Positions 1-64,000 of a stretch of 64,000 nucleotides of DNA are shown here, one piece after another. Positions within the stretch are counted from its first letter, which is position 1. The number at the start of each line of letters is the position of its first letter. Location: the NCBI GenBank assembly GCA_041891055.1, contig CP169074.1, positions 1,344,001-1,408,000 on the forward strand, written 5' to 3'. The position numbers were made by a program, and so were the translations under genes. Source of the DNA: Halorutilales archaeon Cl-col2-1. Its GTDB lineage: Archaea; Halobacteriota; Halobacteria; Halobacteriales; Afararchaeaceae. The notes below the pieces were generated by a model, which was not told where the DNA came from, searched no databases, and saw nothing but the letters and a program-made list of their open reading frames with translations.

Positions 1-1030
1 ACAACTCCTTCTCAGTCTCACAACCACACTCAGCACACTCTTTCGTAGTTCCTTGTGGTTCGACTTTAACAAGGTGAGTACCAGCTTTCTCGGCTTTGTA
101 CTCAAGCATCTCGATAAAGCGTCCCCACGCAGAATGGCTAACGTTCTTATTCCTTGTACTGCTTTCACTCTCCTTCATCTGAGTAATATTCAAATCCTCT
201 ACGGCTACTACGTCGTAGTTCTCGACGTAGTAGGTAGACAGCTTATGTAAGAAGTCATCACGCTTGTTGCGAATATTTTCGTGTACTTGAGCTAGTTTCT
301 TACGTTGCTTCTCCCAGTTGTTGCTACCTCTCTCTTTCCGAGAGAGGTTGCGCTGTTCTTTCTTCAGCCTATCAAGCTCTTGGGATACGTCAAGACTACC
401 TACGCTCAGTTTGTCAGAGTCGAAGACATAGTTAGTGATCCCTACATCTATACCTACGCAGTCTTTTACTTCTATGTCTTCTACGGATGGTTTTCTGGGT
501 GTACTGTCGAACTCTAGAAGGAAGATACTGTACCAATGACCCGAACTGTAACGCTTGAGTGTAACTTCCTTCACTTCGGCGTTATCGGGTATTTCTCGGT
601 GGTAACGTATGGGTATCTCACCTATTTTACTCAGGTATAGTTTGTCGAGTCTGTCGTCGGTTTCGATGAGATCGAAACCCGACTGGTTGTATGTGAATGA
701 CTTGTACCAACCCTTGCCTTTGTAGCGGAGTCTATCGACGGCTTGTGCTTGGTTTTCTATTCCGTCGTCTTCTTCGAGCCGGGAGATGTTACTGTGTAGA
801 CGGTTGTTGACCATCTGGAGGACTTTCGAGTGAACGTCTTGTAGCTCCGTCCAGTCTTTCTTGAGGTCAGGTAGTTTGTTCTGTTGAGTGGTTTTGTTGA
901 TGAACGGATTGTCTTTGGCTTCTTCGAGTAAGTGGTTGTAGAGGTTTCTACAGGTGTCGAGCGTCTGTTCCAGACGATCTTTTTGTTTTTCGTCTGGATA
1001 TAGTCGATACCTGTAGGAATGCGTGGTCAT
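1..1030 (-). CDS. tnpB: RNA-guided endonuclease TnpB (3'-partial)
   Basis: Manual translation, not in ORF track: MTTHSYRYRLYPDEKQ...VHSKVLQMV...SFTYNQSGF...CVGIDVG (RuvC-I)...DFLHKLS...VAVEDL (RuvC-II)...GTTKECAECG. The frame is open to the window edge. Confidence 0.93.
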   Translation of the reverse strand, partial: MTTHSYRYRLYPDEKQKDRLEQTLDTCRNLYNHLLEEAKDNPFINKTTQQNKLPDLKKDWTELQDVHSKVLQMVNNRLHSNISRLEEDDGIENQAQAVDRLRYKGKGWYKSFTYNQSGFDLIETDDRLDKLYLSKIGEIPIRYHREIPDNAEVKEVTLKRYSSGHWYSIFLLEFDSTPRKPSVEDIEVKDCVGIDVGITNYVFDSDKLSVGSLDVSQELDRLKKEQRNLSRKERGSNNWEKQRKKLAQVHENIRNKRDDFLHKLSTYYVENYDVVAVEDLNITQMKESESSTRNKNVSHSAWGRFIEMLEYKAEKAGTHLVKVEPQGTTKECAECGCETEKEL

Positions 1031-1272
1031 TTTGTCTTTACTTCGTGTATATTTCGGTAGTTAGTAAGAAAAAACTTCGGGTGATGGGAAGCTGACCTGA
1101 ATGGTTGTTTTCGTACTCAGACAGCTGTCGTAAAATCTATGATTCTGAGATGAGTGAGACCCAAGATTTACACATATCCACAAATCCGGAGAGTTTGTGA
1201 CTGTATCCCCCACATACTCGCTCACAGCTGACGCCGTTTGCTCCTTGAGGAAGAGGACTTAGCCTCGAAAGA
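1..1272 (-). mobile_element. IS200/IS605-family (IS1341-like, tnpB-only) element, right part outside window
   Basis: tnpB ORF at 1..1030 in visibly AT-richer DNA. End region 1201-1277 (ctgtatcccc...tgctccttgaggaagaggacttagc...gttaa) closely resembles 8465-8548 of the second element. No tnpA in the visible part. Confidence 0.85.
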
Positions 1273-1292
1273 GTTAAACTCGCGTTCTCGCT

Positions 1293-1649
1293 ATGGGTGG
1301 TATGGACTACACGGTTGTTCTCGAAGGGGCGTGGATTGTCGAGGACGTTGATGACATCGACGATGCGCTCTCGGTTGCTGTAAGTGAGGCGGGTAGTCAG
1401 CTCAACGACGCCGGTAAGGAGTACGTCGAGGTCGAACTCGGCTATCTCAACTGTCCCGCGTGTGGAGAGCCCTTCGACTCGGCGTGTGTCTTCGCCAGCA
1501 CAGCGCTAGTGGGTCTCGTCTTCGAGATAGACGTCTATAACGTCGACTCGGAGGATCACGCTCGGAAGATAGCCAAGAAAGAGGTGGGTCAGGCTGTCTC
1601 AGGAGTTCCCCTCGAAGTCGTCGACGTAGTCGAGAAAGAAGAGGAGTAA
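1293..1649 (+). CDS. DUF555/UPF0212 family protein
   Basis: YTVVLEGAWIV, DDALSVAVSEAG, CPACGEPFDSA and ALVGL motifs; start may be ATG 1302. Confidence 0.8.
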   Translation: MGGMDYTVVLEGAWIVEDVDDIDDALSVAVSEAGSQLNDAGKEYVEVELGYLNCPACGEPFDSACVFASTALVGLVFEIDVYNVDSEDHARKIAKKEVGQAVSGVPLEVVDVVEKEEE

Positions 1650-1685
1650 CCGAGACACGAAGACAGAATTGAGTGGAGAAAGACA

Positions 1686-3362
1686 GTGAGAAAGGTCTCC
1701 GGTACGTATACACATCTGACTCTCTTTTTACTCCTAGCTGGTATCCTCGTAGCCGGACTGCCCGCCGGTGTCTCGGCGTCACCTGAGGTGGTCGAAGTCT
1801 ATCCAGATACCTATGCAGACGGCGACGCGGGCGAGTACGTGGGCATAGACACCGACGGAACGAACCTGACGGACTGGAGTGTCACCGATGGCGAGGACAC
1901 CGTGAGACTCCGTGCACGAGATTACGAAGACGAGGATCGCCTTTACCTAGGGAGTGAGAACGCACAGCGCGAGGCAGGGGTCGATACCGACGCCGGTCTG
2001 GGTCTCGCTCTCGCCAACTCGGGCGACGAGGTACGTCTTGTGAACCCCGAAGGAGAAGCCGTCGACGAGGTTGTATACGGCGAAGACAAGAGGCTCGATC
2101 CGAACGAGGGCGACATACTGGTCAAGGAAGACGGGGATTGGGAGATACGTACTCTCGGAGCCACGGATTTCGAGTACGCCGACTTCGACGCAGACTCAGT
2201 CACCGGGTTCGTCGCACCTGACTCGTCGGCTGAAGCAGTCTCGCGCGTGATAGAGTCAGCCGACGAACGGATTCTCGTCAGCGGATACGAGTTCGACAGC
2301 GAGTACATCGCTCGCCTACTCACAGAAGCCGAGGAAAAGGGCGTCGAAGTCGAGGTCTTAGTCGAGGGGTCACCAGCGGGCGGCTTTGAATCCGACGACT
2401 CGGAGGTTCTGGGTAGTCTGTCATCCGACGGAATAGAGGTCGACGTAGTCGAGGGCGACAGGAAGAGGTACAGGTTCGTCCACGCTAAGTACATAGTCGT
2501 CGACTCCGAGCGCGCCGTTGTGACCTCGGAGAACTGGGTAAGTCACTCAGTCTCGCCCGAAGCGACGGGTCCGAGAGGCTGGGGTATCGTGGTCGAGGAT
2601 GATGAGGTTGCCGGTACACTCAGTCGTGTCTTCCGTAACGACACCGACGAGGACTGGTACTCTGTCAAAAACTGGTCGGAGTCGTCACCGAGCCGTATTG
2701 AAGGAACAGTCGAGGAAGGAGAAAACTCCGAGTACGAGTCTCCGAGAACCGACTTCGGCACCGAGACATTCGACGACGCCGATGTAGGAGTCGTTCTCTC
2801 GCCCGACTCGTCGGTCGACCCCGTCGTAGAGATGATCGACTCAGCCGACGAGACTGTTTACGTGCAGCAAGCGTACATACGTGACCCCGAGACGAATCCC
2901 TATCTGAACCAGGTCGTCGAAGAGGCGCGCGAGGGGACACAGGTACGTGTCCTCCTTGACGGGAGATGGTTCACGCGCGAGGAAAACTCGGAGATAGCCG
3001 ACAGGCTCAACTCGATAGGCGACGAGGACGGCGTCGACATAGAGGCGCGCGTCTCCGAAACACCGGTACACAACAAGGGCGTAGTCGTAGACGGAGAGGA
3101 GGTTCTGGTTTCGAGTATCAACTGGAACCTCAACTCGATAAACAACAACAGGGAGGTCGGCGTGATAGTCGACGACAACGAGACGGCTTCCTACTTCGAG
3201 ACGGTATTCGAGTCCGACTGGGAGACAAGCGAGGACACGAGGACAAGTCCCCGCAGCGGAACGGTACCGGGTCTCGTACGCCCGAATATCGTCGAGATAC
3301 TCCTCATCCTCATAACCGCGGGTATCTCCATCTGGCTGGGTCTGAAGTACGTCTACGACTAG
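1686..3362 (+). CDS. Secreted/membrane-anchored phospholipase D-like protein with N-terminal lamin-tail-like domain
   Basis: Signal peptide, two HxK(x4)D motifs (HAKYIVVD, HNKGVVVD), LANSGDEVRL lamin-tail-like motif, C-terminal TM helix. Confidence 0.85.
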   Translation: MRKVSGTYTHLTLFLLLAGILVAGLPAGVSASPEVVEVYPDTYADGDAGEYVGIDTDGTNLTDWSVTDGEDTVRLRARDYEDEDRLYLGSENAQREAGVDTDAGLGLALANSGDEVRLVNPEGEAVDEVVYGEDKRLDPNEGDILVKEDGDWEIRTLGATDFEYADFDADSVTGFVAPDSSAEAVSRVIESADERILVSGYEFDSEYIARLLTEAEEKGVEVEVLVEGSPAGGFESDDSEVLGSLSSDGIEVDVVEGDRKRYRFVHAKYIVVDSERAVVTSENWVSHSVSPEATGPRGWGIVVEDDEVAGTLSRVFRNDTDEDWYSVKNWSESSPSRIEGTVEEGENSEYESPRTDFGTETFDDADVGVVLSPDSSVDPVVEMIDSADETVYVQQAYIRDPETNPYLNQVVEEAREGTQVRVLLDGRWFTREENSEIADRLNSIGDEDGVDIEARVSETPVHNKGVVVDGEEVLVSSINWNLNSINNNREVGVIVDDNETASYFETVFESDWETSEDTRTSPRSGTVPGLVRPNIVEILLILITAGISIWLGLKYVYD

Positions 3363-4156
3363 TTCCTTCCGAACCCGGGGTACGGCGGCGGCGACCTCTT
3401 GTGTACCGAAGTCTCGTACATCTTCTCAAACCTCTCGACAGTCTCGACGTCTACATCTACCTCATCGGCTGTCTCCCCGACGGATAGACCTCTGTCAACG
3501 AGACATCTCAGGACGTCGTCTATGGTGTCGTAGGTCGCGCCTAGCTCCGACTCGTCTGTCTGTCCCTCCCAGAGACCCGCTGTGGGTGTCTTCTCGACGA
3601 ACTGTTCGTCGATCCCGAGATGGCGCGCGACGTCTCTGACCTCCGACTTATAGAGACCTCCGAGTGGGAGTATGTCGACGGCTCCGTCGCCGTACTTCGT
3701 GAAGTAGCCTATCAGAAGCTCAGTCCGGTTCCCCGTTCCGAGGACGAGGAGATTCCTCTGGTTCGCCTCAAGGTACTCGAAGACCATACGTGACCTCGCA
3801 CGGACGTTTCCGACCGCCTCCTTCTTCGGCTCGTACTCGACTGAGTCGACGAACTCGTCGACTACGGGCTCTATCTGAATCTCCTTCTTTTCTATACCGA
3901 GGCTGTCAGCTATCGAGTGTGCGTCCTTGACGTTGTGTTCCTCGCTAGGCTCGCCGGGCATCACCATCCCGACTACTTTTTCACTTCCGAGAGCCTCGAC
4001 AGCCACAGCCGCCGACGCAGTCGAGTCTATGCCTCCGCTGAGCCCGACCACGACGCCGTCGGCTCCCGCCTCGTCGACCTTGCGCGTGACGAAGTCGGTT
4101 ACTGTGTCGACCGCCTCGGCGGTGTCGGTACTCGGTGTCTCTGTCTCTGTCTCCAT
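3359..4156 (-). CDS. nadE: NH3-dependent NAD+ synthetase
   Basis: GLSGGIDS PP-loop; GNVRARSRM, GTGNRTE, GYFTKYGDG and PTAGLWEGQTDE motifs. Confidence 0.96.
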   Translation of the reverse strand: METETETPSTDTAEAVDTVTDFVTRKVDEAGADGVVVGLSGGIDSTASAAVAVEALGSEKVVGMVMPGEPSEEHNVKDAHSIADSLGIEKKEIQIEPVVDEFVDSVEYEPKKEAVGNVRARSRMVFEYLEANQRNLLVLGTGNRTELLIGYFTKYGDGAVDILPLGGLYKSEVRDVARHLGIDEQFVEKTPTAGLWEGQTDESELGATYDTIDDVLRCLVDRGLSVGETADEVDVDVETVERFEKMYETSVHKRSPPPYPGFGRN

Positions 4157-4199
4157 GATACGACATGGATCTCAGCGTATATAATATATTGTCTCTGTC

Positions 4200-6872
4200 T
4201 CAGTCACTGCGTCCGTGTAGAGCGGTTACGCCTACGACGACGAGGAGAGCCACGATAGCCGCCGGTACTCCGAATCCTGGGAGACCCTCGCCGCCTTCAC
4301 CATCGTCGTCGATTCCGAGCTCTGACCTGAGCTCCTGATTGCGCTGACGTACTGTCTCCGACGTGTTCTTGAGCCTCGCGTTCTCCGACTCCGCAGCCTC
4401 GACACGGCTTTCGAGTCGGGAGTTGGTCTGACTGAGATCCTCGACACGTCTCTGGAGTCTCCGGTTTTCGCCACGGACTGCTTCTATCTGATCCTTTAAG
4501 CTGTCGAGCCTCTGGGAGAGACGTGGTCTCGTCTGGTCGAGTCCCATCTCCCTCTCGCCAACTAGCTCCAACTCAACGGTGTCGGACGAGACTCCGGCGT
4601 TGGCGACTATCTCATAGCTTCCAACTTTGAGTCCATCGGTCTCAACCGTCGTTAGCCAGAAGCCGCGTCCCTTCTGCCATGTGTCGACTACCTCTATGTC
4701 GAACTCGTTCGCAGAGGGGCCGTCGACAGCCTTGATTTCGATGGTGTTCTCGTCGGGATCGAGGTTAGTACTTCCACGTACGACGACCTCCTCACCGACC
4801 TCTATCTCGGGGATACCCTCGACATCGGTGGTCGGTACTGAAGCATTCACAGGGGCGATGTCGTGAATTTCGAGCGAAGGGTCAGTGTAGGAGAAGTCCC
4901 CCGAGTGGACGAGGTCGTCGGAGCCCGTCTCGTTGACCGACTCGGCGAGAACGCGTTCGACGATCTGTGGTCTGTTTGCGTTCGGGAAGACAGTCTCGGC
5001 GTCGTTTATGAGAGAAGTGAGGCTCGACGTGTTCGATGACCGTCCCGAGTGAACACCGAGACCTCCCGAGAATCTTCCGTCACCTATCTCACCGTCACGT
5101 CCCGACGCGATTACGACGAGTTCGAGACGTCCCTGTGAGAATGAGTCGGGTATCTCGATTCTCTCGTCTATACGGTCTCTGGAGCTCAGGAATAGCCTCT
5201 CAGCGTGGGTGGCTCCGAACCTGTCGAAGAGAGCCACAACTACGTCGTCGTTTCCCAGGGCGCTCCCCGAGATATGTACCGAGTCGTCCGAGGTCGACAC
5301 CTCGCCATCAACCGAGTATGTGTCGACTGATAGGCTCGGCTCGACTATCTCGATACTGTGGAAGTCGCTCGTGGCAGTGAAGAACTCGGTGTCGTTGAGG
5401 ACAGTGTAGTTGGAGTACCGCCGCGCGTCGGATGTCTCTATGACGCCTATCGAGTAGGTTCCGGTGTAGCTGAGAATCTCGGAGGCTCTCGGGGTAAGAA
5501 CGTCGGAGTCGTCGGGGTCACTCGGAACAAAACGCTCGACCGACCACGATTCACCCTCGACTAGTGTCTCCGAGAGGAGGTACCAGTCGGACGAGTCCCT
5601 GACATAGACCGAGACCGAACTTATGCTCGAAGATGTAGTTCCGTTCACGTAGGTTCTCTCACCCGGTACGTAGGTCCACGGCTCCTGGATACGTACCTCA
5701 GGCTCGGAGACGTCGAGCGCGGCGGAGTCTATATAGTCGCCCGTCGAGACCTCGTCGAAAGCCTCCGTCTGGGACGAGTTGCCGGCGAAGAGGTAGAAGT
5801 CGACCGACTTGTCCTTGAGAACGCGTGTGTCTATAAGTCCCTCTCCGGTGCTGCCGTCTATTGCTACGGTTGCGACTACGTAGTCGGGAGTCGTCGTGAT
5901 ATTGACGGTTCCGTCCTCGTCGTCGCCAACGAGTTCGAAGACCTCTCTTATGTTATAGCCTTCGGCGATGTCACGCTTCCCGACGGCGACAGAGTGGTAG
6001 ATGCCGTCGTCGGACTCCGTGACAGTGAATCCAACACGTTCGCCCTGTGTAGCAGTGCCGGAGTCGAGTGAGAGCGACGGGTTCTTCTCGGCGACGACGC
6101 TCAACGACTCCGAGGACGACGCGTCACCGAAGGTGAGGTCATCGGAGCCCTCAACTGTAATTTCGTAACTCCCCGTCTCCCATCCGGTGAAGTTGAGACC
6201 CCAGTAAGCGGGGTCGTCTATACCGTGACTCGTTCTTCCGAGACCCTGTGTGCGGTTACTGACATGTTCGGGTTCTCCTGTCGAGACGTTGTAATGGTCA
6301 GTCTCATTTAGCTCGTCTATCTGGGAGTCGGAGAGGTTCTTGTAGTCCTCAACCAGAACAGAATCAGTTATGTCAGTTCCCGCGGGACTGGTTACAGTTA
6401 ACTCGATGTCCTCGGCTTTCATAAAATTCCAGTCCGCCGTGACTAAAACTGCCTCAGTCGTGGCTATTTCACCACCACCTACTGTCCCCATCCCTTCATT
6501 ATAAGTTTCAAACTCCCTCACCTCCGGAGATATTACTTCAGCCTTGTATCCTGTTTCATTCATCCGTTCTGCGTACTTGCCCGTCTCTTGGGCTTGAGGG
6601 ACTGAAGTAGTGATTTCAAACCGTTCTCCTTCAGCAGCTATACCTTCAATACCGTAAAGAACACCTGGAAGATCATCAGGCTTCCAGATTATGTCCTCCT
6701 CGCCTTGAAAAACATCGGTATAAGTTTCATTGTTCAGAGTTATAGTCCGATTTCCGTAGTCCTCATCTGTGAGACCTCTCGACGCCGTAGCCGACCCCGT
6801 GACGACTGTGAGTATAAAAGCCAGAGCCAGACAGACCAGAAGTAGACGTCTCACGTAGGTGGGAGGATTCAT
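4200..6872 (-). CDS. S-layer-like cell-surface glycoprotein with coiled coil and PGF-CTERM (ArtA) anchor
   Basis: Signal peptide from ATG 6872, many N-x-S/T sequons, SGRDG/GSDDL/VRGSTNL motifs of haloarchaeal surface glycoproteins, heptad coiled coil, LPGFG plus TM at the C-terminus. Confidence 0.8.
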   Translation of the reverse strand: MNPPTYVRRLLLVCLALAFILTVVTGSATASRGLTDEDYGNRTITLNNETYTDVFQGEEDIIWKPDDLPGVLYGIEGIAAEGERFEITTSVPQAQETGKYAERMNETGYKAEVISPEVREFETYNEGMGTVGGGEIATTEAVLVTADWNFMKAEDIELTVTSPAGTDITDSVLVEDYKNLSDSQIDELNETDHYNVSTGEPEHVSNRTQGLGRTSHGIDDPAYWGLNFTGWETGSYEITVEGSDDLTFGDASSSESLSVVAEKNPSLSLDSGTATQGERVGFTVTESDDGIYHSVAVGKRDIAEGYNIREVFELVGDDEDGTVNITTTPDYVVATVAIDGSTGEGLIDTRVLKDKSVDFYLFAGNSSQTEAFDEVSTGDYIDSAALDVSEPEVRIQEPWTYVPGERTYVNGTTSSSISSVSVYVRDSSDWYLLSETLVEGESWSVERFVPSDPDDSDVLTPRASEILSYTGTYSIGVIETSDARRYSNYTVLNDTEFFTATSDFHSIEIVEPSLSVDTYSVDGEVSTSDDSVHISGSALGNDDVVVALFDRFGATHAERLFLSSRDRIDERIEIPDSFSQGRLELVVIASGRDGEIGDGRFSGGLGVHSGRSSNTSSLTSLINDAETVFPNANRPQIVERVLAESVNETGSDDLVHSGDFSYTDPSLEIHDIAPVNASVPTTDVEGIPEIEVGEEVVVRGSTNLDPDENTIEIKAVDGPSANEFDIEVVDTWQKGRGFWLTTVETDGLKVGSYEIVANAGVSSDTVELELVGEREMGLDQTRPRLSQRLDSLKDQIEAVRGENRRLQRRVEDLSQTNSRLESRVEAAESENARLKNTSETVRQRNQELRSELGIDDDGEGGEGLPGFGVPAAIVALLVVVGVTALHGRSD

Positions 6873-6919
6873 CTCTGAATAAGTAATGTCCACGTTACAG
6901 GACATAAAATCTTACCGCT

Positions 6920-7090
6920 ACGTATCGCTCGAAAGGATAGTGAACTACCCCACCCTACTCGCTCACCGCTGGTGCGGTTCGCTCGATGAGGGTAGGGCTT
7001 CCTGTTTCCACGACACGCTTTGCAGACACCGAATCGGTGTCCGTAGGGAGCGCAGTCTCCACAGGCGTTGATTCGGAGTGTCCCACTCCT
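6920..7090 (-). ncRNA. Putative TnpB omegaRNA (right-end scaffold plus flanking guide)
   Basis: TnpB guide RNAs are known to derive from the right end and overlap the tnpB 3' end. Hairpins seen (gacaccgaatcggtgtc; ccctac...gtaggg). The 5' boundary is approximate. Confidence 0.6.
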
Positions 7091-8187
7091 ACATCGTCGA
7101 GACCGCGAGAAAGAATGTTCCACGCCGCATTCGCGTCTCTATCCGTCTCAAACCCACATGACGGGCAGGAATGCTCGCGCACCCATAGCGGTTTGTTCGT
7201 CTCCGTCCCGCACGACGCGCAGTCTTTGGTCGTTCCTCGGGGGTCTACGGCAACGAAGTGCGTTCCCTCCCGCTCGCACTTGTATTCGAGCATCCGAAGG
7301 AATGTTCCCCACGCCGCGCCTGCTCGGTTCCGTGAATTGCCCGGCAGTTCAACCAAGCCCTCCGCGTCCAAGTCCTCGACCGCCACCACGTCGTACTCTC
7401 GGGCGTAATAGTTCGACAATTTGTGGAGGAAATCTCGACGCTTGCGTTTCAGGTCGGCGTGCCGTCGAGCGACCGTCTTGCGCTGTTTCTCCCAATTGTT
7501 CGAGCCGTGTTCCTTCCGCGAGAGGCTACGTTGAGCGCGTTCTAATCGCTCGCGCTCGTCGGAGAAGTCCGGTGACTCGACAGCGGTTCCATCAGTATCG
7601 TGTGCGTACTTGAGAATCCCCACGTCGATTCCAACGACCGTCTCAGGGTTCTCTGGTTTTTCGGGCGTGTCCTTGTCCATGTCGATGCCGAACGTGGCAT
7701 ACCACTCGCCTGTCGGTTCTCGTTTGACCGTGACCTGTTTGATGGTCGCGTTCTCGGGAATGTCTCGGTGGAGGTGAATCGGAATATCACCAATCTTACT
7801 CAACCACAGGACAGGCCGACCACTCGTATTCTTGAGTTTGAAGCCGGACTGATTGTAGGTGAGAGACCGATACTCCCGAGGCGGTTTCCACTTGAGTTTC
7901 CCCACGGCACGTCCGTTCTCCTTCTGTGCTTTGAGCGTGGAGAGGTTGTCGTAGACGCGCTTGACAACCATCTGGAGAACTTTCGAGTGAACATCGCTCA
8001 GGTCGTCCCACCACTCTTTGAGGTCAGGAAGCGTGTCCTGTACCTCGTATCGGGCGGGAATGTCGTCTGCCTCGTTGAATTTGTAGAGGACGTGATTGTA
8101 CAGTTGCCTACAAGTATCGACGTGGTGCAGAAGTGTCTCGGTGAGGGCTTCTGGCGGGTTGAGTCGATACTTGTAGTTGTAATGCAT
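6955..8187 (-). CDS. tnpB: RNA-guided endonuclease TnpB
   Basis: YKYRLNP N-terminus; RuvC motifs GIDVG, VAVEDL, DRDANAA intact; Zn finger CASC...CPSC. Confidence 0.95.
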   Translation of the reverse strand: MHYNYKYRLNPPEALTETLLHHVDTCRQLYNHVLYKFNEADDIPARYEVQDTLPDLKEWWDDLSDVHSKVLQMVVKRVYDNLSTLKAQKENGRAVGKLKWKPPREYRSLTYNQSGFKLKNTSGRPVLWLSKIGDIPIHLHRDIPENATIKQVTVKREPTGEWYATFGIDMDKDTPEKPENPETVVGIDVGILKYAHDTDGTAVESPDFSDERERLERAQRSLSRKEHGSNNWEKQRKTVARRHADLKRKRRDFLHKLSNYYAREYDVVAVEDLDAEGLVELPGNSRNRAGAAWGTFLRMLEYKCEREGTHFVAVDPRGTTKDCASCGTETNKPLWVREHSCPSCGFETDRDANAAWNILSRGLDDVGVGHSESTPVETALPTDTDSVSAKRVVETGSPTLIERTAPAVSE

Positions 8188-8313
8188 CTATGACTCTCTT
8201 TCTTCGATGAGTTCGTCCAGTTTCTCTTGGACGAACGAAGAGAGATTCAGATGGTTGTCCTGAATCCACTCCTCTTGGTCGTCACGGATGGAGATGTTCT
8301 TTCGCGTTGCCAC
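8188..8313 (-). CDS. 41-aa ribbon-helix-helix (CopG/CcdA-like) protein
   Basis: Manual translation MATRKNISIRDDQEEWIQDNHLNLSSFVQEKLDELIEERES (GTG start); its stop directly abuts the tnpB ATG; strand-helix-helix pattern. Confidence 0.7.
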   Translation of the reverse strand: MATRKNISIRDDQEEWIQDNHLNLSSFVQEKLDELIEERES

Positions 8314-8320
8314 ACTATAC

Positions 8321-8339
8321 TTTACACAAGTTGTGTAAA
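8321..8339. promoter_or_regulatory. Perfect inverted repeat TTTACACAA-G-TTGTGTAAA, candidate operator
   Basis: 9-bp arms with a 1-nt spacer, 7 nt upstream of the RHH start, next to a TTATTTA TATA-like box on the minus strand. Confidence 0.55.
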
Positions 8340-8405
8340 TAAGGGTTGTGGTTGACGTGGGCATGTGGGCCAGTCGTCGCGGAGTGTTTGGAAGACGATG
8401 ACGGG

Positions 8406-8464
8406 CGTCGTCAGATTCCGACAGAATCTGACTGTCAATCAGAAATAGGAGATTTCTGATGACG
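8406..8464. repeat. Two-hairpin REP-like palindromic element
   Basis: CGTC-[TCAGATTC/GAATCTGA]-[ATCAGAAAT/ATTTCTGAT]-GACG; same architecture as 30309-30362. Confidence 0.7.
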
Positions 8465-8501
8465 CTGTATCCCCTCCCTACTGTGCTACTCGGCCTTCGG
8501 C

Positions 8502-8532
<31 letters not shown>

Positions 8533-8575
8533 GCCTGAAAACAGTTAAGTCTGTGCTCCGTCTAACCCGTGACGG

Positions 8576-9547
8576 ATGGACGAACGTGACACGACTCGGC
8601 GCGGCTTTCTCGTCTCTGTGGGAGCCGCAGTAGCAGTCTCGGGAGCCGGCTGTCTCGGGAACGAGGAAGAAGGGAGCTCCGATGAGACAGGTGCACCGGG
8701 TATAGGTGGAGGAGGGAACGACACCGAATCCGAGACTGAAACCGAGACAGAGAACGGGGAGTCAGAGACAGAAGGTGAGACTGGAGACGGCACCGGGACG
8801 GACAGAGGAGAAAGCGAGACAGTGAGACCCGACGCGGATGTGACTGTCGTCGACGAGACAGTCGGTATCTACGGAAACACAGTATTCGGAGAGGTCGAGA
8901 ACACGGGGTCGACTCCCGTTGTCGGCTCGAGCATTGAGGTTAGCGCGGAGACTCTAGACGACTACTTCGCCGAGAGTCTCGTGAGCGGTGACACCGACCT
9001 CGAAGATATCTATCTCGAACCGGGAGACAGGCTGCCTTTCGACCTCAGTGTGGGTCTCGACATGGAGTTCGAGGACGCGGCACGTGAGGCGGAGGACAGG
9101 ATACGTGCTGCGTCATCACGTGCCGAACACGCTCGGAGGATAGCCCAGTACCTTGACATGGGAACACGTCATTCTCCTACGTCTGAGCGTGAGACGCCCA
9201 ACCCGGAGGACGTGAGACAGACTCTCTCCGAACTCAACGACTCTGTGGAGATGAGAGCCTCAGTAAACGACAACGGATACTACATCGACAAGGACGCCGA
9301 CTCGGACGCCGAGATAAGGCTCTCGGTAAGTAACACGACTTCGAGGAGTGTCGAGAACTTCGGGGTTCTGATTCTTCTCAGGGAGACGGGTGAGTATCCG
9401 CGTGTTGTCGACTTCACGTTTATGAAGAGAAGCCTCGATCCTAGTGAGTCGGAAGTTCTGTCACACACATTCGATCAGAGAAATACGGCGGTGAGACAGC
9501 CCGAGATACGTCTCACGGTGTACACCGACACACAGATCAGTGACTGA
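8576..9547 (+). CDS. Tat-exported lipoprotein (FxLYD/Ig-like domains)
   Basis: TRRGFL twin-arginine motif, GAGC lipobox, acidic E/T/G linker, GEVENTG motif. Confidence 0.75.
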   Translation: MDERDTTRRGFLVSVGAAVAVSGAGCLGNEEEGSSDETGAPGIGGGGNDTESETETETENGESETEGETGDGTGTDRGESETVRPDADVTVVDETVGIYGNTVFGEVENTGSTPVVGSSIEVSAETLDDYFAESLVSGDTDLEDIYLEPGDRLPFDLSVGLDMEFEDAAREAEDRIRAASSRAEHARRIAQYLDMGTRHSPTSERETPNPEDVRQTLSELNDSVEMRASVNDNGYYIDKDADSDAEIRLSVSNTTSRSVENFGVLILLRETGEYPRVVDFTFMKRSLDPSESEVLSHTFDQRNTAVRQPEIRLTVYTDTQISD

Positions 9548-9564
9548 ACTGAATACCATCAGTC

Positions 9565-9837
9565 TCAGTCTCTGGCTCCGACAAACTTGTATGTGTACGG
9601 ACTCGTCTCACGTATTACGAGATCGGGATGGCTCTGATTCGATCCGAGTATGGTCGCGATCTTGTGCGAACTCGAAATCTCGATACGGCTGTCAGTGTTC
9701 GCGTTGACCACCTCAAGAATCTGTCTCGCCGTAAGCTCCTCGCCCGTGAGATCCTCGTCGTACACGATCTTACGGATTGTCTCGAAGTTCGGGCTCGTGT
9801 TGTTCGAGCCTGAACCCGTGACACTCATGTCGGGCAT
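9565..9837 (-). CDS. Hypothetical protein, possible winged-helix
   Basis: 90-aa ORF; LTARQIL...SSHKIATILG...YTYKF wHTH-like pattern; TATA-like box upstream. Confidence 0.55.
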   Translation of the reverse strand: MPDMSVTGSGSNNTSPNFETIRKIVYDEDLTGEELTARQILEVVNANTDSRIEISSSHKIATILGSNQSHPDLVIRETSPYTYKFVGARD

Positions 9838-9952
9838 CGAAAGCCTATTAGTACCGGTTACACTTATACCTATGTCAGACTACTGTCACACAACGTGAAA
9901 AGCTATATTCGAGTGTGGTGTACGGTGTAAAACCAGATATTATTAAACTATT

Positions 9953-10408
9953 CTACTCGTAGACCCACGTCTCGTCGATTCTCTCGTACTCCTCGATCTC
10001 GTCTTCGTCGAAGTAAATCGATATCTCTCTCTCGGCGCTCTCGGGCGAGTCTGCGGCGTGTACGCAGTTACGTCCTATGTCGAGGGCGTAGTCTCCACGT
10101 ATCGTTCCGGGAGACGCCTCGGCTGGGTCGGTCGCACCTATCATCTTTCTCACGATGTCTATGGCGTCGTCGCCCTCGACAACCATAGGGACGGCGGGTC
10201 CGCTCGTGATGAACTCGACGAGGTCGTCGTAGAAGGGCTTGTCCTCGTGCTCGGCGTAATGCTGTTCACCCTGTTCCTGCGAGGGGGTCAGAACCTTCAT
10301 CGCGGCTATCTTGAGACCGCGTTCCTCGACCCTCGAAATCACCTCGCCGACAAGACCGCGCTGGAAGGCGTCGGGCTTGACCATCAGGAAGGTCTGTTGG
10401 CGCGCCAT
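9953..10408 (-). CDS. ndk: Nucleoside diphosphate kinase
   Basis: [30 protein letters not shown] (catalytic His). Confidence 0.97.
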
Positions 10409-10591
10409 CTACGTCTGAGCCTCCTCCTCGGTCGAAGTCCACTCTACGTCGCGCGAGACCCTTATCTCGGCGTTCTTCTCACACTTCGACGAGCAGAACC
10501 TGAGTATCTCGCCGTCGTTCTTCACGAACATTATGCCCGTCCCGGGCTCTATCTCGGAGCCACAGAACGTGCAGTCGTGTGTCTCTACCAT
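10409..10591 (-). CDS. rpl24e: 50S ribosomal protein L24e
   Basis: CTFCG..IEPGTG.MFV..DG...FCSSKCEKN. Confidence 0.96.
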
Positions 10592-10601
10592 TATGATCCC
10601 T

Positions 10602-10964
10602 CTATCTCAGGTTCTCTATGTCCTCGGCGACGCTCTCGACGTCGTCCTCGGCGTTTCCTGCGTCGACTACGGCGGCAGAGGCGCTTCCGACCTCAAGACC
10701 CGCAGCGTATCCGACGTCGTCCTGGTTCTCGATATAGACGTAAGGCACGTCCTTCTCGTCACACAGAGCCGGAAGATGCATAACGACCTCCTCGGGCTGG
10801 ACATCCTCGGCTATCACGACGAGATCTGCCTCGCCTCTCTCGACAGCCTTCGTGGTCTCGTTGGTGCCCTTACGTATGCTGCCCGTGTCTCTGGCTACCT
10901 CTACAGCCTCTAGTGCTTTCTCCTGCAGTTCCTCTGGTACATCGAAGTTTACGTATACTGACAT
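10602..10964 (-). CDS. rpl7ae: 50S ribosomal protein L7Ae
   Basis: [28 protein letters not shown]. Confidence 0.97.
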
Positions 10965-10974
10965 TTTTTACCTC

Positions 10975-11000
10975 GTTCCGCGCAAGAAGCGCGTCATTAC
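10975..11000 (-). promoter_or_regulatory. Kink-turn-like motif in the rpl7ae leader
   Basis: Minus-strand RNA GU-AAU-GA-CGCGC-UUCUU-GCGCG-GA-AC: 3-nt bulge, tandem G.A pairs, 5-bp NC helix, directly before the GAGGU SD. The C helix is only 2 bp. Confidence 0.6.
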
Positions 11001-11037
11001 TTTGTTGTCTATAGAGCTATGCTGGTTATATACTCTG

Positions 11038-11592
11038 TTATCTCGCTGCCTCGGCGACGCGTTCCTTCTCCTCCTTCTTGCTCACGGAGGAACACTGAAC
11101 GTCGTAGTCGGCGGCGTCTATTATCTCGCGGGCTAAGACGTCGCTCGCGTCGGTCTTAGACTTGTAGCTTCCGTTAGCTACCGCGTCGGCTATGAACATC
11201 AGAGCCTGGTCGACACGTCTCTGGGGTGCGACATCGACTGCCTTAGGAACCGAGATTCCACCGTACTTGAGCCTCACGGTCTCCTCGCGGGGTCCTGCGT
11301 TCTCTATGGCGTAGACGAGAAGCTGTGCAGGGTTCTCACCCGTCTCCTCGTGTATCTTGTCGAAGGCGTCACGGACGATCTTGAGAGTCTTCTGTTTCTT
11401 CCCCGTGTTAGTCTGTGTCTGCATCAGACGGTTGGCGAGACGCTCGACAGCCGAGACCTCCCTCTTCGCGAACTGCTTGTTGGCGTGCTGACCCATCGTG
11501 TTCGCGACGGGGGTTATGTTGATGTAGGGCTCGGTCGACCTGTCACTGTACTCTATCTCGTCGACGTCCCATTTGCCGAATAGCTGCGCCAT
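11038..11592 (-). CDS. rps7: 30S ribosomal protein S7 (uS7)
   Basis: VERLANRLM, AIENAGPREETVRLKYGG, VDVAPQRRVD, ERVAEAAR. Confidence 0.96.
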   Translation of the reverse strand: MAQLFGKWDVDEIEYSDRSTEPYINITPVANTMGQHANKQFAKREVSAVERLANRLMQTQTNTGKKQKTLKIVRDAFDKIHEETGENPAQLLVYAIENAGPREETVRLKYGGISVPKAVDVAPQRRVDQALMFIADAVANGSYKSKTDASDVLAREIIDAADYDVQCSSVSKKEEKERVAEAAR

Positions 11593-11593
11593 G

Positions 11594-12022
11594 CTATCTC
11601 ACCGGCTTCTCCTTGTTTCCTCTCACCATCTCTATGAGAGCTACGCCGTTGACCTTGGTGACCTTGTACTTGACACCAGAGAGGTCACCCATCGCACCAC
11701 CACGAGAGCCACCGATTCCCGCTATAGTGACCTCGTCGTGCTCGTCTATGAAGTCTATCGCGCCGTCACCCGGTGCGAAAGCCGTGACCTGCTTGCCGTT
11801 CTTGATAAGCTGGACACGGACACATTTCCTTATAGCCGAGTTGGGCTGTTTCGCCTCTATTCCGACCTTCTCGAGTACGATACCCTTAGCCTGGGGTGCT
11901 CCACCGAGGGGATCGCTCTTCTCCCTCAGACCGCGCGCGCGGCGGGCGTACTTCGAGTCGCTCCACCGCTGATTCTGGCGGTCTTTCTTCATCTTACGTG
12001 CCGCGTATTTACCGTTACCCAT
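11594..12022 (-). CDS. rps12: 30S ribosomal protein S12 (uS12)
   Basis: [24 protein letters not shown]. Confidence 0.97.
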
Positions 12023-12090
12023 GGTTATACGACCTACTTAGGCTAACCATATAAGAGAAACGGTTCTGGGCAAGAAGGCGACGTAACGTC

Positions 12091-12819
12091 TTAGCCACCC
12101 TTAGTGAAGACTATCACGAGGGCTAAGGCGACTCCCGAAAGCAGGGCTAGAGTCGAGTGTGGCTTCTCGTGTTCCATAGCCTCGGGAAGGAGATGTGACG
12201 CCGAGACGTAGAGGAGAACCCCCGATACGAAGCCGAGCATCAGACCCAGGCTACCCTTACCGAGCGCGCTGACGAAGGGATACGCGATGAAGGCTCCTAT
12301 GGGTGTCGTGAGTGCTGCTATAAGGAAGGCGTAGACACCCGCAAGTCTCTCACTCATTCCTCCTTTTATGAGGACGAGGAAGGTTATGACGCCCTCAGCG
12401 AACTCGTGTACGACGAGTCCGGTTCCCGCGAGTACACCCGTGAGGACGCTGACCTGGAAGGTGACGGTGTAGACGACGCCATCGACGAGAGAATGTATTC
12501 CGATCCCCTGTGCGGCTGTGACGCCGAAGGCGAGTGTCTCCTCCCCCGTGAGGTGCTTTATGACCTTGTTCGAGAAGAACATGAAGAGGAATCCACCGAC
12601 TGCGGTGAAGCCCGCCTGTGAGCTCTGACTCAGAGCGTTTGGGAGTGCGAGTACGAGAGGAGTAGTTATGAGGACGCCCGCGGCGAAACACATGAAGTAG
12701 GTCTTCGACCTCTCCGCCCAGTCCTTGTAGCGGTATATCGCGAGTATGCCCACCGAGTTGACCGCCATCGCCGCGACACCGAAGAGGGCTATCCACGTGA
12801 AGGTGTCTATATCCGCCAT
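12091..12819 (-). CDS. ZIP family metal transporter
   Basis: About 8 TMs; FAAGVL, IHSLVDG, VHEFAEG and HLLPEA motifs. Confidence 0.9.
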   Translation of the reverse strand: MADIDTFTWIALFGVAAMAVNSVGILAIYRYKDWAERSKTYFMCFAAGVLITTPLVLALPNALSQSSQAGFTAVGGFLFMFFSNKVIKHLTGEETLAFGVTAAQGIGIHSLVDGVVYTVTFQVSVLTGVLAGTGLVVHEFAEGVITFLVLIKGGMSERLAGVYAFLIAALTTPIGAFIAYPFVSALGKGSLGLMLGFVSGVLLYVSASHLLPEAMEHEKPHSTLALLSGVALALVIVFTKGG

Positions 12820-12828
12820 TTTTACGAC

Positions 12829-13119
12829 CTATGAGCCGTCGACCCTTAGATACTCCGAGAGACACGACTCGAATCTCTCCTTGACGTTGTCGTCGGCATC
12901 GGGCTTGATCCTGAGCTTAATCTCGTTCTTCCCGAGGTTCGTGGTGACGACTACATCGGGAGTCTCCATCCGCAGAAGAGACGAGCCTTCCCCGAGAGGT
13001 CTCTCAATCTCTCCCACGGGTTCGAGACAGTCACGTATCTCCTCGGTGACCGGCTCGTGGGTCTCGTAGACGTAAGCCGTGTCGTCGCCGCACGTCCTCA
13101 TCTCTCGGGGATCGAACAT
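12829..13119 (-). CDS. Hypothetical protein (96 aa)
   Basis: Acidic ORF tightly packed between the V4R and ZIP genes (3- and 9-nt gaps). Confidence 0.7.
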   Translation of the reverse strand: MFDPREMRTCGDDTAYVYETHEPVTEEIRDCLEPVGEIERPLGEGSSLLRMETPDVVVTTNLGKNEIKLRIKPDADDNVKERFESCLSEYLRVDGS

Positions 13120-13122
13120 CTT

Positions 13123-14349
13123 CTACTTCTCGACTATTATCTCGGAGTAGTCGTCGCCCATAGCGACACACGACGTCTGTTTCGCCGTGAATCCGGCTTC
13201 CTTGTCGCTGAAGAGATCCGCGTAGAAGGAGTCGTCGAGCTCTGGCTCCTCAGTTATGTCTCCGTGGTAGAGGAGGTTCATGACCGAGGACGCGACCCCC
13301 TGTGCGAGGTAGTCTACGGGATGGTCGGACTCGCCGAACCACTTGAGATGTCCGACCGACTCGTAGGGCTCGTAGACGTGGACGACGAGTCGCTCACCCG
13401 GGACGAGTTCGTCGACTCTCCAGACGCCCCAGCCGAGAGCGTTTATGACGGCTACGATGCCGTGTAGCCAGTCGTCACGCGTCTCGATCATCGGCTCGAC
13501 GACAGCCTTCCACTCCTCCGACTTCATTATGCCTCCCATCGTGTTGAAGCCACAGATATGTCCCGCCTCTACGAGCATGTCGGTCGCGATCTCGACGGTT
13601 CCCGCCTGGTCAAGGAGTGCGTTCTCGAAACGGAACGAGAGCTTGTTGTAGTAGTCGGCGAATCCCCACGTGAGTTCGACGCCGAAGTAGGGTATGAGAC
13701 CCGAGTCGTTCCCTGAGACGCCGAGGCTGAGTACGTTCTCGACGACCTCTTCCTCGTCGACCGAGCTCTCGACCTGTCTCTCGGGGGGCTCAGCGAGATC
13801 TGGTAGGGAGTTAGAAGAGGTCTTGTCAAGCCAGTCGTAGCTCGCCGACTCGTCGACGGTGTACTCAGAGACGCCGTCTCCGAGTGAGATAGAGCTCTCG
13901 TGTCCCAGGTCGAAGCCGTCGGCGACACCCGCTGCCTTGAGAGTTCCCGCTATGAACCCCTTGTCGAAGTACTCGGCGGGGTCTTCCCTCTCGCCGACGT
14001 TGAGCTTCGAAGCCCTCGCGTAATGGGAGTTACGGCTCACGACCTTCCCCGAACCGATGTCCGAGAAGTCGACTGTGCCGTGTCCCGTGAATCTGAAGAC
14101 CTCCTCGGCGAACTCTAGTGCCTCGTCGCTTGAGGCGTCGTTACGGTCAACGTACTCCGAGACGAGTAGGTATGCGGTCTCAGCCGCCGACTGGAGAAAG
14201 ACCCTCTCCGAGTCGATGTAGTTGGGATCCTCTATATACTGGTGTAGAGAGCGGTTGTAATGGTTACAGTGGGCGAGCACGGGCTGTCTCTCTATCTCGG
14301 CGCGTCCCCTCTGTGTGTCGTAGTCGATACCAGGCTCCGTGTCTGTCAT
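13123..14349 (-). CDS. Tandem V4R (4-vinyl reductase-like) domain protein
   Basis: Two V4R-like repeats (FTGHG...GFIAG...SISLGD; LGWG...QGVASS...CVAMGDDYSE); HCNHYN and EAGHICGFNTMGG motifs; ATGA overlap with the upstream gene. Confidence 0.75.
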   Translation of the reverse strand: MTDTEPGIDYDTQRGRAEIERQPVLAHCNHYNRSLHQYIEDPNYIDSERVFLQSAAETAYLLVSEYVDRNDASSDEALEFAEEVFRFTGHGTVDFSDIGSGKVVSRNSHYARASKLNVGEREDPAEYFDKGFIAGTLKAAGVADGFDLGHESSISLGDGVSEYTVDESASYDWLDKTSSNSLPDLAEPPERQVESSVDEEEVVENVLSLGVSGNDSGLIPYFGVELTWGFADYYNKLSFRFENALLDQAGTVEIATDMLVEAGHICGFNTMGGIMKSEEWKAVVEPMIETRDDWLHGIVAVINALGWGVWRVDELVPGERLVVHVYEPYESVGHLKWFGESDHPVDYLAQGVASSVMNLLYHGDITEEPELDDSFYADLFSDKEAGFTAKQTSCVAMGDDYSEIIVEK

Positions 14350-14624
14350 CGGAACCACCCCAGGACTCTGTCGAGAAAACTGTCGGCGAGCTCAGACTCG
14401 CCCTCGCCACCACCCGCTCTCTTCTCGAACTCCTCACCCGTTATCTCCTCAGCCGCCTTCCTCACAGCCTCGTACTCGTCGTCTGAGACCGTGTCGTTTT
14501 CGCCTATCGACCCGAGGTCGACGCCCGTCTTGAGCTGTATCCTGCCGTACGCCTTCCAAGGGGGCTCGTCGCTCGGATACGCCTCCTCTATCTCAGTCTT
14601 GAGACGGTAAATGTCAGAAGCCAT
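14346..14624 (-). CDS. Hypothetical protein (92 aa), first gene of the V4R-ZIP operon
   Basis: Acidic ORF divergent from endA; its stop overlaps the V4R start. Confidence 0.7.
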   Translation of the reverse strand: MASDIYRLKTEIEEAYPSDEPPWKAYGRIQLKTGVDLGSIGENDTVSDDEYEAVRKAAEEITGEEFEKRAGGGEGESELADSFLDRVLGWFR

Positions 14625-14702
14625 CTTATCTATCTACGTATATCACGCCTCAGAATTAGCTCTTTGGGTTGACTATATATGGTGAGACACGTATTAAACG
14701 AC

Positions 14703-15734
14703 GTGAAACCAAGACTGCAACCCGACGAAAACGCCGTATTACTCGGCGATGACGCGAGGAACCGGTTCTACGGCTCTAGCGGCTACGGACGTCCCGAGGA
14801 CTCGGGGCTGAGTCTCAGCCTCGTCGAGGCGGCACATCTTCTGAGACGCGGCAAGATAAAAGACATTGAGGGCAAGGGGTTCAATGGGTTCGTCGAGGAA
14901 GCCTCGGAACTCAACGATGATTTCGCCGCCGTCTTCGAGGTCTACTCCGATCTCCGTGAAAGGGGTTACTACCTCCAGCACCGTCCGGGCGAGAGTTCGA
15001 TCGATGTCTATCCGAGAGGTAAGCTACCGTCGGAGAGCACGCCGAAGGATGTTGTCCAGGTCACCGACGAGGACGGACGCGTACACGTAGACGAACTCGT
15101 CAGGGATGGTGACGGCGGTAGTATACTCGGCGTCGTCGACTCCGAGGGCGACGTGACCTACTTCAGAGCCGAGAGATGGGACGAGAACGGAGGGACTGAG
15201 CCGTACCCCGCGACTGAGACAAGCCTCAACGCACGTCTACTGGGCAGAAGGATCGTCGTCGATAGCGAGAACGGAGAGTACGGCGGTCTCCACTCGTCTT
15301 CTTTCTATGGGAGCGAAAACGAGGACGACGGACGTCTCATGCTCTCGCCCGAGGAAGCCGTCTATCTCGACGACGAAGGCGTGGTGAGACTGAGCCACGA
15401 GGACAGACTGAGTACCGAGAGACTTCTCGACAACGACGTCTTTGAAATTTACTCCGACCTACGCGGGAGAGGTCTGTGTCCCAAGACGGGGTTCAAGTTC
15501 GGAACCGAGTTCCGCGTCTACGAGACTGTGACCGACGTCGAAGACCTTCCCCACTCGGAGATACTCGTCGACACTGTCAAGACCGACAAGGTCTTCGATA
15601 TACACGAGTTATCGCGCGCGGTACGTCTCGCACACGGAGTCAGAAAGGAAATGGTATTCGGAGTAGTCGGAGCCGAAAGCAACGCGAGCGGAGACGGAGT
15701 CAAGTACGTGAGCGTGAGTCGGTACAGACCTTAA
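14703..15734 (+). CDS. endA: tRNA-splicing endonuclease (alpha2 type)
   Basis: Duplicated LSLVEA/LSPEEA and YSDLR.RG units; KTGFKFGTEFRVY, HSE, RLAHGVRK. GTG start about 28 nt after TATATA. Confidence 0.93.
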   Translation: MKPRLQPDENAVLLGDDARNRFYGSSGYGRPEDSGLSLSLVEAAHLLRRGKIKDIEGKGFNGFVEEASELNDDFAAVFEVYSDLRERGYYLQHRPGESSIDVYPRGKLPSESTPKDVVQVTDEDGRVHVDELVRDGDGGSILGVVDSEGDVTYFRAERWDENGGTEPYPATETSLNARLLGRRIVVDSENGEYGGLHSSSFYGSENEDDGRLMLSPEEAVYLDDEGVVRLSHEDRLSTERLLDNDVFEIYSDLRGRGLCPKTGFKFGTEFRVYETVTDVEDLPHSEILVDTVKTDKVFDIHELSRAVRLAHGVRKEMVFGVVGAESNASGDGVKYVSVSRYRP

Positions 15735-16536
15735 CTGCCTTGATCGTATCGGACGCCGTTACGGAAGAACTTACGTATCCAGACGACTCCGTCCGAAATC
15801 CCTGAGGAGCCGATTCTCTCGACGAAGTCGTCAACGTGGGCTTTGCCTGTTACTAGAACTGCGTTTTCGTAACATGACGACTCTGCAAGGTACAGGCTCT
15901 ATCCAACATTATCTCGTTTCTCTCGTTGATGGTTCAGTAGATGGCGATGTTAAGAGCGACGATTGTTGAGAGAAAGAGTATGACCGATCCTACAGAGATC
16001 TGTAAGAGAAGCCAGACAGGGAAGACCAGTAGAGCCGTCACAGTTCCGGCACGGCGTGAGATTCGGGCTGTCCCGAAGACGAGACCGACTGCGGCGAAGG
16101 CGACTACATAGGTTGTCACGACTGCGGCTGGAAAGACAGCTAAGTATCCGACCACAATCATCCAGTTTAAACCGACTGAAACGATGCCGCCCGCCGAGAA
16201 GATTACGCTGAAATGGGGATCGATTCTGTGAACCTCTATGTCATCCTTATCGGCTACCTCGTACGCGGCTCTGATCTCGGGTGGCACGAGGTCACGTGTG
16301 ACGACGGCGTATGCCGCGAGTGAAACGACTGAGTAGATACCAAAGCCAAGGACTACGAGCGGAAGCCTGAGGAGACCACGAAGCCAGTCAGCTAGACCGG
16401 GTCGTTCATCGGGGTACTCGACGAAGATGGCATCAGCATCTTCTTCTTCGACCCTCTCACGAAGTTCATCACGGACTACCGAGAGTCTATCTATATGTAT
16501 TACACCGAATATTCCTAGGCTGAGGTCAGGTGGCAT
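15731..16536 (-). pseudogene. Disrupted TraB/GumN-like membrane protein
   Basis: GVIHID and IFVEYP at the N-terminus. After TGA 15934-36 the frame continues TINERNEIMLDRA, and after a 1-nt shift near 15888 it reads LAESSCYENAVLVTGKAHVDDF...* (15731). Confidence 0.65.
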
Positions 16537-16554
16537 TTGTTTTGGCTCCGTAGA

Positions 16555-17583
16555 TTATGCTTCACCCACGTAGAGAGTATAGCTGTAGTACTCGGCGTCG
16601 TACCAAAGATGTCCGTTCTCGGACGTGTCGTCGAGACTCAGTCTGTCGAGTAGACTCTCGAAAGCCTCGGTGAGTGGTGTCTCCTCGGTGTATGTATCAT
16701 TGGCTATAGCCTTCTCAAGTAGGTCACTCTCCTCGTCTGGTAGATCTCCGGGATCGATCTCGGCGTCGACACGTGACTCGAAGACTACGTCACGGAACTC
16801 ATCACGTGAGTCAGCCACCTTCACCGTGAGAGTACTGTACTCGGTCTCGGTGATGTTCTCGTCTGTGACGTCGATAGTGTAAGCCCACTGTCCTGTCTCT
16901 TCCATCCTCACGACCTCGCCGTTGAGTTCACGCGTCCCCAGACGGCTCTCGACCTCGGCGGGTCGACGCAGAACGTAGGCGTCTCCGTGGAGTAGATCCG
17001 AGGCTCCCCCCTCGCCATTAGTGACGTGGTTAGTATGCAGAATCTTGAGGACACGTGCCACGGGTCGTTCGAGGTCATCGATTCCGACTGCGTCACGCGG
17101 GATGTTTTCCTCCGAGACTCGGCTGGCTTCGACTACTGTGCGCTCGGTCTTTCTGCGCCCGGTGATGGTATTTTTGACTTGGTAATATCCTTCCTCCGCC
17201 TCGACGTAAGCGTCGTCAGGAAGAGGTGTGTAGCCGTAAGTAGTGTGGCGTCCCTCAGGTAGTATATTGCCGAGTGTTTCCCTCGCGCGGTCTCCGAAGA
17301 GGTCGTCGTAGTCGGGCTGGTAGAGGGAGTGTTCGACAGGAGAGGTGGAGATACTTTCTACGTCCAAGGAGTACCCCGTCGTCTCTGACTGTGAGTGGAG
17401 TCCCGAGAGACATCCCGTGAGCGAAGTCAGAGCCGCTAATCCCGTGGCACGAACTGCTTGTCGACGTGTGATAGACAGTCCGTCTCTCGGATTCATATTA
17501 GCTACTCTATCGACGGAGTCCTCGGATAAAGTATTTCTGTAGGAAGAGACCATCTCATCCGGAGTTTTCCGGGAACTCGACAC
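16555..17583 (-). CDS. Tat lipoprotein, hypothetical
   Basis: ITRRQAV twin-arginine motif and LTGC lipobox; true start probably later (MNPRDG). Confidence 0.7.
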   Translation of the reverse strand: MSSSRKTPDEMVSSYRNTLSEDSVDRVANMNPRDGLSITRRQAVRATGLAALTSLTGCLSGLHSQSETTGYSLDVESISTSPVEHSLYQPDYDDLFGDRARETLGNILPEGRHTTYGYTPLPDDAYVEAEEGYYQVKNTITGRRKTERTVVEASRVSEENIPRDAVGIDDLERPVARVLKILHTNHVTNGEGGASDLLHGDAYVLRRPAEVESRLGTRELNGEVVRMEETGQWAYTIDVTDENITETEYSTLTVKVADSRDEFRDVVFESRVDAEIDPGDLPDEESDLLEKAIANDTYTEETPLTEAFESLLDRLSLDDTSENGHLWYDAEYYSYTLYVGEA

Positions 17584-17923
17584 GGAGATACGAGGTTCCT
17601 TTCACGTAGTTGTAGGCTTCGACGGCTACGCCGAACGCTGAGAGTATTGTCAGGATAAGCAGAGCCCGGCTCTTCGGCGTCAAGAGATACTGTCCGCCAA
17701 CGAGGTAGAGGACAAACGTACCACGGAGAAGATTATAGACCGGATGGTCTCGAAACGAGTCGAATGTACTCGCACCGAGGAAGAGTATGGGTACCGCGAA
17801 GTAGACATATATAAGAGGAGATGCTTCTGTAAGCCAGACAGCAGCCAGAAGGAAGGCGAGCAAGAGTACTGTGAGACCACCCCGGTAGGGACTGATACGG
17901 TCACGAAGACTGTCAGAGCCCAT
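17555..17923 (-). CDS. Small membrane protein (about 4 TM)
   Basis: Hydrophobic 122-aa ORF co-oriented with the lipoprotein gene. Confidence 0.6.
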   Translation of the reverse strand: MGSDSLRDRISPYRGGLTVLLLAFLLAAVWLTEASPLIYVYFAVPILFLGASTFDSFRDHPVYNLLRGTFVLYLVGGQYLLTPKSRALLILTILSAFGVAVEAYNYVKGTSYLRVEFPENSG

Positions 17924-18101
17924 AGTGTTGGTTACTCAACGGTGTAGTAAAGCAGTTTCTGGTCAGATCTGTGTCATAAGTCATGAAGTCTTCGGTGCCT
18001 GTGAGTTCCGATTCGACTTGTATAGTCGACACCGTATATACAGAAGAAGTAACTGCGCCGAGACCGTGATACTCTTCTTTCACGAAGACCCACAGAGAGT
18101 A

Positions 18102-19430
18102 ATGTCTAGCTCCTCCCTCCGAGACTTCGACTTCGAACACGTCCCCGAGGACTACGGCTCGTCGTTCGAGAACGCACTCGAAAAGGCGCGCAACGGCGAA
18201 CGTCTCAGTGTCGACGACGGCGTCCAGCTTATCACGACTGGAACCGACGTCGAGGGAATAGACGAAGACAGGAAAGAGAAGGTTCTGAGGGCAGCGGACG
18301 AGAGAAGGAGGGAGGTCGTCGGGGACGAGGTCACTTTCGTCGCCAACATAAACAACAACGTCACGACGGCGTGTGACACGGGCTGTCTCTTCTGTAACTT
18401 CAAAGACCCCTCGGAGGCGTTCGAGGTCGGAAACGAGGGACGCGGATTTACGAAGACGCCCGACGAGTCGAGGGAGATAGTCGAGGACGCAGTCGAGATG
18501 GGAGTCTACGAGGTCTGTTCAGTCAGCGGTCTCCATCCCGCCTTCGCTCTCGACGACGAACACAGGGAGATACTCGAATCCTCGACGGACGACGGCGTCA
18601 GGTACGTTCCGTCGTCGGAGTACACCAAGAGTCCCGGGACGTACGTCGAACAGATAGAAGCGATGGACGTCGGCGGCGTACACGTACATTCTATGACGCC
18701 CGAGGAGGCGGCACACGCTAAGAGAGGGACTGACTGGAGCTACGAAGACGTGTACACGAGACTCAGGGAAGCGGGACTCGACTCTGCGCCGGGCACCGCG
18801 GCAGAGATACTCGTCGACGAGGTCAGGGACGTGATCTGTCCCAACAAGATAGGTACTCAGGGCTGGATCGACGCCATAGAAGGGGCTGTCTCGGCGGGTC
18901 TCGGTGTCACAGCGACGATCATGTACGGACACGTCGAGAACGAGGCTCACAGGGTACTACATCTCAAACGAGTACGTGATCTACAGGACTCGACGGGAGG
19001 AATCACTGAGTTCGTGCCTCTGTCTTTCGTCCACGAGAACACGCCGCTCTACGAGAGGGGCTTCGTCGAGTCAGGGGCATCCAACGACGAGGACGAGCTA
19101 CTCTTCGCAGTCTCACGTCTCTTCCTCGACAACATAGACAACATACAGACTAGCTGGGCGAAGTTCGGCGACCAAAAAGCACTGAGGATGCTCGACTGCG
19201 GTGCCAACGACTTCATGGGTACACTCCTCTCGGAGGAGATCACCAAACGCGCGGGAGGTGACTACGGCGAGTTCCGTTCTTTCGACGACTACGTCGAGAT
19301 GATAGAGTCTATAGGACGTGTTCCAGTCGAACGTTCGACCGATTACTCCGAGAAAAGACAGTTCGAAAACGATGTGCCGCCATATGGTCCTCGTCTGGGG
19401 CCGCAGTCCGACGGCAGTCCTCTTATCTAA
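18102..19430 (+). CDS. cofH: FO synthase subunit CofH (radical SAM)
   Basis: CDTGCLFC, PGTAAEIL, TATIMYGHVE, EFVPLSFVH, NIQTSWAK, GANDFMGT; start moved to ATG 18102. Confidence 0.9.
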   Translation: MSSSSLRDFDFEHVPEDYGSSFENALEKARNGERLSVDDGVQLITTGTDVEGIDEDRKEKVLRAADERRREVVGDEVTFVANINNNVTTACDTGCLFCNFKDPSEAFEVGNEGRGFTKTPDESREIVEDAVEMGVYEVCSVSGLHPAFALDDEHREILESSTDDGVRYVPSSEYTKSPGTYVEQIEAMDVGGVHVHSMTPEEAAHAKRGTDWSYEDVYTRLREAGLDSAPGTAAEILVDEVRDVICPNKIGTQGWIDAIEGAVSAGLGVTATIMYGHVENEAHRVLHLKRVRDLQDSTGGITEFVPLSFVHENTPLYERGFVESGASNDEDELLFAVSRLFLDNIDNIQTSWAKFGDQKALRMLDCGANDFMGTLLSEEITKRAGGDYGEFRSFDDYVEMIESIGRVPVERSTDYSEKRQFENDVPPYGPRLGPQSDGSPLI

Positions 19431-19659
19431 ACTTCTACGCGTATACTTCCGACTCTACCTCGGAGAAGCCTGCGAAAAGCTTTGCTTCCTTCTCAGTCGA
19501 GTCTTGGAGTATGAACTTTCTGTTTGCCATAACGTACATACATACTGTCTGTACGGATTTATACCTAACTGTGTCGTAACTTTTGTTATGAATGTGTTTT
19601 TTCGTTAAGGATGAGTGAGAAACCGTGTCGTATTTACTCCGTCTCCCCAAAGGCGGTTT

Positions 19660-20685
19660 ATGACGAGCGTCAAGAACTTCAGTATATACGAGGAGGCGAC
19701 CTCCGAAGAACTCGGCAGGGGGGAGTTCGTCTTTACCGACGACTACTCTGTCTTCGACTGGGGAAAGATGCCCGACAAGATAGAGTCGAAGGGGAAATCT
19801 CTCTGCACGATGGGGGCGTACAACTTTGAACTCTTAGAGGACGAGGGAATAGAGACACATTACATAGGGGTCAGAGAAGACGCCGTAAGCCTCGAAGAAG
19901 CCGACGAAGCTCCCGAGAGGATGTCTATACGTCTCACACAGGTTCCCGACCTGGAGTTTGACGAGAAGACGGGTGAGTACGACTACGAGAGCTTCCACGA
20001 TGAGGGAGGCGACAACTACCTGATACCCTTAGAGATAGTCTTCAGGAACTCCGTACCGATAGGCTCGTCTCTCAGAAAGAGGAAAGAGCCCGCCGACGTA
20101 GGGCTCGACTACGACGACTGGCCCGACGACCACGTCGATCTCGACTCGCCGATAGTCGAGTTCTCGACGAAGTTCGAGGACAAGGACAGATACCTCAACG
20201 AAGACGAGGCGTCAGAGATCAGCGGCAAGGCGGAGATCGAGGAACTCCGTGAGACGGCGAGCGAGGTCAACCGCGTCGTGACCGAGAGGGCAGACGAGGT
20301 CGGTCTATCACACGAGGACGGCAAGATAGAGTGTCTCTACTACGACGGCGATATACTCGTCGCAGATGTCGTCGGAACCTTCGACGAGAACCGTTTCCTA
20401 TACGACGGCGAACAGATAAGCAAGGAGTTCCTCCGTGGCTTCTACAAGGGATACGATCCCGACTGGGTCTCAGCGGTCGAAGACGCGAAGAAAGAGGCGG
20501 ACGAGAGGGACGTCGCCGACTGGAAGTCGCTGTGTGAGGCCGATCCTAAGCCTCTGCCTGACGAGACCGCAGCGACCGCGAGCGAACTCTACACCTCGGG
20601 CGCGAACCTCTACACGGGAAGAAACTGGTTCGACGCTCCCGAACTCGCCGAAGTAGTCGAGAAGATGCGTCGACAGACGTCTTAG
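19660..20685 (+). CDS. purC: SAICAR synthetase
   Basis: MTSVK, FTDDYSVFDWGKMPD, IPLEIVFRN, DGKIE, DVVGTFDENRF (haloarchaeal type). Confidence 0.93.
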   Translation: MTSVKNFSIYEEATSEELGRGEFVFTDDYSVFDWGKMPDKIESKGKSLCTMGAYNFELLEDEGIETHYIGVREDAVSLEEADEAPERMSIRLTQVPDLEFDEKTGEYDYESFHDEGGDNYLIPLEIVFRNSVPIGSSLRKRKEPADVGLDYDDWPDDHVDLDSPIVEFSTKFEDKDRYLNEDEASEISGKAEIEELRETASEVNRVVTERADEVGLSHEDGKIECLYYDGDILVADVVGTFDENRFLYDGEQISKEFLRGFYKGYDPDWVSAVEDAKKEADERDVADWKSLCEADPKPLPDETAATASELYTSGANLYTGRNWFDAPELAEVVEKMRRQTS

Positions 20686-20772
20686 AACCGGGTTTTTCCT
20701 ACTAAAAGAATATTTAGAATCAAAGAAGATGACGGAAGTTTTTATTACCTCATCTTCGTGATATAGTATGAT

Positions 20773-22761
20773 ATGTCAGACGATCCCGACGTGGAGTTGG
20801 AGGCAAGGCTAGAAGAACAGGAAGTATTCGAGCCCTCAGACGAGTTCGTCGAACAGGCGAACGTATCCGACGAAGAGATATACGACGAGTTCGAGGAGAA
20901 CTGGCCCGAGTCGTGGGAACGCGCCGCCGAGATGCTCGACTGGTACGAGGAGTACGACGAAGTACTTGACGACTCCGACGCACCCTTCTACGAGTGGTTC
21001 ACGGGAGGTAAGCTCAACGCGTCTTACAACTGCATAGACAGACACATAGAGAACGGCAGGAAGAACCACGCCGCGATAAAGTGGGAGGGTGAGTACGGAG
21101 AGACACGTACCTACACCTACCAGGATCTCTACCGTGAGGTCAACGAGTTCGCCGCCGCGCTCCGCGAGATGGGTGTCGAGGAGGGCGACGTCGTCACCCT
21201 CTACATGCCGATGGTTCCCGAGCTTCCGATAGCGATGCTCGCGTGTGCGAGGATAGGCGCGCCCCACAGCGTAGTCTTCGCCGGCTTCTCCGCGGAGGCA
21301 CTCGCCACGAGGATGGACTCGGCGGCTTCGGAGTACCTCGTGACGTGTGACGGATACTACAGGAGAGGAGACGCCCTCGAGCACCTCGACAAGGCAAACG
21401 AGGGTCTCGAAGAGCTCGAGAGTGAAAGTCACGACGTCGAGGATGTCATAGTCGTCGACCGTCTCGGAGACGAATACGACCATGAACTCGGCGAGAACCA
21501 GCACGACTACGACGAACTCGTCGAGGAACAGAAGGGCGAGAGGGTCGAGCCCGTGGAGAGAGACGCCGAGGACATGCTCTTCCTGATGTACACTTCGGGT
21601 ACGACGGGCAAGCCCAAGGGTGTCAAACACACCACGGGAGGCTACCTGTCTTACGTGACATGGACATCGCACGCAGTCCTCGACATCAAGCCCGAGGACT
21701 CGTACTGGTGTTCCGCCGACATAGGATGGATCACGGGACACTCCTACATCGTCTACGGTCCCCTCTCGCTCGGTACGACGAGCATCATGTACGAGGGCGC
21801 GCCCGACTTCCCCGAGAAGGACAGGTTCTGGGAGCTCGTCGAGAAGTACAGCGTCGATATATTCTACACAGCACCGACTGCGATACGTGCGTTCATGAAA
21901 TGGGGAGACGAGTACCCCGCAATGCACGACCTGTCGTCGCTCCGTCTCCTCGGAACTGTCGGAGAGCCGATCAATCCGCGCGCGTGGAAGTGGTACTACA
22001 AACACATCGGAAACGAGGACTGCCCCGTAGTAGACACATGGTGGCAGACTGAGACGGGCGGAATGATGGTCACGACACTCCCCGGAGTGAAGGACATGAA
22101 GCCCGGAAGCGCAGGTCCGCCACTCCCCGGAATTGACGGTCAGATCGTCGACACAAACGGTGACGAAGTCGACGAAGGAAGGGCAGGATACCTCACGGTC
22201 AACAAGCCCTGGCCCGGAATGCTCAGGACGGTCTATAAGAACAACGACCGTTACATATCCGAATACTGGGAGGAGTACTCCGACCCCGAGGAAGACGAGT
22301 GGGTCTACTTCCCCGAGGACGGTGCTAAGATAGACAGCGACGACTACATCACTGTCCTCGGACGTGTCGACGACGTCGTCAACGTCTCGGGACACCGTCT
22401 CGGCACGATGGAGATAGAGAGTGCCGTCGTAGGAGTCCCCGGAGTCGCAGAAGCCGCCGCTGTCGGAGGAGACCACGAGCTCAAGGGCGAGGCTGTCTAT
22501 GTCTATGTCATCACGGAGGAGGGACAGAGGGGCAACGACGAGCTACGTCAGGAGATAATGGACGAGGTCGACGACGCGATAGGTCCGATAGCGCGACCCG
22601 AGGACGTCTTCTTCACACCCGAGCTTCCGAAGACAAGGTCGGGCAAGATAATGAGACGTCTCCTCGAAGACATAGTCAACGGCGACGAGCTCGGAGACAC
22701 GAGCACCCTCCGCAACCCCGAGATAGTCGACGACATACAGGATCTCGTCGAGAGCAGATAG
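20773..22761 (+). CDS. acs: Acetate-CoA ligase (AMP-forming)
   Basis: YTSGTTGKPKG, ADIGWITGHSY, DTWWQTETGG, LPKTRSGKIMRR. Confidence 0.96.
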   Translation: MSDDPDVELEARLEEQEVFEPSDEFVEQANVSDEEIYDEFEENWPESWERAAEMLDWYEEYDEVLDDSDAPFYEWFTGGKLNASYNCIDRHIENGRKNHAAIKWEGEYGETRTYTYQDLYREVNEFAAALREMGVEEGDVVTLYMPMVPELPIAMLACARIGAPHSVVFAGFSAEALATRMDSAASEYLVTCDGYYRRGDALEHLDKANEGLEELESESHDVEDVIVVDRLGDEYDHELGENQHDYDELVEEQKGERVEPVERDAEDMLFLMYTSGTTGKPKGVKHTTGGYLSYVTWTSHAVLDIKPEDSYWCSADIGWITGHSYIVYGPLSLGTTSIMYEGAPDFPEKDRFWELVEKYSVDIFYTAPTAIRAFMKWGDEYPAMHDLSSLRLLGTVGEPINPRAWKWYYKHIGNEDCPVVDTWWQTETGGMMVTTLPGVKDMKPGSAGPPLPGIDGQIVDTNGDEVDEGRAGYLTVNKPWPGMLRTVYKNNDRYISEYWEEYSDPEEDEWVYFPEDGAKIDSDDYITVLGRVDDVVNVSGHRLGTMEIESAVVGVPGVAEAAAVGGDHELKGEAVYVYVITEEGQRGNDELRQEIMDEVDDAIGPIARPEDVFFTPELPKTRSGKIMRRLLEDIVNGDELGDTSTLRNPEIVDDIQDLVESR

Positions 22762-22916
22762 ACGCCGAGACGTCTTTTTCCGACTTCTCTTTTAAGCGCA
22801 ATTATCCCAAACAGTAATGTAAATTATTATTTATAATCGTGCCTTCAGAGAGATAAATTATGACATATACCGAAAACAAAAATTCTTATGATAACTTGGT
22901 ATGTTAATCTCTAACT

Positions 22917-24527
22917 ATGAAGAAGGAGCTTCTAGTAACCGACTTCCTCGACAGGGCGCGCCGGCACTACGGCGACGCCGAGGCAGTCGTAGCGACAACA
23001 GGAGAGAGGTACACCTACGACGAGCTAGGAGACAGAGTCGACCGTCTCTCCGCCGCTCTCCAGGACAGAGGTATAGAGAAGGGGGACAAGGTCGGTGTCT
23101 TAGACCCCAACACGCATTACCACCTTGAGTCGGCGTACGGTATCATGCAGATAGGCGGTGTACACACTCCCCTCAACTACCGCTTAACGCCCGACGACTA
23201 CGAGTACATACTCAACGACGCGGAGGTAAAAGCGATCTACGCCGACTACGAGTACGCCGACAAAATAAACGAAATACGTGACGACGTCCCAACAGAGGTC
23301 TTCATCACTAACGATCCTTCGGAAGTCGAAGGCGACTGGGAGGACTTCGACGACGTACTCGACGACGCTGATCCCGACTCCTACGAACGTCCCGAAATGT
23401 CCGAGGACGAAGTCATCACTATAAACTACACCTCCGGCACTACCGGCGACCCCAAGGGCGTCATGCGTACTCACCGGACTGAGACACTCCACGCCTACAT
23501 AATAACCAACCACCACGAGGTCTACGACGACGACGTCTACCTCTGGACTCTCCCGATGTTCCACGTCAACGGCTGGGGACACATATACGCCGTAACCGGC
23601 ATGGGCGCGAAACACGTCTGTACGCGCGGAATCGACGCCGAGTGGATATTCGACACAGTGCGCGACGAAGACGTCTCGTTCCTCTGTGCCGCTCCTACCG
23701 TCCTCAACCTCCTCATCGAGTACTACCACGAGAACGAACCCGAGACTGCGGGCGACAACGACGTCCGTGTCACTACCGCCGGTAGCGCGCCCCCTGAGGC
23801 TACTATACGTACTGTCGAGGACGACTTCGGCTGGTACCTCAAACACCTCTACGGTGCGACAGAGACGGGTCCTCTCATAACTCAGTCCGACGCTCGACGG
23901 TACATCGACGATGAGACGAGGTTCGACATCAAGAAGAAACAGGGCATGGGCGTCTTAGGAACACACGTCGATGTCGTAGACGAGAACGGAGAGTCAGTCC
24001 CGCGGGACAACTCGACTCTCGGAGAGATAGTCGTCAAGGGCAACCAGATCATGGACGGATACTGGAACAAGCCCGAGGAGACCGAGAAGGCGTTCAACGA
24101 CAGACGCGAGGGCTGGTTCCACACAGGCGACTTAGCCGTCATAGACGAAAACGGCATGGTCTCGATACAGGACAGGAAGAAGGACATCATCATCTCGGGT
24201 GGAGAGAACATCTCGTCGATAGAGCTCGAAGACGCTCTCTTCGACCACCACAAGGTCGGCGATGTCGCCGTAATACCCGCTCCGAGCGAGGAGTGGGGCG
24301 AAGTCCCCAAGGCTTTCGTCGTCCCCGAAAACAACGACCCAGAAAACCCCGGCATGACCCAGGACGAGCTCATCGAGTTCTGCCGCGAAAACCTCGCCTC
24401 CTACAAAATAATCAAGGACGCCGAGTTCGTCGACTCCCTTCCCACCACCGCAACCGGAAAGGTTCAGAAGAACAAGCTACGTGAGGAGGAGTGGGAGGAA
24501 GAAGACCGCATGGTCGGTCAGGGATAG
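22917..24527 (+). CDS. Acyl-CoA synthetase (fatty-acid-CoA ligase family)
   Basis: YTSGTTGDPKG, LPMFHVNGW, YGATETG, GWFHTGD, DRKKDIIISGGENI. Confidence 0.92.
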   Translation: MKKELLVTDFLDRARRHYGDAEAVVATTGERYTYDELGDRVDRLSAALQDRGIEKGDKVGVLDPNTHYHLESAYGIMQIGGVHTPLNYRLTPDDYEYILNDAEVKAIYADYEYADKINEIRDDVPTEVFITNDPSEVEGDWEDFDDVLDDADPDSYERPEMSEDEVITINYTSGTTGDPKGVMRTHRTETLHAYIITNHHEVYDDDVYLWTLPMFHVNGWGHIYAVTGMGAKHVCTRGIDAEWIFDTVRDEDVSFLCAAPTVLNLLIEYYHENEPETAGDNDVRVTTAGSAPPEATIRTVEDDFGWYLKHLYGATETGPLITQSDARRYIDDETRFDIKKKQGMGVLGTHVDVVDENGESVPRDNSTLGEIVVKGNQIMDGYWNKPEETEKAFNDRREGWFHTGDLAVIDENGMVSIQDRKKDIIISGGENISSIELEDALFDHHKVGDVAVIPAPSEEWGEVPKAFVVPENNDPENPGMTQDELIEFCRENLASYKIIKDAEFVDSLPTTATGKVQKNKLREEEWEEEDRMVGQG

Positions 24528-24536
24528 TGAACACCC

Positions 24537-24545
24537 TCTTTTTTT
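24537..24545 (+). terminator. T-rich terminator candidate
   Basis: Oligo-T tract about 10 nt after the stop at 24527. Confidence 0.4.
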
Positions 24546-24583
24546 AGACGTATTTATAATAGTTCAATATTATAATAGAGTCC

Positions 24584-24599
24584 GATAATTTAAATTATC
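24584..24599. promoter_or_regulatory. Perfect 16-bp palindrome GATAATTTAAATTATC upstream of the ABC operon
   Basis: Self-complementary sequence in an AT-rich intergenic region about 85 nt upstream of 24684. Confidence 0.45.
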
Positions 24600-24683
24600 T
24601 TCAATTAACCTAAACGTCTATTATCATATAAAATGTCGTGCATAACCGTAATTATTAATACCTAGACCGGTTCTTTTTCTCAC

Positions 24684-26123
24684 ATGGCTCGAGACAACAA
24701 CGAAGCTCGAGATTCAGACGGGCTTTCGAGACGTGACGTAGTGAAGATGGCAGGAGCAACGAGTGTCGCAGGAATAACCGGACTCGCCGGCTGTACCGGA
24801 GGCGGCGGTGGCGGTGAAGGCGGAGACGGCGGTGGCGGCGGCGACGGAGGAGACGGCGGCGGTGGCGGAGGGGGCTCCGAGTACCCCGAGATAGGAAACT
24901 ACACGCCCGGACTCGACGCCGGAGAGGAAGACGTCGTCTTCGGGTTCAACGTTCCTCAGTCAGGGCCTTACTCCGCAGAGGGCGAGGACGAACTCAGAGC
25001 CTACGAGCTCGCTGTCAAGCACCTCAACAACGGTGGCGGCTGGGTTGACGACTGGGATGACCTCTCGGGCGACGGCGTCCTCGGAAACGAGGTCGACTAC
25101 GTCGACGGAGATACAGCGACAGACCCCGACACCGGAAGACAGTCAGCGTCGCGCATGATACAGCGTGACAATATCATAATGTTCTCGGGCGGATCTTCGA
25201 GTGCTGTCGCGATAGCTCAGCAGGGGCTCGCGCAGGACGAGAAGGTTCAGTTCATGGCGTGTATGACTCACTCGAACGACACCACAGGTAAGGACTGTGT
25301 ACGTTACTCGTTCCGTGAGTGTTTCAACGCCTACATGACGGGACAGGCGCTCGCGCCCGTCCTGAAGGAGGAGTACGGCGAGGACATGAGCTTCTACCAG
25401 CTCTACGCCGACTACTCGTGGGGACAGACACAGCAAGCTTCGATGAACCAGTTCCTCACCGACATCGCAGGCTGGGAACAGGTCGACAGCGTCGCTACGC
25501 CTCTCGGTACGAGCGACTTCTCGAACTACCTCTCCGATGCCGCGGACTCGGGTGCCGACGTCCTGATACTCAACCACTACGGACTCGACGCCGCGAACTC
25601 GCTCCCACAGGCGGTAGACGCGGGAATCAAGGAGGACATGGAGATAGTCGTCCCCCTCTACAACCGCCTGATGGCTGATGCAGCCGCGGATTCGATAGAG
25701 GGAGTCTTCGGAACAGTCGCGTGGACATCGCTGATAGACAACGAGTACGCCAACTCGTTCACTGAGGTCTTCGGAAACGAGTACGACGGACGTATCCCAT
25801 CAGGTCCCGCTCTCCTCGCGTACGCACAGACTCTCCAGTACGCCGCCGCGGTCGAGCGTGCAGGTACGTTCTACCCGCCCGAGGTCATAAGAGAGCTAGA
25901 GGGACACGAGTACGACAACGCCGGATACGGTGAAGAGGTCATGAGGGAGTGTGACCATCAGGCGTTCCACGACATCGCTGTCGTCAGAGGACTCCCCGAG
26001 TCGGATCAGGAAGACGGCAAGTACTTCGAGCTTGTCAGCCAGACGGCGCGCGACGACATCACGTACGGATGTGACGAAGGTCCTGCCGCCGAGTGTGAGC
26101 TCGGGAACTACGGCGACGAGTAG
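24684..26123 (+). CDS. ABC transporter substrate-binding lipoprotein (LivK-like)
   Basis: SRRDVV Tat motif, LAGC lipobox, Gly linker, PQSGPY, GGSSSAVA, ADYSWG. Confidence 0.9.
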   Translation: MARDNNEARDSDGLSRRDVVKMAGATSVAGITGLAGCTGGGGGGEGGDGGGGGDGGDGGGGGGGSEYPEIGNYTPGLDAGEEDVVFGFNVPQSGPYSAEGEDELRAYELAVKHLNNGGGWVDDWDDLSGDGVLGNEVDYVDGDTATDPDTGRQSASRMIQRDNIIMFSGGSSSAVAIAQQGLAQDEKVQFMACMTHSNDTTGKDCVRYSFRECFNAYMTGQALAPVLKEEYGEDMSFYQLYADYSWGQTQQASMNQFLTDIAGWEQVDSVATPLGTSDFSNYLSDAADSGADVLILNHYGLDAANSLPQAVDAGIKEDMEIVVPLYNRLMADAAADSIEGVFGTVAWTSLIDNEYANSFTEVFGNEYDGRIPSGPALLAYAQTLQYAAAVERAGTFYPPEVIRELEGHEYDNAGYGEEVMRECDHQAFHDIAVVRGLPESDQEDGKYFELVSQTARDDITYGCDEGPAAECELGNYGDE

Positions 26124-26242
26124 ACGTCGTAACGAGTTTCAACCACCACATTCATCATTTATAGATATACATCCATCTAACAGCCAAATATGTCAGAGAA
26201 CTATCATAACAGCCGTATAGACGGAGGTAAGGGGGTGACCCC

Positions 26243-27208
26243 ATGAGTCTGGCAGCCGATATCGCCAGTGTTCTCCTCAACAGCCTTCAGACGGGAGCAA
26301 TATACGTCTTGCTCGCCGTGGGTCTCTCGATTATACTCGGGACTCTCAAGTTCGTCAACTTCGCTCACGGTGCTCTCTACCTCATAGGAGCGTACGCGGG
26401 TATTCTGATAGCCGGAGAGATGAGCCTGAGCAACGGAAAGTTACAGGAGTGGGGGATGTCGACTATCGGTCTCGACCTCGGCTACACCGCCGCCCTGATT
26501 CTGGTTCCGATACTTGTGTTCGTGATAGGACTCCTGATGGAGAGGTTCGTCGCGCGACCTTTCTACGACAGACCCGATACTGACCAGATACTCGTGACGT
26601 TCGGTCTCGCAGTCATAGTTCAGGAGCTCTTCAGAGCGATGTTCGGCGGAAACTCACAGAACTTCAGCCAGCCCCAGTGGGCGAGCGGCGCTGTTAATCT
26701 CCCTGTGGTCGGTAACTTCCCCGAGTGGCGTCTCTGGGTCATAGGAATTACCGCGGTGCTCGTCTTACTCGTGATCGGTCTGATAGAGTACACCGACTTC
26801 GGTCTGATAGTCAGAGCCGGTACTCTCGACTCCGAGATGGTACGTCTCTTAGGTATCAAGCTCGACAGACAGTACCTCATCGTCTTCGGAATAGGTGCGG
26901 CGCTCGCTGGCGTCGCGGGAGTCGTCGGAGGACCCCTCGAACTCGTCAACCCGAACGTCGGCACGGGAATACTCGTTCCGGCGTTCATCACTGTCGTGAT
27001 AGGAGGGGTTGGTAGTACACGCGGAGCCGTCGCTGGAGGACTACTCCTCGGATTCGTCGAGTCGACGCTGATAGCTCTTCCAAGTCTGACAGTCGGATCG
27101 TTCACGCTCAACTTCGCACCGTGGTCACAGGTCGGAATGTACGCACTCGCCGCGATAGTCCTACTCGTGCGTCCTCAGGGACTCTTCGGTAAGGAGGTGG
27201 AAGCATGA
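26243..27208 (+). CDS. livH: Liv-type ABC permease LivH
   Basis: LLAVGLSIILG..VNFAHG, VVIGGVGS, LLVRPQGLFG. Confidence 0.9.
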   Translation: MSLAADIASVLLNSLQTGAIYVLLAVGLSIILGTLKFVNFAHGALYLIGAYAGILIAGEMSLSNGKLQEWGMSTIGLDLGYTAALILVPILVFVIGLLMERFVARPFYDRPDTDQILVTFGLAVIVQELFRAMFGGNSQNFSQPQWASGAVNLPVVGNFPEWRLWVIGITAVLVLLVIGLIEYTDFGLIVRAGTLDSEMVRLLGIKLDRQYLIVFGIGAALAGVAGVVGGPLELVNPNVGTGILVPAFITVVIGGVGSTRGAVAGGLLLGFVESTLIALPSLTVGSFTLNFAPWSQVGMYALAAIVLLVRPQGLFGKEVEA

Positions 27209-28305
27209 GTCTCGCACAGACTTGGGACAGCATAAAGGAGAGAGAGCTCTTCGTGATGGGTGCGGTTCTGGTAGTCTTCGCAGTCTTCCCGTACCTACTC
27301 ACCGACTTCTTCGTGATGAACATGGTAGTCGAGTCGCTCGAATCCGCGGGGATGGAAGGCATAGCCGACCTACTCGACAACATGAGAGGCTGGAACGAGC
27401 TAGCCTCCCTGGTACTCATCTGGGGTATCTTCGCTATGGGATACGACCTTCTCCTCGGATACACAGGTCTCCTCTCGTTCGGACATGCCGCATTCTGGGG
27501 AGTCGGTGCCTACTCGGCGGGGTACTTCAGCGCGCACGTCTCGTCGAGCCCGATTCTGATACTCATAGTCGGAACCGTAGTCGCGGTTCTGACGGCGTGG
27601 CTACTCGGCTATCTCTCGCTGAGACGCGGAGGCATATACTTCTCGATACTCACACTCGTCTTCGCACAGATGATGTTCTACCTCGCGTCTTCGCCACTCT
27701 CGTTCATAACCAACGGAGAGAACGGCTTCACCGACATGGAGGTCGGAGAGCTCTTCGGAACCTACGACCTAGGAAGCGAGTTCATAGTCTTAGGAGACTT
27801 CATAGGAGGCTGGCTCTACGTCTTCGTGGCGATCATAGGCGTGATCTGTGTAGGAATAGCTTACAGAATACTTAACTCGCCGTACGGTCTCGTCTTCCAC
27901 GCTATACACGAGAACGAACAGAGGGCGGAGTTCGTCGGACTCAACGTCGGAAGGTACAAGCTGATGTCGTTCGTGATATCGGGCTTCTTCGCGGGTGTCG
28001 CCGGGAGCCTCTTCGCGATCCACGGAAGCTACGTTCCGCTTGAGTCACTCTACTGGACCACGAGCGGGGAGGTCGTCATAATGTCGATACTAGGAGGTAC
28101 GGGTTCGCTCTTCGGTCCGATATTCGGAGCCGGAGTCTACCTCTACATCGAGAACATAGTGGTCAGTCTTCCCGTGATAGGCGACTTCTGGCACCTCATA
28201 CTCGGTGTCGTCTTCGTCATCACGATAGCCTTCTTCCCGAGCGGAGTCTGGGGAGCCGTCTCGAAGATACGTTCGTTAGTACGGCGGACAGGAGGTGATA
28301 GATAA
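27205..28305 (+). CDS. livM: Liv-type ABC permease LivM
   Basis: LLGYTGLLSFGHAAF, TNGENG, AIHENE, ILGGTGS. Confidence 0.9.
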   Translation: MSLAQTWDSIKERELFVMGAVLVVFAVFPYLLTDFFVMNMVVESLESAGMEGIADLLDNMRGWNELASLVLIWGIFAMGYDLLLGYTGLLSFGHAAFWGVGAYSAGYFSAHVSSSPILILIVGTVVAVLTAWLLGYLSLRRGGIYFSILTLVFAQMMFYLASSPLSFITNGENGFTDMEVGELFGTYDLGSEFIVLGDFIGGWLYVFVAIIGVICVGIAYRILNSPYGLVFHAIHENEQRAEFVGLNVGRYKLMSFVISGFFAGVAGSLFAIHGSYVPLESLYWTTSGEVVIMSILGGTGSLFGPIFGAGVYLYIENIVVSLPVIGDFWHLILGVVFVITIAFFPSGVWGAVSKIRSLVRRTGGDR

Positions 28306-29063
28306 TGGCACTTCTCGAAACTGACAACCTCGTCAAGTCTTTCGACGGACTTGTGGCAACGGACGACGTGAATATATCTCTCGAAGAGGGCGAGAGGGTA
28401 AGTCTCATAGGTCCCAACGGAGCCGGCAAGTCGACCCTCATAAACCTAATAACGAGACGTCTCGACCCCACCGAGGGAGACATACGTTTCAAGGGCGAGA
28501 GCATAACCGATCTCGAACCCCACGAGGTCGTCCAGAAGGGAGTCTCGAAGTCGTTCCAGACAGCTTCGATATTCCCCGATCTCACAGTCGAGGAGAACGC
28601 CAGGATAGCCGCACTCGCGTCGGAAGAGGGATCCTTCGGCTTCAACTTCCTCAAGCACTGGAGGAACTACGGCAACGTCGACGGACTCGCACGCGACTCT
28701 CTTGAATCAGTGGGTCTTCTCGATCAGAGGGACGTGACTGCGAAGGATCTGCCGTACGGAGACAAGAGACGTCTCGAAATCGCGCTCGCCTTAGCCGGAG
28801 AGCCCGACCTTCTCCTGATGGACGAGCCCACTGCAGGAATGTCGCCCGACGAGACCGCCTCGACCGTCGAGCTCATAGAGGAGGTCTACGACAGACTCGA
28901 CCTCACATTCCTCTTAGTCGAACACGACATGGAGATAGTCTTCAGCATATCCGACCGTATAATCGTCCTCAACAGGGGAGAGGTCATAGCCGACGGTACC
29001 CCCGAAGAGGTGAGAGGTGACCCCGACGTTCAGGAAGCCTACCTAGGAGGTGTCGACGAATGA
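28305..29063 (+). CDS. livG: Liv-type ABC ATPase LivG
   Basis: GPNGAGKST, LPYGDKRRLE, DEPTAG, EHDM, EAYLG. Confidence 0.92.
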   Translation: MALLETDNLVKSFDGLVATDDVNISLEEGERVSLIGPNGAGKSTLINLITRRLDPTEGDIRFKGESITDLEPHEVVQKGVSKSFQTASIFPDLTVEENARIAALASEEGSFGFNFLKHWRNYGNVDGLARDSLESVGLLDQRDVTAKDLPYGDKRRLEIALALAGEPDLLLMDEPTAGMSPDETASTVELIEEVYDRLDLTFLLVEHDMEIVFSISDRIIVLNRGEVIADGTPEEVRGDPDVQEAYLGGVDE

Positions 29064-29803
29064 GCCTTCTTGAAGTAGACTCACTCGACTCGTACTACGG
29101 CGAGAGCCACATACTCCGTGACCTCTCGATGGAGGTCAAGGAGGGTGAAATCTGTGCGCTCTTAGGGCGTAACGGAGCCGGAAAGACGACGACCCTCAGG
29201 TCGATATCCGGGGCTACGCCTCCCGAGATACGTGGTGGATCGGTGAGATTCAAGGGCGAGGATATCACGGGACAGCCCGCCGAGAACATAGCTGTTAAGG
29301 GAATCTCGCTCGTTCCCGAGGAGAGACGTGTCTTCTCGAACCTCACCGTCGCGGAGAACCTCCATCTCTCGGAGGTCTATGCCGACCTTCCGAACACGCT
29401 CGGAAGATCACTCGACTTCGGAGAGAAGGGAATGTCGACTGACGAGGTCTACGACGAGTTCCCACGTCTGAGGGAAAGAAAGACACAGAAAGCCGGGACT
29501 CTGTCGGGAGGAGAGCAGCAGATGCTCGCGATAGCGCGTGCCCTCAAGCAGAACACCGATCTACTCATGCTCGACGAGCCCTACGAGGGACTCGCGCCAC
29601 AGATAATAGACAACGTCGAGGACGCGATCACCGACATAAGCGAGTCGGGGAAGACCGTCCTACTCGTCGAACAGAACGCCGTCGCGGCGATGAAGATCGC
29701 CGACCGGTGTTATGTCGTAGACCACGGAGAGGTCGTATTCGAGGGAACCGCGGATGAGCTACGTGAAGACACAGAGACGAGAGAGGAGTACCTGGGTGTA
29801 TAA
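29060..29803 (+). CDS. livF: Liv-type ABC ATPase LivF
   Basis: GRNGAGKTT, LSGGEQQMLA, LDEP, VEQN. Confidence 0.92.
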   Translation: MSLLEVDSLDSYYGESHILRDLSMEVKEGEICALLGRNGAGKTTTLRSISGATPPEIRGGSVRFKGEDITGQPAENIAVKGISLVPEERRVFSNLTVAENLHLSEVYADLPNTLGRSLDFGEKGMSTDEVYDEFPRLRERKTQKAGTLSGGEQQMLAIARALKQNTDLLMLDEPYEGLAPQIIDNVEDAITDISESGKTVLLVEQNAVAAMKIADRCYVVDHGEVVFEGTADELREDTETREEYLGV

Positions 29804-29804
29804 G

Positions 29805-30557
29805 ATGTCAACGAACACAGACACCGACGACGGAGAAGATGGAGACAGAGCCGAGGAACGCGTCGACGTCCTCATAGACGAGGGCGTTCTGAGAGTCGGA
29901 GACGACGGAACCGTGACAACGACGACGGAGTACGAGAAGACGCGGTCGGTCTACTACAACACCTACTCGGAGGTCTCAGAGGAAGAGTTCGAGAAATCCG
30001 TCGCCGATGTCTTCGGCATAAGCAGCGACGAGGCGACAGATAGGATAGAAGAGATGGGTGTCACACGCGACGACTTTATCACCTATATGGCGGTTCAGTC
30101 GGAGGTCGACCGCGACCTCCCCCAGACCGAGTTAACCGTGATGGCGGATGTAGTCGGTGAGGTCAGTCCGGTCTCTGCAGTTCCCGAGTACATCGACGAG
30201 ATAGACGACGAGACCTACGCCGACTACCTCGACGAGAACCCCGACGCAGTCGTGACAGTCTGGAAGTTCGACTGCGCGCCGTGTGACGAGATGAAGAACG
30301 AGTTCAGAGACGTTCGGAAATCTCTGATTTCGGAGCCATCCAGAACAAGTTCTGGAGACGTCGTCGGTGACGCTCCGATGGAGAAGGACGTCGCCTTCGC
30401 GGGAGTAAACGGCGAGGAGGTCGCCGACTTCAGACGTGAGTACGAGGTCGACGTGGCTCCCGCGGTTCTCTTCTTCTCCGACGGTGAACTCGTCGAGAAG
30501 AGGGAAGGGTACACGAGCCCCGACGAAGTAGAAGAGATCATCGAGTCGGTCTACTAG
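29805..30557 (+). CDS. Thioredoxin-domain protein with helical N-terminal extension
   Basis: WKFDCAPC active site, cis-Pro region VAPAVLFF; ATG 29805 directly after the livF stop. Confidence 0.82.
   Translation: MSTNTDTDDGEDGDRAEERVDVLIDEGVLRVGDDGTVTTTTEYEKTRSVYYNTYSEVSEEEFEKSVADVFGISSDEATDRIEEMGVTRDDFITYMAVQSEVDRDLPQTELTVMADVVGEVSPVSAVPEYIDEIDDETYADYLDENPDAVVTVWKFDCAPCDEMKNEFRDVRKSLISEPSRTSSGDVVGDAPMEKDVAFAGVNGEEVADFRREYEVDVAPAVLFFSDGELVEKREGYTSPDEVEEIIESVY
30307..30362. repeat. In-frame two-hairpin palindromic insertion with 7-bp direct repeat
   Basis: GAGACGT at 30307 and 30355 (48 nt apart) flank hairpins TCGGAAAT/ATTTCGGA and TCCAGAAC/GTTCTGGA. Confidence 0.75.
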
Positions 30558-30681
30558 ATCGCTTTTCTCTCTTAACCACGGGTCGCCCGCTGCTCTTCAA
30601 CTCGACTCGTAATATCGGATAGTGGTAAGTATCTCGAAATCCGAGGACGTTCTATATAGTAGGAGTGTGATACGACGCACG

Positions 30682-30900
30682 ATGGAACTCACGGACGACC
30701 AGAGAGCCATCGTTGAACTCCTGAGTGAGAGGTTCGAGGACGGCGACGTCTTCTTCAAGAGCCGGGAGATATCGCGCGAACTCGGCATGTCGAGTAGAAA
30801 GGTCGGCGCGAACCTGAGACGTATCTCCGAGAAGTACGACCGTCTCTCTGTCGAGAGGTGGAGCGAGAGTAACTCGACGACGTGGAGAGTCGAGAAATGA
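30682..30900 (+). CDS. Small winged-helix protein
   Basis: FFKSREISRELGMSSRKVG...ERWS....TTWRV, a common small haloarchaeal HTH pattern. Confidence 0.75.
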   Translation: MELTDDQRAIVELLSERFEDGDVFFKSREISRELGMSSRKVGANLRRISEKYDRLSVERWSESNSTTWRVEK

Positions 30901-30906
30901 TCGTGT

Positions 30907-31317
30907 TCAGACCTCGCCTTCGTCGTACTCCTTCGTTCCGGTGACCATCACGGGTCTGTCGGTGTTGAGTATCACCGACTGAGTTACGCTTCCGAAGAGT
31001 ACCTTTCCTGTCGCAGACCTCTTTCTGCCACCGAGACAGATCATGTCGACGTCCTCCTCCTCAGCGGTGTCGAGTATCTCGGTCGAGGGTTCTCCGCTCG
31101 ACTCAAGAACCTCAGTCTCGATTCCGTGGTCTTCGAGGTGTTCTATGGCGTCCCTCACCGTGGCAATCTGTGTCGCAGAGGCTCCGCTCGGGTTGTCGGT
31201 GAAGACATAGAGGACTGTGACCTTGAGGTCTTCCTTCCCGGGAAGTTCGGATATTGTCTCCGCCTCTGTTATGGCTCTGTCCTCGTTCTCGTCGACGGCG
31301 AGTAACACGTTGTACAT
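30907..31317 (-). CDS. Universal stress protein
   Basis: VLLAVD, GEP...IL, GGRKRSATGKVLFGSVTQSV. Confidence 0.93.
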   Translation of the reverse strand: MYNVLLAVDENEDRAITEAETISELPGKEDLKVTVLYVFTDNPSGASATQIATVRDAIEHLEDHGIETEVLESSGEPSTEILDTAEEEDVDMICLGGRKRSATGKVLFGSVTQSVILNTDRPVMVTGTKEYDEGEV

Positions 31318-31410
31318 AGACGAATATCAGGGGAAGAAGGCTATTATAGATTTGGTCTCGACTGCGTAGAAACACAACTGTTTTTGTCACAACCCCCGAA
31401 GCTACGCCTA

Positions 31411-31656
31411 ATGTACGAGGCTGTTGTCCGCGTCTCACTCAAGAAGGGCGTCCTCGATCCCGAGGCGAAGACCATACAGAAGTCACTCGAACGTCTTGGC
31501 TTCGACCTCGAAGAACTCAGCACCGCCGACGAGTACATAATAGATCTCGAAGCCGACTCGGAGGAGGACGCTAGACAGAGGGTTGACGAGATGTGTGAAC
31601 GTCTCCTAACGAATCCCGTGATACACGACTACACAGTCGAGATAAGAGCCGCGTAA
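31411..31656 (+). CDS. purS: FGAM synthase subunit PurS
   Basis: LKKGVLDPEA, MCERLLTNPVIHDY. Confidence 0.95.
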   Translation: MYEAVVRVSLKKGVLDPEAKTIQKSLERLGFDLEELSTADEYIIDLEADSEEDARQRVDEMCERLLTNPVIHDYTVEIRAA

Positions 31657-31657
31657 A

Positions 31658-32371
31658 ATGACTGCAACAGACAGATCCGAGTCCACGTCCGTGGGAGTCC
31701 TCAAGTTCGGTGGGTCGAACTGTGACATCGACGTCAAGAAGGTTCTCGACTCGATGGGAGAGGACGCCGAGCTGGTCTGGTACAAGGAGAGCCTCAAAGG
31801 ACACGACGGCGTCGTTCTTCCCGGTGGTTTCTCTTACGGAGACTACCTCAGAGCGGGCGCGATAGCCTCTGAGACCGACATAATGGAAGATGTCGTGGGG
31901 ATAGCCGACGAGGGTAAGCCCGTCTTAGGAATCTGTAACGGCGCGCAGATACTGTGTGAGTCAGGAATAGTCGAGGGGGCGTACGCCCAGAACGTCTCGG
32001 CGAAGTTCCAGTGTGAGTGGGTCAACCTACGTGTAGAGACAACCGACTCACCCTTCACCTCGAAGTTCGAGGAGGGCGAAATAATACAGATACCCATCGC
32101 ACACGCCGAGGGACGGTACATACCTGAGGACATCGACTCTCTCTACGACGACGACAGGATACTCTTCAAGTACGTCGACGAGAACGGGGAGGCGACAGAC
32201 GAGGCGAATCCCAACGGAAGCATCGACAACATAGCCGGCGTCCTAGGAGAGAACAGAAACGTCGGAGTGATGATGCCACATCCCGAGCGTGCGAGCGACT
32301 CTCTCATAGGAAGCGACGACGGCAGACGTGTATTCGAGGGCATGGTCGAGTCCGTGTCGGTCGACTCGTAA
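31658..32371 (+). CDS. purQ: FGAM synthase glutaminase PurQ
   Basis: GGSNCD, PGGFSYGDYLRAG, GICNG, AHAEG, MMPHPER. Confidence 0.96.
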   Translation: MTATDRSESTSVGVLKFGGSNCDIDVKKVLDSMGEDAELVWYKESLKGHDGVVLPGGFSYGDYLRAGAIASETDIMEDVVGIADEGKPVLGICNGAQILCESGIVEGAYAQNVSAKFQCEWVNLRVETTDSPFTSKFEEGEIIQIPIAHAEGRYIPEDIDSLYDDDRILFKYVDENGEATDEANPNGSIDNIAGVLGENRNVGVMMPHPERASDSLIGSDDGRRVFEGMVESVSVDS

Positions 32372-32463
32372 GCTCCGATGTATAGGAGCCTGAAGAGTCC
32401 ATCATGAGAGACGTAGCCGCGCTAAGATTTATATACCTATGACCTGTCTAAAGTAAGTTATAG

Positions 32464-32838
32464 ATGGATAGGAGGCGCGCCGCAAATGTACTCGCTATAA
32501 TACTGGTTCTGTCTGCGGTCTTCTACGTGAGTCTAGTCTTTTTCACCGAGTCGGACGTCGTAACCCGGAAGGACGGGGATCTCGAAACAAGAGGTGACGT
32601 TCTCGCAGTCAAGGTAATTGCTCTGGCTTCGTTTTTAGTAGTCGCGATGATAGGACTCTATGTCCTCTTCGAGATAATGACTTACTCGAATCCTAACAGA
32701 CGTATACGCAGACAGACACGTAGATACGTCTCGTGGAAGCTGAACCACGACTTCGCTTCGCCTCCGAGTATACAGATGTCATCCGTGGAGAAAGAAGAGG
32801 AGACGGAGGAGGAAGACATCGAGTTCAGGAGATGGTGA
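32464..32838 (+). CDS. Hypothetical 2-TM membrane protein
   Basis: Two hydrophobic helices; TTTATATA box upstream. Confidence 0.6.
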   Translation: MDRRRAANVLAIILVLSAVFYVSLVFFTESDVVTRKDGDLETRGDVLAVKVIALASFLVVAMIGLYVLFEIMTYSNPNRRIRRQTRRYVSWKLNHDFASPPSIQMSSVEKEEETEEEDIEFRRW

Positions 32839-32915
32839 CTATACGACTGAAGTATAACGCGACGTGACCGGAACACCTCAGAAAATATAAAGCCTTCTGG
32901 TGTAGATACGTGAGT

Positions 32916-33920
32916 ATGGTAGACGTCGCTGTCAACGGTTACGGGACTATAGGGAAGAGAGTCGCCGACGCTGTCGACCGACAGGACGACATGGAGATCG
33001 TCGGTGTCGCCAAGACAAAGCCCAACTTCGAGGCTCGTCAGGCTGTCGATAAGGGCTATCCGCTCTATGCAGCCGTCGAGGATCGCGCCGACCTCTTCGA
33101 GGACGCGGGGATAGAGATAGAGGGCATGGTGTCGGAGATGGTCGAGACCGCAGACGTCGTAGTCGACGCGACACCCTCGGGAGTCGGCGAACAGAACGCC
33201 TCGATGTACGAGGAAGCCGACACGAAGTACATACTCCAGGGAGGAGAGGACGACGGAATAGCCGAGAAGAGCTTCGTCGCCGAGGTCAACTACGACGACT
33301 GCGTCGACGCCGACTCTCTACGTGTCGTCTCGTGTAACACCACGGGTCTCTCGCGTCTCATAGAGCCTCTCAAGGAGAGTTTCGGCGTCGGAACTGTACG
33401 AGCGACACTCGTGAGACGGGGTGGCGACCCCTCACAGCACGGACGCGGTCCCATAAACGACATACTCCCGAATCCCGTCGGTCTCCCGTCCCACCACGGG
33501 CCCGACGTCCAAACAGTACTCCCCGACGTAGACATATTCACTACGGGTCTCAAGGTTCCCGCGACACTGATGCATATGCACTCGGTCAACATAGAGGTCG
33601 GAGACGTGACTGAGGAAGAGATAATAGAGACACTCGGGGACGAGTCACGTATACGGTTCGTATCGGAGGAGAAAGGGGTGTCGAGCACAGGTGAGATAAA
33701 AGAGATGATGAAAGACATCGGACGCCCTCGCGGCGACGCGTGGGAGAACTGCGTCTGGAAGGACTCGATAACTGTCGAGGACGGAGAGCTCTACCTCTTC
33801 CAGGCGATACACCAGGAGAGCGACGTCGTCCCCGAGAACGTCGACGCGATAAGAGCCATGACGGGCTTCGAGGACGGAGAAGAGAGCATACGTAAGACGG
33901 ACGACGCGATAGGTCTTTAG
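32916..33920 (+). CDS. gap: Type II (archaeal) phosphorylating GAPDH
   Basis: [44 protein letters not shown]. Confidence 0.95.
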
Positions 33921-34042
33921 GCAGGGCAGGTCGGAGCCTATCAGTTCGGATTCATCTCTATTTTCTGACACATTTAGACGAGTCAGACAAGATATATAGT
34001 GGCTGAGAATCATGGTTAGATGGATCTTAACGAGGTGTAAAT

Positions 34043-37000
34043 TTGAGCAAGAGCCAGCAGTCTGTCGATTTACCAATCAAACGAGTTACGGGGGAAAGCT
34101 TAGAGGAACGTCTTACGGAGAACGCCTACAACAGGATTCTTCCCGCGAGATACCTCAAAAAGGACGAGGACGGCGAGATAGTCGAGGAGCCGGAGGATCT
34201 CTTCGAGCGCGTCGCTAAGAACATCGCGCTCGCAGACGCAGTCTATGCAGCCGACGAGCTAGACAGGGAGATCTATGTGACTCCCGACCAGGTCAAGCCC
34301 GACCACTCGAACCGAGAGGGGATAATAGACGAAGTCTTCGGCAATGACGACGACGGAGAGTCAGTCGTCAAGCTGACCGAGGACAACGTCAAGAAGTTCG
34401 CCTACGACGAGGTAGTTCCCGAGCTACACGACGAGATACGTGAGAGGGTCGAGGAGACTCGCGAGGAGTTCCAGGAGGCTATGGAGGGACTCTCGTTCAT
34501 ACCCAACTCGCCGACTCTGATGAACGCGGGCGACGAGCTACAGCAGCTATCGGCGTGTTTCGTCGACTCGCCCGACGACGACATACTCGACATACACGAG
34601 ACCGAGAAGGAGGCGGCGGCTGTCTTCCAGAGCGGCGGCGGAATGGGGTATGCATTCTGGAAGCTACGTCCGTACGGCGATCCCGTTGGATCGACCGGAG
34701 GCATCGCATCGGGTCCGATCACGTTTATGCGTACATACGATCAGATGTGTGAGACGATAGCACAGGGAGGCACCCGTAGAGGAGCCCAGATGGGAGTGAT
34801 GAGGGTCTCACATCCCGACGTGATCCAGTTCATACACGCGAAGAACAAGGACGTCTCTCTCGCACACACGTTACGTCTCAACGACCCCGACGACTACACA
34901 CACAACAGCTTCACCGAGGCACTCGACGAGGCGCGCGAACTCATAGACGACGAGGGACGTGTCCCCGAGCATCTCAGGAACGCAGCAGAGGGGCATCTCT
35001 CGAACTTCAACATCTCGGTCGGAGTCACCGACGGATTCATGGAGGCTCTCGAAAACGGAGAGGAGTTCACCTTCACGAATCCGAGAACCGAGGAGCCCCA
35101 CATAGCCACCGAACACACGAAGGAGCTCTACGACAGGTTCGGCTTAGGGGAATACGTCGAGGTCGGCGAGGAGCTCTCAGTCCCCGCACAGGAAATCTGG
35201 GACAGGATAGTCGAGGGCGCCCACGAGAACGGAGAGCCCGGGGTTATCTACCTGGAGAGAGTCAACAAAGAGCACTCGTTCGACGTAGACTTATTTCCAG
35301 AACATAGAATACTTGCAACAAACCCCTGTGGCGAGCAACCCTTGGAGGAGTACGAGGCGTGTAACCTCGGACATATCAACCTCTCGACGCTCGCGGCGGA
35401 GGACGCGCCCCACTGGAAGGACTGGCGTGAGAGCCACGACGACCTCGACCTCGAAGAAGCCGTCGGGAGATTCATCGAGGAGGGCGTCGATCTCGACGAG
35501 CTCGACAGACGTATAGATACGAGTACCCATTTCCTCGACAACGTCGTCACGATGTCCGACTTCCCCATAGACGAGATAGAGGAGAAGGTCTCCTCGATGA
35601 GGAAGATCGGACTCGGAATAATGGGTCTCGCACAGCTCTACATACAGCTCGGAGTCGAGTACGGAAGCGAGCCCGCCAACGAGATGGCGCGTCAGATAAT
35701 GACGCGTATCAACCACGGATCGAAGTCGAAATCACACGAACTCGCACAAGAGCGCGGCAGGTTCGACGAGTGGGACAACTCGAAGTACGCGAACCCGACA
35801 GAGTACCGCGACTGGTTCGAGAAACAGACTGGAGAGTCCGCAGACGACTGGGAGGACGGCTATCCCCTCAGGAACCACAACACGACGACAATCGCCCCTA
35901 CGGGATGTGTCGACGAGGACTCGCTCGTCTCGACTGACGAGGGTCTGCGCTCCATCAAGGATCTCGATAACACAGGTGCGGAGTTCGAACAGTGGGGTGA
36001 GATAGACGAAGGTGTCACCACAGACGGAGGTACGAAGACAGCAACTGCAGTCTACGACAACGGCTTCGCAGACGTGCGACGTGTAGAGACAGAAGGCGGA
36101 TTCAGTGTCGCCGCGACTCCGAACCACAGGTTCCGGACACTCACTCAAGAAGCCGAGTACACGTGGAAGGAAGCAGACAGCTTCGAGACCGGAGACAGGA
36201 TAGTGCTCCAGCGTAACACCTTCGACAGTAGTTCGCGCGCGAGACTCGACACAAGCGAACGCGATAACTTCCACCACAACACAGACGAGAGCCTCGTACT
36301 TCCCGAAGAGATGTCACCCGAGCTAGCCGAGTTCTTAGGCTACTTCATGGGCGACGGCTATGTCCACGAAGGGGTCGGTGTGAAGCTCGTCGTCGAGTCC
36401 GACGCCGAGAAACTCGACGAATACCTGCGTGACCTCGGTGAGTCAGTCTTCGGAGTGACGCCGACTGTCGAGAGACGTGACACGCGTCACATGCTCACCT
36501 TTGGCGGGCGGCATCTCCCGCGGTACTTCGAGAACAACGGCTGGAAGAAGGACGACGGAAATAGAGGCGAGGGTGCCGCAACTGCGTTCGTGCCCGACGA
36601 GGTTCTGAGTAGTGACGAGGACTGTGCGAAGGCGTTCTTGCGCGGGCTCTTCGAGGCGGACGGCACGGCTTCGCGGAAAGTAGAACTCTCGACTGTCTCG
36701 GAGACGCTTGCCGACGAGGTACAGACAGTTCTCCTCTCGCTCGGCTGTGTCTTCGTGCAGGACGTGCTTGAGACAGAAGAAATAGACGACCACTACGGTG
36801 ACAGACCACAGTATACTGTCCGGGGGGCAAACAAGCGCGAGGATAAGCGTTTCCTCGAAGAGATCGGCTTCATAACGAAGACGACTGAGATAGAGCTCAC
36901 ATCCCAGTCGTACAAAAACGACACGTACCCACCCGCTGTGGTCGAACACCTCCGTAGCCTCGACGGCTACGAGGAGATCAGCGAAGAGACGAAACACAGG

Positions 37001-38410
37001 GTAAACCAGTCAGTCATAAACGGCTCAGTCAGTCGGAAGCTCGTGCGTGACGTCGAGAAGGAGACAGGCGAGACGGTACGTGTCGACGGTCGGCGTCTGA
37101 CTGATTTCTACGCCGCACCCGTCGAGTCGGTTACTGAAGAGGTTGCATACACCAAAGACATCAGTGTCCCGTCGAACAACACGTATGTCGCAAACGGATT
37201 CGTGACCCACAATACCACCTCGATGATCGGCAACACTACGGGAGGCTGTGAGCCGATCTACAACGTCGCCTACTACAAGAACGTGAGCGACGACGTCCAG
37301 GGAGACGAGATGCTCGTCGAGTTCGACGACTACTTCCTCAGGACGCTTGAGGAGAACGAGATAGACGTCGACGAGGTCAAGGAGGAAGCGAAGGAACAGA
37401 TGTCGAACAACGACTTCGACGGAATCGACGGTCTCTCGACAGTCCCCGACGAGATCAGCAGCCTCTTCGTGACTACACAGGATCTCACGGGCAAGGAGCA
37501 CGCGAGCGTTCAGTGTGCTCTCCAGGACGGAGTCGACTCGTCGATCTCTAAGACGTGTAACTTCCCCAACGACGCCACAGTCGACGAGATGGAGGAGGTC
37601 TACCGTTACATCTACGAGAACGGCGGAAAGGGAGTCACCGTCTACCGCGACGGAACCAGGTCGAAGCAGGTTCTCACGACACGCGCCGACAACAAGCTCG
37701 GTTCGGACGCAGACAACGACGCTCTGATACAGGAGCTACGTGACCGCGTCGAGACGGGCGAGATAGACTCCGAGGAGGTCATAGAGGAGATAGCTGCGAC
37801 CGACTCGACCGAGGTCGAGATAAAGGAGACGGAAAAGAGTAGAATAAGCGCGGGAGAGAGGGAGCCGCGTCCACGTCCCGACACTATACAGGGAACGACA
37901 CAGAAGATCGACACGTCGTACGGCGGTCTCTATGTCACGATAAACGAGGACGACGAAGGTATGTTCGAGGTCTTCACCCAGATAGGCAAGTCGGGTGGAT
38001 ACACGGCGTCTTTCACAGAGGCGATAGCACGTCTCCTGTCGCTGTGTCTCAGGTCGGGCATACCTGCCGAACAGGTCATAGACCAGCTTGAGGGCATACG
38101 TTCGCCGAAGGTCTCGTGGGACAGGGGCGAACAGATACACTCGGTTCCCGACGCGATTGCGAAGGCGATGCAGAGACACCGCAACGACGAGATAGACGTC
38201 TCACCCGTCCAGTCACAGCTTCCCGTAGAGGAAGAGAAGGAAGACGAGGAGACGGAGGAGACTGAGACAGAGACCGACGACAGCGGAAAGTCGGACTTCG
38301 AACAGCTCGTCCAGAACGGCATGAACCCCGAGTGTCCCGACTGCGGATCACAGCTCACCTACAGCGAGGGCTGTGTCAAGTGCGAGGAGTGCGGCTACTC
38401 CGAGTGTTAA
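34043..38410 (+). CDS. nrdJ: Adenosylcobalamin-dependent (class II) ribonucleotide reductase, intein-containing
   Basis: PNSPTLMNAG, LSACFV, QGGTRRGA, TNPCGEQ, ACNLG, TIAPTG, SISKTCN, TVYRDG; C-terminal TSCPD-like domain and CxxC...CxxC ribbon; TTG start with GAGGTG SD. Confidence 0.95.
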   Translation: MSKSQQSVDLPIKRVTGESLEERLTENAYNRILPARYLKKDEDGEIVEEPEDLFERVAKNIALADAVYAADELDREIYVTPDQVKPDHSNREGIIDEVFGNDDDGESVVKLTEDNVKKFAYDEVVPELHDEIRERVEETREEFQEAMEGLSFIPNSPTLMNAGDELQQLSACFVDSPDDDILDIHETEKEAAAVFQSGGGMGYAFWKLRPYGDPVGSTGGIASGPITFMRTYDQMCETIAQGGTRRGAQMGVMRVSHPDVIQFIHAKNKDVSLAHTLRLNDPDDYTHNSFTEALDEARELIDDEGRVPEHLRNAAEGHLSNFNISVGVTDGFMEALENGEEFTFTNPRTEEPHIATEHTKELYDRFGLGEYVEVGEELSVPAQEIWDRIVEGAHENGEPGVIYLERVNKEHSFDVDLFPEHRILATNPCGEQPLEEYEACNLGHINLSTLAAEDAPHWKDWRESHDDLDLEEAVGRFIEEGVDLDELDRRIDTSTHFLDNVVTMSDFPIDEIEEKVSSMRKIGLGIMGLAQLYIQLGVEYGSEPANEMARQIMTRINHGSKSKSHELAQERGRFDEWDNSKYANPTEYRDWFEKQTGESADDWEDGYPLRNHNTTTIAPTGCVDEDSLVSTDEGLRSIKDLDNTGAEFEQWGEIDEGVTTDGGTKTATAVYDNGFADVRRVETEGGFSVAATPNHRFRTLTQEAEYTWKEADSFETGDRIVLQRNTFDSSSRARLDTSERDNFHHNTDESLVLPEEMSPELAEFLGYFMGDGYVHEGVGVKLVVESDAEKLDEYLRDLGESVFGVTPTVERRDTRHMLTFGGRHLPRYFENNGWKKDDGNRGEGAATAFVPDEVLSSDEDCAKAFLRGLFEADGTASRKVELSTVSETLADEVQTVLLSLGCVFVQDVLETEEIDDHYGDRPQYTVRGANKREDKRFLEEIGFITKTTEIELTSQSYKNDTYPPAVVEHLRSLDGYEEISEETKHRVNQSVINGSVSRKLVRDVEKETGETVRVDGRRLTDFYAAPVESVTEEVAYTKDISVPSNNTYVANGFVTHNTTSMIGNTTGGCEPIYNVAYYKNVSDDVQGDEMLVEFDDYFLRTLEENEIDVDEVKEEAKEQMSNNDFDGIDGLSTVPDEISSLFVTTQDLTGKEHASVQCALQDGVDSSISKTCNFPNDATVDEMEEVYRYIYENGGKGVTVYRDGTRSKQVLTTRADNKLGSDADNDALIQELRDRVETGEIDSEEVIEEIAATDSTEVEIKETEKSRISAGEREPRPRPDTIQGTTQKIDTSYGGLYVTINEDDEGMFEVFTQIGKSGGYTASFTEAIARLLSLCLRSGIPAEQVIDQLEGIRSPKVSWDRGEQIHSVPDAIAKAMQRHRNDEIDVSPVQSQLPVEEEKEDEETEETETETDDSGKSDFEQLVQNGMNPECPDCGSQLTYSEGCVKCEECGYSEC
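35906..37213 (+). mobile_element. Intein with LAGLIDADG homing endonuclease in nrdJ (436 aa)
   Basis: TIAPTG|CVDEDSLV ... ATPNHRF (block B) ... FLGYFMGDG, FLRGLFEADG ... YVANGFVTHN|TTS. Confidence 0.95.
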
Positions 38411-38450
38411 GTAGGAGTAGGAAGAAAATCTGTTCTCTTTTTTGACTTAA

Positions 38451-38828
38451 CTACTCTTCGACAGGAAATGTCTCGTGAAGCTTCTCGTGTGAGTCGCTCA
38501 GACCCTCGAAGAAGGTCTCGGCGTTTTCGGAGAGACGTTCGACAGTCTTCTCGGTCTCTCTCAGAGTGAGTAAGAGACCGCGGAGGTACTCGTAGTCATC
38601 GCGCGACTCGTCGGCGTTTGCGACCTTGTCCTCTAGGTCGACTATCGCGGCGTCGAGATGTCTCTGTATCTCCGAGAGACTCTCGGCGTTCGCGAGTGCC
38701 TTGAGAGGACCGTCTTCTTCGAGTGCGTCTCCGAGCTCCTTCTCGGCGTGTCTCTCCGCTGACCTGTCTTCTATACCTATCACGTTCATGAGTCCGAGTC
38801 TGAGTGCTTCTATCTCTTGGCAGGACAT
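38451..38828 (-). CDS. DUF3209-family protein (cobalamin-cluster associated)
   Basis: MSCQEIEALRLGLMN...ERHAEKEL...HLDAAIVDLE pattern, adjacent to cbiX. Confidence 0.75.
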   Translation of the reverse strand: MSCQEIEALRLGLMNVIGIEDRSAERHAEKELGDALEEDGPLKALANAESLSEIQRHLDAAIVDLEDKVANADESRDDYEYLRGLLLTLRETEKTVERLSENAETFFEGLSDSHEKLHETFPVEE

Positions 38829-38861
38829 GGTTTGGATTTGTCTTATGTTGTGTGTTGTCTA

Positions 38862-40052
38862 TTATATTATCTGATCCACGAGTCTTCCGACGACCTCGTC
38901 GTCCTCGAAGTGGCTCCGGGCGATCTCGTCGGCGTCCTCCTCGTCGACACCGCTGTACCAGACTCCATCAGGGTAGACGGCGACCATCGGACCGTCGCCA
39001 CATCTCCCGAGACACGACGACCGTGTTATCTTGACGTCGTCGTCCGACTCGTTCCTCAGGCTTTCAAGGACTTCGAGAGAGCCTTGTTTCGCACACGTCT
39101 GGTTGGTACAGACGACGGCGTGTTTCGACTGTCTGTCGTGGACGTGTGGGTCGTCGTCGACCTCGTCCCTGTATGAGTGTTCGACCTTGTTCGAGAGGGC
39201 GCGCATTCTGGCTCGCGCGCCGCCTAAGTCGTCCTCGAATCCTTCGAGCTCTACCTTGTACTTACACGTGTCACACGACATCTCGACCGACTCGCCCCTC
39301 GCCTCCTCCCATCTGTCTATCAGAGCCTCGATTACCTTGTCGTCAGTTCCTATGTGTCCGCCCGACTCGACGTCCATGTAGGGGTAACGCGAGTCGAACT
39401 CCTCGGCGGTATCGTGTATCCTCTGTGTCAGGACGCCGTCACCGAGCATGTAAGGCACGACTACGACGGCGTCTGGGCGCGACTTAGAGACGGTGTGTAG
39501 AGTCTCGTCTAAGAGAGGCTGAGTGATCCCTATGAAAGACGTCTCGACGTCGTACTCCCTACCTTCGTAGACGAGACGTGACAGCTTGTGTGCGTCGGCG
39601 TTTGCGTCGGGGTCGCTCGACCCTCGCGCACAGAGTACGACGGTCAAGTCGTCGTCGTCTCTATCGATACCCGTCTCGTCCTCGACGGCAGCGACGCGGT
39701 CGTCGACTATCTCAGCCATCGAGGGATGGACTCCGAGATGGCGTCCGTAGTAGAACTCCGTCTCGGGGTTGCGCGAGCGCGCCTGGTTAACCTCAAGCGA
39801 GACGTCGTTCTTGACGTGGCTAGCACCGAAGAGAGAGAAGGGTATGACAGTCACCGAGTCGTACTCGTCGGCAGCCTCGTCTGCGGCGTCCTCTATAGAG
39901 GGTTCGGCGAGCTCTATGAAGCCCGTCTTGACCTCGATCCCCAGGCTGTCTTGGAGCATCGACGCCATCCGCCGTACCTGCTGGTTCGACTCCTCCCTGC
40001 GTGAGCCGTGTCCGACGAGAACCACACAGTCGCCGCCCGAGTTCAAACTCAT
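38862..40052 (-). CDS. cbiX: Sirohydrochlorin cobaltochelatase CbiX with C-terminal 2Fe-2S ferredoxin-like domain
   Basis: LVGHGSR, GFIELAEP, SHVKND, RGSSDPDAN, MSCDTCKY, CTNQTC...CLGRCGDGP. Confidence 0.88.
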   Translation of the reverse strand: MSLNSGGDCVVLVGHGSRREESNQQVRRMASMLQDSLGIEVKTGFIELAEPSIEDAADEAADEYDSVTVIPFSLFGASHVKNDVSLEVNQARSRNPETEFYYGRHLGVHPSMAEIVDDRVAAVEDETGIDRDDDDLTVVLCARGSSDPDANADAHKLSRLVYEGREYDVETSFIGITQPLLDETLHTVSKSRPDAVVVVPYMLGDGVLTQRIHDTAEEFDSRYPYMDVESGGHIGTDDKVIEALIDRWEEARGESVEMSCDTCKYKVELEGFEDDLGGARARMRALSNKVEHSYRDEVDDDPHVHDRQSKHAVVCTNQTCAKQGSLEVLESLRNESDDDVKITRSSCLGRCGDGPMVAVYPDGVWYSGVDEEDADEIARSHFEDDEVVGRLVDQII

Positions 40053-40084
40053 TTTATGTAGTACAACTGTATTTGTACTCAGAA

Positions 40085-40780
40085 TTACTTAAAGTATGTG
40101 GAAGAGTACCAGAGGAGAGCGACCGACGTACCCGAGACGGTAGCCACGGCGAGGACGTGTCCCACGAGCGCGACGACGAGAAGACGGCTCTCCAGGATTA
40201 TAGGAAGCAGGAGAAGCTGTGCGGCGGCGAAGCCTATGTTGACTGTGTCGGCGTAAGCGTACTCGCGCGGGGAGTCGAAGGAGTACCCCGAGACGTACCA
40301 GTATGACCTCCAGAGACCTATGAGGCTAGCCCACCACGCCGTTCCTATACGGTAGCACAGATCCCACGCTATGAGGAGAGCAACATAGACGAGGGGCGCA
40401 GGTGGGTCTTCTCCGAGTACCGAACTCAAGAATCCCGGATCGACTACGAAGACGTAGGTCACGAAGCCCGTGAAAGCTAGTAAACCGAGAACGACCTCTA
40501 TGCTAGTGTCGAAGAGAAGCGCCCTGTACTCCTCGGGAGAGTCGAGAGAACGCACCGACTCACCGAGGTAGAGCATGAAGCCGCTACCCACGACTGCGAC
40601 GAATACCGAGAGGGTGCCCGGAACGAGTATACGCGGAAGCTCGTATACGAACGCCAGAAAGACGATGACAGCCTCAAAGACTGCGAACTGGACGATGAGG
40701 GCACCCGTCTCAGAGAGTGACAGACCCGGGAACTCACTGACTATGCTCTCGTAGACCCACGTGTCCTCTCCACGGTTCAT
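40085..40780 (-). CDS. Hypothetical membrane protein
   Basis: TWVYESIV and WDLCYRIG motifs, about 6 TMs, ATGA-coupled to the SDR gene. Confidence 0.75.
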   Translation of the reverse strand: MNRGEDTWVYESIVSEFPGLSLSETGALIVQFAVFEAVIVFLAFVYELPRILVPGTLSVFVAVVGSGFMLYLGESVRSLDSPEEYRALLFDTSIEVVLGLLAFTGFVTYVFVVDPGFLSSVLGEDPPAPLVYVALLIAWDLCYRIGTAWWASLIGLWRSYWYVSGYSFDSPREYAYADTVNIGFAAAQLLLLPIILESRLLVVALVGHVLAVATVSGTSVALLWYSSTYFK

Positions 40781-41703
40781 TCTGCTTCTTCCTCGTCTTC
40801 GTTGAGGGGAAGAACAGCGCGCTGTATAGCTACGTCGATTGGTGTCCGGTTTACGTCGACGTGTTCGAGTATACGCTGTTCGCGTGCCACGACGGGGTTC
40901 TTGAGACCGAGTATGAGAGGATGTGTGACTGATCTCGGGACATCAGTGACGAGACTGACCCAGTAGGTCGAGAGTCCCGGGGTGAGGAGGGGGACGGGAA
41001 GTATGACAGGAGTTATACGTCTTCCGACGAGCCTCGCCGTCTTCTTCAGAACCTCCGCATAAGTAAAGACGTCTGGTCCGCCTATGTCGTACGACTCGCC
41101 CGCTGTCTCGGGTGCTTCTAAGACCCCAACGAGAAAATCGACGGCGTCACCTATCCCGATCGGCTGACACGGAGTGAGGAGCCACTTAGGTGTCACCATC
41201 ACGGGAAGATTCTCGACGAGTTGGCGTATTATAGCGAAGCTCGCGCTTCCATCTCCGACGATTATCGCCGCCCGTAGTGTAGTGAGGTCGTAGTCTGCGT
41301 CTTCGAGAACCTCCTCGACCTCACGTCTCGACGAGAGATGTTCTGAGAGTCCTTTCTTGACCTCGGCGAGTGCTCCCAAGTAGACGACCCTGTCGACGCC
41401 TGCCGACTCGGCGGCTTGGGTGAAGTTACGCGCTATCTTCTTGTCGCGCTCGGCGAACTCCTCCCCCGCCTTGAGCGAGTGGACAAGATAGTAAGACGCG
41501 TCGACTCCGTCGAAATTTCCTTCGAGCGTCTCGGGTTCGAGGAGGTCTCCCTCGACGACCTCGATCTCGTCGTCTACCTCAGACGGCGGCTCGTAGGTCT
41601 CGGGGTCACGTACCATCGCCCTTACTTCGTGTCCCGACTCGACGAGTGAGGGTATCAGGTTACTTCCGACGAAGCCCGAGGCTCCCGTGACAAGGACTCT
41701 CAT
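40777..41703 (-). CDS. NAD(P)-binding atypical SDR (NDUFA9/YbjT-like)
   Basis: VTGASGFVG, YYLVHS, SEHLSSRREVE, LRAAIIVG. Confidence 0.88.
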   Translation of the reverse strand: MRVLVTGASGFVGSNLIPSLVESGHEVRAMVRDPETYEPPSEVDDEIEVVEGDLLEPETLEGNFDGVDASYYLVHSLKAGEEFAERDKKIARNFTQAAESAGVDRVVYLGALAEVKKGLSEHLSSRREVEEVLEDADYDLTTLRAAIIVGDGSASFAIIRQLVENLPVMVTPKWLLTPCQPIGIGDAVDFLVGVLEAPETAGESYDIGGPDVFTYAEVLKKTARLVGRRITPVILPVPLLTPGLSTYWVSLVTDVPRSVTHPLILGLKNPVVAREQRILEHVDVNRTPIDVAIQRAVLPLNEDEEEAE

Positions 41704-41740
41704 GTTCTTGTTCCTTAGTCGGACTCCGAGTATAAAAAGA

Positions 41741-43480
41741 TCAGCCGACAGAGATGAAGCCAGAGACGAATATACGTGTGACAGTTGCGACTAAGGCTCC
41801 GACCCAGGTCAGGGCTACGAGATGGACGAACGCGCTGATCTTGTTTCCCCCGTCGACTACCTTTATCATGAGAGATCCGAGAACCGCGTTGACGAGTATG
41901 AGCGCGAGTATTATGAAGGTGACAGAGGTTATGTCGTAGACCTGTGTGTAGAGAAGCTGTCCCGCGGGTCCCTCCTGTGGCATACTTACCTCGTCGGTTA
42001 TCTGTACCATGAGGTCTACGACCTCGATTCCTATGAAGAAGGCGAAGACGTTCGCGGCAGTCATGCCGTACATCACGCCCATGAAGTTGACAGCGGTCTG
42101 CTTACGGCTCTGACGAAGCTCCCCCAGTGTCTCGAGGTTGTCGGATATGACGTTGCTGATACGTTTGGTGTTTCCTCCGTTCGACCTTCCTATCCTGTAC
42201 ATCTCACTTCCCTTCTGGGCTAGATACGACCTCGTCTCGCGCGAGAAATGTTCCCAGGCTAGCTCCTGGTCGATACGCATGTTGAGGCGGTTATAGAGAT
42301 TCCTTATCTCATCGGTGAGCTTTCCGAAGTCCTTCTTCGAGAGCGTCTCGAGAACCTTTGTCGTCGTCGACTGCTTAGCGTGTTCACTCGCTCCGAGAGA
42401 ACGCAGGAAAGACGGGAACTCCTCGTCCCTGTTCTTTATCCTCTTCTCCTCCAAGTAGACGACTGCGCCGGGGTATATCAGAGGCGTAACCGGAAGCGCG
42501 ACGTAGAACGGTATAGGTATATTGAACGGAAGGAGGTCGGGTATGTAGCCGAAGTAAGCCCCGGCTGCCACGAGGGAGGCGACAGCCGTGAGACCGATTC
42601 CGACTCCGAGTGCGAAAAGTATCTTTCTGTCGAGATCGGTCGTCTCCTCAGGGTGGTACCAGACGGGGTCGTTGGGTATGAGGACGAGGGTTCCGTAGAG
42701 GAAGCCGACCTCTATGAAGGCGTAGAGGAAGACGCCCCCGCCGAGAAGCATCAGAGGGCTCGACCCCGTGAGTATGGGTATTATAGTCGCGAAGACTATG
42801 ACGAAGGAGGTCGAGAGAGACATAGAGAGGAAGAGGTCGACGACTATGTCGACGTTGTCGAGAGATCCCTTGTACATCGTCTCGTACTGCGACATCACGA
42901 CATTCTGTTCCTCCATCAGAAACTCCTCCATGTCCTGTCCAGCGCCTATGTTGTACGCGAGACGTTCGAGGAAGTCGGAAAGGATCGGCGACGGGGTTCT
43001 TTTTGCCTGAAACCTAGCCGCCTCGTCAAGAGACATATTCCACGTCTGTACGAGCTCTACGATCTTCCTCATCTCCTCGGCGACTGCGCCGTACTCCTCC
43101 TGTTCTGCGAACGCGGTGAAGACATCGACACGGGGTATGTTGGTCGAACTCAGAACCCCGAGGTCTGTTATGAAGAGATGGAGCATCTGTTCGATCTCGA
43201 CACGTCTCCTGTCGGCTACGACCTTGGGGTAGACACCGACTACAAAGGTGAGAAATAGGGGTATCACGAAGACTATGGGACTCAGACTCCCGAGTAGGTC
43301 GCCGAGGAGAAAGAGAAGTACCACAGAGACCACGAGACCGCCGAGAGCGGTCGGTGCGACGTACTTGAGGAGGTAGCCCGAGACCGACTCACCCGTCGTG
43401 GTTCGGAGGGCACGTTTCCACGGAACGCCGTCGGATATCTTCTCCGTCTCGGCTTCGGCGTCGGCGTCAGCCTCTGCCAT
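41741..43480 (-). CDS. arlJ: Archaellum assembly membrane platform ArlJ
   Basis: Two T2SSF-like domains, multiple TMs, FPSFLRSLG; adjacent to arlI. Confidence 0.92.
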   Translation of the reverse strand: MAEADADAEAETEKISDGVPWKRALRTTTGESVSGYLLKYVAPTALGGLVVSVVLLFLLGDLLGSLSPIVFVIPLFLTFVVGVYPKVVADRRRVEIEQMLHLFITDLGVLSSTNIPRVDVFTAFAEQEEYGAVAEEMRKIVELVQTWNMSLDEAARFQAKRTPSPILSDFLERLAYNIGAGQDMEEFLMEEQNVVMSQYETMYKGSLDNVDIVVDLFLSMSLSTSFVIVFATIIPILTGSSPLMLLGGGVFLYAFIEVGFLYGTLVLIPNDPVWYHPEETTDLDRKILFALGVGIGLTAVASLVAAGAYFGYIPDLLPFNIPIPFYVALPVTPLIYPGAVVYLEEKRIKNRDEEFPSFLRSLGASEHAKQSTTTKVLETLSKKDFGKLTDEIRNLYNRLNMRIDQELAWEHFSRETRSYLAQKGSEMYRIGRSNGGNTKRISNVISDNLETLGELRQSRKQTAVNFMGVMYGMTAANVFAFFIGIEVVDLMVQITDEVSMPQEGPAGQLLYTQVYDITSVTFIILALILVNAVLGSLMIKVVDGGNKISAFVHLVALTWVGALVATVTRIFVSGFISVG

Positions 43481-45195
43481 TACATACCCGCCCCTTCGGG
43501 CTTCTCAACTTCGAAGGGGAGTCCCTCGACGCCGTCACGCTGGAAGGTGTTGATAGTCTCGTTGACCTCGTTGTAGCCGAGTATCCCCTCCTGTATCATC
43601 TTCTCCATTATGCGTCTACGGAGTTCGAGGTCGTCGTAAATACGGCGGGTGTCCTCGTACGACTTCTTCTCGGCTATCTTGTCCTCAAGTATGTACGAGT
43701 TGTTCATTCCCTTGAAGATTATCTCGTCGTCCACGGGATCCCAAGTGAATACCTCACGCGTGACGATTCCGTCGAGCTCGTCGGAGTATCCCTCTATCTC
43801 GTGTATCGAGGTCACACGTCGTATTCCCTCTCCCTTACGCAGTACAAAGTTCTGGAATATGGCTATGTTGAGCGTGCCGAAGAAGGTCTCGGGGACTTCT
43901 ATGGGCGAGCTCGTGAACCTCTGTATGAGGCTCTTTATGTCTCCCGCATGGAAAGTCAGCATCACGGGATGCCCCGTCTGCATAGCCTGGAAAGCCATAC
44001 GTCCCTCCTCACCACGAACCTCACCCACTATTATGTAGTCGGGACGTGAACGCAGTGCCGCCTCGACGAGGTTGAACATGCTCACGTCTCCGGCTTCCTC
44101 CTCGTCACCGCCGCTCTCACGTGTCAGGAGCTGCTGCCACGCGTCGTGGGGTGGAACGACCTCGGCGGTGTCCTCCGCAGTGTAAATCTTCGAGCCGGGA
44201 GGTATGAAAGATGTGATGGCGTTGAGGGTCGTCGTCTTACCCGAAGCAGTCTCTCCGACGACGAAAGCACTCATGTCGTTTTCGAGAGCCATCCACATGT
44301 AAGCGGCTGCCATTGGCGAGAATGTTCCCCATTTCGTAATCTGAGCTATCGTCAGAGGAGTCTCCTCCTGCTGACGTAGTGTCATCGAGGGTCCACGTAT
44401 CGAGACGTCGTCGCTGTATATGAGGTTGAGACGCGAACCGTCAGGCATCGTCGCGTCTATAATCGGATTCGAGTCGCTCACGGGCTTTCCTATGCGCTCA
44501 GCCATCGACCTGAGGTACTGGTCGTACTCGTCGTCGGTACCGAAGTCGACCGTGGTGCCTGTCAGACCAAATATGTCGTGCTCGACGAAGACCTCATCGG
44601 GCGCGACGACATGTATGTCCTCGTTGTGGGGGTCACGCATTATGGGTTCGAGAGGACCGAGTCCTATGATGTCCCTGTTGAGGCGGTAACGTATCTTCCT
44701 GTACGCCTCCTTCGTGAGCTCTATCCTCTCCTCTCCTATTATGCGTTTGAGAATACGTACTATCCTCTCCCAGAGGCTCTCCTCGGTGACCTCGTCCTTT
44801 ATGACTGTGTTCCTGTCGAGTAGGGTCTCTATCTTCTCGTCGAACTCGGAGTCCTCTGTCGGGGCGGGGAGGTTGACACTCTCGTCTATGATCGCGCGCT
44901 GCGTCTTGTCGTATATGTCCTTCTCGTCCTCGTTGAGAGTGGGCTCGACTGCGTAGTACTTGGTGTCCTGACCCTGTGCTCCGTAGACATGAGTAAAGAG
45001 GACGTCGCCCGTCTGGTAGAGTATGTTGGGGTATCTGACCTCGTGTTCGTCGTCGGGCTCCTCGACGAGCATCGGGAACTTGCCCGTAATCCTCTTGAAC
45101 TCGGCGAGATGGCTCTGGAGATGCGAGTTACGCGACGCCAGCTCGCGGAGTTCTGGGGAGATGTCACGGCTTCCCTGAGATGAGGTTACGGACAT
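43480..45195 (-). CDS. arlI: Archaellum motor ATPase ArlI
   Basis: [35 protein letters not shown]...TFHA. Confidence 0.95.
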
Positions 45196-45247
45196 CTTTT
45201 TGTATATTTAAATAACTGAGTTTATTTAGCTTTACGGCTGTCGGAGT

Positions 45248-45976
45248 CTAAGCCACGCTTCTCGACTCTATGACTATACCTATGTCGGGACGGACTCCGT
45301 ATCCTATCATGTCTCCGACCTGCTCTCCCATTCCCGAGAATCTGTTGACGACTATCGAACGGCTCGTCTCGTTTCCTATCTCGGTCATTTCGAGTTCGAG
45401 ATGCACGTCGGCTATCGCGCGGAAGGGTGACATGACCTCCTCATTGAGCGTCGTGGGATCGATAGTGAGTATTATCGTTTTGCCCTCTCCTATTATGTCC
45501 CTGAAGAAAGAGATGATTTCGAGCGCGCCCTGACGCTCCTCGTTCTGTCTCACGAGGCTGTCGAAGGTTCCGTCGTTCCTGAGTATCGCGTCGAATGTGT
45601 CGATTATGACTATGTCACTCTGCCACATAGTGTCGGCATTCATGAGACGCGAGAGGAGATCCTGATCCTCGCTCTGCTGGTCGACGTAGGCGTGGAGGAA
45701 GAGAAGCTGTTCGTTGAGGAGGTACTCCTCTATGTCGTAGCCGAGCGAGTGCATCTGGTCTATGAAGCCCTGGACAGTGAGTTCGCTCGAAAGGAGTGTG
45801 GTCGTATATCCCTCACGGCAGAAGCCGTAGGTGAACCTCTGTGAGATAGCACTCTTTCCCGCACTGTACTCCCCCTCTATCACGACTATAGAGCCCTTCG
45901 GAATTCCTCCACCGAGGTTCTCCTTGAGACGGTCGCGGTCCTCAAGACCGATGTCGTAAAGCTTGCTACCTGGCAT
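45248..45976 (-). CDS. arlH: Archaellum RecA/KaiC-like protein ArlH
   Basis: [30 protein letters not shown]. Confidence 0.93.
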
Positions 45977-45985
45977 GGTTTTGGT

Positions 45986-46450
45986 TTATCCGAGTCTTAT
46001 GTCTATGGTGTCACTCGAAGACCTGGAGTCGATCTTGACGGTGTGGTCTCCCGAAAGTCCCTCAGCCGAGACGTTGAGCCTGACGACCTCGCCGGGACTC
46101 CAGCTTCCCGATCCCTGGATTAAGCTGACGCTACTCACGTCTTCGAACTGACCGTCTATAAGGACTGTGAACAGGTCAGGATCGACAGGAGACGTCGACG
46201 AGCCCGTGTTCTTGACGTAGAAGACGAGACTGTCGTTGGTTCCGTCGCCGTTGGTGTCGTCGTAGGGTACGTTGGTGCGGTCGTTTATAATGGTGATGTC
46301 ACTCCGTATCTTCTCCGAGAGATCCTCGGCTGAGTCCCTCGAAGCGTCCGCCATCGACAGAACCTCCGTTGTGAAGACGGCTGAGACCGAGACAGCGACG
46401 AGTATCGAGGCGATGAAGATTATCATCGTGTCTATGCTCGTACTCGCCAT
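45986..46450 (-). CDS. arlG: Archaellum stator protein ArlG
   Basis: MASTS...IIFIASILVA, DITIIND, YVKNTGS, WSPGE. Confidence 0.9.
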   Translation of the reverse strand: MASTSIDTMIIFIASILVAVSVSAVFTTEVLSMADASRDSAEDLSEKIRSDITIINDRTNVPYDDTNGDGTNDSLVFYVKNTGSSTSPVDPDLFTVLIDGQFEDVSSVSLIQGSGSWSPGEVVRLNVSAEGLSGDHTVKIDSRSSSDTIDIRLG

Positions 46451-46891
46451 CTATCTCACCTCGACATCGCTGATTCCGTTCTCAGTACTGAGCTTTACCC
46501 TAGTAGGATCAGTCGTCGACGAGACGTTGACAACGAGGTAGTCACCCGGGAGCCACAGGTTACTGTTCTTCTCGTTCCCGAAGGAGTTTTTGACAGTCAC
46601 GGTCTCCTTCGGACTGTACTCGCCGTCGAGTATAGCCGTAGTCTTCGAAGCCGAGAGAGACGTCTCCCCGGTGTTCGAGGTGTTCACGGTGAGGGTGTCC
46701 GTGGCTGACGAGTATGACGTACTGATTACCTCGACCGAAGTCTGACGCTTTTCGAGTAAGTCGTGTGCCTCGTCGTCGCGTGCAGTCTCAAGCTGCTTCT
46801 GTGAGTAGGTCCACGCGCCGTAGACCGAGTTAGCGGCAATCAGAACGCCTATGAAGATTATCGCGGTTGAGGCTGATACACTAAAGCCCAT
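46451..46891 (-). CDS. arlF: Archaellum stator protein ArlF
   Basis: MGFSVSASTAIIFIG, NTG, WLPG, TENG. Confidence 0.9.
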   Translation of the reverse strand: MGFSVSASTAIIFIGVLIAANSVYGAWTYSQKQLETARDDEAHDLLEKRQTSVEVISTSYSSATDTLTVNTSNTGETSLSASKTTAILDGEYSPKETVTVKNSFGNEKNSNLWLPGDYLVVNVSSTTDPTRVKLSTENGISDVEVR

Positions 46892-48443
46892 ACTTCTGTA
46901 ACTTTAGAATCTCCTCTACCTCTTCCTCTATGTCGTCTACGTCGCCCGAGAGGTCGTCGCCCTCAAGACTTCCATTCGAGCCGTCGGAGACGTCGAGCTG
47001 TGAGAGCTTCGATATGAAGAGGAGCGACCTGACGTGATCCTCGACGCTGAGCGTGTCGTCGGCTTCGACCTCCACCTCCATGCTGTCACCGTGTCTAGTC
47101 TTGACGTCGTACTCACGGGTAGCTGTCTGGGAGTCGTCGTGTTCTGATCCACTCCGTTTCGACGTTGAGAGAGCACGTGTGTACTTCGAGAGGTGATCCC
47201 GCACCCTCGGGGATATCCAGCCTATGTCGACGTAGAAGTCGAGTGTATCCTGGAAACCCACGATTCCGACGCGCCAGACGAGGAAGTCGACCCAGTTCAT
47301 GGCGACGATGTCAGAGACGTAGTTCTTCGAGAGGCTTTCGAGGTAGTAGTCGGTGTCGGGGGAAGAGGCAGTCGATGGTGTAGAGTCTCCGGCTTCTGCT
47401 TCCGTCTCCGTCTCATCCTTAGCTGCCTCAACCTCAACAGCCTCCTCGTCTTCTGTCTCTGTATCTGTCTCAGCGTCAGTTTCAGTCTCAGTCTCAGACG
47501 TCTCTATCTCAGCCTCTTCGAGAGCCTCGACCTCGTCTTCCTGAGACTCTTCGTCGTCTTCCTGAGACTCCTCCTCGAACTCCTGTTTCATCTCCTCGAA
47601 CTTGTCCTCAGGCTCCTTTTCTTCCTCCTCAGCTTCGAGATCTTCGTCGTCTTCCTGAGACTCCTCCTCGAACTCCTGTTTCATCTCCTCGAACTTGTCC
47701 TCGGGCTCTTGTTCTTCCTCCATCCCCATGCCCATCTCGTCTTCTGTCTCCATCATCATGTCATCCTCGAACTCGCCGCCCTCGTCCATGCTCATGTCTT
47801 CCTCCATCATTCCCATGTCATCGTCCATGTCAGCCATCTCGTCGTCGAAGTCATCAGACTCCTCCTCCATACCCATCCCCATAGAGTCGTCTTCTTCGAG
47901 ATCCTCAAAGTCCTCCTCGAAGAAGTAGTCGGCGTCCTTATCGGCTAGCTCCTCGTCTATCTCGTCTTCTTCCTCATCTTCGCCCCCGAAGAGACCGAAT
48001 CCTCCGTCTCCCTCTGCGGCGATTCCCTCACCCATTCCGCCAGCCTCGTCGACGAACGGGTTGACTCCGCGTGTCACCATCTCGTATATATCGAGGAGCT
48101 TCCTGACGTTCTCCTCGACCTCCTCGACACTCTCGCTTATCGATTCGTTCTCGCTCCTGACAGTCGAGACAGTAGATGAGATACTCCCAACCTCGTTTTC
48201 GAGGTCGTCGACGCGGTTTTCTAGCTCCGTAATCCTCTCGTCACCCTCGTCTCCGAATCCTTCGTCGAGTGAGCCGAAGTCATCGTCCTCGGCTTCACCT
48301 CCTTCGTCACCGAAGAGGTCATCATCTCCCATGTCGTCGTCCATGAAGTCGTCGCCGCCATCGTCTTCTTGGACAGAGTCCTCGGAGTTGCCGTCCGAGA
48401 TCATACCGCGTATGCGCTGTGCTATCTCATCTACAGATGACAT
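46881..48443 (-). CDS. arlCE: Archaellum switch protein ArlC/E fusion with long acidic linker
   Basis: ArlC coiled coil ...LLDIYEMVTRGVNPF; ArlD/E domain WVDFL...LDFYVDIGWIS...LSVEDHVRSLLFI. Confidence 0.88.
   Translation of the reverse strand: MSSVDEIAQRIRGMISDGNSEDSVQEDDGGDDFMDDDMGDDDLFGDEGGEAEDDDFGSLDEGFGDEGDERITELENRVDDLENEVGSISSTVSTVRSENESISESVEEVEENVRKLLDIYEMVTRGVNPFVDEAGGMGEGIAAEGDGGFGLFGGEDEEEDEIDEELADKDADYFFEEDFEDLEEDDSMGMGMEEESDDFDDEMADMDDDMGMMEEDMSMDEGGEFEDDMMMETEDEMGMGMEEEQEPEDKFEEMKQEFEEESQEDDEDLEAEEEEKEPEDKFEEMKQEFEEESQEDDEESQEDEVEALEEAEIETSETETETDAETDTETEDEEAVEVEAAKDETETEAEAGDSTPSTASSPDTDYYLESLSKNYVSDIVAMNWVDFLVWRVGIVGFQDTLDFYVDIGWISPRVRDHLSKYTRALSTSKRSGSEHDDSQTATREYDVKTRHGDSMEVEVEADDTLSVEDHVRSLLFISKLSQLDVSDGSNGSLEGDDLSGDVDDIEEEVEEILKLQKYGL
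47548..47702. repeat. 62-bp identical direct repeat (period 93) inside arlCE
   Basis: 47548-47609 equals 47641-47702; encodes EDKFEEMKQEFEEESQEDDE twice, plus a partial third copy at 47533-47549. Confidence 0.85.
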
Positions 48444-48620
48444 GAAGGACTCACTTTTTTAGTTAACCTACCAGATTTTTGATCCAGACTTTATTAAATC
48501 TACCGGGGGAGAGAAAAGAGCTTCTATACTGAAGGACAAAGTGATGTGAATGGGATACAGAGAACGGCGGGTGCGTATCCGACTTTCTTCGAGAGGACTC
48601 TAATTCAGAGTTCGCCTATC

Positions 48621-49469
48621 TTATCCTTCAGTATAAGTCGACTTACGGTAGACACGTAGTCTGCTGTCGACCGACTCGAAGTCGTTCTTGAGATCCGACG
48701 GTAGCGACTCGGTCTTTCCTATGACGAGGTAGCCGTCGTCGACGAGTGAGTCCCTTATGGTCGTTAGTATTGGAACCTTGTACTCGGAGTCTATGTAGAT
48801 GAAGAGGTTACGGCAAGCGACGAGGTCGAACCCCGACTTGGGGCGTCCGTTTATGAGATCGTGCTGTTCGAAGCTCACCATTTCCTTGACCTCATCGGTG
48901 ACCTCGAACGAGTCGCCGTCCCTGTCTATGTACTGACTGTAGTCGTCGAGAGGACACAGCTGTTCGGAGATGTCCTCGGTCTTCGTGGTCTCGTAGACCC
49001 CCTTCTTCGCAGTCTTGATTATCTCGGCGTCTATGTCGGTCGCCTTTATGGAGATCTTTGAGGCGTCTATCTCGGGGTCTTCGAGGGAGAGCATCGCCAT
49101 CGAGTACGCCTCTCTGCCGTCGGACGACGCCGCACTCCAGAGCTTGACCGACCTCCTGTCGTCTGTGATATCTCTCAGAATCTCACGTATCTTCTCCCAG
49201 ACTTCGGGGTTGCGGAAGAAGCTCGTGACGTTTACGCTGAGAGCGTCGAGTAGAGCCGCTCTCTCGTCCTCCTCGGATCTGAGGACTTCAAGGTAGTCGG
49301 CATAGGCGTCGGAACCCGTGCGTCTCATCCTCGAAGATATACGTCTGTCGAGGTAGCTCGTCTCGTAATAGCTCGTGGCGAACTCCATCTCGTCTTCCAC
49401 GAAGCCGAGTATCTCGTCGAAGCTATCGTCGTCCGATACATCCTCTGTGGCTGTCTCGTCGGTGTTCAA
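48621..49469 (-). CDS. cheR: Chemotaxis methyltransferase CheR
   Basis: NVTSFFRN, WSAASSDGREAYS, ATDID, CRNLFIY; TTG start overlapping the cheD stop (TTGA). Confidence 0.93.
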   Translation of the reverse strand: MNTDETATEDVSDDDSFDEILGFVEDEMEFATSYYETSYLDRRISSRMRRTGSDAYADYLEVLRSEEDERAALLDALSVNVTSFFRNPEVWEKIREILRDITDDRRSVKLWSAASSDGREAYSMAMLSLEDPEIDASKISIKATDIDAEIIKTAKKGVYETTKTEDISEQLCPLDDYSQYIDRDGDSFEVTDEVKEMVSFEQHDLINGRPKSGFDLVACRNLFIYIDSEYKVPILTTIRDSLVDDGYLVIGKTESLPSDLKNDFESVDSRLRVYRKSTYTEG

Positions 49470-50011
49470 ATCTCCTTCACCTCTCGGTTCGCGTTCTTTA
49501 TAGTCAGGCACCCCGTCTCGGGGTCGAACTCTATCGACCTCCCCGAGTCACCCCCGACGTCCTGAGACTCGATAGGTATTCCGAGGCTGTCAAGCTTGCG
49601 TCTCACGGCAGCGACGTTTCTCTCGCCTATGCTCTCGTCGCCCGAGAAGTCGAACATACTACTCCCGCCGGCTATCTTCGCGGTCATGTCGCCGATAGAG
49701 GCTCCTTTCTGTCTCATCTCATCGACCATCGCCTCTATCGCGGTGTCAGCGAACTTCGCCTCGTTGTCGTCATCGACCTCCTCCGACGACGGCAGCATGA
49801 CGTGAGCCAGACCCGAGACGGAGCCGTCGTTCGATCTCACAGCGACACCCACACACGAACCCAGTCCGTTCGTAGTCAGCAAGTCACCCGAGTCGGTCAC
49901 GGTGTAGTCGGCTATTCCGACCTTGGCTGTCGAAGTATCAGTCGTCTCCGAGGAGGTTTCCGACTCCTCGTCGTCGTCAAGCGGGGAGTCGTCTCGTCCG
50001 TATACCTTCAT
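49466..50011 (-). CDS. cheD: Chemoreceptor glutamine deamidase CheD
   Basis: GLGSCVG, AHVMLP, AKIAGG, IGERN, DVGG..GR. Confidence 0.95.
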   Translation of the reverse strand: MKVYGRDDSPLDDDEESETSSETTDTSTAKVGIADYTVTDSGDLLTTNGLGSCVGVAVRSNDGSVSGLAHVMLPSSEEVDDDNEAKFADTAIEAMVDEMRQKGASIGDMTAKIAGGSSMFDFSGDESIGERNVAAVRRKLDSLGIPIESQDVGGDSGRSIEFDPETGCLTIKNANREVKEI

Positions 50012-50012
50012 T

Positions 50013-51287
50013 TCATATCATGTCGGTGTCGTCGGGCTCTATCTCGGATCTGTCGACCTCTTCGATGTTGAGACTCTGGAGAGTCTCCTCGAAGCCGTCC
50101 TGGTACGGAAGCATATAGACCTCACAGTCGAACTCGTGATCCTGGGCGTTGATCCTCGTGTCGAATACGAAGGAGTACTTCTGCCTCTGTCCGAGACGTG
50201 CGGTGATCGAGTCGGCTATAGCACGTCCCATGTCGTGGACGAACTTGGGAGTCGAGATATCTATCGTGGCGTCTAGGACGTTCGCCCACGCGTCGACGAA
50301 GCCGCTCGTCATTATATTTCCCATCTCCTGAATAGCGCTTCTCTCAGTGGGGTCGAAGCCGTCGTCGACGACATCGGTGTCGTTCTCAGCGGCGGACGGG
50401 AGAAGAAGCCTCGTGATCTCCTTCGCCGACTCGTCGTCGAGGAGTATGAGTATGTAGCCCCCGAGGAAACCCTCGAACTCGAAGACCAAGCCGACCTTCC
50501 TTCCCTCCTCAACCTCGCTCGGGACGTCTTCGAGCCTCACGAAGTTGACATAGGTAACCTCGACGTCGGTGTCGATCCCTATCATCTGTGTCATGTGGTC
50601 GGAGACCCGGTCGGCTCCGAGACGTGTCATCCGGTTGAAGGTCACTAGCTGGCTCGTGTCTATGCTCCGGTCGCCGCCGACGAGCGACGCCGCCTCCTCC
50701 ATCGAGTTCTGTTCGGGAAACATGTAGACGCCGAAGCCTATGTCGGTGTCAGTCGTCTCGGGCGAGTCTATCTCGCTCTCGAAGAAGACGGCGTACTCGT
50801 CGTCGTAGGTGTCGATGACGTCGGAGAAAACCTCTGACCGACTTCCGTCTACGAGTGTGGGGGTGGAGATATCTATCGTAGTTCCGAGGACGTCCGCCCA
50901 GCCGTCGATAAAGCTACTCGTGATTATGTTTCCGACCTCCTGGACTGCGCTCCGTCCCATCTCGTCGAGTTCATCTGCCGGAGTGCCCGTGAGTAGCTCG
51001 ACGACCTCAGAGACTGAGTCCCTCTCGAACAGAACCACCATGTCACCGCTCGGGACGCCTTCGAGGTCTATACGTACTCCGACGTACTCTCCGGAGGTTC
51101 GGTTCGAGTCAGAGCTTGGAGGTTCAACTGACGACTCGCCGAGTTCGGAAGTCGGAATGAAGTTTATCTTAGTGACGTTGACGAGTGTCTCTATCCCCGT
51201 CATCTGTGACAGAGACCTTGCCGCTGTCTCTGCGCCCTCGTTCGCCATCCGGTTGAAGGTTCCGAGAGAGTCTACGTCTACCTTCAC
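50013..51287 (-). CDS. cheC: CheC phosphatase, duplicated two-domain form
   Basis: Two repeats, each with SAxQExGNI.TS.F.D.WA.VL. Confidence 0.9.
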   Translation of the reverse strand: MKVDVDSLGTFNRMANEGAETAARSLSQMTGIETLVNVTKINFIPTSELGESSVEPPSSDSNRTSGEYVGVRIDLEGVPSGDMVVLFERDSVSEVVELLTGTPADELDEMGRSAVQEVGNIITSSFIDGWADVLGTTIDISTPTLVDGSRSEVFSDVIDTYDDEYAVFFESEIDSPETTDTDIGFGVYMFPEQNSMEEAASLVGGDRSIDTSQLVTFNRMTRLGADRVSDHMTQMIGIDTDVEVTYVNFVRLEDVPSEVEEGRKVGLVFEFEGFLGGYILILLDDESAKEITRLLLPSAAENDTDVVDDGFDPTERSAIQEMGNIMTSGFVDAWANVLDATIDISTPKFVHDMGRAIADSITARLGQRQKYSFVFDTRINAQDHEFDCEVYMLPYQDGFEETLQSLNIEEVDRSEIEPDDTDMI

Positions 51288-51291
51288 CGAG

Positions 51292-51888
51292 TCACACCTC
51301 TAACGAGTTCATCATCTCGACGAGCTCCTCTAGCTCGGGGAAGCAGTAGATCTTAGCCTCGACATCGGCGTCGGGAGCGTATATGTGCGAGTCAAATACC
51401 ATCGCTATCTCGTCGTCCCTGTCGCCCACGAGACCCTCAACTATTTCGTCGGCGGGCTTGTGTGAGAACTCGGGTGTGGTCATGTCTATCGTGGTGTCTA
51501 AGACGTTCGCCCAGCCGTCGATGAATCCGCTCGTCATTATGTTGCCTATCTCCTGGACTGCACTCATCTCCATCTCGCTGAAGCCGTCGTGGTCTCCGCC
51601 TCCCATTCCACCCATCATGAGGTCGGCTATATTCTTCGCGCTCGTCTCGGTGAAGAGCATCAGTACGTATCCGTAGGGTGGTTCGGTGAGCTGTATGTTT
51701 ATGCCTACCTCAGTGTCGTCTCCGACGTGTCTCTGGAGGTCGTCGGTCTCGACGAAGTTAATCTTCGTAATCTCCATCCTCGTCTCGGTGCCCGTCATCT
51801 GGCTGAGATGGTCGGCTACGGTGTTGGCTCCCTCCTTCGCCATCCGGTTGAAGGTGCTCAGCTTCCTTATGTCTATCATCAGGCTCAT
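51292..51888 (-). CDS. cheC: CheC phosphatase
   Basis: SAVQEIGNIMTSGFIDGWANVL. Confidence 0.92.
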   Translation of the reverse strand: MSLMIDIRKLSTFNRMAKEGANTVADHLSQMTGTETRMEITKINFVETDDLQRHVGDDTEVGINIQLTEPPYGYVLMLFTETSAKNIADLMMGGMGGGDHDGFSEMEMSAVQEIGNIMTSGFIDGWANVLDTTIDMTTPEFSHKPADEIVEGLVGDRDDEIAMVFDSHIYAPDADVEAKIYCFPELEELVEMMNSLEV

Positions 51889-51920
51889 GGTAGGTCGTGT
51901 GTCGTGTGTTGTGTTTTGTG

Positions 51921-54005
51921 TCAGAGTGTCTCGACGTCGAGTATGGTGACGACGTCGCCCTCGCCGAGGACTGCGGCACCGCTCATCCCGGGGATTCCGC
52001 TCAGAATTCCCTCGAACGGCTTCACGACGACCTCCTCCTGTCCTAACACCGAGTCGCAGTGTACGGTGATCTGTCTTACCGAGTCTTTTATGCGTACGAG
52101 CATTCCGTCGCCGTTCTTCGTCTCTGCGGGGACGTCGAGTGCGTCACCGAGACGAACGAGAGAGTAGACCTGGTCGTCGTGGACAGTGACCTCCTCCCCT
52201 TCTACTGTACGTACGTCATCCATCCTGCCTATCTCCTCGACGTTCTTGACAGGTATTCCGTACTCCTCGTCGCCCGTCTCGACGAGTAGAACCTTGACTA
52301 TAGCGACTGTGACGGGAAGTGTGAGACGGACAAGGGTGCCCTCGTCGGGCTCGCTCTCTACTTCGAGGGAGCCGTCGAGGCTTCTTATCGTGTTGCTCAC
52401 GACGTCCATTCCGACGCCGCGTCCGCTGACCTCGGTGACCTCGTCGGTGGTTGAGAATCCCGAGTGGAAGATGAGCTCGTATACCTCCGACTCGTCGAGA
52501 GCCTCAACCTCGTCGCGCGTCATTATCCCTTCGTCGACAGCCTTCGACTTTATAGCCTCCTTGTCGAGACCGCGTCCGTCGTCCTCTATCTCTATCGTGA
52601 CCCGGTCGCGTTCCCTCTCGCCACGGAGGTAGACGGTTCCCTCACGCGGCTTCCCCTTCTCCTCACGAACCTCGGGGGACTCTATTCCGTGGTCTACGGC
52701 GTTACGTATGAGATGCATCAGGGGGTCGCCTATCTCGTTGAGGACGGTTCTGTCGAGCTCTATGTCCTTCCCCTCCATCACGAGGTTTATCTCCTTGTCC
52801 TGTGACCGCGCGAGGTCACGCACGAGACGTGGGAACTTGCCGACTATCTTCTCAAGAGGGACGAGACGTATGTCCATCACAGTGTCCTGGAGGCTCGACG
52901 AGATCTTGTCGAGCTCGTCTAGCTCGTCCTCGGCGTCCTCAAGCTCGTCGTGTTCGACAGCACGTCTGAGCTTTATACGGCTCGTGACTAGCTCCTCGAC
53001 ACGGTTGAGAAGCTTGTCGAGCTGGTCAACATCGACACGTATCGACTGTACCTCGTCGACCGACTCGGCCTCTGTCTTCGAACTGTCTTTGTCCTCGGAG
53101 CCGCTTGTGGTCTCCTGTGTCGTCTCCGGCTCGGACGAAGAGTCGGAGTCGTCGGGTGACTCGGTCTCTGCTTCGTCTTCTTCTTTGGCTCCCTCTTCGA
53201 GGCTGTCGGGGACTTCTACGACACCGACCGACTCGACCTTGCCTATCGATTCTATCTCTTCACGTGTCCCCGAGACGTCGTCGACGGGAGTCACGAAGAC
53301 GCCGAAGCTCTCGTCGAAGTTGCCCTCCTGTATCTCGTCTGTCTCGGGAGTGGTCTCAAGTATCTCTGTGATTCCGTCGATCTCGTCTAGAACGAGCATA
53401 GCATCGACGCCCTTCATCTCACCCGCCTTAGTCCCGACCTCAGCGTAGACGACCTCCTCGGCATCACGGATATGTGAGACGTCGACAGACTCCGATCCGA
53501 GAGCCTCGTCGAGGTCTACGTCTGCGTCGGCATCGGCGTCTGTGTCGGTGTCAGTGCCCGTGTCTGTTTCGTCGTCAACGCCCTCTTGGGTCGCAGTAGC
53601 CTGAGCCTCCTCACCGTCGGACTCCGACTCCTCCTCTTCTATAACGCCACGTATCTCCTCTATCGAGTCAGTCGGGTCTGTCGAGGTATTTCCGTCGTCG
53701 GCTATCTCGTCGAGGAGAGCCTCTATCTCGTCGACGCCGTCGAAGACAGTGTCCATTATCTCGGGAGTAACCTCGATCTCCCCCTGGCGCATCTCGTCGA
53801 GTAGATCCTCGACGGCGTGGGCGAGGTCGCTCGCGTCGTCGAATCCCATCGCACCGAAGTTGCCCTTGAGGGTGTGGGCGATACGGAATATCGAGTCCAT
53901 CGCCTCCTCGTTCTCGGGGTCACTTTCGAGTTCGAGGAGAGCGTTGTTGAGCTCCGTTATCTGTTCCTCGCTCTCACGTATGAAGTCCTTTAGGTAGTCG
54001 TCCAT
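51921..54005 (-). CDS. cheA: Chemotaxis histidine kinase CheA
   Basis: FRIAHTLKG (Hpt), HLIRNAVDHG, DDGRG, GFST, SGRGVGMD, CheW-like P5 domain. Confidence 0.97.
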   Translation of the reverse strand: MDDYLKDFIRESEEQITELNNALLELESDPENEEAMDSIFRIAHTLKGNFGAMGFDDASDLAHAVEDLLDEMRQGEIEVTPEIMDTVFDGVDEIEALLDEIADDGNTSTDPTDSIEEIRGVIEEEESESDGEEAQATATQEGVDDETDTGTDTDTDADADADVDLDEALGSESVDVSHIRDAEEVVYAEVGTKAGEMKGVDAMLVLDEIDGITEILETTPETDEIQEGNFDESFGVFVTPVDDVSGTREEIESIGKVESVGVVEVPDSLEEGAKEEDEAETESPDDSDSSSEPETTQETTSGSEDKDSSKTEAESVDEVQSIRVDVDQLDKLLNRVEELVTSRIKLRRAVEHDELEDAEDELDELDKISSSLQDTVMDIRLVPLEKIVGKFPRLVRDLARSQDKEINLVMEGKDIELDRTVLNEIGDPLMHLIRNAVDHGIESPEVREEKGKPREGTVYLRGERERDRVTIEIEDDGRGLDKEAIKSKAVDEGIMTRDEVEALDESEVYELIFHSGFSTTDEVTEVSGRGVGMDVVSNTIRSLDGSLEVESEPDEGTLVRLTLPVTVAIVKVLLVETGDEEYGIPVKNVEEIGRMDDVRTVEGEEVTVHDDQVYSLVRLGDALDVPAETKNGDGMLVRIKDSVRQITVHCDSVLGQEEVVVKPFEGILSGIPGMSGAAVLGEGDVVTILDVETL

Positions 54006-54034
54006 GGCTTAAACCTCCTGAGCTGTCATTATTA

Positions 54035-55102
54035 TCATCTGTCGGCTGTTATACGTCTCCTTATCCCCTGGGGGATCTCGTCTATGGGGAGGACGTCGTC
54101 GATACATCCCGTCTCTATCGCTCTCGCCGGAATTCCGAAGACCTTCGAGGTCTCCTCGTCCTGAGCTATCGTATCTCCCCCTGCTTCCTTTATAGACCTT
54201 ATCCCCTCGGCACCGTCCTTTCCCATACCGGTCAGGACGACTCCTACGAGTCTGTCGGAGATCCTCTCGGACGCCGTCTCCATTGTGACGTCTATTGCGG
54301 GTCTTACACCATGTATCTTGGGCTCCTGGTTGAGACGTACACGCAGACGTCCGCCCGAGTAACCTGAGACCTCCATGTGGTAATTACCCTTAGCGACGAG
54401 ACCCTCTCCGCCGCCTATCCTGTCACCGTCCTCCGCCTCCCGTATAGAGTATTCCGTAACAGAGTCGAGACGTTCCGCGAAACGTCCGGTGAACTCGTCT
54501 GGCATATGCTGGACTATTAGGAGACGAATTCCCGCCTCTACGGGGAGACATGAGACGACGTCTTCGAGTACGCTCGGACCCCCTGTCGAGGCTCCTATGA
54601 CTACCGTGGGATTGTCGACGTACTCGCCCTCCGTCTCGACCGCAGTAGTAGGTCGCTGGGTGGTCGAAGCAGAAGTGGTCGAGGTATGTGTCTGTCTCCC
54701 GACGTCTGCCTCGGCTACGGTTCGAACCTTCTCGACGAGGCTGTCACGCAGATCCTGTATGTCCATCGAGACCTCGCCGCCGGGTTTCTGGAGGAAGTCG
54801 ACCGCGCCCTTGTCGAGAGCCTCGAAAGTGGCGTCGGCTCCCTCCTCTGTGTACGCACTCAGCATCAGAACAGGTGTCGGCTCCTCTTCCATTATCTTCT
54901 CGACCGCCTCTATCCCGTCCATCCTCGGCATCTGGACGTCCATCGTGACAACGTCGGGCTTCTCCGAGGTGACAGCCTCGACGCCTTTCTCGCCGTCACT
55001 AGCCTTGGCGACGACGTCTATCCCCGCGTCTTCGAGTATGTCGGAGATGACAGTCCGCATGAACTGGGAGTCGTCGACGACTACCGCGCGTAGGTCTGTC
55101 AT
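54035..55102 (-). CDS. cheB: Chemotaxis methylesterase CheB
   Basis: Receiver domain plus GASTGGP, VQHMP, LTGMGKDG. Confidence 0.96.
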   Translation of the reverse strand: MTDLRAVVVDDSQFMRTVISDILEDAGIDVVAKASDGEKGVEAVTSEKPDVVTMDVQMPRMDGIEAVEKIMEEEPTPVLMLSAYTEEGADATFEALDKGAVDFLQKPGGEVSMDIQDLRDSLVEKVRTVAEADVGRQTHTSTTSASTTQRPTTAVETEGEYVDNPTVVIGASTGGPSVLEDVVSCLPVEAGIRLLIVQHMPDEFTGRFAERLDSVTEYSIREAEDGDRIGGGEGLVAKGNYHMEVSGYSGGRLRVRLNQEPKIHGVRPAIDVTMETASERISDRLVGVVLTGMGKDGAEGIRSIKEAGGDTIAQDEETSKVFGIPARAIETGCIDDVLPIDEIPQGIRRRITADR

Positions 55103-55109
55103 TAAAGTA

Positions 55110-55466
55110 TCAAAGGACGTCGTCTATGGCTTCCATCACACTCGGCTTCTGGAAGGGCTTAGTGATGTAGCCGTCCGCACCTGCCTCGACGGCTTTCCTC
55201 ATCTTCTCCTCCTGTCCGACGCTCGTACACATTATGACGTTGGCGTCGGGATTCATGTCCTTTATTTCGGCTGTTGCCTCTATGCCGTCACGTATCGGCA
55301 TGACTATGTCCATCATAACGAGATCGGGCTGTTCCTCCTCGTACATCTCGACAGCCTCGACCCCGTTCTCCGCCTCACCGACTATCTCAAACTCGTCCTC
55401 GAGTATCTGCTTGAGGAGATTTCTCATGAACTCCGAGTCGTCGACAACCATCACTTCGCGTGCCAT
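55110..55466 (-). CDS. cheY: Chemotaxis response regulator CheY
   Basis: VVDD, MMDIVMP, CTS, YITKPF. Confidence 0.96.
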   Translation of the reverse strand: MAREVMVVDDSEFMRNLLKQILEDEFEIVGEAENGVEAVEMYEEEQPDLVMMDIVMPIRDGIEATAEIKDMNPDANVIMCTSVGQEEKMRKAVEAGADGYITKPFQKPSVMEAIDDVL

Positions 55467-55555
55467 TATCTATCCCCCCTTAGAGGTTCGGCATACGTGT
55501 CTGTGAGTCTGTCTCTTCTACGCGTCTGAGTCCGGATACGGTAGTTCTGAATCAT
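55466..55555 (-). CDS. Candidate 29-aa Arg-rich micro-ORF coupled to cheY
   Basis: GAGGTGA SD upstream of the ATG; MIQNYRIRTQTRRRDRLTDTYAEPLRGDR; TAATG overlap with the cheY start. Confidence 0.4.
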   Translation of the reverse strand: MIQNYRIRTQTRRRDRLTDTYAEPLRGDR

Positions 55556-55584
55556 CTGTTGTAGTCACCTCTCTTTCTTTTTTG

Positions 55585-56484
55585 TTAGACTGAGGAGCCC
55601 GCGCCTGCGTTGACCTCCTCTATGTTTCTGTTCGAGAAGACCTTACCTTTGCTCGTGAGTTCGAGTCCGTCGTCCGACTCCATGAGTATCTCCTTGTCGA
55701 TGAGACCGTTTACGAGTCTCCTCACCTCGCTCGCTTCCTCCTCGAGAACCATAGGAAGCTGATCCTCCGTCGCACCCGAGAAGAGCGCGACAATTATGCG
55801 TTTCTCCGACTCCGATAACGAGATGTCCTCGACCTCCTTGACTATCTCCTGGTACTCCTTTCTGAGATAACGTCCGAGTATGTTGAGATGTCTCCTGTCG
55901 GGGACATAGATACGTGTCGTGACTATCCCCCTGTCGGTCGTGTGACGTATTCCTATGACGGTCTTCTTGGAATTCTTTATCTCCCTCTCGGATATCTCGG
56001 CGTCCTGTACGGTCGTGAGGTCTATCTCGGTGACTCCCTTCGCCTTTATAGAGTCCCTCTTCACGATTATCTTCGACTTCTTCCAGTCGGCCCCCATGAC
56101 ACGTCCGCTGACCTTCGCGGGATGCTGTATGTATACCTCGGCGGAGTTGAGTATAGCCTTGTAGAGTAGGTCACGTAGCTTCTCAAGCCTCTCCTCGTCG
56201 CCGCGTATTATTACGGATCTCTGTCTCCCGTCTTCCTTCGACCTGTAGCCGACTGAGATGGCGTTCGACATATAGTCCTGGACGCTCGGGGGAAGGTTAC
56301 TCTTCCCGACGTCTAGAACCGACTTGAGAGGAACAGTAGTCCTGTCATCTTTCCCAGCGACTACGAGACGTCTGTTGCTGAGGAGAATACGCGCCTTATC
56401 GAAGTCAAGGTCGGCGTTGCCCAGATCAGAGCCAGCCACGTACTCGCCCATGAAGTCAGCGAGCTTCTTCTCTCCGCTGTCCAT
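55585..56484 (-). CDS. cheF: Archaeal chemotaxis adaptor CheF
   Basis: KLADFMG..., RILLSNRRLV, YIQHPAKVSG, C-terminal winged helix (ALFSG...LTSKG). Confidence 0.88.
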   Translation of the reverse strand: MDSGEKKLADFMGEYVAGSDLGNADLDFDKARILLSNRRLVVAGKDDRTTVPLKSVLDVGKSNLPPSVQDYMSNAISVGYRSKEDGRQRSVIIRGDEERLEKLRDLLYKAILNSAEVYIQHPAKVSGRVMGADWKKSKIIVKRDSIKAKGVTEIDLTTVQDAEISEREIKNSKKTVIGIRHTTDRGIVTTRIYVPDRRHLNILGRYLRKEYQEIVKEVEDISLSESEKRIIVALFSGATEDQLPMVLEEEASEVRRLVNGLIDKEILMESDDGLELTSKGKVFSNRNIEEVNAGAGSSV

Positions 56485-56549
56485 CTGTCTATAAGTCGTA
56501 TTTTCCCGTGTTGGTATTTAACATTTTTTGCTCGTCTCTGGTGGAATAC

Positions 56550-56987
56550 TCAGTTTATCCCCGACGGCTCTATCCATATAACGAAGTCGCCGTCGTCTCT
56601 TATGACGCCTTTGACGTTGTCGTCGCCGACTGACTCATCGAGGTCGTCCTCCGAGACCTTTATGACCTCGTGAACCTCGTCGACTAGCCAGCCCGAGAGG
56701 TCGGTCTGGTTCTCGGTCTCGTCACCTGAGTCTGTCTCAGACCCCGATCCGTCGAAGACAATTATGCGTTTCTCGTCTCCGCTCTCGATTCCGAGAACCT
56801 TCTTCGGATTTATTATCTTGGTAGTCTGTCCACGTAGATCCATCACCCCTTCGACGTGGGAAGCCGAGTTGGGAATAGGAGTCAGGCTCCCCTTGTCGAT
56901 TATCTCAGACACCTCCGAGATGTCGACACAGTACTTCTTCTCGCCGAGGTCGAACTCCAGAACCTGTGACTGAGCCTGCGTCGACAT
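56550..56987 (-). CDS. cheW: CheW
   Basis: VLEFDLG..YCVDI, VEGVMDLRG, GWLVDEV. Confidence 0.93.
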   Translation of the reverse strand: MSTQAQSQVLEFDLGEKKYCVDISEVSEIIDKGSLTPIPNSASHVEGVMDLRGQTTKIINPKKVLGIESGDEKRIIVFDGSGSETDSGDETENQTDLSGWLVDEVHEVIKVSEDDLDESVGDDNVKGVIRDDGDFVIWIEPSGIN

Positions 56988-57074
56988 CTACTCAGACCCC
57001 CTTCGTGGCTGTCGTGACCCTCTGAACCTCATTGTAACACCGTAGACACGGATGCAACATAAATCAAACGCACG

Positions 57075-57971
57075 TCAGTCCTCTCCTATCGACTTCGAGG
57101 CGAGGTTACGTCCACGTGTAGTGAGTGTGACCTCACGTCTCTTCCTGACCTCGTTGAGCACACCCAGCTCTATGAGATCCTCGTAAATCTCCTCGACCTC
57201 GTCGACGTCGGCCCCTATGAAGTCGGGTATGTCGAACGGCGAGACTCCCGAGTAGAGTGCTGTGAGAACCTGTCTGTCCCTGTCGCTGAGCTCTATGTCG
57301 GACTCGACCTCCTCCTCGAACTCCGCGCCTATAAATCCCTTGAGAGCACTGATCTCACGCGGAGGTGCATAGATGTGTGAGACGACAGTCGTTCCGTCTG
57401 ACTCGGCGTGTTCGACGACGAGTACCTTCCTCCTGTCTCCCTTGATCGTCTTCTCCTCAGCCTCTATGTTCTGTACCTCGTCGAGTTCGACCTTGATTAT
57501 GTCGCCGTCCTCAGTCGCAAAACGCACCGACTCGCTCGACAGTGCTGTCTGTGCTTTCTGCCAGTCAGCCGTGTCCTGTATGACACCGCCTCTCTTGACG
57601 GGATGTTTGAGGTAGACTATGGTTCCGTTGAGGAGAACGTTGTAGAGCGAGTCACGTAGCTCGGAGAGGTTCTCTTCGTTCGAGCTAGTCACGAGGGAGA
57701 CGTGTCTCTCGCCCTCGCGCTCATAGACGAGGCTAACGTAGTTGGTCGTCCTGACTATCGACTGGTTGAGGTCGAAGCTCTCGCCGATCTTCTTGAGCGA
57801 CTCCAAGGGAACCTTCTGTTTCTTGTCGCTGGTTATGAGCCAGATGTTCTTGTTCGAGAGAATTATACGTCCGTTGGTCCAAGAGGCGTCCTGGCGCTGT
57901 GTCGATCCACGTATGAGGGGATGTATGAACTTGCCGGTTATGTCTGCGACTTTCTTCTCTGACTTGCTCAC
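57075..57971 (-). CDS. cheF: Archaeal chemotaxis adaptor CheF (CheF1-like)
   Basis: GRIILSNK, LKHPVKRGGV, ALYSGVSPFDIP, RKRREVTLTTRGRN. Confidence 0.9.
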   Translation of the reverse strand: MSKSEKKVADITGKFIHPLIRGSTQRQDASWTNGRIILSNKNIWLITSDKKQKVPLESLKKIGESFDLNQSIVRTTNYVSLVYEREGERHVSLVTSSNEENLSELRDSLYNVLLNGTIVYLKHPVKRGGVIQDTADWQKAQTALSSESVRFATEDGDIIKVELDEVQNIEAEEKTIKGDRRKVLVVEHAESDGTTVVSHIYAPPREISALKGFIGAEFEEEVESDIELSDRDRQVLTALYSGVSPFDIPDFIGADVDEVEEIYEDLIELGVLNEVRKRREVTLTTRGRNLASKSIGED

Positions 57972-59197
57972 TCTACCTGGCCTCCGAGCTTGTTAACCGC
58001 ACGGAATACGAACTTACGAACCTCCTCGTCCTCATCCTCTATCACCTCGTTGAGAGGACCCAGAGCGCGTTTGTCACCTATCTTTCCGAGCGCGAACGCC
58101 GCCATCTTCCTGACCTCGGGGTTCTTGTGGTTGAGCGACTCTATCAGATCGTCGACCGCGTGCTCACCTATCTCGGCGAGACTCGTAGCCGCAAACCGTC
58201 TAACCTGTTCGTCGTCGTCGTCGAGCGCCGACACGAGGGGCTCGACAGCCTCGCTTCCGCCGACACGTCCGAGGAGCCACGCCGCGTTACGTCTTATGGG
58301 CTTCTCAGTAGCCTGTTCGAGCGCCGAGATTATGGGCTGTGTGCTTACCTCGGCTTCTAGGTCTTCGAGACGTGACGAGACGGTCTCACGTATCTCGTGG
58401 CTCTTGTCTGCGGGGGCGTTCGACATCACCTCTATGAGTGAGAACGCCGCACTCTCCCTCACAGTCAGATCCTCGTCTTCGAGGGCGTCAAGGAGGGGTT
58501 CTATGACCTTCTCGCCGCCTATGCTTCCGAGAGCGAACGCCGCCTGCTTGCGGACGTAGGTGTAGTCGTCGTCGAGTGCGTCTATGAGTGAGTCGACAGC
58601 CTTCTCGCCCCCGAGGTCTGTTATAGCCGTCGCCGCCTGCTTCCGAACCTCCTGGTTCGAGTCGGTGAGTAGCTTCGTGAGCGGCTTTACCGCCCTCTCG
58701 TCGCCTAGCTCACCGAGGCTCCACGCGGCGTTCTCCCTGACCTGTGGGTCGGGATCGTCTAGGGCGTCGACGAGTGGCTCGAAAGCCCTGTCGTCGCCTA
58801 TACGTCCGAGTCCAAGGGCGGCGTCCATCCTTATCACCGCAGCCCCGTCTTCGAGTGCGTCGGTGAGTAGCTTGACGAGAGTCCAGTCGGCGCTGTCAGA
58901 GAGGTTCGTATCCGTGTTGCCCCTGTACCTGTCTATGAGTAGCTTGACGACGTTGACGTCGTCGGACCACGCGAGCGACTCCGCGGCGGCTTTGCGTACC
59001 CTCTCGTCCTCGTCGTCGAGAGAAGCGTCTATGAGAGTCTCGAACTTCTTCTCCTGAAGATCGCCGTCAGCGTCGACGTCGCTGAGTATCTCGGCGGCAC
59101 GTGCCCTGACCGCCGGATTCGAACTCTCCTTTATGTAGGAGATAAGACCTTCGACGTCTCCGTCCTTTTCGAGATTATACAGAGTGGTTTCGGACAT
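57968..59197 (-). CDS. HEAT (PBS lyase-like) repeat taxis protein
   Basis: Many VR..AA..LG..G...AV.PL...L.D repeats; GTGA-coupled to cheF. Confidence 0.9.
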   Translation of the reverse strand: MSETTLYNLEKDGDVEGLISYIKESSNPAVRARAAEILSDVDADGDLQEKKFETLIDASLDDEDERVRKAAAESLAWSDDVNVVKLLIDRYRGNTDTNLSDSADWTLVKLLTDALEDGAAVIRMDAALGLGRIGDDRAFEPLVDALDDPDPQVRENAAWSLGELGDERAVKPLTKLLTDSNQEVRKQAATAITDLGGEKAVDSLIDALDDDYTYVRKQAAFALGSIGGEKVIEPLLDALEDEDLTVRESAAFSLIEVMSNAPADKSHEIRETVSSRLEDLEAEVSTQPIISALEQATEKPIRRNAAWLLGRVGGSEAVEPLVSALDDDDEQVRRFAATSLAEIGEHAVDDLIESLNHKNPEVRKMAAFALGKIGDKRALGPLNEVIEDEDEEVRKFVFRAVNKLGGQVE

Positions 59198-59289
59198 CCT
59201 CGAAGCCTGGCAGTAGTACAAATACCCGTTCCGAGTATATAATACTCTTGTCCCTTACTTTATTATGGATACACGGATATATAGGAGTA

Positions 59290-59895
59290 ATGGCAGCCAG
59301 GACAGGTCCTAAGACGGGAGCAGGGACACACGCGTCGAGCGACGCCGACGAGATTAACGTGGTCAAGTTCCTGATGGGGGACGAGACCTACGCCCTCGGA
59401 ATAGAAAAGGTCAGCAGCATAGTCGACATGGAGTCGAAGAAGGTCACGCGTCTCCCGAGGGCTCCAGACGCAGTCGACGGCATAGTCGATCTGAGAGGGG
59501 AGACGACCGCCATAATAGACCCCGCGAAGCTACTCAACGTCGAGACGCGCGACGACGACAGCTACGAGATACTCGTACTCGACAGGGACGACGACAAGCA
59601 GAAGGTCGGCATACGTGTCGACGAGGTCATAGAGGTCAGGGACTACACGACCGACCGCGTCGACATGAACGGACAGCTCAGGGACATAGAGACCCACGGC
59701 ATAGAGGAGAAGATGGTGAAGGGCATAATACGTGAGCTCGAAAACGAGGACGAGATAAGAGCCGCGGAGGAGAACGAGGAGGAGACAGAGGAGTTGGAGG
59801 AAGAGGTTAGCCTGATTGTCCTAATCGACGTAGACCGTATGATAAGCGTGATGAGTGAGGCAGAGTCTCAGTCACAGGCGGGCGAGATGCCGTGA
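59290..59895 (+). CDS. cheW: CheW (second, divergent copy)
   Basis: VVKFLMG, VDGIVDLRGE, VGIRVDEV. Confidence 0.88.
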   Translation: MAARTGPKTGAGTHASSDADEINVVKFLMGDETYALGIEKVSSIVDMESKKVTRLPRAPDAVDGIVDLRGETTAIIDPAKLLNVETRDDDSYEILVLDRDDDKQKVGIRVDEVIEVRDYTTDRVDMNGQLRDIETHGIEEKMVKGIIRELENEDEIRAAEENEEETEELEEEVSLIVLIDVDRMISVMSEAESQSQAGEMP

Positions 59896-59959
59896 ACGAC
59901 GTGGTAGGGTAGTCGAAGCCAGGGACAAGCTTGATTTCTCCGGATGACTTACTACGAGT

Positions 59960-60376
59960 ATGGTGAAAGTCTCACGTAGCTTCACGATAGACGCGTCACG
60001 TAACAGCGTCTGGGACTTCATCAGTGATCCCAACAACAGGGTGAGGTTCCTGCCGTCTGTCAAGGGCTACCGTTCGCTCGGGGACGGTGAGTTCGAGTGG
60101 GACATCCATATCCCCGTCGTGGGTGGGACTATCAGCTTCCGGACTCACGACATAGAGAGGATCGAGGGGAAGAGGGTCGAGTTTAAGGGAGAACACAGGA
60201 TAGTCTCACTCAGAGGTGTCAACGAGTTACGCGAGGAAGGAGACGACGACGAGGTTGAGGTCAAAGTCGTCTTCGAGGTCGACTCACGTATTCCCGGAGT
60301 CGAGTCGGCGTTCAAGAGAATATTCCGACGTGAGCTGAGACATCTCCAGAAGGGAATGGTGTCGGAGCTTAGTTAG
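59960..60376 (+). CDS. SRPBCC/CoxG family protein
   Basis: RSFTIDASRNSVWDFISDP START-like pattern. Confidence 0.82.
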   Translation: MVKVSRSFTIDASRNSVWDFISDPNNRVRFLPSVKGYRSLGDGEFEWDIHIPVVGGTISFRTHDIERIEGKRVEFKGEHRIVSLRGVNELREEGDDDEVEVKVVFEVDSRIPGVESAFKRIFRRELRHLQKGMVSELS

Positions 60377-61684
60377 TCAGTCGGCACTCGTAGCCTGTTT
60401 CGTGTCCGACTCCATCGCGCTCAGCTTCTCCCGAACCTCGTCCTCTATCTCGTCGGGGTCACGTTTGAGACGCGCGACGTCCGTATCTATCGCAGCCTGA
60501 GCAACTGCGGAGGCGACACGTGGCACGACGCGTGAGTCGAATGGCTTGGGTATGACGTACTCCTCGTTGAAGCCCTCTTCCAAGTCCTCGTCGGGGTATC
60601 TCTCCTGGACGTCCTCGGGAACCTCCTCACGGGCTATCTCGGCTATCGCCTCGGCGGCGGCGACCTTCATCTGTTCGTTTATGTCGCTCGCTCTGACTTC
60701 GAGAGCACCCCTGAATATCCCCGGGAAGCCTAGGACGTTGTTGACCTGGTTGGGATAGTCACTTCTTCCCGTACCGATTATACGTGCTCCAGCCTCTCTG
60801 GCGTCCTCGGGCCAGATCTCGGGGATGGGATTCGCCATAGCGAAGACTATGGGGTCGTCAGCCATCTCCTCGACCATCTCCTTGTCGACGATTCCTCCGA
60901 CAGAGAGTCCTATGAAGACGTCTGTGTCACGCATCGCGTCTTCGAGGTCGCCCGTACGTCCCTCGTCGTTAGTGAGACCCGCGAGCTTACGTTTCTCCTC
61001 GTTGAGATCCCTCCGGCTCCTGTGTATGATACCGGTCGAGTCAGTCATGAAGACGTCCTTGACTCCAGCATCTAAGAGAATATGTGCTATCGCGGTCGCG
61101 CTCGCACCCGCGCCGCTTATCGAGACTGTCATCTCCTCTACGTCCTTTTCGACCAGATCGGAGGAGTTGAGTATCCCCGCGAGTGTGATTATCGCGGTTC
61201 CGTGCTGGTCGTCGTGGAAGATAGGTATCTGCATGCTACTCCTGAGACGGTTCTCGACCTCGAAACACTCGGGTGCGCCTATGTCCTCCAGGTTGACGCC
61301 TCCGAAGACGGGTTCGAGTCTCTCGACCGTCTCGACGATTTCGTCGACGCTCTCGGTTCTGAGACAGACGGGGAAGGCGTCGATTCCCGCGAACTCCTTG
61401 AAGAGTACCGCCTTACCCTCCATGACGGGCAGGGCGGCGTCTGCACCGATGTCTCCGAGTCCTAAGACGGCACTTCCGTCGGAGACTATCGCGACGGTAT
61501 TGCCCTTTATGGTGTAGTCATAGACAGAGTCGGGGTTCTCGTCGATCTTCTCACACGGCGCGGCTACTCCCGGAGAGTAAGCTAGAGACAGGTCGTCCCC
61601 GTTTTCTACGGGAACCTTACTTTCGACGGATATCTTTCCCTGGCGCTTTCTGTGGAGTTCGAGAGCGCGCTCACGTATGGACAA
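60377..61684 (-). CDS. NAD(P)-dependent malic enzyme (no PTA domain)
   Basis: LSLAYSPGVA, SDGSAVLGLG, MEGKA, NLEDI, HDDQHGT, GAGASA, TGRSDYPNQVNN. Confidence 0.93.
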   Translation of the reverse strand: MSIRERALELHRKRQGKISVESKVPVENGDDLSLAYSPGVAAPCEKIDENPDSVYDYTIKGNTVAIVSDGSAVLGLGDIGADAALPVMEGKAVLFKEFAGIDAFPVCLRTESVDEIVETVERLEPVFGGVNLEDIGAPECFEVENRLRSSMQIPIFHDDQHGTAIITLAGILNSSDLVEKDVEEMTVSISGAGASATAIAHILLDAGVKDVFMTDSTGIIHRSRRDLNEEKRKLAGLTNDEGRTGDLEDAMRDTDVFIGLSVGGIVDKEMVEEMADDPIVFAMANPIPEIWPEDAREAGARIIGTGRSDYPNQVNNVLGFPGIFRGALEVRASDINEQMKVAAAEAIAEIAREEVPEDVQERYPDEDLEEGFNEEYVIPKPFDSRVVPRVASAVAQAAIDTDVARLKRDPDEIEDEVREKLSAMESDTKQATSAD

Positions 61685-61842
61685 TTGGTTTCACCTTGGG
61701 TTCTCAAATCAGGTTTGTCTAACTATAAACGTTTACAAATCGGCGGCGCGCGTGAGACGGACGACGACCCACGAAACGTGGTCTCGATCCGAGACTCGGC
61801 GCGTCAGTATGTTTTTATACCGATCCCAACTTAGCTACGAAC

Positions 61843-64000
61843 GTGGAACTAATAGTTGCCGAGAAGAACAACGCCGCACGGCGTATCTCCGAGGTTCTGA
61901 GTCGTGGAGACTTCTCGACGACGAAGGTCAACGGTGTTCCCGTCTACGAATGGGACGACAGACGGTGTATCGGTCTCGCGGGACACGTCGTCGAGGTCGA
62001 CTTCACCGAGGAGTACAACGACTGGCACTCGACAGATCCCTCCGACCTCATAGACGCCGACGTCACCAAGAAGCCGAGTAAGAAGGACATAGTCGGTGCT
62101 GTCGAGAAGACCGCGCGTGAGAGCCGTAGGGCTATAATCGCGACCGACTACGACTCGGAGGGAGAGCTCATAGGAAAGGAGGCATACGAGATCATAAAGG
62201 ACGTCTCCGACATACCCGTCAGACGCGTGCGTTTCTCGTCGCTCACTCCGGGTGAGATAAGGGACGCTTTCTCGAACCCCGGAGAGATAGACGACGACCT
62301 CGCTGCGGCGGGTGAGGCGCGCCAGATCATCGACCTCATCTGGGGCGCGGCTCTGACGCGGTACATCTCTCTCGCGTCGAACCGCCTCGGGAACGCATTC
62401 CTGTCGGTGGGTAGGGTTCAGTCTCCGACGCTCAAGATACTCGTCGACAAGGAGAAGGAGATAGAGGAGTTCGACCCAGATCCCTACTGGGAGATATACG
62501 CCGATGTCGATCCGTCTGACGAGGGAGACGAGGAGGTTGAGTCGCAGTACTTCTACAAGGAGGACGGCAAGGAGCAAGAGAGAATCTGGGACTCCGACGC
62601 CGCCGACGAGGTCTACTCGAAGGTCTCCGACGCCGAAGAGGCAGTGGTCGACTCGGTCAACACGCGTACGAGAAACGACTACCCTCCTACGCCCTTCGAC
62701 ACGACCCAGTTCATACGTGCGGCGGGCGCGATTGGCTTCTCGGCTTCGAACGCAATGAGCATAGCCGAGGATCTCTACACCAACGGTTTCATCTCTTATC
62801 CGAGGACTGACAACACCGTCTACCCCGACGAGGTGGAGATCGACGGCGTCCTAGAAGTCCTCGCCAACCACGACGACTTCTCCGACGACGCCAAGGAGCT
62901 ACTCGCGAGCGACCCGACGCCTACGTCGGGAGACAAGGAGACGACAGACCATCCCCCGATATATCCCACTTCGCTCGCCTCACGTGACGAGCTCAACGAC
63001 GCCGAGTGGAGGATATACGAGCTAGTCGTGAGACGGTTCTTCGCGACTCTCGCCGACGCTGCGAAATGGGAACACGTCAAGGCTGTCTTCGATATCGACG
63101 GCGAGAGCTTCAAGGCGAACGGAAAACGTCTCATAGAGGAGGGCTACCACGCCTACTACCCCTACTTCTCGACTGAGGAGACGAGCCTCCCTGACCTCGA
63201 AGCCGGCGACACAGTCAGTGTCGTCGACTCGGAGATCGAGGAGAAGGAGACACAGCCTCCGAAGAGGTACGGTCAGTCACGTCTCGTCGAGAAGATGGAG
63301 GAGATGGGGGTCGGGACGAAATGTCTGACCGGAGACACGCGTATAGCCGTGAGTGACGGAGACGACGTACATAGAGTCCGTGCCGACGAGGTATTCGACG
63401 AAGAGAATACCGTGATGACTGACGGAGACACTGACGCCGAGATCTCGGTCTCAGACAGTCTCGGCTCGGTAGTTTCTTTCGACCATATAGAAAGTCGTAT
63501 CAGGAACAGGGACGCGACAGTCGTAAGCAGACGTGAGCTCGAAGACGACGAAGAGGTCTTACGTATACGTACGACGAACTCCGAGTTCAGCGTGACGGAG
63601 GATCACCCTGTCTACGTCTTCGACGACGGAATAAATATAAGACGCGCTGACGAGATAAACGAGGGAGACGAGTTAGTCAGCGCGCGTCTGTCGGTGTCAT
63701 ACGGTTACGACGACGACGGTGATGCTCCCGCTCTCGGATGGGAGGAGTTCACGGAGTCGTGCGACAAGTCGACTAAGCTCTACGGAACCGGATGTAACGA
63801 AGGTATAACGGAGATACGTGAGGAAACCGGAGAATCCCAGTCGGTATTCGCAGAGAGGCTAGGTACATACCACGACGCTATCAGCAGGTTCGAGACGGAC
63901 AAACGCGATGTTCCACTGTGGCTCGCGGGAGATCTAGACCTTGTGCCCGAGGAAATACACGGTCTCAACCCGGAGGAGAAGTTCGAAAATCCGTTTCCGA
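61843..64000 (+). CDS. topA: DNA topoisomerase IA, intein-containing (3'-partial)
   Basis: Manual translation from GTG 61843: LIVAEK, GLAGHV, ATDYDSEGELIG, SVGRVQSPTL, ISYPRTD (catalytic Tyr), HPPIYPT, GVGTK. Confidence 0.95.
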   Translation, partial: MELIVAEKNNAARRISEVLSRGDFSTTKVNGVPVYEWDDRRCIGLAGHVVEVDFTEEYNDWHSTDPSDLIDADVTKKPSKKDIVGAVEKTARESRRAIIATDYDSEGELIGKEAYEIIKDVSDIPVRRVRFSSLTPGEIRDAFSNPGEIDDDLAAAGEARQIIDLIWGAALTRYISLASNRLGNAFLSVGRVQSPTLKILVDKEKEIEEFDPDPYWEIYADVDPSDEGDEEVESQYFYKEDGKEQERIWDSDAADEVYSKVSDAEEAVVDSVNTRTRNDYPPTPFDTTQFIRAAGAIGFSASNAMSIAEDLYTNGFISYPRTDNTVYPDEVEIDGVLEVLANHDDFSDDAKELLASDPTPTSGDKETTDHPPIYPTSLASRDELNDAEWRIYELVVRRFFATLADAAKWEHVKAVFDIDGESFKANGKRLIEEGYHAYYPYFSTEETSLPDLEAGDTVSVVDSEIEEKETQPPKRYGQSRLVEKMEEMGVGTKCLTGDTRIAVSDGDDVHRVRADEVFDEENTVMTDGDTDAEISVSDSLGSVVSFDHIESRIRNRDATVVSRRELEDDEEVLRIRTTNSEFSVTEDHPVYVFDDGINIRRADEINEGDELVSARLSVSYGYDDDGDAPALGWEEFTESCDKSTKLYGTGCNEGITEIREETGESQSVFAERLGTYHDAISRFETDKRDVPLWLAGDLDLVPEEIHGLNPEEKFENPFP
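63322..64000 (+). mobile_element. Intein in topA (N-terminal part), containing an XRE-like HTH
   Basis: GVGTK|CLTGDTRI, block B VTEDHPV, then IREETGESQSVFAERLGTYHDAISRFET. Confidence 0.88.

Follow-up and report, generated by a model that had tools for sequence, protein, structure and literature searches.

The minus strand of the window (the whole stretch of DNA analysed, 64,000 nucleotides long) carries four co-oriented open reading frames, encoding a 92-aa protein (s92), a 408-aa V4R protein, a 96-aa protein (s96) and a 242-aa ZIP permease. The question raised by this locus is whether the four genes form one conserved system tied to metal transport, as the first-pass annotation had proposed, or whether a smaller unit with a role of its own lies among them. 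No description of such a module was found in the literature searched.

Gene organisation of the locus

The layout was re-read from the open reading frames and was as first annotated. The stop of s92 and the start of the V4R gene share the sequence ATGA (a 4-nt overlap), and gaps of 3 nt and 9 nt separate the V4R gene from s96 and s96 from the ZIP gene, respectively. The features of the region are as follows.

14346..14624, minus strand: s92, small subunit, 92 aa; open reading frame with homologues
13123..14349, minus strand: tandem V4R-fold protein, 408 aa; open reading frame with homologues
12829..13119, minus strand: s96, small subunit, 96 aa; open reading frame with homologues
12091..12819, minus strand: ZIP-family divalent-metal permease, 242 aa; open reading frame with a Pfam Zip match
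14625..14678, no strand: divergent intergenic region between s92 and endA, 54 nt; presumed promoter region of the module
14679..15734, plus strand: endA, tRNA-splicing endonuclease gene; divergent neighbour of s92

The reading frame of the 408-aa protein begins with an ATG at 14349, and its stop is at 13123; an alternative GTG at 14358 would give 411 aa, and the database copy of the protein (P0001) has 408 aa. All four genes were taken to be real because each has homologues. An anti-phage defence reading was dropped, as PADLOC returned no match for any of the four proteins. No signalling gene was seen near the module in the window, using the open reading frame list and Pfam.

Extent, distribution and origin of the conserved unit

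The 242-aa protein scored 69.2 bits against Pfam Zip (PF02535), above the cut-off of 35.1, and 43.7 bits against the ZupT equivalog (NF003243), below the cut-off of 252. It has 1032 homologues; PF02535 was precomputed on all 120 of those listed, and among these 120 the matches with organism names were mostly haloarchaeal ZIPs at about 69-73% identity (e.g. Natrinema and Natronomonas), and named haloarchaeal ZIPs reach 72-75%. A survey of gene neighbourhoods kept 80 related loci from many phyla. In 25 of them an s92-like open reading frame immediately precedes the V4R gene, and in 30 an s96-like one adjoins it, so that both small proteins co-occur with the V4R family elsewhere, as anticipated. 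At least one small gene flanks the V4R gene in at least 36 of the 80 loci, and weaker hhalign ties were obtained for flanking open reading frames in L049, L051, L052, L062, L063, L065 and L078. The ZIP gene was found in none of the 80 loci, including the other haloarchaeal loci L001 and L006, and therefore the conserved system is the three-gene unit s92 - tandem V4R - s96 and not the four-gene operon initially put forward. ZIP genes are widespread in haloarchaea, whereas haloarchaea contribute only 3 of the 80 module loci kept. Judged from these distributions, the ZIP protein is a native haloarchaeal transporter that is linked to the module only in the lineage of the window, and the link to metal transport that had been suggested is a lineage-specific possibility rather than a property of the family. 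In haloarchaeal locus L006 a CutA1 gene is convergent to the module, and in haloarchaeal locus L001 a gene for an E1 dehydrogenase component follows s96.

Bacteria of more than 10 phyla and some haloarchaea carry the module. The V4R family comprises 348 representative clusters at 50% identity; in many genomes it stands alone, Acidithiobacillus has several copies, and split two-gene forms of the V4R protein are present in L064, L068 and L076. A quick IQ-TREE tree of the family was built from 68 loci and the window. On this tree the label 'no small gene' requires two changes, and none of 500 shuffles needed as few. A proteobacterial clade (32 rows) together with three Calditrichota rows lacks both small genes and retains the His/Cys residues described below; Cys10 of s96 is therefore dispensable for the V4R site. 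The haloarchaeal sequences form a clade nested within bacterial ones, indicating that haloarchaea probably acquired the module from bacteria.

Fold and internal duplication of the V4R protein

Searched as a single sequence, the V4R protein reached only 18 bits against Pfam V4R (PF02830), below the gathering score of 31 and over residues 392-410 only, while NCBIfam gave nothing usable; PF02830 was precomputed on 13 of the 120 homologues listed. These 120 are 313-457 aa long, and all names given are 'hypothetical protein' or 'uncharacterized', save one 4VR-domain label, in keeping with the description of the family as uncharacterised. A profile was prepared from alignment A2, which contains the window protein and 83 other diverse sequences (84 in total) that share 22-59% identity with it. 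With this profile the N-terminal half matched the solved structures of MJ1460 (E 1.4e-6), MopR (4e-5) and PoxR (0.011). Alignment of the N-terminal half with the C-terminal half using hhalign gave a probability of 98.9% and an E value of 2e-17 over 155 columns. The AlphaFold2 model (pLDDT 95.8, pTM 0.94) was matched by Foldseek to the sensor domains of MopR, PoxR and DmpR, to H-NOX, to Bet3 and to MJ1460, each spanning about half of the query. The two V4R-like halves recognised in the first-pass annotation are thus supported by profile search, by alignment of the halves and by structure comparison alike. The 408-aa protein is an internal duplication of the V4R/MopR/H-NOX/Bet3-type fold, with two homologous lobes at about residues 1-167 and 196-408 and a linker between them, and by profile homology and shared fold it is a member of the V4R / H-NOX-like fold superfamily. 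Pfam found no output domain in it, in agreement with the earlier observation that no DNA-binding or kinase output was visible, and a search for longer fused forms, which is weak evidence, found none among relatives of 799-2280 aa.

Conserved residues and the putative pockets

The motif HCNHYN occupies residues 27-32 of the V4R protein and EAGHICGFNTMGG residues 261-273. The residues of interest are H27, C28, H30, E57 and H109 in the N-lobe and E261, H264, C266, E330 and C394 in the C-lobe. Strong conservation of the His/Cys motifs was confirmed across the 84 diverse homologues: H27 is kept in 77, C28 in 70, H30 in 73, H109 in 76, H264 in 65, C266 in 74, C394 in 66 and E330 in 83. In the hhalign alignment of the lobes H109 is paired with E330 and E57 with H264, and therefore the two lobes have differentiated pockets. 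Based on the alignment to MopR and on the list of predicted interface residues (see below), H27, H30, E57 and H109 would cluster in one pocket; the position that aligns with the presumed pocket Trp of MopR is a few residues away from H109.

The Cys/Glu/Cys/Cys positions of MopR, presumably its zinc ligands, read E126, H150, S153 and S161 in the N-terminal half of the window protein. Across the family position 153 is Cys in 58 of the 84 sequences and position 161 in 43; in the C-terminal half only C394 is kept, and at position 402 the window protein has Ser where 32 of the 84 have Cys. A canonical V4R zinc site was rejected, being degenerate in the window protein, and the generalisation that V4R domains often coordinate Zn, on which the first-pass annotation had drawn, does not transfer to it.

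These residues and the ZIP gene bear on the proposal that all four genes are one metal-homeostasis system, the V4R complex sensing or chaperoning Zn, Fe or Mn together with the ZIP permease. In its favour are an intact ZIP gene that clearly belongs to its family, a 9-nt gap to s96 on the same strand with little apparent space for a promoter, pockets rich in His, Cys and Glu that could accommodate metal, and the CutA1 gene of L006. However, the ZIP gene is missing from all 80 loci (in L001 it is the E1 component gene that follows s96), the commonness of ZIP genes in haloarchaea is not matched by the haloarchaeal share of module loci, the zinc-type cluster positions of MopR are not conserved in the window protein, and the scanned neighbours include no recurring class of metal transporter. 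We regard this explanation as improbable.

Small subunits and predicted complex

The s92 protein consists of a conserved N-terminal domain of about 68 aa and an acidic/Gly-rich C-terminal tail, which in the s92 alignment (A3) is found in the window copy only; Arg28 is invariant in A3. No match was found for s92 in Pfam and NCBIfam, none of 26 family members matched Pfam, and the A3 profile had no match below E 0.3 among PDB sequences. Two more divergent groups of open reading frames were weakly related by hhalign (P 7e-5 and 2e-4); a 73-aa open reading frame upstream of the V4R gene in Cytophagales was tried as s92 and rejected, hhalign detecting no likeness. The Atlas model of s92 (pTM 0.50) resembles hypothetical proteins of 66-67 aa and the N-terminal 70 aa or so of HNOB proteins (TM 0.53-0.58), a resemblance to be read as a lead only.

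The s96 protein is beta-rich with a C-terminal helix, and its Cys10 is invariant in the s96 alignment (A4). None of 31 family members matched Pfam, single-sequence searches of Pfam and NCBIfam gave nothing usable, and the A4 profile had no match below E 0.3 among PDB sequences. Its AF2 model (pLDDT 89.8, pTM 0.79) had no PDB match at E<=0.001 by Foldseek, only a weak likeness to a TBP-like half. When A3 and A4 were aligned by hhalign with either V4R lobe no relationship was found, and therefore the small proteins are not, at the sequence level, detached pieces of a lobe.

An association of the V4R protein with the 96-aa protein had been envisaged, and complex prediction points the same way. 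The ipSAE for the V4R-s96 pair was 0.81, 0.00 and 0.81 in three runs (median 0.81), and the best of three controls gave 0.00. The ipSAE mark is reached by 116 of 157 solved complexes and by 2 of 215 mismatched pairs, a calibration that holds only roughly here because the runs used our own alignments and three chains including s92, with s96 as the scored partner. The runs share at least 13% of contacts, with partner pLDDT of at least 75. We therefore predict that s96 binds the V4R protein, through an interface of s96 residues 7-13 (with C10) and V4R residues 29, 112-116, 205-225, 277-283 and 370-372.

The eukaryotic TRAPP core, in which V4R-fold subunits of the Bet3 family form pairs to which small alpha/beta subunits bind, offers another model: a ligand-free structural or scaffold complex, in which the conserved His/Cys residues would be structural. 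Two dedicated small subunits, a fused pseudo-heterodimer with split two-gene forms in three loci, and the Foldseek matches to Bet3/TRAPPC3 (TMt 0.56-0.69, E 0.01-0.03) would suit it. Those matches are nevertheless weaker than the ones to the ligand sensors MopR and PoxR, the s96 fold has no significant match to longin or roadblock subunits, and the near-invariant pocket His/Cys/Glu residues argue for chemistry; we consider such a scaffold very improbable.

Neighbouring genes in bacterial loci

Pfam was used to scan 116 open reading frames neighbouring the module. Signalling genes adjoin it in 16 of the 80 loci, as assigned by Pfam:

L002: HK-RR, Hpt, RR-T2SSE
L010 and L014: OmpR-type RR; in L010 also a CHASE2 HK
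L011: MCP
L039: GAF-SpoIIE
L042: RR
L044: RR and HK
L047: PAS HK
L049: PAS-HK and NtrC-type RR
L052: HK-RR
L053: GAF
L062: CheA-like
L064: PAS-STAS
L065: CheR
L079: Ser/Thr kinase
L080: PAS/GAF HKs

Genes with receiver or HATPase_c domains make up 14 of the 119 genes in the same-strand chain compared with 16 of the 590 other genes of the same loci (odds ratio 4.8, Fisher p 9e-5, the p value being optimistic as the loci are not phylogenetically independent). Genes of the ODP di-iron sensor family lie directly upstream in L042 and L036 (Pfam), and the same arrangement was recognised in L046 and L047 from BLAST cluster and layout. Genes for class-V aminotransferases (cysteine-desulfurase-type fold) lie directly downstream in 5 of the 80 loci (L053, L063, L068, L074 and L078). 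Pfam detected neither a globin nor an Fe-S protein, haem oxygenase or bilin reductase among the 116 neighbouring open reading frames, or among the neighbours in the window.

The aminotransferase genes raise the alternative that the trio is an enzyme or cofactor-handling complex, for example one processing tetrapyrroles, sulfur or Fe-S, in which the Cys of s96 would serve as a catalytic or carrier thiol, with the substrate held by the V4R lobes. We know of no V4R-superfamily protein with demonstrated catalytic activity, which counts against it, as do the restriction of the aminotransferase link to five loci, the lack of globin, Fe-S protein, haem oxygenase and bilin reductase genes among the scanned neighbours, and the finding that signalling genes are the only enriched neighbour class among those measured. 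Such a role would, on the other hand, fit the high conservation of polar residues (E330, H27 and C266 above all), the invariance of s96 Cys10 and the stand-alone, sometimes multi-copy, occurrence of the family. A precedent also exists in V4R protein pairs encoded in Fe-S/globin/bilin-reductase clusters (PMC10151467). On balance we judge this alternative rather unlikely.

A possible stand-alone receptor

We tentatively favour the reading that s92, the V4R protein and s96 form a soluble heteromeric ligand or metal-cofactor complex, possibly a stand-alone receptor like H-NOX or ODP. In the 408-aa core two lobes of the V4R/MopR/H-NOX type would be fused into a pseudo-heterodimer, with H27, C28, H30, E57 and H109 lining the pocket of the N-lobe and E261, H264, C266 and E330 that of the C-lobe. 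The s96 protein would dock on the C-lobe and the lobe junction, placing its Cys10 loop beside the HCNH motif and the H109 helix. What the complex binds may be a metal ion or a cofactor that contains metal, with Fe, Zn, an Fe-S centre and a tetrapyrrole as candidates, and the state of the receptor would be passed to separate partner proteins, as with H-NOX and ODP; in bacteria the candidate partners are the adjacent histidine kinases, response regulators, and chemotaxis and partner-switching proteins. The link to ZIP in the window genome would be secondary; if the two were coupled, the complex might sense cytoplasmic metal or redox status, or take metal imported by ZIP.

This receptor reading is supported by the fold and its duplication, the near-invariant polar pocket residues, the synteny of the trio, the s96 prediction, the signalling neighbours and the lack of fused outputs. 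Against it, signalling neighbours occur in a minority of loci only (16/80), the window has no nearby signalling gene, and one of the three complex runs gave 0.00; moreover, a family that keeps long invariant motifs and 22-59% identity across domains and phyla looks more like an enzyme or obligate complex than like a sensor under rapid evolution. The persistence of the His/Cys residues in the proteobacterial and Calditrichota rows that lack both small genes also counts against it.

A bolder form of the receptor reading, which we find doubtful though worth stating, is that the trio represents an unrecognised, widespread class of cytoplasmic receptors, with a three-subunit His/Cys metal or Fe-S centre that signals the state of O2, NO, redox or metal to exchangeable transducers. 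Here the Cys10 loop of s96 would cap the HCNH/H109 pocket, the transducers would be HK, MCP/CheA, SpoIIE/STAS and Ser/Thr kinases, in parallel to H-NOX, NosP and ODP, and the proteobacterial long form would have exchanged the small subunits for an insertion of about 25 residues.

The stand-alone receptors H-NOX and ODP explained the input of many otherwise sensor-less kinases and chemoreceptors. If the trio is a receptor, it would likewise assign an input to two-component, chemotaxis and partner-switching systems, the taxa concerned being myxobacteria, Bacteroidota, anammox bacteria, Nitrospinota, Calditrichota, and sulfur- and iron-oxidising Proteobacteria, and it would be a case of the V4R fold acting in fused heterodimeric form, assisted by accessory subunits. 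The annotation of the window genome is corrected in any case, to a conserved unit of three genes, probably of bacterial origin, beside a native ZIP gene with a lineage-only link.

Comparison with known systems

With ZIP/ZupT-type permeases the locus shares a 242-aa protein that is clearly of the ZIP family; the difference is that the window ZIP falls below the ZupT equivalog cut-off and is joined to a V4R module in no other locus.

MsvR is a redox-sensitive V4R-domain transcription regulator of methanogens whose cysteines are reported to modulate activity by redox state (PMC3729527). As an archaeal V4R protein it is a precedent for Cys-based sensing in the V4R fold; it has a DNA-binding domain and a single V4R, whereas the window protein is a tandem with no output domain, and the likeness is one of shared domain. 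Paired V4R proteins (clades A and B) are described from Fe-S / BBAG-globin / pre-PcyA clusters, including Synechocystis slr0144-slr0149. Two different V4R modules act together there, as they do in fused form in the window and as split adjacent genes in L064, L068 and L076. Neighbours in those clusters are an Fe-S protein, a BBAG globin and, in many cases, a haem oxygenase or ferredoxin-dependent bilin reductase, whereas the 116 scanned open reading frames around the module include none of these (PMC10151467).

MopR, PoxR and DmpR (XylR_N + V4R), phenol-responsive sigma54 activators, are the best structural match to each lobe (Foldseek E 8e-5 to 7e-4, TMt 0.53-0.68), MopR and PoxR also match by sequence profile, and their small-molecule pocket is in the same fold. 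They have a single sensor domain fused to AAA+ and HTH outputs, whereas the window protein has two fused lobes and, by Pfam, no output; the module also differs from MopR-type sensors in its residues at the Cys/Glu/Cys/Cys zinc site, in its His-rich motif and in its two dedicated small subunits.

H-NOX proteins ligate haem through a proximal His and carry a Y-x-S-x-R motif. Inspection of the V4R protein, with structural equivalence judged by eye, showed neither a His in helix 74-87 nor a Y-x-S-x-R, and H-NOX-type haem ligation was rejected on these grounds; Pfam gave no HNOB (PF07700) match to the window protein at E<=0.1. The relationship in fold is distant (Foldseek E 4e-3 to 3e-2, TMt about 0.4, with large RMSDs of 6-11 A), and the s92 model is like the N-terminal helical part of HNOB proteins (TM 0.53-0.55), again as a lead only. 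The genomic logic of H-NOX and ODP is the same as that of the module, a stand-alone soluble receptor gene beside varied transducers (HK, MCP, RR), and ODP genes are directly adjacent to the module in four loci; H-NOX, however, is one subunit, whereas the module of the window has three.

Gene organisation of the locus

The first-pass annotation had placed four minus-strand ORFs over positions 12091-14624, joined by an ATGA overlap and gaps of 3 and 9 nt, and this layout was confirmed exactly. The proteins of the locus are acidic and the named relatives of ZIP mostly haloarchaeal, which marks the host as a haloarchaeon.

Genes of the locus and its flanks (positions in the window)
14624..14346, minus strand: s92, small protein ORF of 92 aa
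ATG 14349 to stop 13123, minus strand: V4R protein, 408 aa; its start and the s92 stop share an ATGA
13119..12829, minus strand: s96, small protein ORF of 96 aa; 3-nt gap after the V4R gene
12819..12091, minus strand: ZIP permease ORF, 242 aa; 9-nt gap after s96
14679..15734, upstream of and divergent from the module: endA, tRNA-splicing endonuclease (Pfam and NCBIfam)
12022..11594, downstream of ZIP after a 68-nt spacer: putative ribosomal protein S12 gene (read from translation only)
11592..11038, downstream of ZIP: putative ribosomal protein S7 gene (read from translation only)

The 9-nt gap between s96 and ZIP makes co-transcription of ZIP with the module (s92, V4R and s96) likely. The unit probably stops at ZIP, since the 68-nt ZIP-S12 spacer (12023-12090) contains, by eye, a TTATAT about 29 nt before the S12 ATG, which is compatible with a separate promoter for S12-S7. 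Further away, two minus-strand ORFs of 200 and 342 aa at 15934-17583 had no Pfam or NCBIfam match; by eye, the first resembles a multi-pass membrane protein, and the second, which is acidic, has an N-terminus reminiscent of a Tat/lipobox signal.

ZIP lies outside the conserved unit

Matching genome stretches numbered 195, of which 144 encode relatives, and the best 80 of these 144 were kept (L001-L080), with genes called by a longest-ORF heuristic. Searched by phmmer and tblastn with ZIP as the query, none of the 80 loci yielded a match, and the four-gene system proposed at first was accordingly reduced to three genes. In the haloarchaeal locus L001 the gene after s96 encodes an E1 dehydrogenase component, and in L006, also haloarchaeal, a convergent CutA1 gene is a neighbour. 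Relatives of ZIP itself number 1032. Of the 120 listed, those that carry an organism name come mostly from haloarchaea at 69-73 % identity (among them Natrinema, Natronomonas, Haloterrigena, Halomicrobium and Halobacterium), and a few are from bacterial MAGs (Chloroflexota, Anaerolineae and Eubacteriales).

The V4R protein is an internal duplication

As a single sequence, the V4R protein gave a sub-threshold Pfam V4R match (18 bits, cut-off 31; residues 392-410), no Pfam output domain and no NCBIfam match. The family is large and well conserved. A word-indexed search returned 234 relatives; an exhaustive HMMER search gave 348 representative clusters at E<=1e-3, of which 92 reach E<=1e-30. The term 'uncharacterised' used in the first-pass annotation was borne out: among the matches listed, the relatives that a source names at all are called 'hypothetical protein' or 'uncharacterized', with a single 4VR-domain label as the exception.

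The N-half of a profile of 84 diverse homologues matched the solved structures of MJ1460 (1.4e-6), MopR (4e-5) and PoxR (0.011). The two halves of the V4R protein align with each other (probability 98.9 %, E 2e-17, 155 columns), which identifies it as an internal duplication. Its AlphaFold2 model (pLDDT 95.8, pTM 0.94) gave half-length Foldseek matches in the PDB to the MopR/PoxR/DmpR sensor domains (E 8e-5 to 7e-4), followed by H-NOX, Bet3/TRAPPC3 and MJ1460; no whole-length match was found there. A search for longer, fused relatives found none, which is weak evidence. In the HMMER search, many database proteins of about 200 aa match just the C-lobe. In two myxobacterial loci and one from Sericytochromatia (L064:5977-7148, L068:5980-7190 and L076:5986-7184), the gene is split into an N-lobe ORF of 172-180 aa and an adjacent C-lobe ORF of 219-228 aa with overlapping ends. 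Fused and split forms look interchangeable.

Conserved residues and predicted pockets

The His/Cys motifs noticed at first reading proved real and conserved across the 84 homologues.

Conserved residues of the V4R protein (counts of 84)
N-lobe: H27, 77; C28, 70; H30, 73; E57, 50; H109, 76
C-lobe: E261, 74; H264, 65; C266, 74; E330, 83; C394, 66

At position 29, 44 of the 84 sequences have His and 34 have Asn. Lobe-to-lobe alignment pairs H109 with E330 and E57 with H264, from which we infer that the pockets have diverged, the N-lobe being His-rich and the C-lobe His/Cys/Glu; the pocket geometry of both lobes is a prediction. The earlier argument that V4R proteins bind zinc does not transfer to this protein. 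Residues C155, E178, C181 and C189 of MopR, placed by profile alignment, form its zinc-type Cys/Glu ligand cluster, and they align to E126, H150, S153 and S161 here. Position 153 is Cys in 58/84 homologues and position 161 in 43/84, so that the window's clade has lost the zinc-type site.

Predicted complex of the V4R protein with s96

The V4R protein, s92 and s96 were modelled together using custom alignments, and s96 was scored as the partner. Over three runs the ipSAE was 0.81, 0.00 and 0.81 (median 0.81), against 0.00 for the best of three controls, with contact agreement of at least 13 % and partner pLDDT of at least 75. The tool's mark was reached by 116/157 solved complexes and 2/215 mismatched pairs, a calibration made with pairs and the tool's own alignments and hence only rough here. 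The confident predicted interface comprises residues 7-13, 15 and 41-72 of s96 and residues 29, 112-116, 205-225, 277-283 and 370-372 of the V4R protein, which would bring the s96 loop that carries Cys10 up to N29 in the HCNH motif (from residue 27) and to the helix starting at H109. The model, from which one of three runs dissented, suggests a composite site formed by this loop and the HCNH/H109 region.

Occurrence and features of the small proteins

Neither s92 nor s96 had a Pfam, NCBIfam or PDB sequence match. With iterated HMMs, an s92-like ORF adjoins the V4R gene in 25/80 loci and an s96-like ORF in 30/80, one or both being present in 36. In seven further loci, hhalign showed weak kinship for divergent flanking ORFs, with probabilities of 34-62 % (P 7e-5, 2e-4 and 4e-4) against less than 3 % for cross-controls. 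The window shares the order s92-V4R-s96 with L001 and L006; L002-L004 have s96-s92-V4R, and L005, L009 and L076 encode s96 on the other strand. Arg28 of s92 and Cys10 of s96 are invariant in the respective family alignments.

The last ~24 residues of s92 (14346-14420) form an acidic, Gly-rich extension that none of the 25 other aligned members has; it may reflect adaptation to a halophilic life or serve as an additional tail for interactions. In Halobacteriales archaeon QS_8_69_26 (L006:4989-5906), the s92-like domain occupies residues 239-305, the C-terminus of a 305-aa longest ORF; the alternatives here are a genuine fusion at the N-terminus and an artefact caused by longest-start ORF calling. 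As leads only, the Atlas model of s92 (pTM 0.50) shows two likenesses, one to the helical N-terminal stretch of ~70 residues in HNOB proteins (TM 0.53-0.55) and one to hypothetical proteins of 66-67 aa. On its own, s96 has a confident predicted fold (pLDDT 89.8), a beta-sheet with a C-terminal helix, weakly resembling a TBP-like half.

Neighbouring genes and functional reading

Pfam scanning of 116 neighbour ORFs identified signalling proteins beside the module in 16/80 loci from many phyla. These were histidine kinases (hybrid and PAS/GAF), response regulators of OmpR and NtrC type, Hpt proteins and Ser/Thr kinases, together with an MCP, a CheA-like kinase, CheR, and GAF-SpoIIE and PAS-STAS proteins. 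The receiver and HATPase_c domains identified there were turned into HMMs, which matched 14/119 genes chained with the V4R gene (same strand, gaps <150 nt) against 16/590 other called genes of the same loci (odds ratio 4.8, Fisher p 9e-5, a significance overstated by the relatedness of the loci). Two unrelated lineages, Calditrichota and Acidithiobacillus, have an ODP-family di-iron gene directly upstream of V4R.

ODP genes upstream of V4R genes
L042:546-4553 (Pfam), L046 and L047 (cluster and layout), Calditrichota: response regulator, 135-aa ORF, ODP, V4R; in L047 a PAS kinase follows
L036:4740-7347 (Pfam), one Acidithiobacillus MAG: ODP, 107-aa ORF, V4R

H-NOX and ODP follow a pattern in which a stand-alone, output-less ligand-binding protein is encoded beside interchangeable transducers, and by analogy with this gene context a receptor role is favoured for the module. 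The main rival is an enzymatic or cofactor-handling role, for which the very high sequence conservation of the V4R family speaks, as do the desulfurase-type class-V aminotransferase genes directly downstream in five loci (L053, L063, L068, L074 and L078). Within the favoured receptor role, the specific mechanism is tentative, and we consider it somewhat likelier to be wrong than right.

Phylogeny

A quick maximum-likelihood tree, rooted at midpoint only, was built from the window and 68 loci, omitting the twelve whose V4R ORF falls outside 380-500 aa. Rows lacking both small genes form two groups, a 32-row proteobacterial clade (support 99) that includes Thiothrix, Acidithiobacillus, Halothiobacillus and Acidocella (L007-L038 and others), and three Calditrichota rows. 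Absence of both small genes requires 2 changes on the tree (shuffled mean 23.3; 0/500 shuffles as low). The proteobacterial long form (~445-457 aa) carries a ~25-residue C-lobe insertion common to clade members (family alignment columns ~296-321), which might substitute for a small subunit. Acidithiobacillus genomes have two or three paralogous long-form genes each (A. concretivorus L028, L035, L037; A. montserratensis L032, L072; Acidithiobacillus sp. HP-2 L031, L038; one MAG L027, L048), and some copies adjoin genes for XerC/D-type integrases or Sel1-repeat proteins.

Only 3 of the 80 loci kept are haloarchaeal. The three haloarchaeal rows on the tree form a clade (support 100) nested in a larger one of 7 rows, from groundwater Deltaproteobacteria/Myxococcota and Sericytochromatia, in which every row has both small genes. 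This is most simply read as acquisition of a three-gene module from bacteria which, in the window's lineage, landed directly upstream of a native ZIP gene.

Comparison with known systems

At profile and fold level the V4R protein belongs to the V4R/H-NOX-like class, although its sequence alone scores below the Pfam V4R cut-off. It differs from MopR in having neither the zinc-type ligands nor a fused output domain, and it lacks the characteristic sequence features of H-NOX. The non-subscription literature searched showed no account of a tandem V4R protein accompanied by two small subunits. Two V4R proteins are paired in the Fe-S / BBAG / pre-PcyA clusters (PMC10151467), which are the closest conceptual precedent for two cooperating V4R modules; none of the other genes of those clusters appears among the 116 neighbour ORFs scanned or beside the module in the window. 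We rate the trio as a small-ligand module of V4R fold whose heteromeric, stand-alone format is new.
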